In this document: piece after piece, positions 1 to 64,000 of the stretch | Position numbering within the stretch: position 1 is the first letter of the stretch | Layout: every line of letters starts with the position of its first letter | Assembly (NCBI RefSeq): GCF_035084215.1 | Contig: NC_090328.1 | Coordinates: forward strand, 74,896,001 to 74,960,000 | Direction of reading: 5' to 3' | Length of the DNA: 64,000 nucleotides | Origin: Heptranchias perlo | Lineage: Eukaryota | Position numbers and translations under genes: made by a program | The notes under the pieces: generated by a model | What the model was told of the DNA's origin: nothing | Seen by the model: only the letters and a program-made list of their open reading frames with translations | The model's database searches: none

Positions 1-911
1 ACATTCTGACTCAGATTCAAGGCTGCTCCTAAAGAGCCACGGCTAACACATTTAGACCGCATCAAGCCCTGTGGGCATGCGGGACGCACACATTCCACAC
101 GTAACACCTCATCCTGAAAGATGCACCTTGAAATTGCATTCAGTTGATCAAGGAACAAGAGACTCATCCAAAGAAACTGTTTCATTTCAAGAATGTGTAA
201 GAAAACTGAAAACCACATTCATTATACTGACTGACATTAACTAAAGAAAGCCTAATATTTGAAAAGGGTAGTTTAAACACTTGTGGCCTGTTTCCAGTTC
301 TCTAATACCAGTACTAGACAATCTCTCATGGTATTGCTCAGATAGCCTGGAGGCAGCTGTGATTATTAGCTGCTAACTTGGGCTGTCTGTTTAAGATCAA
401 TCTTCCAAATAAGAAAGTCTAGGTAATTATAGCTACTTATAAGCTGGTGTTGAAATCAGAGAGCAGGTGTAAGTGCTTAAAAATGTCATGCTCCTGATCA
501 ATGGTTGTCTTTTTCTTAAGATTGCTTTGCATCTGTAACAAGACATGATACCTTGAGGTGCAGCATTGGTGTGCGACATGGCGAGATGTAACACTATATA
601 CTTGCAAGTCTCCTGTGACATGGCTCTTGGTGATTCAGAGGATATACTGTTTTTCATCCCCATGACCACGTAAATGGCCACCTTGCACCACCCACATTGA
701 CATGAAAGGGAACTTTAAAAGAAACTAAAAGCCTGTTTAAGTTTACTGATGGGAAAATAGACTTTTACTTTGTTAAGAAACTTAGAAAGAGTTAATACTA
801 TCTTTCTACACATTATTAAATCTTGCATATGTGAACATTTCTTGTGCAACTTCCCATCTCCAAGCTCCCCCAACTTTGTGATCTCCTGCCACCCTTTTCT
901 GTTTTGGAATA

Positions 912-1293
912 TTAGGAACATTGGAACAGGATTAGGCCATTCAGCTCCTTGAGCCTGCTCTAACATTCAATTAGATCATGGCTGATCTGTATCTTAACTC
1001 CAACTTCCCACCTTGGTTCCATGTCCCTTGATACCCTCACTTAACAAAAATCTATCAATCTCAATTTTGAAATTTTCAATTGACCTAGACTCAACAGCTT
1101 TTTGGGGGAAAGACAGTTCCAGATTTCCATCACCCTTTGTGTGAAGAAGTGCAACCTGACATCACTCCTGAGCAGCCGAGGTCTAATTTTAAGGTTATGC
1201 CCCCTTGTTCTGGACTCTCCCACCAGAGGAAATAGTTTCTCTTCATCTATCCTATCATATCCTTTAATCATCTTATACACCTCAATTAGATCA
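912..1293 (-). mobile_element. CR1 LINE 3' end (left part of a copy split by the 1302-4519 insertion)
   Basis: ORF 1041-1280 (EKLFPLVGESRTRGHNLK...FFTQRVMEIWN) is the CR1 ORF2 C-terminus, followed by the CR1 3' UTR. Confidence 0.88.
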
Positions 1294-1309
1294 TTCCATA
1301 AGGGTACGG

Positions 1310-1384
1310 TAGCATAGTGGTTATGTTACTGGACAAGTAATCCAGAGGCCTGGACTGATAATCCAAAGTCATGAATTCAAATCC
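1310..1384 (+). promoter_or_regulatory. Internal RNA polymerase III promoter (A box and degenerate B box)
   Basis: TAGCATAGTGG at 1310-1320 fits TRGCNNAGYGG. GAATTCAAATCC at 1373-1384 is close to GGTTCRANNCC. Confidence 0.7.
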
Positions 1385-1705
1385 CACCATGGCAGCTGGG
1401 GAATTTAAATTCAATTAAATAAAAATCTAGAATTAAAAAAAATAGTATCAATAATGAAACCATGAAACTACCGGATTGTCGTAAACACCCATCTGGTTCA
1501 CTAATGCCCTTTAGGGAAGGAAACCTCCCAATATTACCCGGTCTGGCCTATATGTGACTCCAGCAATGTGGTTGATTCTTAATTGCCCTCTGAAATGGCC
1601 TAGCAAGCCACTCAGTTGTACAATCTCGCTACAGAAAGTCACAATAAGAATAAAACTGGACGGACCACCGGACACGACAAAGGCAAACCAAGCCCAGTCG
1701 ACCCT

Positions 1706-4458
1706 GCAAAGTCCTCCTCACGAACATCTGGGGACTTGTGCCAAAATTAGGAGAGCTGTCCGACAGACTAGCAACAGCCTGACACAGCCATACTCACAGA
1801 ATCATACCTTTCAGCCAACGTCCCAGAATCTTCAATCACCATCCCTGGGTATATTCTGTCCCAACGGCAGGACAGACTCAGCAGTGGTGGTGGTACAGTG
1901 GTATACAGTCAGGAGGGAGTGGCCCTGGGAGTCCTCAACATTGACTCCAGACCCCATGAAATCTCATGGCATCAAGTCAAACATGGGCAAGGAAACCTCC
2001 TGCTTAATACCACCTACTGCCATCCCTCAGCTGATGAAACACTGAGGGTAGCAAGGGCACAGAATGTACTCTGGGTGGGGGACTTCCATGTCTATCACCA
2101 AGAGTGGCTCAGTAGCACCACTACTGACCAAGCTGGCCGAGTCCTGAAGGACAAAGATGCCAGACTGGGCCTGAGGCAGGTGGTGAGCGAACCAACATGA
2201 GGGAAAAACATACTTGTCCTCACCAATCTACCTGTTGCAGATGCATCTGTCCATGACAGTATTGGTAGGAGTGACCACTGCACAGTCCTTGTGGAGACAA
2301 AGTTCCGTCTTCACACGGAGGACACCATCCAACGTGTTGTGTGGCACTACCACCGTGTTAAATGGGATAGATTCAGAACAGATCTAGCAGCTCAAAACTC
2401 GGCATCCATGAGGCACTGTGGGCCATCTGTAGCAGCAGAACTGTATTCCAGCACAATCTGTAACTCATGGCCCAGCATATTCCTCACTCTACCATTACCA
2501 ACAAGCCAGGGGATCAACCCTGGCTCAATGAAGACTGTAAAAGAGCATGACAGGAGCAGCACCTGTTGTATCTAAAAGAGGTACCAACCTGGTGAAGCTA
2601 CGACACAGGACTACATGCATGCTAAACAGCAGAAGCAACATGCTATAGACAGAGCTAAGCGATTCCACAACCAACAAATCAAATCAAAGCTTTGCAGTCC
2701 TGCCACATCCAGTCGTGAATGGTGGTGGACAATTAAACAACTAATGGGAGGAGGAGGCTCCGTGAACATCCCCATCCTCAATGATGGCAGAGGCCAGTAA
2801 GTGATTGCAAAAGACAAGGCTGAAGCATTTGCAACCATCTTCAGCCAGAAGTGCCAAGTGGATGATCCATCTCAGCCTCCTCCTGATATCCCCACCATCA
2901 CAGAAGCCAGTCTTCAGCCAATTCGATTCACTCCACGTGATATCAAGAAACAGTTGAGTGCACTGGATACAGCAAAGGCCATGGGCCCCGACAACATCCC
3001 GGCTCTAGTGCTGAAGACTTGTGCTCCACAACTAGCAGCGCCTCTAGCCAAATTGTTCCAGTACAGCTACAACACTGGCATCTACCCGACAATGTGGAAA
3101 ATTGCCCAGGTATGTCCTGTCCACAAAAAGCAGCACAAATCCAATTTGGCCAATTACTGCCCCATCAGTCTACTCTCAATCATCAGCAAAGTGATGGAAA
3201 ATGTCGTTGACAGTGCTATCAAGCGGCACTTACTCACCAATAACCTGCTCACCGATGCTCAGTTTGGGTTCCGCCAGGACCACTCAGCTCCAGACCTCAT
3301 TACAGCCTTGGTCCAAACATGGACAAAAGAGCTGAATTCCAGAGGTGAGGTGAGAGTGACTGCCCTTGACATCAAGGCAGCATTTGACAGAGTATGGCAC
3401 CAAGGAGCCCTAGTAAAACTGAAGTCAATGGGAGTCAAGGGGAAAACTCTCCAGTGGCTAGAGTCATACCTAGCACAAAGGAAGATGGCAGTGGTTGTTG
3501 GAGGCCGATCATCTGAACCCAAGGACATTGCTGCAGGAGTTCCTCAGGGAGTGTCCTAGGCCCAACTATCTTCAGCTGTTTCATCAATGACCTTCCCTCC
3601 ATCATAAGGTCAGAAATGGGGATGTTCGCCGATGATTGTTCAGTTCCGTTCGCAACCCCTCAGAAAATGAAGCAGTCCGTGCCCACATGCAGCAAGATCT
3701 GGACAACATCCAGGCTTGGGCTGATGTGTAGCAAGTAACATTTGCGCCAGACAAGTGTCAGGCAATGGCCATCTCCAACAAGAGGGTCGAACCACCTCCC
3801 CTTGACATTCAACGGCATTACTATCACCGAATCCCCCACCATCAACATCCTGGGGGTCACCATTGACCAGAAACTTAACTGGACCAGCCACATAAAGACA
3901 GTGGCTACAAGAGCAGGTCAGAGGCTGGGTATTCTGCGGCGAGCGACTCACCTCCTGACTCCCCAAGGCCTTTCCACCATCTACAAGGCACAAGTCAGGA
4001 GTGTGATGGAATACTCTCCATTTGCCTGGATGAGTGCAGCTCCAACAACACTCAAGGAGCACGACACGATCCAGGACAAAGCAGCCAGCTTAATTGACAC
4101 CCCATCCACCACCCTAAACATTCATTCCCTTCACCACCGGTGCACCGTGGCTGCAGTGTGTACCATCTACAGGATGCACTGCAGCAACTCGCCAAGGCTT
4201 CTTCGACAGCACCTCCCAAACCCGCGACCTCTACCACCAAGAAGGACAAGGGCAGCAGGCACATGGGAACAATACCACCTGCATGTTCCCCTCCAAGTCA
4301 CACACCATCTCGACTTGGAAATATATCGCCGTTCCTTCATTGTCGCTGGGTCAAAATCCTGGAACTCCCTACCTATCAGCACTGCGGGAGAACCTTCACC
4401 ACACGGATTGCAGCGGTTCAAGAAGGTGGTTCATCACCACCTTCTCAAGGAGTATTAG
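1706..4458 (+). pseudogene. Frameshifted APE endonuclease-reverse transcriptase ORF of the tRNA-headed LINE
   Basis: ORF pieces 1898-2200, 2291-2575, 2615-2800, 2801-3559 and 3742-4458 are collinear EN-RT-C-terminal domains broken by stops and indels. Confidence 0.9.
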
Positions 4459-4527
4459 GGATGGGCAATAAATGCTGGCCTTGCCAGCGACGCCCACATC
4501 CCATGAACGAATAAAAAAAGAAATAGT

Positions 4528-4900
4528 CTATACTGGAGGGAATACAAGCCCAGTCTATGCAAGTCCTCCTAACTTAACCCTCCAAGCCCCGATATAATTA
4601 TGGTGAATCTGTATTGTACCCCCTCTAAGGCCAAAATATCCTTCTCGAGGTGCTGTGCTCAGAACAGGAGGCAGAAGTCATGGAGGCGGTCTAATCAGAG
4701 CTCTATACAACTGTAGTATAACTTCCTCCCCTTTGTATTCCAGCCCCCTTGAGATGAAGGCTAACATCCCATCAGCCTTTCTGATTATTTTTTGTACCTA
4801 TCCATGAGTTTTTAGTGATTTCTGTACATGGACCACTAAATCTCTCTGCTCCTCCACACTTCCTAACTTCTCGCCATATTTTGCTTAAGCATTTTGACCT
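4528..4900 (-). mobile_element. CR1 LINE continuation (right part of the split copy)
   Basis: Sequence gggaatacaagccc... resumes where 1293 stops, judged by comparison with the uninterrupted homologous copy at 33580-33700. Confidence 0.75.
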
Positions 4901-5885
4901 CTGGCCCTGGCGCTCCGCATTCCTCTCCCACCTCTGCTCGCCGCAAATAACCACTTCAGTCCCTCTGCCCTTCCAGCCCTTCTCTGCATTCTGCTCTTGC
5001 CTCTGCCTTTGAAAAACTGGTTCAGTCTCAATAAACATGCCTTGCTGTCTTTTAAGACACTTTCCATTTGGACCTCTGGCTGGCTCTGTTCTCTTTTATT
5101 ATCCAAATGTATTCCCGCATTACCACTTTGCTCTGCTTTATTTATAAATGTGTGCCTCTGGTCCTGTGTGAAATCCATTTGCTGCTTTGGCCCAATGTAA
5201 AAACCAATCTGTGCTCCCAAACACCCCACTCTGTATCTGGCCCTGCGCCCCCTCCCCTGGATCTGCCTCCGGCCCGCTCCCGTCCCAGCTCTGCCTATGT
5301 CCCAACTCACCTCTACCTCCGATCCAACATTTGTCTTGACTACCTCCTCCTCCAGCCATGCTCCTCTTTATTTTTTAAACATATATGCCTATGACGCAAT
5401 GTAAAAACTATTCCTTCTTCCCAAAGCACTGGCTCCCCTCCTAGCTCTGCCCCGCCTGCCGCCCGTTAGGCTCCACCAAACCTGCGGTTCTCTTATCTCC
5501 CCTCCTGGCTCTGCTTCCTGCTTCGCTGTCAACTATTGTTTAGCATAATTATGTTAACTGTTTGTAAAGACTTTATCCCATTTCTCACTTCAGTGTTGGC
5601 AATCCAGAAGGAAGATAGGATGCTCAGGGGAAAGTTCTGATGTGGAAAGAAGTGTACAGATAATTGGAGAGGGTGTGGTGGTGGGAGTCAGGAAGTCGCA
5701 AGGTCAGGGATGCAACTTGAGGGGGTGGGCTAGGTGATATTTGCCCATTAGTGAAGAGAATATGAAAATAGGAGGTGGGATAGACCCAAAACACAATTCA
5801 GGCTGCCAACGTAATCTACAAGTTTGCTTAAATTAGCAGTTCCAGGCCAGATGTTTGACTACGTCTGTCTGTTCCAAATCGAGAT

Positions 5886-8800
5886 ATGGCAGGGCAGCTC
5901 CGCGAGGTTGAGAACTACGTGGATAGCACGTTTCAGGAGATGGTCACCCTGCAGCTTAAGAAAGTGCAGGCAGAGCGGGACTGGGTGACCGACAGAGAGA
6001 CAAGGAGGACCAGGCATGTAGTGCAGGAGTCCCTTGGGGGCATCTCAGTCTCTGAATACTGGTGTGGGAGAGGGTTCCTCTGGGGAGTACAGCCAGAGCC
6101 AAGTCCACAACACCGTGGGTGGCTCAGCTGTACTGGGGTTGGGGGGGGGGGGGGGGCGGAGGAGAAAGGTCAGGAGAGCAATAGTGATAGGGGATTCCAT
6201 AGTCAGAGGAGCAGACAGGCGTTTCTGTGGCCACAAACGTGATTCCAGGACGGTATGTTGCCCCCCTTGGTGCCAGGGTCATGAATGTCACTGAGCGGCT
6301 GCAGAACATTCTGGGGACGGACCAACATCCTTGCGGGGATGTTGGTCCGTCCCCAGAATGTTCTAACTTGGCAGGGGATGGGAACCTGAGAGGAGATTCA
6401 GAAGGGAGAGTAACAAAGCTGGAATTGAAAGACAGAAAAGTAGTAAGTGAAATTGGAAGGCAGCGGAAACAAAGGCCAGCAGCAAATAAGGTCAAAATAG
6501 GAAAAAATGTTAAAAAGGCAAAATTAAAGGCACTTTATCTAAATACATGCAGCATTCGCAACAAGGTTGATGAATTGACAGCACAAATAGAAGTAAATGG
6601 GTATGATCTAATTGCCATTACAGTGGCATGGCAGCAGGGTGACCAAGGCTGGGAAATGAATATTCAAGGATATTTGACATTTAGGAAGGACAAGAATGAA
6701 GGAAAAGGAGGTGGGGTAGCGCTGTTAATAAAGGATGAGATCAGTACAATAGTGAGAAAGAATCTTGGCTCAGATGATCAAGATGTAGAATCAGTTTGGG
6801 TGGAGCTAAGAAACAGCAAGGGGCAGAAAACATTGGTGGGAGTTGTTTATAGGCCACCAAACAGTAGTGGTAATGTAGGGCACGATATAAAGCAGGAAAT
6901 TAGAAGTGCATGTAACAAGGGTAATACAGTAATCATGGGGGACTTTAATCTACATACAAACTGGGCAAACCAAATTAGCACTAATACTGTGGAGGACAAA
7001 TTCCTGGAATGTATACAAAATGGTTTTCTAGATCAGTATGTTGAGGAACCATCTAGGGAACAGGCTATTTTAGATCTAGTATTGTGCAATGAGAAAGGGT
7101 TAATCAATAATCTTGTTGTAAAGGAGCCCTTAGGGAAGAGTGACCATAATATGATAGAATTCTTCATTAAGTTTGAAAGTGATGTAGTTCAATCCAAAAC
7201 TAGGGTCTTAAATCTAAACAAAGGAAATTACGAAGGTATGAGGCGCAAGTTGGCTATGGTTGATTGGGGAACTACATTAAAAGGTATGATGGTAGACAGG
7301 CAATGGCTAGCATTTAAAGAATACATAATTTGCAACAAATATATATTCCTTTAAGGCACAAAAACCCAACAGGAAAAGTGGTCCAACCGTGGCTAACAAG
7401 AGAAATTAAAGATAGTATTAAATCAAAGAAAGAAGCATATAAAGTTGCCAGAAAAAGCAGTAAGCCTGAGGATTGGGAGCATTTTAGAATTCAGCAAAGG
7501 AGGACCAAGAAATTGATAAAGAAAGGGAAAATAAAATGAGAGTAAACTAGCGAGAAACATCAAAACAGACTATAGGTATGTAAAAAGGAAAAGACTGGCG
7601 AAGGCAAATATGGGTCCCTGACAGACAGAGACGGGAGAATTTATAATGGGGAATAAGGAAATGGCAGAGAAATTAAACAAATACTTTGTGTCTGTCTTCA
7701 CTGAAGAAGACACAAAAAACCTACCAGAAATATTAGAGAATCAAAGGTCTGGTGACAATGAGGAAGTGAAGGAAATTAGTATTAGTAAAAAAAAGTACTA
7801 GAGAAATTAATGGGACTGAAAGTCGATAAATCCCAAGGACATGATGATCTACATCCGAGGGTTTTGAAAGAGGTGGCTATAGAGATAGTGGATGCATTGA
7901 TTGTCATCTTCCAAAATTCTATAGATTCTGGAACGGTTCCTGCAGATTGGAGGGTAGCAAATGTAAGAAAGGAGGGAGAGAGAAAACAGGGACAGCTAAC
8001 AGGTCTGTAGTACCATCAGTAGGAGGGAAAATGCTAGAATCTATTATAAAGGATGTGATAACAGGACACTTAGAAAATAATAATAGGATTTGGCAGAGTC
8101 AACATGGACTTATGAAAGGGAAATCATGTTTGACAAACCTATTGGAGTTCTTTGAGGATGTAACTAGTAGAATAGATAAGGGGGAACCAGTGGATGTGGT
8201 GTATTTGGATTTTCAGAAGGCTTTCGATAAGGTCCCACACAGGAGGTTGGTGAACAAAGTTAGAGCACGTGGAATTGGGGTAACATACTGGCATGGATTG
8301 AGAACTAGTTAACAGAAAGTAGGAATAAACGGGTCTTTCTCAGGTTTGCAGACTGTGACTAATGGGGTACTGCAGGGATCGGTGCTTGGGCCCCAGCTAT
8401 TCACAATCTATATCAATGATTTGGATGAGGAGACCAAATGTAATATTTCCAAGTTTGTTGATGACACAAAACTAGGTGGGAATGTGAGTTGTGAGGAGGG
8501 TGCAAAGAGGTTTCAAGGGGATATAGACAGGCTAAGTGAGTGGGCAAGAACATGGCAGATGGAATATAATGTGGAAAAATGTGAAGTTATCCACTTTGGT
8601 AGGAAAAACAGAAATGCAGAATATTTTTTAAATGGTGAGAGATTGGAAAATGTTGATGTTCAAAGGGACCTGGGTGTCCTTGTACATGAGTCACTGAAAG
8701 CTAACATGCAGGTGCAGCAAGCAATTAGGAAGGCAAATGGTATGTTTGTTTTTATTACAAGAGGATTTGAGTACAGGAGTGAAGATGTCTTACTGCAATT

Positions 8801-9381
8801 ATATAGGGCCTTGGTGAGATCACACCTGGAGTATTGTGTACAATTTTGGTCTCCTTACCCAAGAAAGGATATACTTGCCATAGAGGGAGTGCAACAAAGG
8901 TTCACCAGACTGATTCCTGGGATGGCGGGATTGTCGTATGAGGAGAGAATGAGTAGACTAGGCCTGTATTCTCTAGAGTTTAAAAGAATGAGAGGTGATC
9001 TCATTGAAACATACAACATTCTTACAGGGCTCGACAGAGTAGATGCAAGGAGGATGTTTTCTCTGGCTGGGGAGTCTATAACCAGGGGTCACAGTCTCAG
9101 GATATGGAGTAGGCCATTTAGGACTGAGATAAGGAGAAATTTCTTCACTCAGAGGGTGGTAAATCTTTGGAATGCTCTATGCCAGAGGGCTATGGAGGCT
9201 CAGTCATTGAGTACATTCAAAACAGATCGATAGATTTCTAGATATTAGAGGCATCAAGGGATATGGGGGTGGTGCAGGAAAATGGTGTTGAGGTAGAAGA
9301 TGAGCCATGATCTTGTTGAATGGCGGACCAGGCTCGAGGGGCCGGATGGCCTACTCCTGCTCCTATTTCTTATGTTCTTAT
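5886..9381 (+). mobile_element. CR1 LINE with partial esterase-type ORF1 and degraded ORF2
   Basis: ORF1 GDSL-like motif RRAIVIGDSIVRG. ORF2 motifs LYLNTCSIRNK, GDFN, KSDHN, YLDFQKAFDKVPH and FVDDTK. Tail cctatttcttatgttcttat. Confidence 0.93.
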
Positions 9382-10289
9382 CCACCACAGGGGGTTTAAG
9401 TAGTCAGTTTGAGGCAGCACATTGGGTGATCCAGAGTACAAGTGAGCAGGAGCAGGTGAAGGCAGTCTAGGAAGAGCAGGAAGCACCTGGCTGGAGGATG
9501 AGGTCACCTTCATCCATAGCTGGTGAAGCCAGGGATCCAGATTGCTAGGGCTCACCTTTTTAAAAATATGATTTCAGAGCACGAGACCTTTGGAGTCAGT
9601 GAGGGGTGTGCCCAGCGGGTGCTGACAAATGGAGGCTAGTGGGGAGGATTCCACAACCCACTGGGAAAAGGGCAAGCTAGTGCTGAAAATGGATGATGTT
9701 GCTGTCTCTCCCAATGGCAACACATTCAACTCAGTCCAACCCTCCCCCAATTACTTCACAGGAGTCAAAAAACAGTTAGGGCATGGCTGCCCCTGCATCA
9801 GTAGAAATGTAGCAGTCTGAAGCAGACCATCTGGAGGTCATGCTTACAGAGCTTGAAAGTCCTTCATCCCAGGAGCCTCTATCAGGCACTCAACTGCCAG
9901 CCACCTCACAAGCTTCGGCCACGAGTACTGCTGTGAGAAGAAGCACCAGATTAGGTGGTCGAGCACAACACACTCAATGACGGGAAGGGAAAGCACCGTA
10001 GGAGTTGCCATACACTTGTATTTTTGTTAAATAAATTAATTTGGCGCAGTACATGCAGCGTTTATATAGAGTTTCATTTGTGAGGCAGGGATAAGTGATG
10101 TGCTGTAAAGAGGAATGGTCTTGCTGGGAGCTAAGTAGGGTGGGCTTGCAAATGTTGGGGATTGTAACATTGCAGGGGCTGAGGAAAATGATGGGAGGTA
10201 TGGAAATAAGAAGGGTTGCATAGAATTATACAGAATCTGCGTCACAGAAATAGGCCATTTGGCCCAACTGGCCTATGCCAGTGTATATA

Positions 10290-10990
10290 TTCCACACATG
10301 GATCAAGATGCTGGAAGCTGCACCGCAGCATGCCAATAGTGTGCTCGATGCTGGATCTGGTAGACACATGCACCACTGAAGGTGGTTGCACATAAACTGC
10401 ATATTTAGAGAGTATGGAGTAGGAGTGATTGTGGTTCATGTCGGGGGCACTTCTGTCTGCAGAAGCACGAATTGCTACATGGGTGCCATCTATTACCCCA
10501 TGACCTCTGGAAATCCTGTCATTCGAGCAAATCTATGTCTTGGGTCTGTTGCACCCTGATGTCCATGGAGAGCATGCCCTTGCAAATAAGACACTAGTCA
10601 CCTGTTTAACTCAACAATGCACTGTTGACTGACTGATGTCACCTATGCTCCTAGTGGCCCCTGGAAACACTCTGAGGCAAAAAAATTTCAAGAGAGATAG
10701 GCACCTCAACTCCACTAACAACACCATGCCTGCCCAGAGTGTCTGCCAGTCATAATGCAGCCAGTCGCATAGTTCTCAGGCTACCTCTCTGGTAAATCTA
10801 AGCCTTAAAATTCACTGCTCTGAGAGGTCCAGAAAAATCACACGAGGCTGATAGTTTTGTGTTGCAGGGCAACGCTGGGCAGGTGCCCTCCTTCTCCAAT
10901 GATGCCAGATTTCCCTGGCACCAAGAAGTGTTTCTTTTTCATTCTCCTCTTCTTCATCCAAATATACAGGACCTGGACATTAATATACAT
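10290..10990 (-). mobile_element. Old PIF/Harbinger transposase remnant
   Basis: Minus-strand fragments NFFAS..FQG....GDISQSTVH..VKQVT, GFPEVMG.IDGTHVAIRA and TRSSIEHTIGMLR, homologous to the transposase at 38540-39708. Confidence 0.7.
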
Positions 10991-11084
10991 TAACTCAGGC
11001 AGGCATTATTGCATTTCCATGGGTTCCACTAGGCTAAGATTCTAGAACCAGTCTGAAGTTCTCAACAGTTCCACATTATATTAA

Positions 11085-11268
11085 TGATGTGGAGATGCCG
11101 GTGATGGACTGGGGTTGACAATTGTAAACAATTTTACAACACCAAGTTATAGTCCAGCAATTTTATTTTAAAACAAACGTTCACCTGAGGAAGGAGGAAG
11201 CCTCCGAAAGCTTGTGAATTTAAAATAAAATTGCTGGACTATAACTTGGTGTTGTAAAATTGTTTACA
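11085..11268. mobile_element. Penelope-like pseudo-LTR remnant with a perfect 50-bp inverted repeat and hammerhead core
   Basis: Arms 11123-11172 and 11219-11268 are exact reverse complements. CTGAGGA...GAAA lies between them. Flanked by the direct repeat ACATTATATTAA (11073-11084 and 11266-11277). Confidence 0.8.
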
Positions 11269-12002
11269 TTATATTAAGACAGACACCACCTGCTATCAAG
11301 TTCTTTAAACAAAATAAAAGGCTCACTCCAGCGATAGGAATGAACAACTACGTTTTTTGGTTTCTGAAACAGGATAAATTACACAAGAGTACATGAAAGC
11401 CATGAAATTAAGCCAGGCAATAGATTGTATGTATCAGATCATACTGAAGGCTGTGGAGGTCTTAAAGGTTCATTGTAATTGGGCCCAGGTCTGTTATCTG
11501 TCCATCTTGAACTAGGCCTTCACTATCAGGTGCCAGTGAATTATCTTTTATTACATTTACTATTTCTAACTCATATTCCTCAATATGCCAACATTGTTTG
11601 TTTAAACATATCTGAAAAACTATGAGTGCTGCGAGTATGTTTAATAGTACAGATGTAAACTTCATATGAAAAACCAATTCAAGCAAGGGTAGTTGTACTC
11701 AGTTTCACAGTCTTTAAGAATGCAAATTTGTTGGTAGTATGTGTGTGTGTGTGGAACTCAGACTCACATGAATAATGGCTCTTCGGCCAAACTACTGGAA
11801 GGTGCCTGGCACCCATGGAACTGTACCCCAGCAAGTAGCCACTGGGGTATTAATTGGATGGTAGCGCAAATCGGGCGATAGCAAATCGGCCGCCCATTTT
11901 GTACTCCACCCGATTTTCTGTTCCATTGTGAAGGTAAAAATATTGTTGAGAAGAAAAACAACACACAGCGGACAGGCAGTTCTACAGCATTGTAAGGCAC
12001 AC

Positions 12003-12113
12003 CTGCTGTTCCTGTGAGATGACAGGGGAGCACTTCATTTTCTTGAGATGGGTAATTTCTTCAGTTTTCCTTTTCAGGATTTTCTGCTGGTGCTCTCGCT
12101 TCAGTTCCAGCTC
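12003..12113 (-). CDS. KIF27: KIF27 coding exon (111 bp), absent from the supplied ORF track
   Basis: ttctag|GAGCTG acceptor and CAG|gtgtgc donor. Hand translation ELELKREHQQKILKRKTEEITHLKKMKCSPVISQEQQ resembles the corresponding KIF7/27 exon. No further exon was found in 1-12002. Confidence 0.88.
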
Positions 12114-12397
12114 CTAGAAAAATGAAACATGCATATCCTGAAATTCTAATTTTATTTCAGGAGAGATATATGTCAACAGATATAACTAATCTTTTTCTAG
12201 TTATCTTTTTATTTCAGGGCAGATGATCTAAATACTAATGTATGTTCTAAAAATTCTGACATTGTTTTTTTCTTTCATATTCTGAATCATTTTTGAATAT
12301 AGATGTTGTTGGCTGAAGTTCCAATCAGGTTGCTCGTCAATTAAACATAAAAAATCAGAGACGTCAGTTGCATGTTTTGTATAATTTGTTAAGACAT

Positions 12398-13752
12398 GGA
12401 GGGCGCTAAATTGGGCCGTGTAGCGCTCATTCTTTCGGCGCTATGTGACCTCTCCGACATCCAAGATGGCATCTTGGCTGCGCGCGCATGTTTCCAGCGT
12501 GACGTACACCAAACACCATCTTGATATAGGAGTTAGCGCATGTGCAAATACCGAATGCCGGAAGCATGTAAAGTAGGGAGAAAATGCATGCAATCAGATC
12601 GAGTGACGGTGTGGCTTCATTGTCCCCCTCCTCCTCCTCCCCCTCCTCGGACGGTGCCGCCACGTGTTCTTGGGTATCTGCAATGACAAAGGGAAACAGG
12701 TTGAGTTGTGGAGCGGGGAGAGGAGCAAGTAAGACATGCGTGCCGACAGCATCTGCAGCACGAGTCAGAAAAGATTATGGGAGGAGGGAGATGTAGAAAC
12801 GAGAAGGAGCATTAGATATGCAGAGACTATCGGGACCTCCAGCAAGGCATGTTGTCACGGCTGCAGCGACGGCCCGCCCAATGATCCGAAGCACTGTCTC
12901 CTCTGGGTGGGGGGGGGGTGAGAACATGTGAACGTGACCGTCCACCCTCAGGTCTCTCCTGCTGCCGGCGGTTATGCGCCACCTTCTTCCGCAAGACAGA
13001 GGACAGTGTGTCAGTGAGTATCCTGCAAGGTGTGTGGGTGATGTGCCTGTCTTGGTCGAATAGCTGCCTGTGAGTGGTGGTTGTGTGGCCTGCAACTGTG
13101 GTATTACGTGCGGGTGAGATGCAGCATTGCGTATGGATGGGACGTGTATGTTGTGGGTGGGTGACGGGGATGTGATGAATGGAGTAGTGGTGCAGTTGGT
13201 AGGATGTGCCACTTGACACTTGCATTCACTCACCTTGACCACTCGTGTCAAATCACGGAACTTCTTTCGGCACTGCACCCACGTGCGTGGTGCCATGCTC
13301 CTGGCGTTCACTTCCTGTGCCATAGCCTGTCAATGCCTGCAGGAGCTGCAGTCTGGAGGGTCTCCTGCCACCCTGCGGGTACATGTTGGCCCTGCCTTTG
13401 TCCACCCCTTCCACCAGGGCCTTCAGTGCATCATCGGAGAAGCGTGGGGCCCTCTCTCGCGCCAGTCCTGCCATCCTTGCGGCCATCTTTCCCTTCTCCT
13501 AGTGGACTGTGCAGGTCACATTTGAAATGTGCATCTGCACCTTTAAGAGGTGTAGGCTGCCGTGATGTGCGCTGTGCACGCCCCATTTCCGGCTTCCTCA
13601 TTCTCCATTCTCAGCGCTGCTGAGAGGCTGCACGGAGCTATCATGGTATGTAGCAAGTAGCTCGAAATTCACGTACTGCCTGCGAAGGGGCCATCTGGAG
13701 CGCGGTAATAGCGTTACCGCGCCCGGAAATGGACCCTATCAAATTTTTCCCC
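12398..13752 (-). mobile_element. Internally deleted Harbinger element retaining the spliced Myb/SANT-like gene
   Basis: Starts at ATG 13486: RERAPRFSDDALKALVEGV...AQEVNARSMAPRTWVQCRKKFRDLTRVVK|gtgagt. Further exon remnants near 12990 and 12677. No transposase present. Confidence 0.75.
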
Positions 13753-14690
13753 TGGACTTCTTTTTAAAAAAATTATTTTTCAAACTTTTTTGTTCAGAAA
13801 TGTAAATACAACATTATTTTAGATTATCTTTTTGTGATACTTTGTCATATAAAAATTAAGATTGGAACATGGTACAAGCCTTTAGATGGAAGCCTAAGGA
13901 AGTCCATTACAAAATTATAACATAGTTAATGATATCTAGCAAATAATCCCTGAAAGAAAAATAGTCTCAGATTCTTAGGTAAAGAAGAGCCCAACCCTAC
14001 TGAACTCCTCCAACCTCTCCTACAAGTGTTTGGTAAAAACAGAAGCAATAGAAACCTGTGCATGAGTGGCACAGGGCAAGGGTAAATCAATGCATTTTCA
14101 GCACATCTATAATATATTACATTCAGTACATGAGGTGCACGGTTCATTGAAGTGTTTAAAATTGTGAAAGAATGGGGCAGGGTAGATAGAAGCAGACTGT
14201 TTCCAGTAGTTAAGGGATCAAAAGGAGGGGCCATGGATACTAGATGCAAGAGATTCAGAAGAGGGCAGGAGTAACTTCTTTATATAGAGAGCTGTGAGGC
14301 GAATTGCAGACATTAATCAGGCATCCTGATCTTAGGAAATTTAGCCGGCTCTGACACTGAGCTGGCCCACAGGTACATCCTGAATGGGTGGGGTTGGGGG
14401 GGGGGCGGTGGGGGTGTTGGAGGTGAACCAGAGGGGCTGGGCCCGAGTTGGCGGCGGCCCGCACTATTTTTGTCAAGCTTTAAGTACTTGGAGAAAGAAG
14501 ATGAGAGGAAAAAGAGATGCGAGGCAGGTCAGGCTGCACAGTAGATGCTCTATACCCAGCTGTCAACACCTGCACACCCACATCTAGTGGTGAACATGCC
14601 TCGTTTTGGCAGATGCATAGACCATGTAGAGGCTCCGATTCTGAAGGGAGGCTGCGACAGCAGGCCCAGATGGCCCAACTATTATGCTGG

Positions 14691-15296
14691 TTAAATACTG
14701 TGGCTACAAGAGCAGGTCAGAGGCTGGGTATTCTGTGGCAAGTGACTCACCTCCTGACTCCCCAAAGCCTTTCCACCATCTACAAGGCACAAGTCAGGAA
14801 TGTGATGGAATACTCTCCACTTGCCTGGATGAGTGCAGCTCCAACAACACTCAAGAACCTCGACACCATCTAGGACAAAGCAGCCCGCTTGATTGGCACC
14901 CCATCCATCACCCTAAACATTCACTCCCTTCACCACTGTGGCTGCAGTGTGTACCATCCACAGGATGCACTGCAGCAACTCGCCAAGGCTTCTTCGACAG
15001 CACCTCCCAAACCCACGATCTCTACAATCTAGAAGGACAAGAGCAGCAAGCACATGGGAACAACACCACCTTCACGTTCCCCTCCAAGGAAAACACCATC
15101 CTGACTTGGAAATATATCGCCGTTCCTTCATCGTCGCTGGGTCAAAATCCTGGAACTCTCTACCTAACAGCACTGTGGGAGAACCTTCACCACATGGACT
15201 GCAGCGGTTCAAGAAGGCGGCTCATCACGACCTTCTCAAGGGCAATTAGGGATGGGCAATAAATGCTGGCCTTGCCATGAACGAATTTTTAAAAAA
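14691..15296 (+). mobile_element. 5'-truncated copy of the tRNA-headed LINE family
   Basis: Matches 3893-4519 (VATRAGQRLGIL...SKSWNSLP). Ends GAATTTTTAAAAAA. Confidence 0.92.
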
Positions 15297-16055
15297 TTAT
15301 CATCCAAAATCACCCCAATCATACAATGTCATGCTTTACGTGGTACCATATTAAAGAAGGCATGCTAGGGTGATCATCAGCAAAGCATGATTGGCTGCAC
15401 CAGCCAAGATGCCTCAACATTTTCAGGCAGTGCTACACCTACCGTGGAGAACGGTCTTCACGGGATTTGGGTCAGCAGAAATCAAGATGAAGAGCTGTGT
15501 CATCTGCTGTAAGGACATCTGCTGCTAAAGCTGGTACAGTCAGCTGCAGCCTCACACCTGCCTCAACCTCCCTTTAAGCATAAAGCAATGTGGATTTATG
15601 GGAATGATACCATGGAGTGGTACAGAGGGAGATCCATTTTCCAATCACCTCCATTTCAGGTGCTGGACTGTTCCATCACCAGCCAGCAAACTCATGCGGT
15701 TTCCTTTCCCTTCATTTTTGTCTATCCCTTGCTAATAGCACATTATTATTCTGGCAGAATTAGCATCAGTTCTTAACTACTCAGAATGGACTTATACCAG
15801 TAGACAAAAACTGGCCCATTATATCCAACGTATTCTCAAGCGGGCTGCTTTATCAAGCGTTCTTAAAAGAACAACACATTTCATAATTTCTACTCCATTG
15901 ATCCATGTTGTTGTACATTTTCTTAACACGCTTCTCCTGTAAAAGCGTGTTAAGAAACTACAGAAAGATATATACATGCATTTGAAAACATTTATATAAG
16001 TAATTAAGTTAACAGTTAAGATTTTTTTTGAAATTGTTAATTTGATTGTTCTTAC

Positions 16056-16253
16056 TTTGATTTGTTGCTGATCTCTTTGAATCTCATTTTCCAGTTTTCT
16101 TTTTTTTTCACTTTCTTCATGCAGTTTTTTCTGGAGCAGCTGTTGCTGTTGTTTCATGTTTTCCACATTTTGGCTCAACTGGGTCAATCGTTTCTCACTC
16201 TGCGCTGACAAAGAAAATAGCTTCTTTGTTTCCTGCTGTTTCCTCTGCAAGGT
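16056..16253 (-). CDS. KIF27: KIF27 coding exon (198 bp)
   Basis: cttag|ACCTTG acceptor and AAA|gtaaga donor. Encodes TLQRKQQETKKLFSLSAQSEKR...LENEIQRDQQQIK. Phase 0-0. Confidence 0.93.
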
Positions 16254-17647
16254 CTAAGGGAAACAGGACCAGGTCTTCAATGTACTTTCATTATTTTTTC
16301 CACCATAGGCAACAGTATACCTATTACAACCAAACATTTCATTTCAACTAGCAAACCTATTTAAACCAAAGCAAGCTGGTATCCTAACGACTGCTAACCG
16401 CTTCACAATTGCCTGTTGTAAAGAAATCGGCCTTTCAAATTATTGTTAACCTCACTTCCCCCAGGATGCAGTCCTCGCAAGTAATGTATGTCTGCTGCAC
16501 GCATTGGGGGCAATGGAGATGGAGCTAGATGGAATTCCTGCAAATATTGTTGTCCCGCCAATTCCATCTCTTTCTCTGATGTCATGGCTGAAGGTGGAAG
16601 AAGCACCTTCCCCCCCCAATGCCCGAGGAAACCCTGACTCCGGTCAAATGGGGCAGAGACTCAGCATAACAGAGCCCAGCCAAAATCCGCTCCGCAAGCC
16701 CCAACAGCATCCAAATCCCTAAAAAAAAGTACAGATTTTTGGACCTGGTATTTTTTATTGCTATCCCCCCATCTCCTTGTCTTGAAGAGTCATGCAGGTG
16801 GTGCTCCTAGGGTTCTGCCAATTCTGTTCTGCAACAGTGTTAAAAGGAGACCAGGCTGTGGTAAAATGTTCAATCTCCATTTGGAACCTCCCCAGGTGGC
16901 ATGGCAAAGGTGAAGTTATGGATCTAGCAGAGGTGATACAATGAACTATCAGGGACGTTACAAGAAGGCTGCAGTGGACTAAGTACAAGAAGCAGCAAGC
17001 AAAACATGGATAGTGGGAAGGATGCACTGAGACAGTTATAAAAGAGCTGGGTGACAAAATGACAGATAAATATTATTGAAATGTCTAACACGATAAAAAA
17101 ATACTAAACCCATCTATATCTATCTAAATCTTATGTCTGCACCACTTAGCTTCCTGTTTTTGTCACACTTTTTATATCAATTTTGTCCTGCATTATAAAT
17201 TCTTATGTCAACTTGTATTACCTTACAGTATGTTACAATGCATTGTAAAGACCAGAACTTGATCTGTCACTTTGTATGAGAATGTTCTTCAAAATCTAAT
17301 TTAAAAATTGCAATATATCAAGAAAGACAATATAGATAGGTTGTAATACTAATGAAAGGGGATGAAACATGGCATCAAAGAGGAAAAGGCTTGAGACAAG
17401 GTACTTGATGAGGCAATGCTACCATTTTAAAATTAAGCCGCCCATTAGAGGGGGTAGCAGGACTGAGTGGCTTGATTGAGAATGACAATATTTTACCTAT
17501 AACCAGTGTGACAGATTGATGATCTGTGTTGGAATCTTTGTTACATTTTTTTTTGGAGTGGATAGCTGTGCCAACATTGTGGCCATTTTAAATTAGCTAT
17601 TGCTTCCTAGGAGCAACTGATATAGAGGAATACTTTTTTTTGGACAG

Positions 17648-17958
17648 CAGGTGCTGGTAACGGTTCTGCTGTTGCCATTTACACCTCCTCTGGACCTATT
17701 TTTTGTTTCTTTATTGTCCCCTTTTGCCTTGCACCCTCATCCCTTTTGTCATTTAATCACTCCTACCTTCCACCCTACCACAGACCTTCCCTTTTGTTTT
17801 TTCCTGCCTTCCCTTAGCTCTGTACTTGCTTATAAGCTGATAAATCTTTAACTTCTTCCAGTTCTGATGAAAGGTCATCGACCTGAAATGTTAACTCTGT
17901 TTCTCTCTCCACAGATACTGCCTGACCTGCTGAGTGTTTCCAGCATTTTCTGTTTTTA
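17648..17958 (+). mobile_element. Penelope-like 3' remnant with minimal hammerhead core
   Basis: Pyrimidine-rich tract followed by CTGATGA-aAGGTCatcGACCT-GAAA at 17864-17888. Homologous to 48862-49400. Confidence 0.75.
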
Positions 17959-18781
17959 GACTACATTCTCTTGTCCAGGACTCCAACATCAATGGCTCAA
18001 AACTATGTAAATAATATGACTTTTAGTTCCTTTTTTAAAATGAGATGTCTTCAGTTTACATTTGAGGAATATGTAAGTCTGGGGCCAGCTGTGTGGACAG
18101 GAAGTTCTCTTGTCTTATTGTTCAATAAGTGAAAGAAGACACATGACCCACCTAGGTGACAGAAACAATTAACATGGATTACTGGGCTGTGATCTTCCCA
18201 TATTTACAGTCCATTTCATTTGCCATTATAACAGGCCTTCGAAACAGGAGCTATGGCGTAAACAAGACATGTTGAGACAGACTAGAGTCACAGTTTTGCT
18301 TTGTCATTCTCGTGGGTGAATGGCTGGAGATGGGCTTCTGTCCGAAACTGCGTATAAGTATGGCATGTTTTTGCCGCGTGACTAGTTCACCAGACGACTT
18401 CTTGCTGTACCGCTATACAAGCGGAGAACAACAAAGGGACTCCATGGGAGTTGAGACTCACGTAACACAGACATCACAAATGCCTGGTTCCAGCTACAAT
18501 TACTATCGAGAACAACAATTTCTGGATGATGATTTGATGATTTAAGGATACGGTTGCTTGACGAAAAGTCTACTACTCTGAGTCAACCGGCTCAATCATT
18601 TTTTGGCCTCATCAAAAATCATCGAGCCGATGGGAAGACAGATGGCCCACACTCATCGATCAGCGGGCAACTCACTAAGCCAGACGATCTGTCTGCATGC
18701 TGTGAGCCTGTGTCGATACAGCAAAGCAGGTCACAGAGAGGCAACAAGAGGGAAGTTAAGTGTTACAAGTGCAATAAGCAG

Positions 18782-20462
18782 CGTTCAGCTGCCTCTGCCG
18801 CATGCCCCCGCCCCCTTGCCCAACAAGCCCCCCTCAAGGCTCACCCCTGCTCTAGCCCTGAACATATATCTTTCTCTCTCACATCTCTCCTCATGCATTT
18901 TCTGAGCTCATCTTGTACCTCTTGCTCTCATGAGCTCATTCCCACTAAACTGCTAACCACCCAATTTCCCTACCTGGCCCCTATGCTATAAATGGTTCCC
19001 TGCCCTCAGGTACTGTCCCCTTCCGTTTCAAAACTGCCATCATCACTGCACTCTGCAAAAAGCCCACCCTCAACCCCTCTGTCCTTACAGACTACCACCC
19101 ATCTTCAACATCTCTTTCTTCTCCAAAGTCTTTGAAAGTGTTGTCGCCTCCCAAATCCGTGCCCATCTTTCCCGCAACTCCACGTTTGAATCTCTTCAAT
19201 CAGGTTTCCGCCCGGCCATAGCACTGAAACGGCCCAAATTAAAGTCATAAATAACATTCTTTGTGACTGTGGTGCACTTTGTCCTCAACTTCTCTACAGC
19301 CATTGACAAGGTGGACCACAACATTCTTCTCTAACACCTCTTCTCTGTTGTCCAGCTGAGTGGGACTGTTCTCGTTTGGCTACAATCAGATAGCTAAGAG
19401 TGAAACCAGAGTATCTCCAGCAATGACTTCTCTTCCCGTCCCTGCACAGTTAGCTCTGGTGTCTCCCAAGGATCTATCCTTGGCCCCCTAATCTGAATGC
19501 TGCCCCATGGCAACATCATCCGAAGACATGGGGTCAAATTCCATGTATCCTGACGACATCCAAATCTAACTCTCAACCAAATCTCTCGACACCTCCACTG
19601 CCTCGGTATTATCAGATTGCTTGTCCGACATCCCGTCCTGGTTGAGCCATAATTTCCTCCAATTAAACATCAAGACTGAAGCTACTGTCTTCAGCCACTG
19701 CCACAAACTACGTAGCCTCACCACTGATTCCATTCCCCTCCCCGGCCAGAGTCTCAGGTTGAAGCAGGCTGTTCACAACCTCAGCATCCTATTTGAACCC
19801 AATTGAACCTCCAACTTCTCATCCTCTCCATCACAAAGACCATCTATTTCCACCTCTGTAACATCGTCCATTTCTGCCCCTGCCTCAGGCCATCAGCTGC
19901 TGAAACCTTCATTAATATCTTTGTCACCTCCAGACTTGACTATTCCATTGCTCACCTGGCCAACCTCCCATCCTCCGCCCTCCATAAACTTCAGCTCATC
20001 CAAAACTCTATCGTCTCTCGCACCAAATCAAGCTCACCCATCATCCCTGTCCTTCCTGATCTACATAGGCTCCTGGTCCCCCAACACCTCAGATTTAAAA
20101 TACTCATCCTTGTGTTCAAATACCTTTATGGCCTCACCCCTCCCTTTCTCTGCAACCTTCTCCAGCCTTACAATCCTCCAGGAACTCTGCGTTCCTCCAA
20201 CTCTGGCCTCCTGTGTATTCCCCACTCCTTTTGCCCCGCTATTGGTGTTGTGCCTTCAGCTGTTTAGGCCCCAGACTCTGGAATTCCCCTTCCAAACCTC
20301 TCCACCTCCTTCTCCTCCTTTAAGACCCATCTCTTTGACCAAACATTTAGTCACCCCTCCTGGTATCTCCTTCTTTGGCTTGGCGTTGATTTTTATCTTG
20401 CTTTGCTTCTTTGAAGCGCCTTGTTAAAGGCATTATATAAATGAACGCATGCTGTTGTTGTT
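18782..20462 (+). mobile_element. L2-clade LINE, 5'-truncated and degraded
   Basis: IPTKLL, GVSQGSILGP and FVTSRLDYS..LANLP..LQLIQNS motifs. L2-type tail ...attatataaatg...gttgttgtt. Confidence 0.85.
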
Positions 20463-20745
20463 ATAATTTACCCGAGCAAGATACGGTAATATATTTCTTG
20501 TTATCGGTACCAATGAGTCCCGCTCCCACCTGGGGGGGTCGCAGGAGAGTGATACACCAGATCGGAGGTCTGTCCTGTTGAAAATCATACTTTTTTTTTG
20601 AGGTGAGAGAATCAACAAAGTACTCAGTGAGAGTTCAATCTGACACAAAACTTCTCATCATGAATATTTGATCCAAGCTGCTGGACCAATTATTACTGAG
20701 AACTGTTGAGCTTTGAGACATTTGTTATTTTGGAAGAGACATTAT

Positions 20746-21319
20746 GGGCATGATTTTAAATAGGAAAAACGGGTGGGTTGGGGGCCGGGGGGGGGGGGCA
20801 TTAAAAAATTTTTAAATCTAAAACCCGCCCCCAACCCACCTAATTCTAGTTTTCACGGTGACGGGATGAGGGACGGGCAACCAACATGCTCTTAGGAGGC
20901 AGGTCGGTCAGTAAAAGCTTTCAAGGAGGCAGTGAGCCTCCATTTTGACAGGTTTTTTGTTTTTAACCCCTGGGGCCGGGATTCCCGGACCTTCTACTTT
21001 ACGCCACGTGAGAAGAGGCGAGAAGGCCCAAAACTGCAGGTAAGTGCCTTTATAGCACAGCTTATGGGCCCGGAGGAGCAGGATGACCTCCAACACCCCC
21101 CCCCCCCACCAATACCTAACACTTAACTGTTCACGTCCTCTTCCTTCCTCTTCTCCCGTCCGACTGAGACCAGTCTGTCAATCAGGCCGGCCTGTCGGGC
21201 GGGAAACAATCAAAAAAAAGACTTCCTTACATCAAAATCGTAAGGAAGTCTGGGAAATCTGTACTTCCAGGTTTCCAGTCAGGAATTCCATCCCCTGCCC
21301 CCTCGATAAAATCATGCCC
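20746..21319. mobile_element. Harbinger-type MITE
   Basis: Perfect 13-bp TIRs GGGCATGATTTTA / TAAAATCATGCCC and a 3-bp TSD (TAT). Confidence 0.85.
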
Positions 21320-21749
21320 TATAAGTGGAGTTGTGAACTAGCTAATCTGTTTTTAAAAAAAATTATTGCTTCTGTTAATCTTACTTCTTAATAAACTTGA
21401 TTTGTAGTTCTTTAACAGAGATATATGGTCTGTCTGAGTTTTATTTATCTGTCAGTTTGAGAGAACAGGAGTGAGTGGTGTTATTCTGTACTATTTCCAG
21501 TGTGTACCTCATTGGTAAAAGGGTTTATTGTTTACCCTGTAGTTCACTGTCTCAGATTATTTTATTCATAAGGTCACAATTATAGTGGGCACAAGAAAAG
21601 AAGTGTCGAGAGTGAGCCCGCATCATAACAGTCAACAGAGTTAGGAAGTCCTTACTCTAGAAATTATTGTACAATTTATCAATTTTATTTATTTATATTA
21701 AATGCATTTTGAAGGTTGCTTGCTGTAGCAGATTATATAAATGGCTAAC

Positions 21750-21955
21750 CTGCACTTTAACTTTGGCTGTTTCCATCTTCTTGCGGAATTCTTTTTGTAG
21801 CTTGCCTTTCTCTGCTGCATCCCTGAGTTCCTTGTTCTCCAGTTCCTGTAGTTGTTTCTGAGCTTCTGCCAGCTCAGTCTTGGCCTGCTCAGCTTCTTGT
21901 TCTAACTGAGTGATCTTTTGGTAATATTGTCGGTTCACAGCCTGGGCATCCTTAC
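21750..21955 (-). CDS. KIF27: KIF27 coding exon (206 bp)
   Basis: ttcag|GTAAGG acceptor and GCAG|gttagc donor. Encodes (G)KDAQAVNRQYYQKITQLEQEAEQAK...KMETAKVKVQ. Phase 1-0. Confidence 0.93.
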
Positions 21956-22939
21956 CTGAAATGAATAAATGAACTAACTAACTAACAAATAAATAAATAA
22001 ATAATAGAGGTACAACAAATTCATCAGTAATAAACTAGGACAATAACAAAAGGCATCAAAGGGGAACTTTTAGAAAAATGAACATTACCTCCAGTCATCT
22101 CAGGAAAAAAAAGCTGATTTCATTTTACATTTTTATGCCTCACCAATTGAGTAGGAGAGCATAAGACACCCAAGTGTTAAAAAGTCAACCCTTATGAATT
22201 GTCATAATCATTCTTTCCATGTAATTTATCCTTCATATACATTAAAGTCAGGCCCATAATCCAATGGGAGAAATTATGGAATACTGATCCTTTTAGAGGT
22301 TGTCTTCACTGTGAACTCAAATGTGATTTCCCCCATTCCTACCCTGTATAAAAGGCTCTTCTCAGTTTTTTGATGAAGGTGGATGACCATGTGTATATAA
22401 TCAACAAGAATTTTAACGTTGTTAATTAAGCTTCAAGCATTTGTAAGAATGCTGGGATCAGTGCCCTAATAAACACTGAAAGCAATATTTATAAAAAGGG
22501 CCCCAGATGAATCCATAACTGCCTTCCTTTCACTTTTGTCAAGGAACTGTCTAGGGTTTACCACCCAGTCTATGCCTTGGGAGGAACTGTAAGAAAAGCA
22601 TTATACAAGCTTTCTATAATATTGTTAACCTTGTTAGGAAAATGTATTATGTTAGTTTTCCCTGTGAACAAAGGCTTTCTGTTAATACAAAACAAGCTTT
22701 TTATGACCTCTTTGAGTAACGAGCATCTGGTGTCATTCTCATCTCTTGTTCATAAGATTGGAAAGGGGAGCTGTGTCTGAATTATGATTTGGGTAAAGAT
22801 AAGAGATCTTGGTAACTCGGAGGCAACTAACCATGAAGGAGTTGGTAAAGTCAGATGTTGTGTGTATAAAGGGAGTAGGACGGATGGCCGTCCCATGAGC
22901 CAGAGGGGATGATTGATGGGAGGCCTATATAGAGCTAAT

Positions 22940-23728
22940 GGGCATGATTTTAACATGGAGGTGGGAAGGGACCAGTGGGGGAAGATAATCGGCTGCAAAT
23001 CCCAGAAGGTAAGTTGGCGAGTCGCAATCTGTGATCGCGATTTTAATGTGGTTAATAAATTTTGCTTCCGGGCTTCTCTCCCGGGAGCCGGGAGGAGGCC
23101 GGGAGGGGGGGCTAATGCCAGGACAAGGTCGGCGGTCGCTCGAAGAGGAGGACGAGGTCGGCGGTCGCTCGAAGAGGAGGACGAGGTCGGCGGTCGCTCG
23201 AAGAGGAGGACGAGGTCGGCGGTCAGTCGCAGATCGGGAGAAGAGATGAGATCGGAGGATGGGTGAAGAGTTGGGGGGATGGTGGGAAAAGGCCAATCGC
23301 ATGGTTATGTCACGCCAGGTGAGCTTGTTGGGCCTGGAAGCACACCTGCACCTCCGGGCCTACAAGCAGTGCAATAAAAGCACTCACCTCATGGATCCAG
23401 CCCTTCCCGCCTGCTTTCACCTGACGTGAATCGGAAGTGATTGGAAACCCAAACAGGCCAGGTTAAAGTTGTTTTACTTTTGTAATACACAAAAAATTAA
23501 GTACTTCAACTGTTTCAATAAGATACATTGCCCCTTTAAGTTTCGTTCTGCCGGCTTTAAGTGGGGACAGGACTTTCAGGTGTCTGTTGCGCACATATCC
23601 AAACGCGCCTGGGTCAAACTCGGAAGTGGGCACGTTGGAGCTGGGATGCGGTTTAGCTCCAAAAATTCACTATTTTTACTGCCCACCCGCCCCCAACCCG
23701 CCCATTCTTGGGGGTTAGAATTACCCGC
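22940..23728. mobile_element. Harbinger-type MITE of the same family
   Basis: Left end GGGCATGATTTTAAC, imperfect right end GTTAGAATTACCCGC, and AAT on both flanks. Shares the internal core with 20746-21319. Confidence 0.75.
23126..23224 (+). repeat. Minisatellite, 29-bp unit x about 3.4
   Basis: AGGTCGGCGGTCGCTCGAAGAGGAGGACG repeated three times exactly, plus a 12-bp partial unit. Confidence 0.95.
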
Positions 23729-26700
23729 AATGTTTCTAAAAACGTATATAAGATGAATATATCTACGTATTGATTAGAATGTTCTCGCAGCAAGACTGGA
23801 CAGCTCAACTGATATCAAGGATCTTCGAAAGTGCACTTTGAAGCCATGTACAGTGATAAACTTTGTAAGATTGTATTCATCTTATTAGTATGTTTAATTG
23901 TGCTCTTGTATTTTAACATCTTTGTTACTTAATATAACTTCTTAATAAAGCTATTATACTTTGGAACAAACCTTGCAGCCTTTTTGACCAAAGAGTAAAC
24001 CCATAAAATAGAAAAACAGGAATGATGCCTAAATTTGGCTCGCTAAACTGTCTTGCATCAACCAGTTTGGAATATATTAACATTTACAATACCATCTCCG
24101 TATTAGGATATGCATAAGCTACTGATTGAATTAACTCCTTTTTGCTGAATCCTCAAAGAAGCAGTCGGACCGTAAAATCATGAACTAATACTTATTTATT
24201 AACACCTTATCATAATTAACAGCATTTAAGTCTTAAACATTAAGAATGCAAATTATTTAATAGATATGGTTAACTGACTGAATAAATAATAAAGGTTATA
24301 AAGGCAGTTCAGCTATGACACAGTAATTCAGCATTAACTGGCTTGCTCATTAAGCTTTGTAACCAGGATTGATATAATGGTGAGATTAGTTTATGATTAG
24401 ACTCCTTACATAGCTAACAAGTTAACAATATTAGATGGCGCCATTCGATATATTAAAAGTATAACTAGTTCAGCTTATTACTGATATGCTCGCAGCTTTA
24501 GCAATGATTTCAGGAGCTTATACGACCTCGTCCTTCTGAGTTGGCAAAGTGGAGTTAGTTGCCTTACCTTCCTCTGGGATGATGATGTTAGCCTCCTGGG
24601 AGTGATGGACTTCCATCCGTAGTTGCGATTTCCGTTCCCTTTTGGATCTTCTGTTCTTGGGTAAATCCACCTTATGTCCTGGTAGCTGTATTTGGACTAG
24701 CTGGCGCAATTTTCATTTCCTTTATTCTCAGAGAAACTTCTTGTACATCTAAGTGTCGCTTAATGTCTGTCTCTATTTGGCTCATGTTGCTGTAAGTCTT
24801 CTAACTTCTGTAATATCTCTCCCCCTCTCTCTCCTGTCCTTTCAGAGAATGAGAGCTAACCTTGTCCAGAGATGCACTTCCCACTCTTTTTACAAAGGCA
24901 CACTTAGGCATACAACTAAACACTGAACTCCTAAACTATAATACCAAAATGTTATTAATCTAAACTAAGAATTTAATTTCTAATCTAGTAAATTTGAACT
25001 TTTACTACTTAACTATTAGAATGAAAACACCATCTTCTATGCCTTTGATTCTCAAATAAACCTCCTCAATTTTATTAACCACTCTGAGTGATACTTGTGT
25101 TGCAAGAGTTCTCCCTTTTAGATGTCAATCAACTTAAACAACCATGTTAGGAACTGTAATGACCTCACTGGGAAAAATACAGACATCATGTGGCCGATTC
25201 ACTCCCATAACCTCTCAGCCTTCTTTTTAACAAAAAAACTATGCATATTCATATACAAAGTAACATATTTGCAGTCTCCTAACACACTATTTCTATACCA
25301 TGACAACTTCGGCCTGCCAGTTCTTGTGAGGAATGCTTAGTTTCAGTTTTACATCGCATTCGTTCTTGGTTTCCCAGAGTTCAGCTACTCCTCATTTTGG
25401 AGGACATTTAAGGGAATTTTTAGTGCATTTTCACAACGCAACAATTGGTAGAAAGTAGGACAAGAACTATAATTGGAGAATAAATTACATGGAAACAATA
25501 ATGATCACATCTAAAATGTAATTAATCTAACTTTATTTATCATTCCTTCATTCTTTACATACATAAGACTATACCATGATAATGGGGTGAGCAATTCTGA
25601 CTTGGAACTTAAAGATTAAAAAAAGGCTAGTGGAGTGCTGTCATATGAAATTACAGATCTCTGTATAGTCTCTCAGAGATCTGTCATTTCAGATTTCTTT
25701 TCCTTCAGCTGCTCTGTGATGCAAATTCCATGGAGGAGTCATGTATTTCTTAGAATATCTTCATTCGCTACAATAGGAGCTGGTGTCTGGGACTACCCTT
25801 GGAGTCAATCCAGAGCCATCTGACTATGGAAAACTTTATCAGCCAAATATGCAACAGTACTCCCTCCATACTGAAACTCAATCTCCTCCAATTTTGTCCC
25901 CTTACTTCTCTTCTGAAGTTGGTGATTCATGCTGAAATACAATTCCATGGCTAATGGCAGCCTTCCTGTAAATCATTTAAGTGGCCGTTCTTCAAGTTTG
26001 CATCTAGACAGAGAGTGTCCATGACCATAAGAGGCCACAAATGACCCTGATCCTATCCTCACCTAATTTCGATACATAAGCATTTCTAACAGGGAGCCAC
26101 TAGACAGCAATTAGGAGTGAGAACCATTGCATATTTTTCCCTCTCACTGATACTGAAGCCAATTTTAGAATTTCCACCACTGCCCAGCTGAGACTGGCTA
26201 ACTTGGCAAAGAGCATGGATCATAAGACAGGTAAATGCGTGACTGGAGAAGCGGTGCAGGAGGGAGGGCTTCAGATTCCTGAGGAATTGTGACCAGTTCT
26301 GGGGCAGGAGGGATTTGTTCAAGATGGACAGGTTGCACCTCAACTGAGCTGGGACCAATGTCCTTGTGGGGAGGTTAACTAGTGCTGTGAGGGAGGGTTT
26401 AAACTAATTTGGCAGGGGGATGGGCACCAGGATGAAACATTAGAGAGGAGAAAGGTGTAGAGAAGACTGGGAGGGACAAATAGCACGAGAGTAAAGAAGA
26501 GTTCAGAAGTAGGAGGGATCAGATAGGAGGCAAATGCAAGGCAGTCTAAGGTGAGTTTGGAGTGCATGCGCGTAAATGCACGTAGCGTGGTAAATAAGGT
26601 TGGTGAACTGCAGGCTCAAGTCGCCAAATGGGACTATGATATAGTGGCAATAACAGAAACCTGGTTCAAAGGAGGGAAGGATTGGGTACTTAATATTCGT

Positions 26701-28260
26701 GGCTACAAGTTATTCAGGAAAGATAGGAAAGGAAAGAAAGGAGTGGGGGGTGGCAGTAATGATCAAAGGAACTATTGTAGCACTGGAAAGGGATGATGTA
26801 GTTGAGGGGTCAAAGACAGAATCTATCTGGTTAGAATTAAAGGAGCTATTACGCTACTGGGTGTATACCATAGGCCACCAAGTAGTGGGAAGGAGATAGA
26901 GGAGCACATTCGAGGCAAATTACAGAAAGATGCAAGAACTATAGAGTAATAGGGGACTTCAATTATCCTAAAATAGACTGGGACAGAAACAGTGTAAAAG
27001 GCAAAAAGAGGGGAAGGAATTCCTGAAATGTTTATAAAGGGAACTTTCTGGAACAGTGTGTTTCCAGCCCAACGAGGAAGGAAACAGTGCTGGATCTAGT
27101 TCTGGGGAATGAAGTAGGGCAAGTGGAGCATGTTTCAATGGGGGAGAACTTGGGGAACAGTGATCATAATATCATCAGGCTTAGAATAGTTATAGAAAAA
27201 GAAAAGTAACAATCAAATGTGAAAATACTCAACTGGCGGAGGGCTACTTTCATTGAGTTAAAAGGGAATCTTTCCCAGGTAGATTGGAATCAACAACTGG
27301 TAGGCAAAACAGTAATTGAACAATGGGAGGCCTTCAAGAAGGAGTTGGTTCAGGTACAGAGAAGACACATTCCGACAAGAAGGAAAGGAAGGACATCCAA
27401 AGCTACAGCTCCCTGGATGATGAAAGATAAAGAGATTAAAATGAAATAGAAAAAAGAGGCTTATGATGAACGTAAGGTTCATAATACAGTAGACAACCAG
27501 GCTGAATATAGAAAGTACAGAGGAGATCTAAAAAAGGGACAAATGAGAAAAGATTAGCGGCCAACATAAAAGGGAGCCCAAAAGTCTTTTATAAACATAT
27601 AAATAGTAAAAGGGTAGTCAAAGGAAGGGTGGACCAATTAGGGACAACAAAAGAAGATCTTCTTGTGGAGGCAGAGGGCATGGCTAAGGCACTAAATGAA
27701 TACATCGCATCAGTTTTCACTAGAGAAGAGGATGCTGCCATTTGCTGGAGTAAAGGAGGAGGTAGTGATGATGTTGGATATAATAAAAATAGATAAAGAG
27801 CAGGTAGTTAAAAAACTGGCACCATTCAAAGTAGAAAAGTCAGCCGGTCCAGATGGGCTGCAACTTAGGTTACTGAGGGAAGTAAGGGTGGAAATTGCAG
27901 AGGCTCTAACCACAATCTTCCAATCCTCCTTAGATATGGGGATGGTGCCGGAGGACTGGAGGATTGCAAATGTCACACCCCTGTTCAAAAAAGGGGCGAG
28001 TGATAAACCCGACAAATACAAGCCAGTCAGCCTAACGTCGGTGGTGGGGAAACTTTTAGAGACAATAATCCGAGACAAAATTAATTGGCACTTGGAAAAA
28101 TCTGGGCTAATAAATGAAAGTCAGCACGGATTTATTAAAGGAAAATCGTGTTTGACAAATTTGATTGAGTTTTTTGATGAAGTAACGGAGAGGATTGATG
28201 AGGATAGTGCGGTTGATGTTGTGTATATGAACTTTCAAAAGGCATTCGATAAAGTACGAC

Positions 28261-29653
28261 TTTTTAAAAAATTCGTTCATGGGATGTGGGCGTCGCTGGC
28301 GAGGCCAGCATTTATTGCCCATTCCTAATTGCCCTTGAGAAGGTGGTGGTGAGCCGCCTTCTTGAACCGCTGCAGTCCATGTGGTGAAGGTTCTCCCACA
28401 GTGCTGTTAGGTAGGGAGTTTCAGGATTTTGTCCCAGCGACGGTGAAGGAACGGTGATATATTTCCAAATCGGGATGGTTGGTGACTTGGAGGGGGAACA
28501 TGCAGGTGGTGTTGTTTCCATATGCCTGCTGCCCTTGTCCTTGTCCTTCTAGATGGTAGAGGTCACGGGCTTGGGAGGTGCTGTTGAAGAAACCTTGGCG
28601 AGTTGCTGCAGTGCATTCTGTAGATGGTACACACTGCAGCCACTTTGTTGTCGGAGCTGCACTCATCCAGGCAAGTGGAGAGTATTCCATCACACTCCTG
28701 ACTTGTGCCTTGTAGATGGTGGAAAGGCTTTGGGGAGTCAGGAGGTGAGTCACTCGCCGCAGAATACTCAGCCTCTGACCTGCTTTGTAGCCACAGTATT
28801 TATGTGGCTGGTCCAATTAAGTTTCTGGTCAATGGTGACCCCCAGGATGTTGATGGTGGGGGATTCGGCGAAGGTAATGCTGTTGAATGTCAAGGGGAGG
28901 TGGTTAGACTCTCTCTTGTTGGAAATGGTCATTGCCTGGCACTTGTCTGGCACGAATGTTACTTGCCACTTATCAGCCCAAGCCTGGATGTTGTCCAGGT
29001 CTTGCTGCATGAGGGCAATGACTGCTTCATTTTCTGAGGGGTTGCGAATGGAACTGAACACTGTGCAATCATCAGCGAACATCCCCATTTCTGACCTTAT
29101 GATGGAGGGAAGGTCATTGATGAAGCAGCTGAAGATGGTTGGGCCTGGGACACTGCCCTGAGGAACTCCTGCAGCAATGTCTTGGGGCTGAGAGGATTGG
29201 CCTCCAACAACCACTACCACCTTCCTTTGTGCTAGGTATGACTCCAGCCACTGGAGAGTTTTCCCTCTGATTCCCATTGACTTCAATTTTACTAGGGCTC
29301 CTTGGTGCCACACTCGGTCAAATGCTGCCTTGATGTCAAGGGCAGTCACTCTCACCTCACCTCTGAAATTCAGCTCTTTTGTCCATGTTTGGACCAAGGT
29401 TGTAATGAGGCCTGGAGCTGAGTGGTCCTGGCAGAACCCAAACTGAGCATCGGTGATCAGGTTATTGGTGAGTAAGTGCCGCTTGATAGCACTGTCGACG
29501 ACACCTTCCATCACTTTGCTGATGATCGAGAGTAGACTGATGGGGCGGTAATTGGCCAGATTGGATTTATCCTGCTTTTTGTGGACAGGACATACCTGGG
29601 CAATTTTCCACATTGTCAGGTAGATGCCAGTGTTGTAGCTGTACTGGAACAGC
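28261..29653 (-). mobile_element. Nested 5'-truncated copy of the tRNA-headed LINE family
   Basis: ORF 28768-29613 is nearly identical to the RT at 3092-3920. The 3' end reads GAATTTTTTAAAAA on the minus strand. Confidence 0.93.
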
Positions 29654-30312
29654 TACAATAATAATAGACTTGTCAGCAAAATGAACGCCCATGAGATTAA
29701 AGGGACAGTGGCAGCTTGGATACAAAATTGGCTAGGGGACAGACAGCAGAGAGTAGTGGTGAATGGTTGTTTTTCAGACTGGAGGGAAGTTTACAGTGGT
29801 GTCCCGCAGGGGTCAGTATTAGGACCACTTCTCTTTTTGATATATATTAATATCCTGGACTGGGGTATACAGGGTAAAATTTCAAAGTTTGCAGATGACA
29901 CGAAACTCAGAAATGTAGTAAACAGTGTGGACGATAGTTACAGACTTCAGGAGGACATAGGCAGACTGGTGAAATGTGCAGACACATGGCAGGTGAAATT
30001 TAACGCAGAGAAGTATGAAATGATACATTTCAGTAGGAAGAATGAGGAGAGGCAATATAAACTAAATGTAGAATTTTAAAGGGGATGGTGGAACAGAGAG
30101 ATCTGGGGGTGCACATGCACAAATCTTTGAAGGTGGCAGGACAAGTTGAGAAGGTTGTTAAGAAAGCGTATGGGATCCTGGGCTTTATTAATAGAGGCAT
30201 AGAATACAAAAGCAAAGAAGTTATGCCAAACCTTTATAAAACACTGGTAAGGCCTCAGCTGGAGTATTGTGTTCAATTCTGGGTACCACACTATAGGAAA
30301 GATGTCAAGACC

Positions 30313-31052
30313 ATCTCCAACAAGAGAGAGTCTAACCACCTCCCCTTGACATTCAACGGCATTACTATCGCCGAATCCCCCACCATCAACATCCTGGGGG
30401 TCACCATGGACCAGAAACTTAACTGGACCAGCCATATAAATACTGTGGCTACAAGAGCAGGTCAGAGGCTGAGTATTCTGCGGCGAGTGACTCACCTCCT
30501 GACTCCCCAAAGCCTTTCCACCATTTACAAGGCACAAGTCAGGAGTGTGATGGAATACTCTCCACTTGCCTGGATGAGTGCAGCTCCAACAACACTCAAG
30601 AAGCTCGACACCATCCAGGACAAAGCAGCCAGCTTGACTGGCACCCCATCCACCACGCTAAACATTCACTCCCTTCACCACCGGCGCACAGTGGCTGCAG
30701 TATGTACCATCCACAGCAACTCGCCAAGGCTTCATCGACAGCACCTCCCAAACCCACGACCTCTACCACATAGAAGGACAAGAGCAGCGCGTACATGGGA
30801 ACAACACCACCTGCACATTCCTCTCCAAGTCACACATCATCCCGACTTGGAAATATATCGCCATTCCTTCATCGTCGCTGGGTCAAAATCCTGGAACTCC
30901 CTTCCTAACAGCACTGTGGGAGAACCTTCCCCACACGGACTGCAGCGGTTCAAGAAGACGGCTCACCACCACCTTCTCAAGGGCAATTAGGGATGGGCAA
31001 TAAATGCCAGCCTCGCCAGCGACGCCCACATCCCATGAACGAATTTTTTAAA
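30313..31052 (+). mobile_element. Nested 5'-truncated copy of the tRNA-headed LINE family, with TSD
   Basis: Matches 3771-4519. AAGACC is duplicated at 30307-30312 and 31053-31058. Ends GAATTTTTTAAA. Confidence 0.93.
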
Positions 31053-32747
31053 AAGACCTTAGAGAGGGTGCAGAAGAGATTTATTGGAATGGTACCAGGG
31101 ATGAGGGACTTCAGTTATGTGGAGAGATTGGAGAAGCTGGGGTTGTTCTTCTTAGAACAGAGAAGGTTAAGGGGAGATTTGATAGAGGTGTTCAAAATCA
31201 TTAACGGTTTTGACAGAGTAAATAAGGAGAAACTGTTTCCAGTGGCGGAAGGGTTGGTAACCAGAAGACACAGATTTAAGGTGATCGGTAAAAGAGCCAG
31301 AGGCAACATGAGGAAACATTTTTTTTTAAAACACAGTGAGTTGTAACAATCTGGAGTGCACTGCCTAATAGGGTGGTGGAAGCAGATTCAATGGTAACTT
31401 TCAAAAGGGAATTGGATGAATACTTGAAGGGAAAAAAATTACAGGGCTATGGGAAAAGAGCTGGGGAATGGAACTAATTGGATAGCTCTTTCAGAGCCAC
31501 CACATGCACGATGGACCAAATGGCCTTCTCCTGTGCTGTACACACTATGAAAGCTGTGACTTTTCTGCTGTGTATTGCTCAGAACCACCGTACACACTTA
31601 ACTTACCCATTAAGCCAAGGCTGTCGAGGATTCTTATCCTGAAAACTTCAGTCTATAGAAGCAACACTGGATTAATTAATGATTGACAAAGTAAAAAGTG
31701 CTTTCTCAGAAGCCATGGATCCTCTGACATGAGGAATGAAAAGTAGAATCCTGTGAATCCTGAAGACTATAGGAGTTAGTAGAAAGTGCCAGTATGTTTA
31801 GGATGAAGTCACAGCAATAGGAATAAGTGCACCTTAATGGAATACTACCTGGGCATTGAAATAATCTAACAAGATCTGCATAAAACATGTGAAATAAGGA
31901 TTGAAATGTTTTTCATCTCCCCCATTTTGAAGACTGAAGAATGTCTTTCAAATTGGAGGAAACTTGGATACTTTGTTTGAAATCAGTTGAAGTAGAGCAG
32001 TGTCGACTGATAGTCATTGACCGTAATTGATTGGCTGAATCACTAGCTGCGAAAGCCAGCTTTCGCAGCTAGCACAACTGTCTGAGCTAACACAACTATA
32101 TTATACATAAACTGTTAACATTGAAGGAATCCTTCATTAAAAGTTTTTAAAATTAGAGTCCTTCTCCAAAAACCCTTCACAACTAAGAAGAGCCCTATGT
32201 GGTCAATATCAGCTGGTACAGATGTCCTATACTTCCTGACAATGGACCATTGGCCATCACATTTAAAATCTTAGTCTTCAGTCCCATATTGGCTAATGCA
32301 AACTTGTCCCATGTTGTCAGAACATCCACCCTCTATATTAGGAATGCAATGAAGAGGAATGCCTTTTTGGTGCTTTGAAGGTCAAGATGACACATAAGCC
32401 CTTTGGCTTTAAGATATTTGCTCCGACACTGTGGTGTTAAAGTTACCTTGGCACCTAAGGGCCACTAAAGTTATAGGGTGAGCCCTTTACATTGTGTGAA
32501 GGAGCTAGGGGGTTCCCATGGTATTCACAAATCTCAAAGTGTTCTTTGATTCACCCATAGGATGATGAGCCTGATTCTAATAAAAGTGGAGGATAAATGA
32601 ATGAGGATTAACTATTAGTTATTTTAGCAACAAAAAGGGGAAAAAACATTAACCGATATTTTTGGTTATTTCTGGATATTTTTACACCAAGGCAAACCAG
32701 TTGGTGGTCTGACAACCTATACTCTGTATATGTTTATCAGTTCTAAC

Positions 32748-32921
32748 CTGTTTTAACCAGTTCCTTGATGAGTTCTTCCTTCATGCGAATGTTGATGGCA
32801 AGCTCTCTTATCTTTTGCTTGGAATGAGCCACGTCCATCTCTGTAGTCTTCAACTTCTTTATGTTTAATACCTGGCTTTGACGCAGGCGGTCAGCCTCAG
32901 GGGAGGAATTATGTTGTGTTG
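32748..32921 (-). CDS. KIF27: KIF27 coding exon (174 bp), absent from the supplied ORF track
   Basis: tgtag|CAACAC acceptor and ACAG|gttaga donor. Hand translation gives ATQHNSSPEADRLRQSQVLNIKKLKTTEMDVAHSKQKIRELAINIRMKEELIKELVKT, which contains the conserved KIF7/27 motif. Phase 1-1. Confidence 0.92.
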
Positions 32922-33211
32922 CTACATATTCAAATAAAAAGGAAAGAAATATGACGATAAACTATGCCAAACACTTGCACAGAACTGGCAGTGTTAGTTC
33001 AATGGAGTTTTGGTGCAACAGTGTACTGACAGGTTCTCCCCCAAAACTCCCCAATCTCAACTGAGCTACCTGGAGGAAGGCACTAAGTGGGAGGCAAGGC
33101 GCTTTTGTTGACATGGAGAAAATCTGAGGAAGAGTCCAAATACACTGCCTTTGCACATCTCACAATGGACAACTCGAGCATAACATTGTCATAAATATGG
33201 GAACTAGTTGT

Positions 33212-34250
33212 TTGGAACATAGGAGAGTGAGAAGGCCATGCAGCCCCTCGAGCCTGTTCCACCATTCAATTAGCTCATGGCTGATCTCCATTTACCCGCC
33301 TTTGAGGTTCATATCCCTTACCTAATAAAAATCTGTTGATCTCAGTCTTGAAAATTTCAATTGACCCTGTATCCGCAGCCTTTTTTGGGGGGGGGTGGGG
33401 GGGGGGAAAAAGAGAGAGAATTCCAGATTTCCATGACCCTTTGTGTGAAAAAGCACTTCCTGATTTCACTCAAATAGCCCAGCTCTAATTTTAAGATTGT
33501 GTGCCCTTGTTCTGGATTCCCCCACCAGAGGAAATAGTTTTTCTGTATCTACTCTATCGAATTCTTTTATCATTTTAAACACCTTAATTAGATCACCCCA
33601 TAACTTACTAAATTCAAGGGAATACAAGCCATGTTTATGCAATTCGTCCTCATAATTTAACCCTTTAATTCTGGTGAATCTTCACTGTACTCCCTCCAAT
33701 ACCAATATTTCCTTCCTGAAGTGCGGTGCCCAAAACTGAACACAGTATTCCAGATGAGGTCCGACCAAAGGCTCTGTACAACTGAAACATCACTTCTTCC
33801 GTTTTGTATTACAGCCCCCTTGAGATAAAGGTCAACATTCCATTAGCCTTTTTGATTACTTTTTGTACCTGTGCATTAGCTATTAGTGATGTGTGTACCT
33901 GGATACCAAACTCCCCATGCTCCATTACAGTTCCTAGTCTCTCACCATTAATATTCTAATTTGTCTTTCTTGGATTACCTCACACTTCCCCACATTAAAC
34001 TCCATCTGCCACAGTTTTGCCCATTCACTTAATCAGTCTATGGCCTTTTGTAACTTCCTGCTCGCATCTATACAACTTACTGTGCCTCCTAACTTACTGC
34101 CATCTGCAAACTTGGATATACAACTCTCTATTCCTTCATACAAATCATTGATTTATATGACAAAAAGTGGAGCCCAGTACGGATCTCTGGGGGATGTTAC
34201 TTGTCACATCCTGCCAATCAGAGTACATTCCTTTTATCCCTACTATTTGT
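33212..34250 (-). mobile_element. CR1 LINE 3' portion
   Basis: Homologous to 912-1293 plus 4528-4900. RT remnant IPQRSVLGS. Confidence 0.82.
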
Positions 34251-34274
34251 TTGGTTGTCTTTATGGTCAGGGAA

Positions 34275-37007
34275 TAAGAACATAAGAAATAGGAGCAGCA
34301 GTAGGCCACAAAGCCCTTCGAGCCTGCTCCGCCATTCAATAAGATCATGGCTGATCTTCGACCTCAACTCCACTTTCCTGCCCGATCCCCATATCCCTTG
34401 ATTCCTCTAGAGTCCTATCTATCTATCTCAGAGCATCCACAGCCCTCTGGGGTAGAAAATTCCATAGATTCACAAGTCTATGAGTGAAGGTATTCCTCCT
34501 CATTTCAGTCGTAAATGGCCGTCCCCTTATCCTGCGTCCATGGCCCCAGTTCTAGACTCTCCAGCCAGGGAAACAACTTCTCAGCATCTACCCTGTCAAG
34601 CCTCCTCAGAATCTCATATGTTTCAATGAGATCACCTCCCATTCTTCTAAACTCCAGAGAGTGTAGGCCCATTCTACTCAATCTCTCCTCATAGGACAAC
34701 CCTCCCAGGAATCAATCTAGTAAACCTTCGTTGCACCGCCTCTAAGGCAAGTATATCCTTCCTTAGATAAGGAGACCAAGCTGTACTCAGTACTCCAGAT
34801 GTGGTCTTGCCAAAGCCCTGTACAATTGCAGCAAGACTTTCTTACTCTTGTACTCCAACCTCTTCACAATAAAGGCCAATATGCCATTAGCCTTCCTAAC
34901 TGCTTGCTGTACCTTCAGCCTAACTTTGTTTTTCTTGTACAAGGACACCCAAGTCTCTCTGAACACTAACATTTAATAGTTTCTCACCATTTAAAAAATA
35001 TTCTGTTTTTCTATTCTTCCTACCAAAGTGAATAACCTCACATTTCCCCACATAATACTCCATCTGCCACTTAACCTGTCTACATCCCTTTGCAGACGTT
35101 TTGGCATAATTTTAGCCCAGAGCTGGGAAGGGGGCGGGGGGTGGTCGAACCACAGATGGGAAACCCGGAAGTACGGGTTTCCCGGATGTCTTTACGATTT
35201 TGACGCAAGGACCTCATTTTTTTTTGACAGTTTCCCCCCTGACAGGCCAGCCTGATTGACAGGCTGGTCTCAATTGGATGGGTGAAGAAGGAAGAGGTAA
35301 ATGTTAGATTGGATCGATGGGGTGGGGGGATGGCGGGGGCATCAGTGGGCACCGGGGGGAGTTAGTCATCGGGGGGAGGGGTCAGTCATTGTGGTGGGGG
35401 TGGGGGTCAGGGGTCATCACGGGGGTTGCGATCGTTGGGGGTGGGGGGGGGGAAAAAAAAAAAAAAAAAAAAAAAAAATCGCTGCAGGTAGGTTTGTTGG
35501 GCCTGGGGGAAGCTCCTCTGGGCCCACAAGCAGTGCTATAAAGGCACTTACCTGCAGTTTGGGGCCTTCTTGCCTCCTCTCTCATGGTGTGAAGGAGAAG
35601 GCCTGGGAATCCAGCCTCCAGAGGCTAAAATCACAAAACCTGAAAAAAATGGAGGCCCACAGGCTCCAAGTTAAAATCATGCCCCTTGTGTCCTCCTCAC
35701 AGCTTACTTACCCACCTAGCTTTGTATCATCAGCACGCTTGGATACATTACACTTGGTCCCTTCATCTGAGTCATTAATATAGATTGTAAATAGCTGAGG
35801 TCCAAGCACTGATCCTTACGGCAACCCACTAGTTACAGCCTGCCAACCTGAAAATGACCCATTTATCCCTATTCTCTGTTTTCTGTCCGTTAACCAATCC
35901 TCTATCAATGCTAATATGTTACCCCCAACCCCATGAGCCCTTATCTTGCGTAACAACCTTTTGTGTGGCACCTTATCGAATGCCTTTTGAAAATCCAAAT
36001 ATACTACATCCACTGGTTCCCCTTTATCTACCCTGCTAGTTACATCCTCAAAAATCTCTAATAAATTTTTCAAACATGATTTCCCTTTCATAAAACCATG
36101 TTGACTCTGCCTAATCATATTGTGATTTTCTAAGTGCCCTTTCACCACTTCCTTAATAATGGATTCCAGCATTGTCCCAATGACTTATGTCAGGCTAACT
36201 GGCCTGTAGTTCCCTGTTTTCGCTCACCCTCCTTTTTTGAATAGTGGTGTTACATTTACTCCCTTCCAATCCCCTGGGACTGTTCCAGAATCTAGAGAAT
36301 TTTGGAAGATCACAAGCAATGCATCCACTATCTCTGCAGCCACCTCTTTTAGAACTCTAGCATGTAGGCCATCAGGTCCAGGGGATTTGTCGGCTTTTAG
36401 TCCCATTAGTTTCTCTAGTACTTTTTCTCTACTGATATTAATTACCTTAAGTTCCTCACTCTCATTAGCCCCTTGGTTCCCCACTATTTCTGGTATGCCG
36501 TTTGTGTCTTCTACTGTGAAGAGAGATACAAAATATTTGTTTAACAACTCTGCCATTTCCTTATTTCCCCATTATAATTTCTTCTGTCTAAGCCTCTAAG
36601 GGACCAACTTTACTTTTGCTACTTTCTTCCTTGTTACTTACTTGTAGAAGCTCTTACAATCTGTTTTTATATTTCTTGCTAGTTTACTCTTATATTCTAT
36701 TTTCTCCCTTTTTAATCAATTTTTTGGTCATCCTTTACTGGTTTCTAAAACTCTCCCAGTCCTCAGGCTTACTACTCTTCTTGGCAACATTATAAGCCCC
36801 TTCTTTTGATCTAATACTATCCTTAACTTCCTTAGTTAGCCACGGATGGATCACTTTTCCTGTGGAGTTTTTATTTCTCAATGGAATGTATATTCGTTGA
36901 GAATTGTGAAGTATTTCTTTAAATGTTTGCCATTGCTTATCTACTGTCATACCTTTTAATCTAATTTCCCAATCTACCTTAGCCAACTCGCCCCTCATAC
37001 CTATGTA
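34275..37007 (-). mobile_element. CR1 LINE ORF2 portion, split by a MITE
   Basis: ORFs 35816-36172 (YLDFQKAFDKVPH), 36224-36556 and 34505-34699. Tail taagaacataagaaatagg at the left end. Confidence 0.92.
35102..35684. mobile_element. Harbinger-type MITE nested in CR1
   Basis: Ends GGCATAATTTTAG and TTAAAATCATGCCC. Host CR1 sequence (tttgcagac...ttgtgtcctcctcac) is contiguous across it. Confidence 0.8.
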
Positions 37008-37222
37008 ATGATGCATGAAGTGTGGAAAATCTAGAGTGCGACAAAATGATTAAAAAATAAACAAAAATTGCTGTTGCAGCAGAATGAATGGGACCTTACT
37101 AGGGTGTGTTTAATCTTGCCCATCTGGGAAAGAGTTCCATTCCCCGTTCCATTTCTCATTTGGATTTTTAAAAAAAGTTCTAGCTATTTAGTGCATCGAT
37201 TACTCTCACACTACCCATGTAC

Positions 37223-37356
37223 CTTTCTCTGACTCCAATTCTGTTCTGTTGTCATCTTGTTCTTGATTGTCCACGTGGAAGACATTTTTTTTAAATAACT
37301 TTGTGTCACTAATCACACAGGCTTGTTTTCGAGTCCAGGTCTGATTTATTGAATGC
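37223..37356 (-). CDS. KIF27: KIF27 coding exon (134 bp)
   Basis: attag|GCATTC acceptor and AAAG|gtacat donor. Encodes (R)HSINQTWTRKQ...ELESEK. Phase 2-1 fits both neighbouring exons. Confidence 0.82.
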
Positions 37357-38539
37357 CTAATATAGGGGAAAATATCTTTACAATTTGATTTCAAAATAAA
37401 ATTATCAGTATCTACCACAAGCATAATTTTATCTTACGAACATTCTGACACAATAAGCTGCAAGTAAATAATCAAACTGATTCATACCACACCAGATTTA
37501 GAGAGATATGTAGAGTACAGAAAGAGCATGTGCCTTGCTTTATAGTGGCCATCTAATGCCAAACCTTGATTTGTTTGATGAGGGGGAGGTCAAAGGAAGA
37601 GAGACTATAAAGGAGTCCTCTTTTTGATTTACATCCGATTCAAATATTTCCCCCTCTATCTATCTTGAAGTTCTCATTTAAACTTGTTGATCTTTTTCTA
37701 GCCCCTTTGTAATAGTTACTACTGCTATCACCAACCTAAAAGTATACAGTCAAACATGCCACTCAGCTTCTTGCCCCAATACTGCAACATTTTCTTTTGG
37801 AGGAATGACAACGTTGAATTCAAATATGCAGTGTAAAGTTGAATTAGTTTCTAGGATTGGAGTAAATCCACTATATTGAACTGGAATACAAAAAAAACCC
37901 GTGGTGTTTGGGTACCTGCAGGCACAAAAAAATGTGCTCTCTGGCTAATATCTTAGAGGGGGAAAATGTGCTCATCTTCCTTTAGTTTTTCTGGTACTTA
38001 TAATGTAACCACATTTTCGGATGGTGGAGCGGGTGCATTGGGGGTGGGGGGGCTCCTAAAGTTGTGGAAATCCGGAGTGGGTACGGAGCCTGGCTCCAAC
38101 CCGCTGACTTCTGGGGTCACCAGTGACACTTTCAGGTGCGTGCGCGCCTCCCGAAAGCGGGAGTCCCACCGGCAATTAAAGCCGGCAGGATGATAATTTA
38201 CATACTTTTACACATAGGTAAAGTACTCGAGATACCTGATTGAGTAGACATTTTGGCAGGGGTGCAATTTTGAAGGACCCCCAGCATGTTTCCCATGCTG
38301 TGGGAAACACTCCCTGTTGCAACAGATGTGTTTCAGCCAGCAGCCAGTGGGAGATGCAAATAATTATTTGACAAGGGGGAAGAAAACCTCATTTATTGCA
38401 GCAGGGCACTCTGTCACTTCAGACAAAGTTTTGGCTGCAAGACCTTTGTGCTTTCACTCAAAATTGATACTTTCCACCAAAAACATGCGCAAACATATTT
38501 ACCTACTTTGCGGACCCCTCAAACTCACACCGTCAGGAT

Positions 38540-39708
38540 TGTGGGGGGGTGGGGGGCGGCATTCATCACTTCATCCGAGGACGAGCAACATCACCAGCCT
38601 TGACAGGCATGACGTCCACCTCCACCACGTGGAGCTCCACAACACAGTGCTGTACCTCAGGCACCTGCACAAGAGCACAGAGGGCAACAACAAAGAGAGC
38701 GGTGTTGCAGGAGGCACTACCCTCGCAACAGGGTCTACACACTGAGGCCCAGCTTCCTGGACCTCTTTGTCAGTCACCAGGTAGTCGCAGACATCTGCAG
38801 CCTCCTTCATGCCGAGCTGCTCCCGGCTGGGCTGAGCAGCATCTCCTTACCTGTCGCTGTCAAAGTCGCTGCCCTCAACTTCTTTGCCTCCAGATCATTC
38901 CAGGGTACCACTGGGGACAACGTCGGGGTCTCTCAGTTGTCTGCACACAAGTGCATAAGGCAGGTCACAGATGGCTTGTTTCGCAGGGCTTCGCACTACG
39001 TCAACTTCCCCACGGACGACCTCAGCCAGATGGAGAGGGCAGTGGAATTCCAGGGCTGTGGCTGGCTTCCCACAGGTGCAGGGTATAATCAATTGCACCC
39101 ATATAGCAATACGAGCACCTCCACATGAGCCAGGACTGTTCATCAACAGGAAGGGCTATCACTCCATCAACACTCGGCTTGTTTGTGACCACCGCAAGAG
39201 ATTCTTTCACGTGTGCGCCAGGTACCCTGGCAGCTGCCACGATTCCTTCATCCTCTGGGAGTTCAACATGCCGCCCCTATTCCATGCACCGAACACCCGC
39301 AAGGGCTAGCTCCTCGGGGACAAGGGATAACCCCTACACACGTGGCTCATGACCCCTCTGAGGAACCCCACCACCGAGCAACAGCGTCGATATATCAACA
39401 GCCACATCACTACCAGTTCTATAATTGAGCATGCTATAGGGCTGCTCAAGATGCGCTTCAGATGCCTTGGTCGTTCTGAGGGACCGCTTCAATACATACC
39501 AGACAGGGTGGGACGCATTATAGTCATGTGTTGAGCCCTGCATAACTTGACACAACAGAGAGGGGTGGCGCTTGAGGAGGCCCCATCCACATCTACCACC
39601 CAAATTGAGGAGGAGGAGGAGGAGGAAGAGCAACCCATGGGCAGAACAGCGGCTCGCCTGGCTGCTCGTGAGGCCAGGGAGTCACTGATATGTGAACGGT
39701 TCTCCTAA
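38540..39708 (+). pseudogene. Harbinger (HARBI1-like DDE) transposase, disrupted
   Basis: LNFFAS..FQ, GFPQVQGIINCTHIAI, NRKGYHSIN, YPGSCHDSFIL, LLGDKG and IEHAIGLLKMRFRCL. Contains internal stops and frameshifts. Confidence 0.92.
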
Positions 39709-40040
39709 CATCAGACAGTGTGAAGAATCCAATCCTCACCACCTGGCTAGAGCAGCGGCAACACAGCTTCCACACCCCCACCCCCCCACCCCCCGACTTC
39801 CCTGCACAGAACAGTCCTGCAACTACACATACACCTACTGTACAGTGACCCAATGGGTGGCATCAAATGTGGGCGTTCATGGTGAACCTCATGAAAGGGT
39901 CTTATTACAGAAGCCAGTCGAGCATGGCCAAGATGTGGCAGTAGTTATGACAATAATAATATTTAATGAGTTTAACAAAAAGCAAATATAAATAAAAAAC
40001 ATGACAAATCGTCAAACACCCTTGTGCATCCCCTTTGTGC

Positions 40041-41849
40041 TTACAAAATCTTCACCTTTCGCTTCCGACTACTTCTACGTGGTGCATCCCCTGTGGCTGC
40101 AGCAGAGGTAGTGGCAGGTTGCTTTTGTTCATGCCTTGACCGGTTAGATGCTTTGGGCCCATGGCCTCTGGGTTTCAGTGCCTGTGAGGGCCCCTCCAAA
40201 GACTGCTCTATCTGCACCAGTGCAGGGGCAGACTCGGCCACCTGGAGAGGAGGCAGCATTGCGGGTACTGGTTGAGAGGAGGGCAACGGGTGAGACGTGG
40301 GGCACTTTGAGTGGCGTCCCCACTTCCATGTCCCCTTTCGCCATCATCCCTTCCCTAGGCCAGGCCCACACCACTCCTACCACTCTGCTGGACGACAGTT
40401 TGGAGGACATGTGTGAAGCCTTGTAAGGCCAGTGCTAGTGTATCTGCCTGCCTGTTTGTGAGCCGTGCTTGAAGCTCCATGGAGGCTAGCCATCCCTCCA
40501 TCGCAGACATTCCCGCACTTACCCTCGACATTATCTCAGAGATACCCTCACGTCCCTGTGACGCTATCTTAGAGATGCCCTCCCTTACCTGTGCCACCAT
40601 TCCACTCATGCAGGAGTTGGACTCCTTCATCCTCTGCGCGATTGTGGAGCGTGCGCATGACACCTGTTCCAGCACCTCGCAAATGTGCTGCTGCCCCTCG
40701 ATCATTCTCCTTTTAATGGATGGCCCTCAGGGTTCAGCATTTGTGTCCAGCTGAGCAGAGCCTGGAGAGGAGTGCTCCCACCGACACGGACTCTCCACAG
40801 CTGCCCCTGCCACCAGTGTCTGCTCGTGCTCATGTGTGTGGTAACTCACCATGTGCAACCCCAACTAACTGCGGACAGGGACTCACCGAGGTGTGCGTAT
40901 CTGCGCTGGTGGATGGCTCGCTCAGATGTGATGATGCACCCTCAGAGGCCGGCAGGTCCTCTGAGGAATCGCCCTCCGCCATCACAGAAGTTGCTGAAGG
41001 CCCTGTAAAAGAACAGAAGGCAATATTAAGCATGATCACATGTTGAGGTGCTGAAGATGGCAAGGCATGTTAACATCAATTCATATTGTGTGTGCTGAAC
41101 GTTAAAGCTCTGTCACCAGACATTTGTCGGGTGCCAGTCTTGGCGTCCCCGACGGACAGGCACGCGAGGGTATGGCTCAGCTCCAGCGCCTCCTGCTCCA
41201 CGTCTGTGAGCACGACTATCTGTTGCGGCCCCCCTCCAGTCCTTGCCCTCTCTCATACATTCTGGGCTCTCTTCTCCTATGAGGGGAGAAAGTACAGACA
41301 CATGAGTGAGTGATGGTTATGTGGTCAACCGATGAATGCATTGGTTTGGGTGCGGCTGACTGTGAAAGAGATGCATCAGAGGGTGAGTATGAGACAGAGC
41401 CATGACATTGTAGGAGGATTGGATTGAGTGGTAGTGGTGGGGTGAGTAATGGGGAGGTGAGGAAGTGCAGGTAAATTGAGGATGAGTTTTGAGTGGGTGT
41501 GGGGAGTGATGTGATGGAGTAGTGTCGGCAGTGCAGAATGAGTTGGAGGGTGGGGGTGGTGATGTGGAAGATGGAATGTAGGAGAATGAGTAAGTGTACT
41601 CACTTTGGCTGACCTAGTTAGGTCATTGAAGCACTTCCTGCACTGGATCCAGGTGCGGGAGATGTTACTGCTGCTGGTGAGCTCCTCTGCCACCTCGAGC
41701 CAGGCCTTCTTGGTGACAGAGGCAGGTTACTTCCTCCCGTCCGCTGGGCAGGACACATCCCTCCTCCTCCTTCTCCTCACCCCATGCAGTAGCACCTAGA
41801 ATGAGGCATCACTGAATCTAGGAGAAGACTTTCCCCTGGGTATCTCCAT
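40041..41849 (-). pseudogene. Harbinger Myb/SANT-like DNA-binding gene, three exons (41849-41604, 41276-41117, 41002-40041), disrupted
   Basis: MEIPRGKSSPRFSD...KKAWLEVAEEL...RTWIQCRKCFNDLTRSAK|gtgagt. GT-AG junctions are visible. Basic C-terminus RRSSRKRKVKIL. Confidence 0.82.
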
Positions 41850-42190
41850 TGTTCTATTTGGGTGTTTGCTCCAAGAGCAGCCATTGGAGGACTGCCCCTT
41901 TAAATAGAGCTCCTCCAGCTGACAGCCTGTGATGCAGGTGCGCAGTCCGCCTGCTGTGCAGGTTTCGGACGCCAAACCCGGAAGCCACATTAAGTGGCTC
42001 CAATTTACCCGCGATTGCGTGGGGAACGGACAGATTTTATTGGGCGGGTTACCCACGCACCTAATTGCCCCCCCCCGCTGCCATCCCGCCTCCCCGCTAA
42101 TATCGGGGCCTATTAGTCAAACTAAAACCATGTACAAAAAGGATGTTATAACATCTTAATTGGGAAGTTAATAGCTCATATTTTTCCTAC

Positions 42191-42369
42191 CTGGAAGCCT
42201 GTGCTTTTGTGTATTCTTTCTTTTCTTCTTCCTCATCATCACTATCATCAGTTAATTTATGACGAAGGACCTCATCATGCTCTTCAAGATGTCCCACTAA
42301 CATCTGACTGCGTGTTCGAAAACCTGCCACCACCCTATCAAGGGCATATGAAGGGGGGCTTGTGTGCAC
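42191..42369 (-). CDS. KIF27: KIF27 coding exon (179 bp)
   Basis: tacag|GTGCAC acceptor and CCAG|gtagga donor. Encodes VHTSPPSYALDRVVAGFRTRSQMLVGHLEEHDEVL, a segment I recognise as KIF27-specific. Phase 0-2. Confidence 0.95.
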
Positions 42370-42723
42370 CTGTACAGCAATAGCAAGTGTTCTTCAGTTA
42401 CACACCTTTGCAGATTCTAATGCCTCATTATGATGCAGATCCTACTGCCTTATATGCCTATAAAGAGTTGTGTGTGTCAGGTCCTAAATAGAAGGTTTAT
42501 TATTGCATTATTGGTGTTAATGAACAAACAATATTATATTGAAATGGAAATTTTAAAAAACAGATATATAGGACATACACCTGAGCGAAGGTGATTTTTA
42601 TGAGCTGTGTTTTATTTAGTGAATTCACAGCAACTCCAATCTTTAGTGTTGGCAGGATGCACAATGATAGCACTGAACAATATAGCACTAAAGTACCAGT
42701 ATGGTACTTGGACTTGGACTCTC

Positions 42724-43861
42724 TGGGGAAGAAATTTCACGTTGTTGCACCTGATGACGAATTTAGCAGTGAGATGGCAGGATCTGCTCGTGGGCCACTG
42801 CTAAATTCGCCAGGGCCTTTTTTTTAGGTGGCACATTGATATACGAACGTACAAACATGCGAATTAAGAGCAGAAGTAGGCCATTCGGCCCCTCGAACCT
42901 GCTTGGCCATTTGATAAGATCATGGCTGATCTGATTGTGGCCTAACCTTACTTTTCCATCTACCTACTATAACCTTTGACTCCCTTGTTAATCAGGAATC
43001 TATCGAACTCAGCCTTAAAAATATTCAATGACCCTGCCTCCACCGCTGTCCGGGGAAGGGAGTTCACAGACTCACGACTCTCAGAGGAAAATTGGGAGAC
43101 CCCTTATTTTTAAACTGTGGCCCCTAGTTCTAGTCTCTCCCACAAGGGGAAACATCCTCTCAGCATCTACCCCTTCTAGTCCCCTCAGGATCTTATATGT
43201 TTCAATAAGATCACCTCTCATTCTTCTAAACTCCAGTGTATACAGGCCCAACTTGTCCAACCTTCCCTCATTAGATAACCCCCTCATCCCAGGAATCAGT
43301 CGAGTGAACCTTCTCTGAACTGCCTCTAAAGCAATTATGTCCTTTTTTAAATACGACTAAAACTGCACACAGTATTCTAGATGTGGTCTCACCAATGCCC
43401 TGTACAACTGTAGCAAAACATCTCTACTTTTATATTCCACAAGAGGGTCCTGCGCCCGTTCCAGGACCAGTTTGTGAAATTTGTTAGGGCTGACGCCACG
43501 AATGCTCCAACTATTTTTTACAGTTTTACAGTAGCCTAACCAGCAGTTCTTAAAGGGACAGCTGGAGGCCAGGGAAAAAAAGACTTACCTTTATGTGAAG
43601 CCGGAGGAGCAGAAGTTCTCTTTCTGGCTCCAAAGCACAACTGCGGGTTGCTGCCAAATTGTGATCACACCCCCTCCCTTTCTCCTCAACCCCCCTCAAG
43701 AATTACCTGCCAGCAAGGTAACCAGCCCATATTCTATCTAGTTACACAGGCATGCTGCCTCTGGAGGCACAAGAGGCGCCGGCAGCTTTTGAGCATCGAG
43801 CATCTTTGTTCAGGTGCGTGCTGGAAGCGCACCGTCAGTTATGCGCCCAAATTTTTATCCC
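42724..43861. mobile_element. Probable MITE split by a CR1 3' fragment
   Basis: Ends GGGGAAGAAATTT and AAATTTTTATCCC. Internal gccggaggagcag core like the other MITEs. Confidence 0.5.
42845..43440 (-). mobile_element. CR1 LINE 3' fragment
   Basis: ORF 43081-43287 contains LEFRRMRGDLIETYKIL...TRGHSLKI. Confidence 0.9.
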
Positions 43862-44343
43862 TCTGGATCTACTTATGCATCGTAACACTTTATTTGCTTT
43901 GTTTAGTCAGCTATCAAACTTCAGTCTTTTCCCTGATATCTTACCTTTCATTTTCCTATTCATATTTACAACATTTTTAGAATCATTAGCAACTACAAGT
44001 TATGTTTGAGCAGGAAGTGCTGAGGACATCAGAGGAACTGATTTAGAGGAGACACAGATCCACCAGTGTACGGGTACCTGAATTAGCCAAAAGTGGAAAT
44101 GATGAGGTTTGAAGCACCCACTACAGTACAGTAAACTTTATATAGCAATGTTAATTTCACTCCCTTGCACCGTCAAGCTGATCACTTGTCTAAACTAGTT
44201 TATCTATAAGCTCTTTTCACCTATTAAAGTAAAAATACTCAAAACAAAATTAGTGGACAGAGAGATAAAAAAATCAAAAGAATATTGAACATTTTTTAAA
44301 CATTCTTTTTAAAGGATTGAAAAACAATGATGCAAAAATTCCA

Positions 44344-44915
44344 GGGCAGATTTTAACTTGGGCCATCCAGTGAAAACTGGGCGATAGTGGTCCGAAAATG
44401 GCTCACTGCCCTGTTTACACCAGTGCTTCAACGGCCACCATCCTGCAAGGGGCCAGCACAATATCGGGAGGCCTGGAGACCGACCTACCTGCAGGAAGGT
44501 AGGTAGGCAGGCCCTATTAATATGTAAATTGGGTCCTATGACGTGCATAGGATACTCCGATACCAATTTTGATTATAACTGGGCGGAGTGTGCGCCTTGA
44601 CGTGTCACCTTGCTTTACCAGGCTATACAGCAGAAAAAACACCAAAAAAGGTTTAAATTATTTTTGTGGGACCATGAGGAGCAGGATTTCTCCTGCAGGC
44701 TCCACAAGAATAAGGTGGGCCGCTGCCGCCCCATGCTCTACCCACCCGCACGAACAACCCCCCTCCCAATATTGTGCCAGCTAGTGCATGTCAGCTGCAG
44801 TGGGACTCACAGTTCACTGGCAGCATGGTAATGAGGCACGGCCCTCAAAACGTACCGGACGTCCTGCTTGCGGTGCGCACCAACAGGCTGCTGATAGTTC
44901 ACATCTATCTTTAAA
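44344..44915. mobile_element. Probable MITE of the same superfamily, right end unclear
   Basis: Left end GGGCAGATTTTAAC and internal ttgtgggacc..gaggagcagg core. Confidence 0.45.
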
Positions 44916-44924
44916 AACATGGAT

Positions 44925-45097
44925 GGAGGTAATTTTCACTTTCGGCAGGGGTGGTAAACTGGCAGTAGCAGATCAGTCTTTCGTTATACACCCTGCCCAA
45001 TATTTCTTTCTATTGAAGTCAATGGAAAGAAAAATCAGGCAGGACATATAATGAGCGACTGATTCGCAACCACCAGTGCCGAGTGAAAATGACCCCC
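44925..45097. mobile_element. Short palindromic MITE (about 170 bp)
   Basis: GGAGGTAATTTTCACT / AGTGAAAATGACCCCC ends. Central palindrome tttctttctattga..tcaatggaaagaaa. Confidence 0.7.
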
Positions 45098-45176
45098 AAA
45101 CTCTTGGTATTCAGGTGAGATACACATACGAGGTTTAATCATATGGAAATGCCATTTTTTTTCAATAAGCACATAC

Positions 45177-45401
45177 CTTTCTGGAGCCTGTGCCAGGAGC
45201 AGTTTGACTGGACTGTATTATACTGAAAGACTTAAGATGGATATTAGATAATGGCACACTGTGAGGTCGTCTTGCTGTAGTCACAGCTAAAGCTGCTCCT
45301 TCCAAATCTCTGCTGTGAATTGAAAACTTGTCAGGTTTAAGGACCTGCAGTTCTTCCTGGAGTTGATCAATAATAAGTTGTTGTTCAACCATTTTATCAT
45401 T
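45177..45401 (-). CDS. KIF27: KIF27 coding exon (225 bp)
   Basis: tacag|AATGAT acceptor and AAG|gtatgt donor. Encodes NDKMVEQQLIIDQLQEEL...ARRPHSVPL...GSRK. Phase 0-0. Confidence 0.92.
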
Positions 45402-45639
45402 CTGTAAATATGAAATTAAAAAGAAAAACAGTTTTAAAAAAAGCCAATTCATTGGCTGTGAAGCATTTTGGGATGTACTATTGGTGAGAAAGGTGCTATA
45501 CAAATGCAAGTTCTTTCTTTCTTTCCCTAAATTGTTTGTAAAACATGATTTGTGCCAGCTTCAGGTACAGTGTTCAGAATATGGTGACACATTTCAACAC
45601 AATTTGCATCATTTGTTTTTGGGAATGGCAAAGATGGAA

Positions 45640-45862
45640 CCAGTGGTTAGAATGTGGAACTCGCTACGACAAGGAGTGGTTGAGGTGACTAGCATAGATG
45701 CATTTAAGGGGAAACTAGATAAACACAATCAGGGAGCAAGGAATAGAAGTTCATGCTGATAGAGCTAGATGAAGAGGGTAGGTGGAGGCTTGGGTGGAGC
45801 ATAAACATCGGCGTGGCCTAGTAGGGCCCAATGGCCCGTTTCTGTGCTGTACATTCTATGTA
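45640..45862 (+). mobile_element. CR1 3' tail fragment
   Basis: VVRMWNSL...FKGKLD followed by the 3' UTR ggcccgtttctgtgctgtac. Confidence 0.75.
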
Positions 45863-47220
45863 ATTTTGTGATAAACTGTTCGGAGGGCAGCCACTGGGGC
45901 AAGGATGCGAGGTTAAGCAGCAAAAACACCAATGGCCAGCTTATAGGGATTAGTCTCCCAAAATCCGAATTAAAATGGTGCCAATATAAAAGCAGTTTTT
46001 CATTCCTTCACTATGGGCTGTATTCAAAAACAGGTCTCAGAGATGGAAAGAGTATTTAACCCACTAATTAACTCTTGCTGAAAGTTACTGATTTAATGCA
46101 AACAATGTTGCAACAAAATTCATCTTCAAAAACTGTGATCGGCAATAAGCATCAATAAATATTTTCTCCATTTTTTTCCTAGTTATGGTACACTCAACTT
46201 ACAGCAGATGCACTTTACCTGGACAAGTGGGTAAATCAGATAAAGGGCCACGTCTACCAAAACCATAGGCAGTAACAAGCAGATCTTTTTATTTGGTTAA
46301 TATTGAAGGGTAATTGTTTTTCCATAAAAACATTGTGCATGATCAGGGCTTTTGTACTTGTTTTTCTTGACCTTATGGTATTTGGGAGGGGAAGGGGGTA
46401 AAGAGTGCCATGCAGCCTTTAGTCAGCCCTCCTAATATTGGCCATTTTTAAAAATTATAGCTCTGTGAAGTGCCTCGGGGTGGTTTTCTACCATAAATGC
46501 TGTTGTTGTAGCTGTTGTAGTAGTAATAATAAGTTAGGTTACAAAGAAAAACATCTAGCAGATAATGGTCAGTTGAGGAATGAGCCTACAGCTTAAACAT
46601 CACTTTATTTCTGCAGCTTTTGATCAATATTTTTAATAAAATGTTGCTCATTTAATCAGGGAAATGTAATAATTATTCAATATTGAAGTATTGGAGTTAT
46701 TAGATTGATCCAAGTTTTATTTGGTTATGAGGTGGGTCTAAGTGAGTTTCTTTTTGGGCAGTGTTCAGACAAAGATGATTTTGGCAGATATTTCTCCAGT
46801 AAATGGCAATCACAGCCTGTTTTTGGCTACAATCAAGGGTTCACAGAGTCAGGAGTCTGAAATTCCCAAAAGTCAAATCGTGCTTCCTATACCTTAATAT
46901 CTTATGGAACACAAAAAGCTAAAAAAGTCAAAGAGCACAAAGACCATTTTCTAATTAAATCTGTTATCCTCCCAGTTCAAAGTTACCCAGCACTTACCAA
47001 CTGTGCACACAGCAAAAACGATACAACAGTTTGTAGTAGGCAAAACAGTACTGGATCAGTTAAGTCTGTTATAAATGGGTTGCATTGTATAATTACTTAG
47101 TAATCAGTTATCTTTATTAATTTTATAAGTCCTGCATTTACCCGTTCTAATCCTCTCAAAGTTAACTTGGAAATACAATACTGAGTGCTTATTCATTTGG
47201 GGAAAAGTGGTGCTTACAAT

Positions 47221-47754
47221 GAGGGTAATTTTAAGACCCCAGGGCAGATGCGGGAGGAGGCGGGTGGGGATTAAAAAATTTTTAAAAATGGGAAATCCAA
47301 CCCTAATCCGCCCACTGCCTGTTTTAATGGAGATGGGTCAGGGTGCGGGCAACCAACCCACTTTCAGGAGGCGGGTCGGTCACTAAAATATTTTAAGGAG
47401 GCTGCGTGCCTCCATTTTAACTTAAGTTTTATTTTTAACACCTGCAGGCCGGGATCCATGAGGTAAGTGCCTTTATTGCACTGTTTGTGGGTCAGGAGGA
47501 GAGGAGTGGTTCCTCCCGGCACACCAAGCTTACCTTTTAAACACCTCACAATGGGACCCCCGCGATCGGCCGACCTCCTACCACCTCCCCCACGATGTTC
47601 GACACCCCCACCCCCCGCGATGTCCGAATGCCCTCACCAGCCCCCCCCCCCGCCCGATGATCCCGAACACTCCCCGACCCCCGCAATCCAAACACTGAAG
47701 ATCCCGATTGCTCCCTGGCTGCTTTCCCACCCGACAGGCCCAATTTCACCCCCC
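47221..47754. mobile_element. Harbinger-type MITE of the same family
   Basis: Left end GAGGGTAATTTTAAG, right end AATTTCACCCCCC. Left half aligns with 20746-21080. Confidence 0.7.
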
Positions 47755-48175
47755 AAGACTTTGAGGGAGAGTTTCACTTTCAGGGTCATAAAATCTTTGG
47801 AAAGGGAAGGAAAACAAGAAGGAATCACATATTTTACTAAGTGGCAACTTGGCTCAGTTGGTAACACTTCAACATTGCTGTCAAATCTCTGTGTGGTTGA
47901 CACACTTAAACAGAGAATATCCCTTCCTCAGTCCAATGTTGTCTTGCTGCCTCATGACTTTGCAAAGGCTGGCTAACTTGTTTTCTAGGGGAGGTCCAAG
48001 AAAAAAATATCATTTAAGCTTCTGGTTGGAAGCCCAAAGCCCTAGTGCTGGACCTATCAAACTGTTTAATGCACCTACCTTCATTTTGCCTATAACAGAA
48101 ATTATTTAGAAGCATTAAAAATAATTGATTAAATAATTTAATAATTTGATTAAAGCGTTACAGCGATAAACTCAC

Positions 48176-48319
48176 TTGAATGTGACACCTTTCTTGTGAT
48201 TCTGTTAAAGCTGCCAAATATTCCTCCTTTTCCTGCTCCAATGTCTGTATTTGCTCTAGTGAATCCTTCAGCTCAGCTGCTTTTTGACTGAATAATTCCT
48301 CATCTGTAGCCAGTGCATC
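48176..48319 (-). CDS. KIF27: KIF27 coding exon (144 bp)
   Basis: cag|GATGCA acceptor and CAA|gtgagt donor. Encodes DALATDEELFSQKAAELK...QERCHIQ (coiled coil). Phase 0-0. Confidence 0.92.
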
Positions 48320-48648
48320 CTGAGGAAAATAAACAATAAGTGTGAAAAAAACATTCACTGCAAATTTCATCTATAGCACAATGAAGAATGCACAGTGAAG
48401 CTCACCAAGATCAATTATTATTTGTCAGATAGAAAGTTGATACTGAAAAATTACATGAAAAGCTAAATTATAAAAATAATTTCCATCTCTTGTTAATGAA
48501 TCCAACTTTATTTCTATTTTGCCTGGACCAAACAGTGACAAGAATATCTATAGGATGTTACTTGCCACTTGGTTTAGTTTTATTTACTTATGAAATTAAC
48601 TTAAATTGATTTTTCAACTTGCTAAAAAGTATAACTTGAACTATAGAT

Positions 48649-48762
48649 AGGAGGAAGCCTCCGAAAGCTTGTGAATTTCAAATAAAATTGTTGGACTATA
48701 ACTTGGTGTTGTAAAATTGTTTACAATTGTCAACCCCAGTCCATCACCGGCATCTCCACACA
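48649..48762 (+). mobile_element. Truncated copy of the Penelope-like element at 11085-11268
   Basis: aggaggaagcctccgaaagcttg...ggcatctccaca matches that element. TATAGAT lies on both flanks. Confidence 0.8.
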
Positions 48763-48861
48763 TATAGATGGAGGAAATGAATCATAAAAAAGGCATAAAG
48801 TATTACTTTGGTATCAATGGGGAGTTAGATGGGACAGAGGGGAAGAAAAGGGAAGACATTA

Positions 48862-49400
48862 AATAAAACAAAAGCAATACACTGCAGATGCTGGAAACGT
48901 GAAATAAAAAACAGAAAATGCTGGAAATACTGAGCAAGTCAGGCAGCGTCCAAGGAGAAAGAAACAGAGTTAACGTTTCAGGTCGACCTTTCATCAGAAC
49001 TGGAAGAAGTTAAAGATTTAACAGTTTTTAAGCAAGTAAAGAGCCAGGGAAAGTGCGAGGGTGGGGGTGGAGAGGAGGAAGAAGGGGAGGGGAGGAAAGA
49101 ACAAAAAGGGAAGGTCTGTGATAGGATGGAGGGCAGGAGTGACTAAGTGACAAAAGGGATGATGGTGCAAGGCAAGAAGTGTGGTAATGGGACAAGTAAA
49201 GAAACAAAAGATGGGTCTAGAGGAGCTGTAAATGGCAACAGCAGAACCATTACCAGTACCTGCTGTCCAAAAAAATGGGAGCAGTGGTTATGATCTGAAG
49301 TTATTGAAATCAATGTTGAGCCCAGAAGGTTGTAAAATCCCTAATTGAAAGGTGAGGTGCTGTTTCTCGAGCTTCCATTCAGTTTCATTGGAACAGTGTA
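48862..49400 (-). mobile_element. Penelope-like element 3' end (GIY-YIG C-terminus, 3' UTR and hammerhead core)
   Basis: Minus-strand translation WKLEKQHLTFQLGILQPSGLNIDFNNF*. CTGATGA..GAAACGTTAAC near 48970-48997. Confidence 0.8.
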
Positions 49401-49717
49401 ATTTTCCGGATATCTTGCTGGTGTACAGTTCCATGGACACTCATTACCTTCCGCTACCTGAGCCATTATTTATGTGTAAGCTTTGACAGTGAGTGTCAGA
49501 AAATTATTCTACCATGAGGAATGCCAGATCTTAGATGGCTCCTGTCCTCAGCTGATATCCACACATGCACACTGCCAGTCGGGTTTGCTGCATAGTGAAC
49601 AAGAGCAGGAGTCCTGCCCAATTTTTCTTTCCCCAATCCAGAGTTGCTGAGACAATTACTATTGTGTCAACTGAGATTAGCTAAGCAATCACAGACCAGA
49701 GATTCAACTAGAGACCT

Positions 49718-50560
49718 TACATAAGAACATAAGAAATAGGAGCAGGAGTAGGCCATATAACCCATTCAATGAGATCATGGCTAATCTTCAACCTCAACTC
49801 CACTTTCCTGCCCGATCCCCATATCCCTTGATTCCCCTAGAGTCCAAAAATCTATCTATCTCAGCCTTGAATATACTCAACGACTCAGCATCCACAGCTC
49901 ACTAGGGCAGAGAATTCCAAAGATTCACAACCCTCTGAGTGAAGAAATTCCTCCTCACCTCAGTCTTAAATGGCCAACCCCTTATCCTGCAATTATGCCC
50001 CTAGTTCTAGAATTTCCAGCCAGGGGAAACAACCTCTCAGCATCTACCCTGTCAAGCCCCATCACGTTTCAATGAGATCACCTCTCATTTGTCTAAACTC
50101 CAGAGCGTATTGGCCCAATCTACTCAATCTCTCCTCACAGGAATTAATCTAGTGAACCTTCGTTGCATCGCCTCTAAGGCGAGTATATCCTTCCTTAGAT
50201 AAGGAGACCAAAACTGTACGCAGTACTCCAGGTGAGGTCTCAACAAAGCCCTGTACTATTGTAGTAAGACTTCCTTACTCTTATACTCCAACCCCTGTGC
50301 GATAAAGGCCAACATGCCATTTGCTTTCCTAATTGCTTGCTGTACCTGCATGCTGTCTTTGTGTTTCTTGTACGAGGACACCCAAATCTCTCTGAACACT
50401 AACATTTAAGAAAAAATTCAGAATTTCTATTCTTCCTACCAAAGTGAATAACCTTAAATTTCCCCACATTATACTCCATCTGCCACTTTCTTGCATACTC
50501 ACTTAACCTGTCTATATCCTTTTGCAGACTCTTCGCGTCCTCCTAACAGCTTACTTTCCC
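49718..50560 (-). mobile_element. CR1 LINE 3' portion
   Basis: Tail ataagaacataagaaatagg. Homologous to 34275-35100. Confidence 0.88.
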
Positions 50561-50713
50561 AGTTTCTATGACTCAGCTATTGACCGAACCAATAGAAGAG
50601 CATGTTCAACAGATTTTTTAAGTACTCCAGCAAATATACCTTCTTTTTGTGCCTATACCTATGTATCCTATAATCTGAAGCCCATTTTAAATCAGGTATT
50701 AATCTAATCCTTT

Positions 50714-51129
50714 CTAGAGAGATTGAGTAAATTGGGCCTATATTCTCTGGAGTTTAGAAGAATGAGAGGTGATCTCATTGAAACCCATAAAATTCTTAGA
50801 GGGCTTGACAGGATAGATGCTGAGAGGTTGTTTCCCCTGGCTGAAAATTCTAGAACTAGGGGACATAGTCTCAGGATAAGGGGTCGGCCATTTAGGACTG
50901 AGATGAGGAGATTTAGAATTCTCTACCCCAGTGGGCTGTGGATGCTCAGTCGTTGAGTATATTCAAGGCTGAGATCGATAGATTTTTGGACTCTAGGGGA
51001 ATCAAGGGATACGGGGATCGGGCGGGAAAGTGGATTTGAGGTTGAAGATCAGCCATGATCTTAGTGAATGGTGAAGCAGGCTTGAGGGGCCATGTGGCCT
51101 ATTCCTGCTCTTATTTCTTATGTTCTTAT
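50714..51129 (+). mobile_element. CR1 LINE 3' fragment
   Basis: ORF 50723-50956 contains LEFRRMRGDLIET. Tail tatttcttatgttcttat. Confidence 0.9.
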
Positions 51130-51458
51130 TTTTTTTGAATCTGGAATCATTTCAAGTCTGTTAATTTTGAACTCGCACGCTCTGGTTCAGTAATCATAGT
51201 CCAAAGTGAATAATCTGGTTTTGTTCACATTATCCATTTTAATAACTTGGATATGTACTGAAATGTGTCAGCATTCTGCCACAGAAAGGTACATTCTAAA
51301 TATTACTTCATAATTAGACAGGATAGTAAGACCAGAGGAATCTCCATGATTTCATGCAGAATAGCAAAAAAACTAACTTGGATTGGACCAGAATGAATTT
51401 TTTCATATAAAGGGTGTTAATGCCTGGAATAATCTGCCAGGCAGGGTAGTAGAGATGG

Positions 51459-52070
51459 AGGACTGGATTTTCCTCCACTATACTATCTGAAATTGGGCGG
51501 TATAGGAATGGGATGGGGAGGCCTACCACTGGATCCCTGTTCCTAAAAACAATGTTTGAAATTTTTCTCATCCCCTCCCTCCCTCAGCAGCCCGACACTT
51601 GACTGCTTGTTGCATTTAAATAACAACAGGGGCGAGGCTAGGAAACTGGCCAATTGCCCTGCAGTACCAACAGTATAGGGGTGGCGATACTTGCTGGGGC
51701 AACAGCAGAAGGATTGCTGATGAAAGGAGAGAATTGATAGTGTCTACTTCTCTCTCTTTTCTGTCATCATGATTCTTGCAACAGAAATGAAAGCTCCTTA
51801 CAAATTAAAAGAAAAACTCTTCTAGGCGGTTTTCTGGCCCCCTTTAATGCTGACTCCTCCTTCCAGCACAGCAGCAGGTGTTCTGCAGCAATGCCACCAC
51901 ATTTTACTGCCTGGCAGTGGTGGGTTCCCTCTACATGGCAGAGAACCTGCCTTGCATCTTTAATTAGGCCCAATCCAGGAAAATGGGCCGGGTTCACAAA
52001 GGGATTGGAGGAGCCCCAACAACTTCAGTGGTGAAACTGCCCTGGAGAGAAATCAAGCCTGCAATTTTTA
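51459..52070. mobile_element. Possible old MITE
   Basis: Ends GGACTGGATTTTC and GAAATCAAGCCT. GC-richer island within AT-rich intron. Confidence 0.35.
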
Positions 52071-53799
52071 AGGGCATTGAAAACACAGTTGGATGTTAAA
52101 TAGCTTGATGAACTTCAGGTGGGGGGGGTGTGGAAGGTTGAATGGCCTATTCCTTATTTTTACTAATGTTATAACAATACAAACCTGTGTACTGAAAGTA
52201 TTGATAAGATGTACAACACTTATATGGCATACTTGGCTATTGATCAACATTAGGATTAATTAGAAATCAACAGGCACAGTGAACAGATATTAATTTAATG
52301 ACAGCTTTCAGCATCCATGGTGAATGCCCTAGTAGTCAGCCATGGTGACAAAGAAACCTTCCCTTTATTTATGTTACTATCACTACCAGTCTCTAACATT
52401 TAAATATCTGAAATCCAAAAGATGCTGCATTGTTGTCTCTTTTTGTAGTTAATATTTAGGGACAGCAGGAATGGTTCATTTTGTTTAGGTTTGTTTCCCT
52501 GCAATAAATGTAAAGCATGATTCAACAGCATTCCACAGCAACACAGGCACTAAACTCCACTCCATCTTCCTGTAAACTTAGATAGAGAGAAGTCACTCAC
52601 CTCACCTCTGCACTAACTAGAAAGACAAAATAGAAGCGTACACAACATATGCACTCTATGTTGCAGAATTGCAACCTTGCAGAATTGCAACCTTGCATCA
52701 AACAGGTTCCCTCACTGTGAGCTGCATTTGGTAATATAAATCTGATCTACCCTGTTCTAAAGAAGTTTCCTGATTTGCTGACAGTATTAAGAATTTCTGT
52801 GTTAATCTGCTAAACACATTGAGACAGTTCAGTGCACTTCATTGTGATGCAAAATGGCAACATGACACTAACGCATAGGACCGGCTCAGCACCATTTTCC
52901 CAACATAGAAAAATTTACAGGCAATTGCTACCCTGTCTACCTTGCTAAACGAATTTTGCATGTATCTGATTTTACTGAGACTAATTAATGAAGTGACCAA
53001 GTATTACGCCACATTAACTAATCAATTCAGCCATCCAAGCAGAAACATAAGCTGCTGATGGAGATGAGCTAAACAGCTGCATAAACTTGCTGTCAGGGCA
53101 CTAGCTCAGAGATTTCAATAAAGTTCGGCAGCATATGAATTATTCATCAGTCTCACTTGCACAATATTCACTGAATAGTGAAGAGTTTGCTAAGGATACA
53201 TAGCTTTCTAGTGTATCCAAAAATAGCAAACAATTTGTTTTCAGCCCTGCCTCAAGCTGGTCCTTGGCAAGCTTACAGAAAGGCTGGAACAAAGTGGCAG
53301 TATAAATGGAGCAGTGCAGTGCACGAAAGTCACTCACTCCAGGCTGCAGCAAAGAAAGGGTCATATAAAAGCGCCCACATCCCCCATTCTGAATCCGAAC
53401 TCAATTTTTAAAATATAATTATTTCAGTTTTTTTAATGGACTAGGGTGACTACAGATCAGTTGGTCTGTGTGAAAACTTCAAATTTCTAGTTACTCCACT
53501 ATTGTACAATTATTTTTGAGGTCTGTTCCCTCCCGATCTCTGTGCTTTTTTTATACCCCTCATCATCCTGATCTTGCTGCTTCCAGTTGCCTACCCCATG
53601 CAGTCTCTCCATTGATCAACATTGTGACAGTGTGAATACGTTAGGAAATAGGGAGGAAAAGGTGTTGCAAAAATATACAGACAAGGTGAGACAGAAGAGT
53701 AAGAATGGAAAGAAAACAGGAAAGTGAAAATAAATAAAGGAGAAAAGCAGAAGGAGGAAAAGAGGTGAAAGGAAGAAACATCTTGCATTTATATAGTGC

Positions 53800-54080
53800 A
53801 TAGAATCTACAGTACAGAAACAGGCCAATCGGCCCAACTGGTCTATGCAAGTGTTTATACTCCACTTGAGCCTCCTCCCATTCTATTTATCTCCTTCTAC
53901 CCTGACCCTGTTTCCCTCAATTCCCTTCTCCCTCTTGTATGCTTCAATGCTATCTGCTTCAACCACTCCATGTGGCAGCGAGTTCCACATTCTCAACACT
54001 CTCTGTATAAAGAAATTCGTTCTAAATTCTTTATTTGTTCTGCTAGTGGCTATGCTTCCTTGTTCTGGACTCACCAACAA
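53800..54080 (-). mobile_element. CR1 3' tail fragment
   Basis: ORF 53883-54080 contains FRTNFFIQRVLRMWNSLPHGVVEADS. Confidence 0.82.
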
Positions 54081-54324
54081 GTGAATAAGTACCTTATCAT
54101 ATCTCTTAGAAACGTCTCAAAGTGTTTTACACACAATGAATTAACTTAAATACAGTTAGTGATAGGAAGGGAGGACAGGAAAAGAGAAGTGAGAAGAGAA
54201 AAATAGGAGGGACGGTGGAAAAGGGAGAGGGAAAGAGGCAGTGACACTTGTAAAAAAAAAGACTAGTCAGGAAACTAGTACCAGTATTCTTAGACAAAGG
54301 GCATAAGAGGCTATGACAATCTTT

Positions 54325-56142
54325 AGTAGATAAGTCACCCGGTCCGGATGGGATGCATCCTAGGTTGCTGAGGGAAGTCAGGGTGAAATTGCAGAGGTAC
54401 TGGCCATAATCTTCCAAACATTCTTAGATATGGGGTGGTGCCAGAGGACTGGAGAATTGCAAATGTTACACCCTTGTTCAAAAAAGGGTGTAAGGATAAA
54501 CCCAGCAACTACAGGCCAGTCAGTTTAACCTCGGTGGTGGGGAAACTTTTAGAAATGGTAATCTGGAACAGAATTAGCAGTCATTTGGACAAGTGTGGAT
54601 TGATTAGGGAAAGCCAGCATGGATTTGTTAAAGGCAAATCTTGTTTAACTAACTTGATAGAGTTTTTTGATGAGGTAACAGAGAGGGTAGATGAGGACAT
54701 TACGGTTGATGTGGTGTATATGAGCTTTCAAAAGGCATTTGACAAAGTGCATATAAGAGGGAGAAGGGAATTGAGGGAAACAGGGTCAGGGTAGAAGGAG
54801 GTAAATAGAATGGGAGGAGGCTCAAGTGGAGTATAAACACTTGCATAGACCAGTTGGGCCGATTGGCCTGTTTCTGTACTGTAGATTCTATGCACTATAT
54901 AAATGCAAGATGTTTCTTCCTTTCACCTCTTTTCCTCCCTCTGCTTTTCTCCTTTATTTATTTTCACTTTCTTGTTTTCTTCCTTGACAAAGTGCCACAT
55001 AATAGGCTTGTCATCAAGATTGAAGTCCATGGAATAAAGGGGCCAGTAACAGCATGGATACAAAACTGGCTAAGTAACAGGAAGCAGAGAGTACTGGTAA
55101 GCGGTTATTTTTCGGACTGGAGGGAGGTGTACAGTGGTGTTCCCCAGGGGTCAGTACTAGGACCACTGCTTTTCTTGATATATATTAATGACTTGGACTT
55201 GGGTATACAGGGCACAATTTGCAAATTTGCAGATGACACAAAACTTGGAAGTGTAGTGAACAGTGAGGATGATACAGACAGGCTGGTGGCAAGGGTGGAC
55301 ATGTGGCAGATGAAACTTATCGTGGAAAAATGCAAAGTGATACTTTTCAGTGGGAAGAATGAGGCGAGGCAATATAAACTAAAGAGCACAATTCTAAAAG
55401 GGGTACAGGAACAGAGAGATCTGGGGGTATATGTGCACAAATCGTTGAAGATGGTAGAACAGGTTGAGAAAGTGGTTAAAAAAGCATACGGGATCCTGAG
55501 CTTTATAAATAGAAGCATAGAGTACAAAAGCAAGGAAATTATGTTGAACCTTTATAAAACACTGATTTGGCCACAAATCAGAAGCATTGCGTCCAGTTCT
55601 GGGCACCGCACTTTAGGAAAGATGTGAAGGCTTTAGAGAGGGTGCAGAAGAGATTTACTAGGATGATTCCAGAGATAAGGGACTTTTGTTATGTGGATAG
55701 ACTGGAGAAGCTAGGATTGTTCTCCTTGGAGCAGAGAAGGTTGAGAGGAGATTTGCTAGAAGATTTGATAGAGGTATTCAAAATCATGAAGGGTCTAGAC
55801 AGAGTAGATAGAGAGAAACCTTTCCCATTGGCAGAAGGGTCAACAACCAAAGGACATAGATTTAAGGTGATTGGTTCTTTTGTCAAAGGGAACATGAGGA
55901 AAAACTTTTTCACAGTGAGCGGTTAGGATCTGGAATGCACTTCCAGAAGGGGTGGTGGAGGCAGATTCAATCATGGCCTTCAAAAGGGAACTGGATAACT
56001 ACTTGAAAGGAAAAAATTTGCAGCGCTACAGGGATAGGGCGGGGGAGTGGGACCAGCTGGATTGCTTTTGTGTAGAGCCGGCACGGAATCGATGGGCCGA
56101 ATGGCTTCCTTCCTTGCTGTAACCTTTCTATGATTCTATGAT
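54325..56142 (+). mobile_element. CR1 LINE RT-to-tail portion, interrupted at 54751-54983
   Basis: EDWRIANVTPLFKKG, FQKAFDKV|DKVPHNRL and FADDTK. Tail ttctatgattctatgatt. Confidence 0.92.
54751..54983 (-). repeat. Inverted local duplicate of 53707-53942, flanked by a 12-bp TSD
   Basis: Near-identical reverse complement with only a handful of differences. TTGACAAAGTGC at 54739-54750 and 54984-54995. Confidence 0.93.
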
Positions 56143-56276
56143 TTTGGTGCAGTCTGCTCCAGAAAGGTTTGAAATGGTGAGGACTGGTCTGAAAAAGGTT
56201 TTAAAGTATGGATAGAAGCAATGATAACCCCTGAGTAAACTGCCCCTTGTATAATCTTCACCACAAAACTCAACAG

Positions 56277-56775
56277 AGCTGATTTTAACTTGGCCTGCCA
56301 GGAGGAAACGAGATGGTAGTGGCCTTAAAATAATTGTGCTGCATTTATCACCCTGTTCTCACTTAGATCCCACCCACTGCCATTTTCCTGGGACCTTCCG
56401 CTGCGTGGCCAGGCGCCCGCCTGTATAATGAGAGAGCCTCTGCACTGCATGCAAATCGGAGTCCTAAGACATATGTAGAATGAAGTGCGCCGTGCATACT
56501 CCACCCAGTTATACTGAGCGGTGAAGCAGAAAAGACAAGTATAGAATTATATTTGTGGGGCGAGGTGCAACAGGAGTGCTCGTCCTAGCTTTACAAAAAT
56601 ACTTAGCTGCTGGCCAACTTGCCGTTCAGGCTGCTTGATATTAGGCTAGCCAGTGTGCTGCAGCGGGATGGCCGTTTAGGGCATGGAGCTTGCTGGTGGC
56701 ATGGAAACGAGGCATGGCTCTTGAAATAGCTCAGGCCTTCTGCCCGTTCTGTGCCAGGAGTTAAAAATCTCCCCC
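56277..56775. mobile_element. Probable old MITE of the same superfamily
   Basis: Ends GAGCTGATTTTAAC and GTTAAAAATCTCCCC. Degenerate ttgtggggc..gaggtgc..caggagtgctc core. Confidence 0.5.
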
Positions 56776-57649
56776 AACATCTCCTTTTATTTATTCCTCA
56801 CCAATTTTTCTCTCCTACTTCGTCCCCTTGCTGGGATGTAGTTCAAAGGATACTGGCCACCATCTTGTACTTCGCCCAGGAATTCATTTTTCATGTGTGA
56901 GCTTTGACAATGAGTGTCATCAGAGTATTTGACTACAGGTGACCTGGGGGAAGGGGGAGTAATTGTGAAAGGGGAAAGCTGTCAGGCGAGGAGTTACTGT
57001 AAAAGAGGAAATGATGCGGGGTATGGTAGTCTGCATAGGGCAACTGTTAGAATGCGGCGTGCAGCCATGGAGAAGAAGGGGGTTCAAATTTTACTCAGTG
57101 TGTGGGCGGTGGGGGGGGGGAGCAAAAATCTTGTTTGTTGTGGGAGGAAGTAAGGGGTATGATTTTGCTCAGTGGATGGGGCTTAATATTGCTCAGTGTT
57201 AAGGGGCGTTTGAGGCCACAAAAATAGCTGCGGGCGGGGGGGGGGGGGGGGGGGGGAGGGGGAGGAGGAGAGAAGGAGTAAAGGTCCAACTTTTGGTTAG
57301 TTCTATTGACTTTGTAAATTACTTAAGAAATTAGTGCACCAAATTTTCCTTTATCACATTAGCACTTTATTCACAACTCAAAATCTTGATTTCCTTTCTA
57401 CAGTCGCAAGGAGACCAGAGATTTCAGGGTGGGAAGTAATCAGAGATGTTCAGCTGTTGCCAGGCTGGGAATAGCATCTTTTAGGTGCTGGATATCAACC
57501 TGCAGCGATCAGTCATTTTGAAATTCATTAGTAACAAGTGCTATATTCAGCTGTGCACTCAAGTCTGATAATTTGCCAGCCTGAAATCTTGTGCCACCCG
57601 ACCCTTGAAGATGAGAATTAAAATGAAGATTTTCCTACCAAATGAGAAG

Positions 57650-58900
57650 AGTTTGATAAAACATCTTTGATTTAGAATATCTAAAAATGTGTCTGCTTTG
57701 GATATCCCTACTTTGCATTGTTGTCCCCAACTGCAGCATCCAATTGTTAAATAATTTTGCCTCCATTGCTGTAAGAACCCATTCTATGTGTTGATCACTC
57801 TTTGTGTGAAGAACAACTTCCTGACATGAGTCTTAAATTTTCCTTCCACTAGTTTGGTCTCCTTGTCCTCTTCATACAATTTACTTTTTCCATACCATTA
57901 ACTATCTTGTATAAGATCACCTCTTGAGTTTCCCTTTCAAGGCTGAAAAGCTCAGTTTCTTAGTTTTTTTCCTCGGGTCTAAATCTCTGACATTAGGGAT
58001 CAGCTTTGTGGCTCTTTTCTGCACTGCCTTGACCCCTCAAATGTCTCCCTTATGTCTCAATGACTCAAATGTGGTCTGACTATATAGTTCAATGTTCTAT
58101 TGACTTTTTTGACTGATACTCTGCAATGGTAGGACATGTTGAGGGTAAGATTCCTAGATCCCTTTCAACTTCATCCTTAGCTGTGTTAACATAATTCATG
58201 GAGTATATGTGTCGCCCCTTTTTGTATCCTATGTGAACTTTATGTGCTCCCTCCTCTGATTCCACTGCCTTTCTAGTTTGGGATCATCTGCAAATGTTAC
58301 CAATTTACATCGGGTTTCTTTATCTAATTAATTCATGTAAATTAGGAACAGCACTGTTCTATACATTGATCCTTGGATACCCATTTAGCAACCCCCCCCC
58401 CCGCCAACATAATTCATTCAGCAAGTACCTGTTATTTTCTAACCTTCAACCATTTTCTTATCCATTCCAATAATTTTCTTTAAATCTGCACAGCTTTAAT
58501 CTTGCCTAATAGCCTTTCATTCAGAACTTTGTCAAAATTGTCTTTTGCAGGACTAGGTACAACACATCGTAGGGTTTGCCACAATCCACTTGGAATGTCA
58601 CTTCCTCTAAGAAGTCAAGGAAGTTGGTCAGGCATTCTGAACCTATGTTGGCTATTGTTTACTGGGTCATTATGGTATAAATAATCATCAATTTTACATA
58701 GGGTTGAAGTTAGACGACTGGGTCTACAGTTGCACTATGTTGGTCTTTTGCAATCTACTAGTCAGTGTCGAGTGACTCAGTCAAAATGATTTTCAATATC
58801 TTGCAAATCTTCTCCCTAGTTTCTCATAGCACTTTGGAGTAAATACCATCTATTTTGGTCTGACCATTGCACTACATTTGTTGTAAGACGTCAGCCTTTA
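57650..58900 (-). mobile_element. Highly decayed CR1 LINE
   Basis: Residual similarity to CR1 ORF2: ctttgtgtgaagaac, ataagatcacctc, tcatctgcaaat (FADD) and ctttgtcaaa (FDKV). Confidence 0.6.
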
Positions 58901-58954
58901 CTACAGAATACATTTATGGACCATAAAGCTTACCTAAAGTATGCAAAACTATAC

Positions 58955-59943
58955 CTGGCATTTCTTCAGCTCCCTTTTCAGTTGAAGTATTGTAATGTGA
59001 TGAGAATCTTGTCCTCCAATTCCAATTCCGCTTTCAGTGCCAAGTGTGTCAGGCAATTCATTTTGCATTTCCTCTACCATGTTGAACCACTCCTTCATCT
59101 TTTGCCACTGGCTTTCTTTCAAACTGTTTGTATCTCTAAATTCCAAAAGGAAGTGCAAGGCCTCATCTATGCAATGTTTATAGTGATAGCTTTCCACCTG
59201 TAGATGGGCCACCTGCTCCTCCAGAGAATGGATTCGTTTTTTGTCCTGACTCAACAAGTCCTGTGAAACCTGGCTGGCATGGGTCAGCAGGCTTGTCTGT
59301 TGATTCTGCAGTGCCTCCCGGAGTGTTTTGATTTGTAGTTCCATCTCATCTATCCGATCCCAGTCTGGGTCATAATTTACAATAGGTTTGTTTCTTATGT
59401 CCCTGGCTCTATTGGCATACTTCAAAGTGTTAAGGGATTCATCAAAACTAGACGATGAGGGGCTAATGCATGCAATCATTGCAGTTTTAGCATTCCCTCC
59501 AAGAGAGTCCTTTAACAAACGGGTTATCTTAGTATCCCTATATGGAATGTGTATACTTTTTCTCTTTGGGTCTCCAAGAGCACTGATCACATTCCCAAGT
59601 GCCAAGAGACCACTGTTTATTTGAACTGATTCCTTAAATCGTTCACCTGTGTTCCCTGTTTTTGTAACCCTTTCTGAACCAGCTAAGTCCACAAAGCAAA
59701 ATTTGGAAGAGATCAGTTGAAATGATTTCTGTGATTCTTTTATAAAGTTGTCCTCATCATTATTTGATTGCTGTCCATTTTGAGGTCGCTTTTGATTGAG
59801 ATACATTGTGAAAATGGCATGTGACCGACTGGAGTGCTCGTTCATCTGTGTGGTGCCTGTGTGACGGGCTGCATTGCCAGCCTCCAAGAGACTCATCATT
59901 TCATCTGGTGTTTCAATCTCACACTCCTTGGCCCCAATGATCA
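58955..59943 (-). CDS. KIF27: KIF27 large coding exon (989 bp): motor switch I/II, neck and first coiled coil
   Basis: ctag|TGATCATT acceptor and CCAG|gtatag donor. Contains NEHSSRSHAIF, VDLAGSER, HIPYRDTKITRLLKDSLGGNAKT and ESLNTLKYANRA. A single large motor exon matches KIF27 rather than KIF7 structure. Confidence 0.97.
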
Positions 59944-62211
59944 CTAGAACAAACAATGTGTTAATTAGTCCTTCGATAAACAGTACGATGCGCATGGGAA
60001 AGGTGGTACAACTAGCTTCATATTACTTTATACTGAGTCACCTAGTGGACCATTGGGCAAATGCACTTGAAGGTATAGTAGTGATCAGGAAAATCACAAG
60101 TGTGATTCCTGGTCTGCACCAAGTTAGCTCATCTCAACTAGGGCACCAGTGGAAGCACTAAAATTGGCCTCTGCATTCCTAGGGGAGGGTGAAAAACAAA
60201 CATTCAACAACTCAATGATTAAATTAAATGGTTATATCATTATTTTTTGCAAATCTAATTTCATTCAAAGCATCATAACTGAAATTTGCAAAACTCTGTC
60301 CCTACCACGGAGTCTCACTCAACAAGAACACAAATTGGATAATCAGGCATGGAAGTAAGTTTACCTAATTTGCTACGCTCCTGATTTTCCAACCATTAAA
60401 ATTAATGGGGCTGAAAATCACAGGAACATCGAGAATCAGGCATACTGATTCCCCAATTCAGTGAGACTCCACACTGCAAGAAGTTTTAATTTGTATTTCC
60501 ATTTCATCTACCCAATCCCAGTCAAAATTAAGGGCACACAATCACTGTGCAACACTGGGGCTCAAAACTGCCTTAAAACAGCTGTTTGTATAGAAAATGG
60601 CAGCTAATGAATAGAAGTTTGGTCACAATTCAAATCATAAGAAAGTCTCTTTTAGTTACCTATTTGAGATTTCTGGTCACTTTACAATTGCATTACAGAA
60701 AACATATGGTCCCTTGGTTGAACTAGAATCGACATTCTGTAAATGTAGCTAGAAAGTACAATGTGAGGAAAACTAGGTCCACAGACGCCACAGCCAGATA
60801 TGGCTACCATTGCGCTTCTTGTCCTTGATATTATAATATCTTTTAATTGCGAAGCCATTAGTATTAATCTCACTAGAACTACTTTCTGATATCTATCAGC
60901 ATAATTAGCAAGCCACACAATCCAGTTGATTGTTAGCTTGTTACCTTGGTTGGATGGAGCCAGACAGACTGGGAGGGCAGCTGTATGCCTTTAAACCCCA
61001 AGGTGAGCGACAGCTGTATTTTTTTAGTTTTGATCTCTCTTGTACTGGGAATAGATGAATGACTTATAACCTGGTTATCCTGATGGCAGGAAGTCCCACA
61101 GTATGTCTTTGCGACTAGGGGTCATTGACAGCCCCATGCTCAGCCAGAGATATTTCTAGTGGCCCTCTCTCTCAGCTTGCGAGTTCTATCTTGTATCATT
61201 GTACCCATAGCTGATGTGGAGGTGAGTTCTTGTGGAACTGCATGGGCTATAACGAAAACCCATATTTAAGATTTATAGTGCATGCTAGTCCAGCTTTAGT
61301 ATTATTTATAGTATCAGCAAAGTGTAATTTATTTTATTTCTGTACCTGAGGAGAGAGCACGAGTTAAAAGTTCTGTAAAAGCAGTGCTAGCTTCTGTATT
61401 GTTTATCGCAACTGCTTTTTTTTTTTACTTTTAATAAACCTGTTCTGGAATTTATAGCCAACGACATGGTCAAATAGTGTTTATTCTTCTGGTTTCTGAA
61501 ATCTAGGAGATCAGGAGATGGCTTGGGTCATATCCAGTAAGCAAAATATAGTACCAAGGGTTTCTGTTCGGCCCCTGGATAACACTATATTACCAGATAT
61601 TGTGCGTGTAATGTCACACTTTGATTAATGGAGAGCGAGGACTTCCTTAAGGGAGTGGCCTTTGATGCAGAGCACGAGAAAAATGTATCTAGGTAAAGCC
61701 TAAAAATAACACTTTGGGATAGAAGTGATGATACAATCATGTACAAAGAAAGCCTTTAAGAAACCTCAAAAGTGATATACAGTCTAGCCCAACGAGTAAG
61801 TGGACATAAAAGAAAACAGGCAAACTACTGGGAACCAACTAGAGAGATGCATGTACAGTACTGTGTTAACTGTAGAGATCCAATCGCCCCAATTAGATCA
61901 CAATGAATGTTGAAGTGCCAACTTGCAATGTACAGGTGAATGGAAAATGCAAAAATAATGAACCCTGGAAACAAATCTGCTACAAACAACTGAAGCTAAT
62001 ATGACCATAACTGATGCAAACCAACGAGCAAACTTCTGACAAATCTTAAATGTAAAGAAAATACCTTCCATCAACTTAGAATACCTATTGTGCAAGCAGT
62101 GAGATGAGAGAAAAATAATTTAAAAATAAAATGGGAAGGAGAGAAAACACAGAAATACTTTAATTAAATGACTTCACCAGTTGAATTTACTTAACCATGT
62201 GGTAGGATTAC

Positions 62212-62412
62212 CTGTGTTTCCTTTTTCATCTTCTCTGATATGAATGTCTTTGCTGGTGCTCTGTAACTCCAACAGATCCCTCAGCTCTTCTTTGTACACT
62301 TCAATGTAGGATACTTTCACATTAAAGTCTACATTGTGATTTTCAGTGATGTTTTGGAAGATCTCGTGGATGGCACGTGGAATAATGGCTTTCAACTCAT
62401 CAGAAAATGAAG
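62212..62412 (-). CDS. KIF27: KIF27 internal coding exon (201 bp), kinesin motor domain
   Basis: aaag|CTTCATTT acceptor and ACAG|gtaatc donor. Encodes (A)SFSDELKAIIPRAIHEIFQNITENHNVDFNVKVSYIEVYKEELRDLLEL...IREDEKGNT, a kinesin-4 motor segment. Phase 1-1. Confidence 0.95.
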
Positions 62413-63579
62413 CTTTAGGTCATAAAAAAAAAACCTTGTAAATCTTTTAAATTAGATGCATTGTGCTAGAAATTTATCATTTCCTAATATGTATCACAAT
62501 TTAATCAGTAAACCATGTAATCTGGTCTAATCTTCAGTTTTTCTGAACTGTACATAACTTATATGGTGCAGCCACTGTAGTTATGTAGACGAGGGTTAAC
62601 ATACTGATGCAATATGTATATAGAGCAGCTGGACATCGTTTACCTTGGGGCTACTGTTTAAAAAATATATACTTTATAGGAGTGATTCCACGCTTGCAGG
62701 GTGGGCACCTCAGGAAATTGTGTGTGTGGAGCCTGTGATTTGCCAGAATGGGAAATCATGGGTTGTATGCCTGAAATTTCCTAAACTGTGCTCCCTGCAA
62801 GTGCCAAATCACAGCATCATCTTTTATAACCAGGACTTCCATTAACCTCGCATTGCCATCTGTGCAAAAGATTATGGTTTTACAAAATTATCATTGGATT
62901 ATAAATTCTGAAATGAAATTCAGACATCAGATCTAATTCTTAATAGAAATCCATTAATTTTTCCCCCTTTACTTTTGTGGTTTATAATGTGCTGGCATTA
63001 GTTTTTACTATTACTGAGGCTTTCAACAATTTTACTATTAACAGCAAATCAAACATCAAAACTCAGGCCATGAACCTCTCTATCCCATCTGGTCCCAGAT
63101 TAGCTGGAGTGATGGATGCTATGGAGAGTCTATTGCATCTGTCCCATACATGCCTTCAAAACAGGATGAGGTTTCAAAATATGTAGCTCCTAGTCTGCTC
63201 AATCCATCCATATTGAAAATGACAACACTGCTATGGTAGCAAGAATGCGATAAGTCTTGAAATTAATTTAAAATAAAACAAATAAACAAAAATACTTAGC
63301 TGGCAAATAGTTACTGACAGAATATTGTCAATTCTACTCCAAATACAGTAAACTATGCTTCAATTGCCTGTAATGACTTAATTTGTTCGTAAAATAAGAA
63401 TGTGTCACACTGCATTCCAAGTAACAGATATTTCTGTTTTTGTTTTGAAAGGTTATTTTATTCCTCTTCCCTTTTCTTGGAACTCCCCATATCTACTACC
63501 ATCCTGGGAGAGAGAGCTAGCCTCCTCCAAACCCTCTACCAAAGGCTCTCCAGAAACAGCCACTACAATTGTGCACAGG

Positions 63580-64000
63580 ACATGAGAACATATGTAATAG
63601 GAGCAGGAGTAGGCCATATGGCCCCTCAAGCCTGCTCCACCATTCAATAAGATCATGGCTGATCTTCTACTTCAACTCCACTTTACGGCCCTATCCCCAT
63701 ATCCCTTGATTCCCTTAGTGTCCAAATATCCATCGATCTCAGTTTTGAATACTCAACGACTGAGCATCCACAGCCCTCTGGGGTAGAGAATTCCAAAGAT
63801 TCACAACCCTCTGAGTGAAGACATTTCTCCTCATCTCAGTCCTAAATGGCCGACCCCTTATCTTGAGACTATGACCCCTAGTTCTAGACTCTCCAGCCAG
63901 GGGAAACAGCCTCTCAGCATCTACCCTGTCAAGCCCTCTAAAAATTTTATACGTTTCAATGAGATCACCTCTCATTCTTCTAAACGCCAGCGAATATAGG
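63580..64000 (-). mobile_element. CR1 LINE 3' end (continues beyond the window)
   Basis: ORF 63739-63975 contains MRGDLIETYKIFRGLDRVDAERLFP...FTQRVVNLWNSLP. Confidence 0.92.

Follow-up and report, generated by a model that had tools for sequence, protein, structure and literature searches.

The window analysed here is a 64,000-nt stretch of the Heptranchias perlo genome, and it contains one full-length and three 5'-truncated copies of a Zenon retroelement. The features, in window positions, are as follows.

1302–4519, plus strand: decayed full-length elasmobranch Zenon (CR1-group) LINE, defined by spans of both ends, the majority sequence and published consensuses
1302–1396, plus strand: tRNA-derived head, similar to Thr(AGT), in which an anticodon-arm segment is duplicated (alignment to own-genome tRNA-Thr(AGT))
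1310–1320, plus strand: A box, each position kept in 45–51 of 52 copies
1373–1384, plus strand: B box, damaged at 1375 in the window copy, each position kept in 46–52 of 52 copies
1402–1445, plus strand: AT-rich linker (95% AT, mostly 24–46 nt), partly duplicated in the youngest subfamily
1475–1620, plus strand: conserved non-coding leader core, not Deu, near-invariant in five elasmobranch species (by eye) and also present in the sister SINE
1590–1615, plus strand: anticodon-arm-shaped hairpin with the 7-nt loop CU-AGC-AA, in five of five minimum-energy folds covering the region
1628–1630, plus strand: in-frame GCT, a candidate for the first codon or for a codon mimic in AUG-independent initiation
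1628–4458, plus strand: single EN-RT ORF, frameshifted in the window copy (Pfam PF03372, PF14529, PF00078)
4413–4519, plus strand: 3' tail with stem-loop and A tail, common to the sister SINE (91% identity to the SINE tail)
14692–15277, plus strand: 5'-truncated copy of the same Zenon family (91% identity, no TTTT)
28271–29651, minus strand: 5'-truncated Zenon copy in two pieces (90–93% identity, no TTTT)
30311–31044, plus strand: 5'-truncated Zenon copy (91% identity, no TTTT)

As judged from its sequence, the element is the elasmobranch Zenon LINE described, in the parts covered, by Stuart et al. (2026, PMC13343379) from CarCar, HypSab, RhiTyp, ScyCan and SquAca; the family itself is therefore already known. 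Identity with the published consensuses was compared by eye and over the first 400 nt only. Elasmobranch Zenon is also named in part of bioRxiv 10.1101/443036. A word-index protein search returned 16 matches. The nearest unlabelled relatives are 33–41% identical, and two were named as moth and amphioxus proteins. The majority sequence of 28 copies is 3,296 nt long, the family length is about 3.3 kb, and a poly(A) tail is present, as expected of Zenon. The junction between leader and ORF is carried by at least 5,346 copies in the genome. The window copy, 5.5% diverged from the majority sequence with 13 indels, is dead, and no fully intact copy occurred at any locus examined; the longest frame in the family has 776 codons. 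Contigs from the runs of several organisms, guessed to be RNA, cover the element; strand, start and polymerase are not readable from these contigs.

The head was aligned to tRNA-Thr(AGT) of the same genome with a score of 55, compared with 27.6 ± 5.5 for 1000 shuffles (maximum 49); this tRNA was located using a pattern from the head itself, so that the isotype is not an independent choice. Rfam tRNA matches to the head were weak (22 bits, E about 1, at two of four loci), and the head of the window copy gave none. The earlier note on this DNA had proposed an A box and a B-like box, and both were recovered. At 1310–1320, TAGCATAGTGG matches the A box consensus TRGCNNARYGG. Positions 1373–1384 read GAATTCAAATCC in the window copy and GAGTTCAAATCC in the family, with G at the damaged position (1375) in 46 of 52 copies, and three published Zenon consensuses have GGTTCGAATCC there (by eye). 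An A box near +9 with a B box downstream is the layout of a type-2 Pol III promoter, the motifs being taken from general knowledge.

The head is fused to the ORF throughout the family. Among the other loci selected with the head, 27 of 39 span both ends, and head and EN are covered by all 40 scored matches. When the EN alone was used as the query, 20 of 29 other loci extended to nt 20 or less, and the remaining nine had no common alternative 5' sequence. In a sample of 100 loci with the junction 25-mer, taken in genome order, 98 continue into the ORF and 68 begin at nt 25 or less. These selections agree that the head is a family-wide part and not a chance SINE-LINE adjacency at one locus; full-length copies start genome-wide at one common tRNA head. 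It also stands at the start of seven of seven published consensuses from five elasmobranch species, whereas three hagfish and coelacanth Zenon consensuses lack it and contain TTTT within the first 400 nt (all by eye). Since the Zenons of hagfish, coelacanth and moth are without the head, it was probably gained in the shark-ray ancestor. In 79 metagenome loci of distant relatives, many of them 5'-incomplete, no convincing match to the head was found (one weak, E = 0.02), and four relaxed ARAGORN calls were not at ORF 5' ends where inspected.

Downstream of the leader there is one APE-EN and RT frame and no ORF1. The ORF consists of a basic N-terminal extension, the APE endonuclease (about 1708–2290), the RT (about 3130–3870) and a C-terminal domain, and the EN N-terminus KVLLTNIWGL begins at 1708, where it had been placed. 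The majority ORF has 967 codons from stop to stop, its catalytic motifs are intact in the majority protein, and the first in-frame Met is codon 281. With 3.3 kb and a selected ORF of this size, the element is neither short nor non-coding, unlike a SINE. The missing ORF1 had been taken as evidence for Pol III, but this argument fails, because it is normal for Zenon: the covered parts of PMC13343379 report it for all surveyed Zenon elements as a defining feature.

By its pattern of variants, the ORF is under purifying selection. Third codon positions hold 23 of the 34 shared variants. In 27 copies with TAA directly before the ORF, shared variants were 31 synonymous and 22 non-synonymous, against 240 and 605 among singletons (P = 2e-5). 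The N-terminal extension shows weak selection within the genome (4 synonymous and 5 non-synonymous, compared with 3 and 6, and 2 and 7, in the other frames). TAA lies directly upstream of the ORF in 87 of 100 sampled copies. Because these TAA-bearing copies still have a selected ORF, an upstream ATG is not simply read through. The earlier note had seen no obvious in-frame ATG just upstream of the EN; one does lie at 1595–1597, but a TAG follows two codons on (1601–1603). Judged from its frames, the ORF has no usable in-frame AUG.

Runs of T are depleted on the sense strand. Between 1302 and 4519, there is no run of four or more T, as the earlier note had observed, compared with 18 such runs of A, 11 of C and 7 of G. 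TTTT is also absent from the four fragments of the other window copies (three copies, one in two pieces), while the neighbouring CR1 has nine (8.2 expected), both as claimed. The majority sequence contains no TTTT, in place of the background frequency that would have spoken against the idea, and the computed expectation of 4.3 (P = 0.011, base shuffle) is close to the rough estimate of about five. The statement that TTT is frequent was mistaken, since TTT is itself depleted (12 in the window copy and 7 in the majority sequence versus 21 expected). The codon-shuffle comparison upheld the depletion for TTT and not for TTTT: for the absence of TTTT, own-codon shuffling gives P = 0.10 and a first-order Markov null gives P = 0.13, neither of them significant, and the depletion of TTT holds under both (P = 0.003 and P = 0.037). 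Therefore, the TTT signal, rather than the absence of TTTT, carries the statistics.

Under codon-based nulls, the TTT count is 5, against 12.2 for own-codon shuffles (P = 0.003) and 19.2 for base-frequency codons (0 of 5000), and none of the 23 TT-starting codons is preceded by T (P = 0.002). The near-terminators TTTVT and TVTTT are absent (6.7 expected), and TTVTT is not depleted (2 versus 3.6, P = 0.30). Runs of A, C and G show no significant depletion, and the preference for TTC at Phe is no higher than for other C/T-ending codons (P = 0.19). Phe makes up 2.0% of the protein, as low in only 1 of 139 relatives. The AT-rich linker contains TTTT in 1 of 56 full-length copies scored. As controls we used 53 related ORFs of at least 450 codons from 79 loci, which are 24–48% identical and T-richer. 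The element is an outlier among them (z −4.3; control mean −0.03, sd 1.3, minimum −3.3), and all 53 contain TTTT. The CR1 ORF of the same genome likewise lies a little below average (z −1.7, 9 TTTT versus 12.2). The T fraction of the element (0.194) is the lowest among the 54 ORFs. A general compositional cause is therefore conceivable, since the element is T-poor overall and the absence of TTTT is not significant when its own codon use or TT depletion is allowed for. By eye, the A tail is preceded by two or more T in roughly 7 of the 28 long copies, and in roughly 14 of 30 copies of the older SINE; a Pol III terminator remnant was rejected here, because the age trend and T/A-boundary changes elsewhere point to post-insertion mutation.

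A sister SINE has the same head, body and tail as the LINE. Its majority sequence is 89% identical to leader nt 1–330, and it is older (mean divergence 11% versus 3.7% for the LINE). Young internal deletions were found in 2 of 100 sampled loci; the conversion observed is therefore from long to short. The 3' tail folds with z −2.8, and target-site duplications of at least 6 nt were absent in all 22 copies tested. The body was not identified as Deu/SacSINE1: it did not match the genome's Deu-SINEs significantly (20 of 1,210 motif matches examined), and these are a separate family. UCON3 and Meta did not resemble it by eye.

The hairpin at the 3' edge of the leader overlaps the ATG-GCC-TAG mini-frame (1595–1603) and folds with z of only −0.29 to −0.85. 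By eye, its loop is the same in all but one of the seven published consensuses. The loop U is variable, with CTAGCAA in 53 of 100 sampled copies. Modified-base misincorporation was rejected as a cause of this variation at loop position 311, as there was no signal at the equivalents of tRNA positions 34 and 37 and the old SINE is invariable there. After a variable linker of 6–7 nt, GCTA follows in every one of the seven consensuses published, and also at loose ends of contigs from four other organisms' runs. The frame from GCT to the EN is kept in the first consensus of four of the five species (by eye); it is off by one in published SquAca-1 and broken in SquAca-2 and SquAca-3. The loop AGC could pair with the in-frame GCU, through only 3–4 pairs, and neither family copies nor published consensuses contained covariation or compensatory changes for this pairing. 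The Rfam search of the leader gave no IRES match, and the helix list gave no convincing nested pseudoknot. We regard an IGR-IRES-like start formed by hairpin and GCU as a tentative and rather unlikely model. HDV-like, twister and hammerhead ribozymes were rejected for the leader: by eye there were partial look-alikes and no full topology, and Rfam gave no match. One look-alike has a 3-bp stem and a UCCUUACC loop, and its inner pair varies as G-C, G-U or A-U among species.

The family-wide head, the single protein-selected ORF, the T-run depletion and the same-ended sister SINE are best explained, with a probability of about 0.65, by a Pol III-transcribed autonomous LINE whose translation would begin without AUG at about 1628–1640. 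TFIIIC and Pol III would read the internal A and B boxes, and Pol III would run about 3.3 kb from end to end, presumably because terminators have been purged. The RNA would presumably be uncapped, and the conserved leader would recruit ribosomes for internal, AUG-independent initiation near GCU-ACN (1628–1633) at its 3' edge. The protein would then bind the 3' stem-loop and copy the RNA by target-primed reverse transcription. According to the covered part of PMC2666806, Pol III transcripts retrotranspose without ORF1p, which the Pol II version requires. More speculatively, the loop AGC may pair with GCU and so imitate an anticodon-codon contact, as domain 3 (PKI) does in the dicistrovirus IGR IRES. 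The complete proposal, an autonomous SINE-like Zenon maintained since the shark-ray split with Pol III RNA, an IGR-IRES-like pseudoknot and a non-AUG start, is doubtful.

Transcription may instead depend on Pol II or host read-through, with the head as a passenger or an RNase P-type signal and the T-poverty due to composition or ancestry. This is an unlikely but substantial competitor. A 5' end lying exactly at tRNA position 1 would fit processing as well as Pol III initiation, the absence of TTTT has P = 0.10–0.13 under the strictest nulls, and in the covered part of PMC6740152 the 5' ends of moth Zenon show neither tRNA homology nor Pol III boxes, so that Pol III is not the clade default. 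However, both the A box and the B box have been retained in five species, and the depletion is confined to T on the sense strand, reaches TTT, TTTVT and the 95%-AT linker, and is not seen in the 53 related ORFs. A trans-mobilised chimera, in which a SINE captured the ORF and depends for its movement on an ordinary Zenon whose 5' end differs, would suit the older SINE with the same head, body and tail and the lack of an intact copy. It is nevertheless highly improbable and already largely refuted by the EN-selected loci with no alternative 5' end, the purifying selection within head-bearing lineages, the head on all seven published elasmobranch consensuses and the long-to-short direction of the young deletions.

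An AUG start after all is a comparably unlikely competitor of the non-AUG start. ATG305 (1595) is in frame here and in four published species (by eye), has a strong context before UAG-CAA, and its stop is altered at the first base in 18 of 53 aligned copies, which would suit read-through or reinitiation from ATG-GCC-TAG; reinitiation at a non-AUG codon following this two-codon frame is conceivable. The alternative frame starts from the ATG of majority nt 276, runs for 70 codons without a stop and could join the ORF by a −1 frameshift in an A-rich tract. Against read-through, the second in-frame stop (TAA) lies further downstream in most copies and the ORF is still selected, and ATG305 is out of frame in the RhiTyp consensus (by eye). 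By eye, the −1 frame ends early in HypSab, RhiTyp and SquAca-1. A canonical slippery heptamer is missing from the most frequent subfamily (65 of 100), and there are six further ATGs ahead of nt 276.

LINEs are by working division Pol II-made, coding and autonomous, and SINEs Pol III-made, non-coding and dependent. This division would break down with a vertebrate family that is long-lived, high in copy number and apparently both. If the Pol III reading is correct, the element would be a natural Pol III-made messenger and a testable case of translating uncapped RNA without AUG, and one internal deletion would lead directly from LINE to SINE. Its compact, single-ORF form suits retrotransposition assays. 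An IRES-like fold, if it holds, would bear on whether such elements occur outside viruses, as a cellular, vertebrate case of factor-independent, type 6-like initiation.

The element shares with elasmobranch Zenon (PMC13343379) the length of about 3.3 kb, head and leader (by eye), the lack of ORF1 and the A tail. The main text of that paper contains no occurrence of 'tRNA', 'polymerase III' or 'start codon', and its parts covered do not mention the depletion of T runs, the AUG-less frame or the sister SINE. By eye, the hagfish and coelacanth 5' ends in its supplement bear no relation to the present one and include TTTT. Outside the elasmobranchs, Zenon and the Zenon-derived Persaeus similarly have a single EN-RT ORF, poly(A) and internally deleted short derivatives; Persaeus carries the Zenon 5' end without tRNA homology or a Pol III promoter, unlike the present element (PMC6740152, in part).

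A Pol III-transcribed autonomous LINE was undescribed in the literature searched, repeat databases and most subscription journals being outside its scope, and the sister SINE or the head may already have been named. R2, RTE and Ingi are single-ORF elements with HDV-like ribozymes and cap-independent translation, and their RNAs arise by processing of Pol I or Pol II transcripts. The present element resembles them in lacking ORF1 and in the unconventional initiation proposed here; unlike them, it has no drawable complete HDV or twister topology.

The covered part of PMC3894237 mentions IGR IRESs in non-LTR elements as no more than a possibility. The dicistrovirus IGR (type 6) IRES (PMC10275262, in part) differs in that PKII/PKIII, L1.1 and SLIV/SLV were not identified here, Rfam gave no match and 3–4 pairs are possible. 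The likenesses are a candidate non-AUG start at or beside GCU/ACN, an upstream hairpin loop that could pair with the frame-start triplet, and a leader core of similar size. The covered part of PMC5786205 treats LINEs as Pol II-transcribed and SINEs as unable to encode protein. The tRNA head, A and B boxes, conserved body and LINE-derived tail are shared with the SacSINE1/LmeSINE1 Deu-SINEs (PMC5499810, in part) and with bipartite SINEs derived from LINEs (PMC5786205). Unlike tRNA-derived SINEs with LINE tails, however, the present element has a body that is not Deu and encodes its own enzyme.

The tRNA-headed, AUG-less Zenon LINE is real and unusual, and the mechanism proposed for it is putative. 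The copy in the window, from a genome of 3.25 Gb, is a dead element with 13 indels. Named protein fragments matching at 68-82% identity are of shark origin. The relevant features are as follows.

912-1301 and 4537-4877, opposite strand: pieces of an older CR1-like fragment, split by the element
1302-4519, plus strand: the element
1302-1396, plus strand: tRNA-like head
1310-1320, plus strand: A box
1373-1384, plus strand: B box
about 1499-1507, plus strand: truncation cluster of other copies (element nt 201-209)
about 1528-1541, plus strand: small stem with a UCCUUACC loop (element nt 230-243)
1595, plus strand: in-frame ATG
1601, plus strand: first base of a TAG in a hairpin loop (element nt 311)
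1708, plus strand: start of the APE endonuclease

The A box and the endonuclease start lie where the earlier note placed them; the position of the B box also holds, but the box is damaged at 1375 in this copy. Another copy of the element contains a CR1 copy of a young lineage (L038:2643-5201), whose 853-codon frame is still open where the fetched stretch ends. Pieces of the element ORF appear as exons of public shark gene models (protein records P0001, P0006, P0014 and P0015) and are probably annotation artefacts.

A chance adjacency of SINE and LINE at one locus, which would have refuted the earlier reading, was not borne out, and the head was found family-wide. With a head-plus-endonuclease query, nearly the whole query was covered in 40/40 scored matches in the same genome. 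Both ends were spanned at 27 of 39 other loci, two of which represent one duplicated insertion. These copies begin at a shared 5' position, and their flanks are unrelated. Because this set was selected for the head, two independent samples were added. An endonuclease-only query reached nt 20 or less at 20 of 29 other loci, and no alternative 5' sequence common to the remaining nine was seen. A 25-nt pattern across the junction matched the genome exactly at 5,346 sites; among the first 100 by genome order, 98 enter the ORF, 68 have their start at nt 25 or less, and two are internal deletions resembling the SINE. Target-site duplications of at least 6 nt were absent in 22/22 copies tested. The alignment score of the head with the genome's own tRNA-Thr(AGT), itself located by a head-derived pattern, exceeds all 1000 shuffles; ARAGORN and Rfam gave no tRNA call for the window head.

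An older tRNA-headed SINE of about 440 nt (30 loci, L100-L129; 11% divergence) is 89% identical to nt 1-330 of the element and 91% identical to the element's final 107 nt; it was assigned to no named SINE family. A Deu identity of the shared body was rejected; the genome's Deu-SINEs form a family of their own and show no significant similarity to it. This Deu-domain tRNA-SINE, probably of SacSINE1 type, is abundant (L130-L149; 1,210 exact motif matches). Conversion of long to short elements is still ongoing: L252:285-734 and L317 are young SINE-like internal deletions fusing nt ~351-357 to the tail, with a short shared word at the L252 junction. T-runs directly before the A tail (TTTTAAAA) occur at the 3' ends of L034, L035, L042, L047, L063 and many SINE copies; they are commoner in older copies and look like a mutational process at T/A boundaries after insertion.

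The majority sequence (3,296 nt; 28 copies; mean divergence 3.7%) holds a single 967-codon frame encoding the APE endonuclease and RT, whose first Met is codon 281; 23 of 34 shared variants fall on third codon positions. The earlier note found no obvious in-frame ATG upstream of the endonuclease. One exists at 1595, but GCC-TAG comes next, and a second stop, TAA, six codons past the TAG, is present in 87/100 sampled copies. In TAA-bearing copies (n = 27), shared variants are 31 synonymous and 22 non-synonymous, against 240 and 605 for singletons (P = 2e-5); the ORF is selected there, and therefore protein was made by lineages that need two read-throughs to use this ATG. The corresponding counts in TAC-bearing copies (n = 21) are 29 and 33. 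Subfamilies differ at the first TAG base, which may be T, C, G or A (CTAGCAA 53, CCAGCAA 22, CGAGCAA 9 and CAAGCAA 3 among 100 copies), in contrast to the old SINE. By eye, the upstream ATG is out of frame in the published RhiTyp consensus. A non-AUG start is likely; translation would begin upstream of the endonuclease.

As the earlier note reported, the sense strand of the window copy has no run of four or more T (A runs 18, C runs 11, G runs 7), and neither do the remaining family fragments within the window. The neighbouring CR1 does contain TTTT (9), yet about as often as expected (8.2). In the whole element, TTTT occurs 0 times against 4.3 expected (P = 0.011) and TTT 7 times against 21 (0/5000 shuffles). 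In the ORF, TTT occurs 5 times against 12.2 by own-codon shuffle (P = 0.003) and 19.2 with base-frequency codons. For TTTT, which occurs 0 times, the own-codon shuffle expects 2.0 (P = 0.10) and base-frequency codons 3.8 (P = 0.013). Tested against a first-order Markov null, the deficit has P = 0.037 (TTT) and P = 0.13 (TTTT). The absence of TTTT is significant against base shuffles but not against the own-codon and Markov nulls. No TT-starting codon is preceded by T (0/23; P = 0.002), TTTVT/TVTTT is missing (0 against 6.7 expected), and a 95%-AT linker contains TTTT in 1/56 copies; no depletion was found for TTVTT. Control ORFs were drawn from 79 metagenome loci of relatives, 53 with frames of at least 450 codons. 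These 53, which are distant from the element and T-richer, the element being T-poor overall, have a mean z of -0.03 (sd 1.3, minimum -3.3) against -4.3 for the element; none lacks TTTT, and the T-run bias was not seen among them.

Pol III would read the internal A/B promoter and continue to the A tail because terminators may have been purged. We assign Pol III transcription a probability of roughly 0.7. Pol III transcripts are described as needing no ORF1p (PMC2666806).

By eye, GCTA after a variable 6-7-nt linker is kept in the published Zenon consensuses, and the frame from GCT to the endonuclease is kept in 4/5 species despite a -2/+2 shift and a 3-nt deletion; it is off by one in SquAca-1 and broken in SquAca-2/3. 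GCTA also occurs at this site in contig loose ends from four other organisms' runs. Just 5' of GCT, a predicted hairpin has a 7-nt loop, CU-AGC-AA, whose AGC could pair with the in-frame GCU. This geometry is that of PKI, the anticodon-codon mimic of IGR IRESs as presented in PMC10275262, and IGR IRESs in non-LTR elements were raised as a possibility in PMC3894237. An IRES-type codon mimic in the leader is possible but less likely than not. Against it, the pairing would have only 3-4 pairs, the loop U is variable, no compensatory change for AGC/GCU was seen, the folding energy of the hairpin is unremarkable, neither PKII/PKIII nor an Rfam match was found, and within-genome selection on the N-terminal extension is weak. 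In the separate UCCUUACC-loop stem, the inner pair is G-C, G-U or A-U across species, the sole covarying pair seen; the stem resembles HDV P3/L3 or twister P4/L4, the remaining HDV/twister parts being absent.

Truncation points cluster at nt 201-209 in 7 of 32 truncated copies of a genome-order sample (L244, L256, L271, L272, L277, L303 and L315; Poisson P ~7e-4 after 32 windows). An imperfect genome-wide pattern test gave 12 matches at nt 203, five being short deletions and about seven having unrelated flanks, against at most three unrelated-flank matches at nt 250. The cluster could reflect an RT stop, or RNA processing that leaves a 5' end some 138 nt upstream of GCU.

Literature searches turned up no account of an autonomous LINE transcribed by Pol III, Repbase and Dfam lying outside them. 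Judged by sequence, the family is already known as the elasmobranch Zenon, reported from five species (Stuart et al. 2026, PMC13343379), because the published elements share its head and leader: by eye, over the first 400 nt, all seven elasmobranch consensuses begin with them. The absence of ORF1 holds as an observation but not as the oddity it had seemed, since according to that paper elasmobranch Zenons are ORF1-less with an A tail, as are all Zenons. Its main text nowhere uses 'tRNA', 'polymerase III' or 'start codon'. The hagfish and coelacanth consensuses of the same paper begin, by eye, without this head and leader, and Persaeus, which bears the moth Zenon 5' end, is described as having neither tRNA homology nor Pol III boxes (PMC6740152). 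The tRNA-like head is likely an elasmobranch addition.
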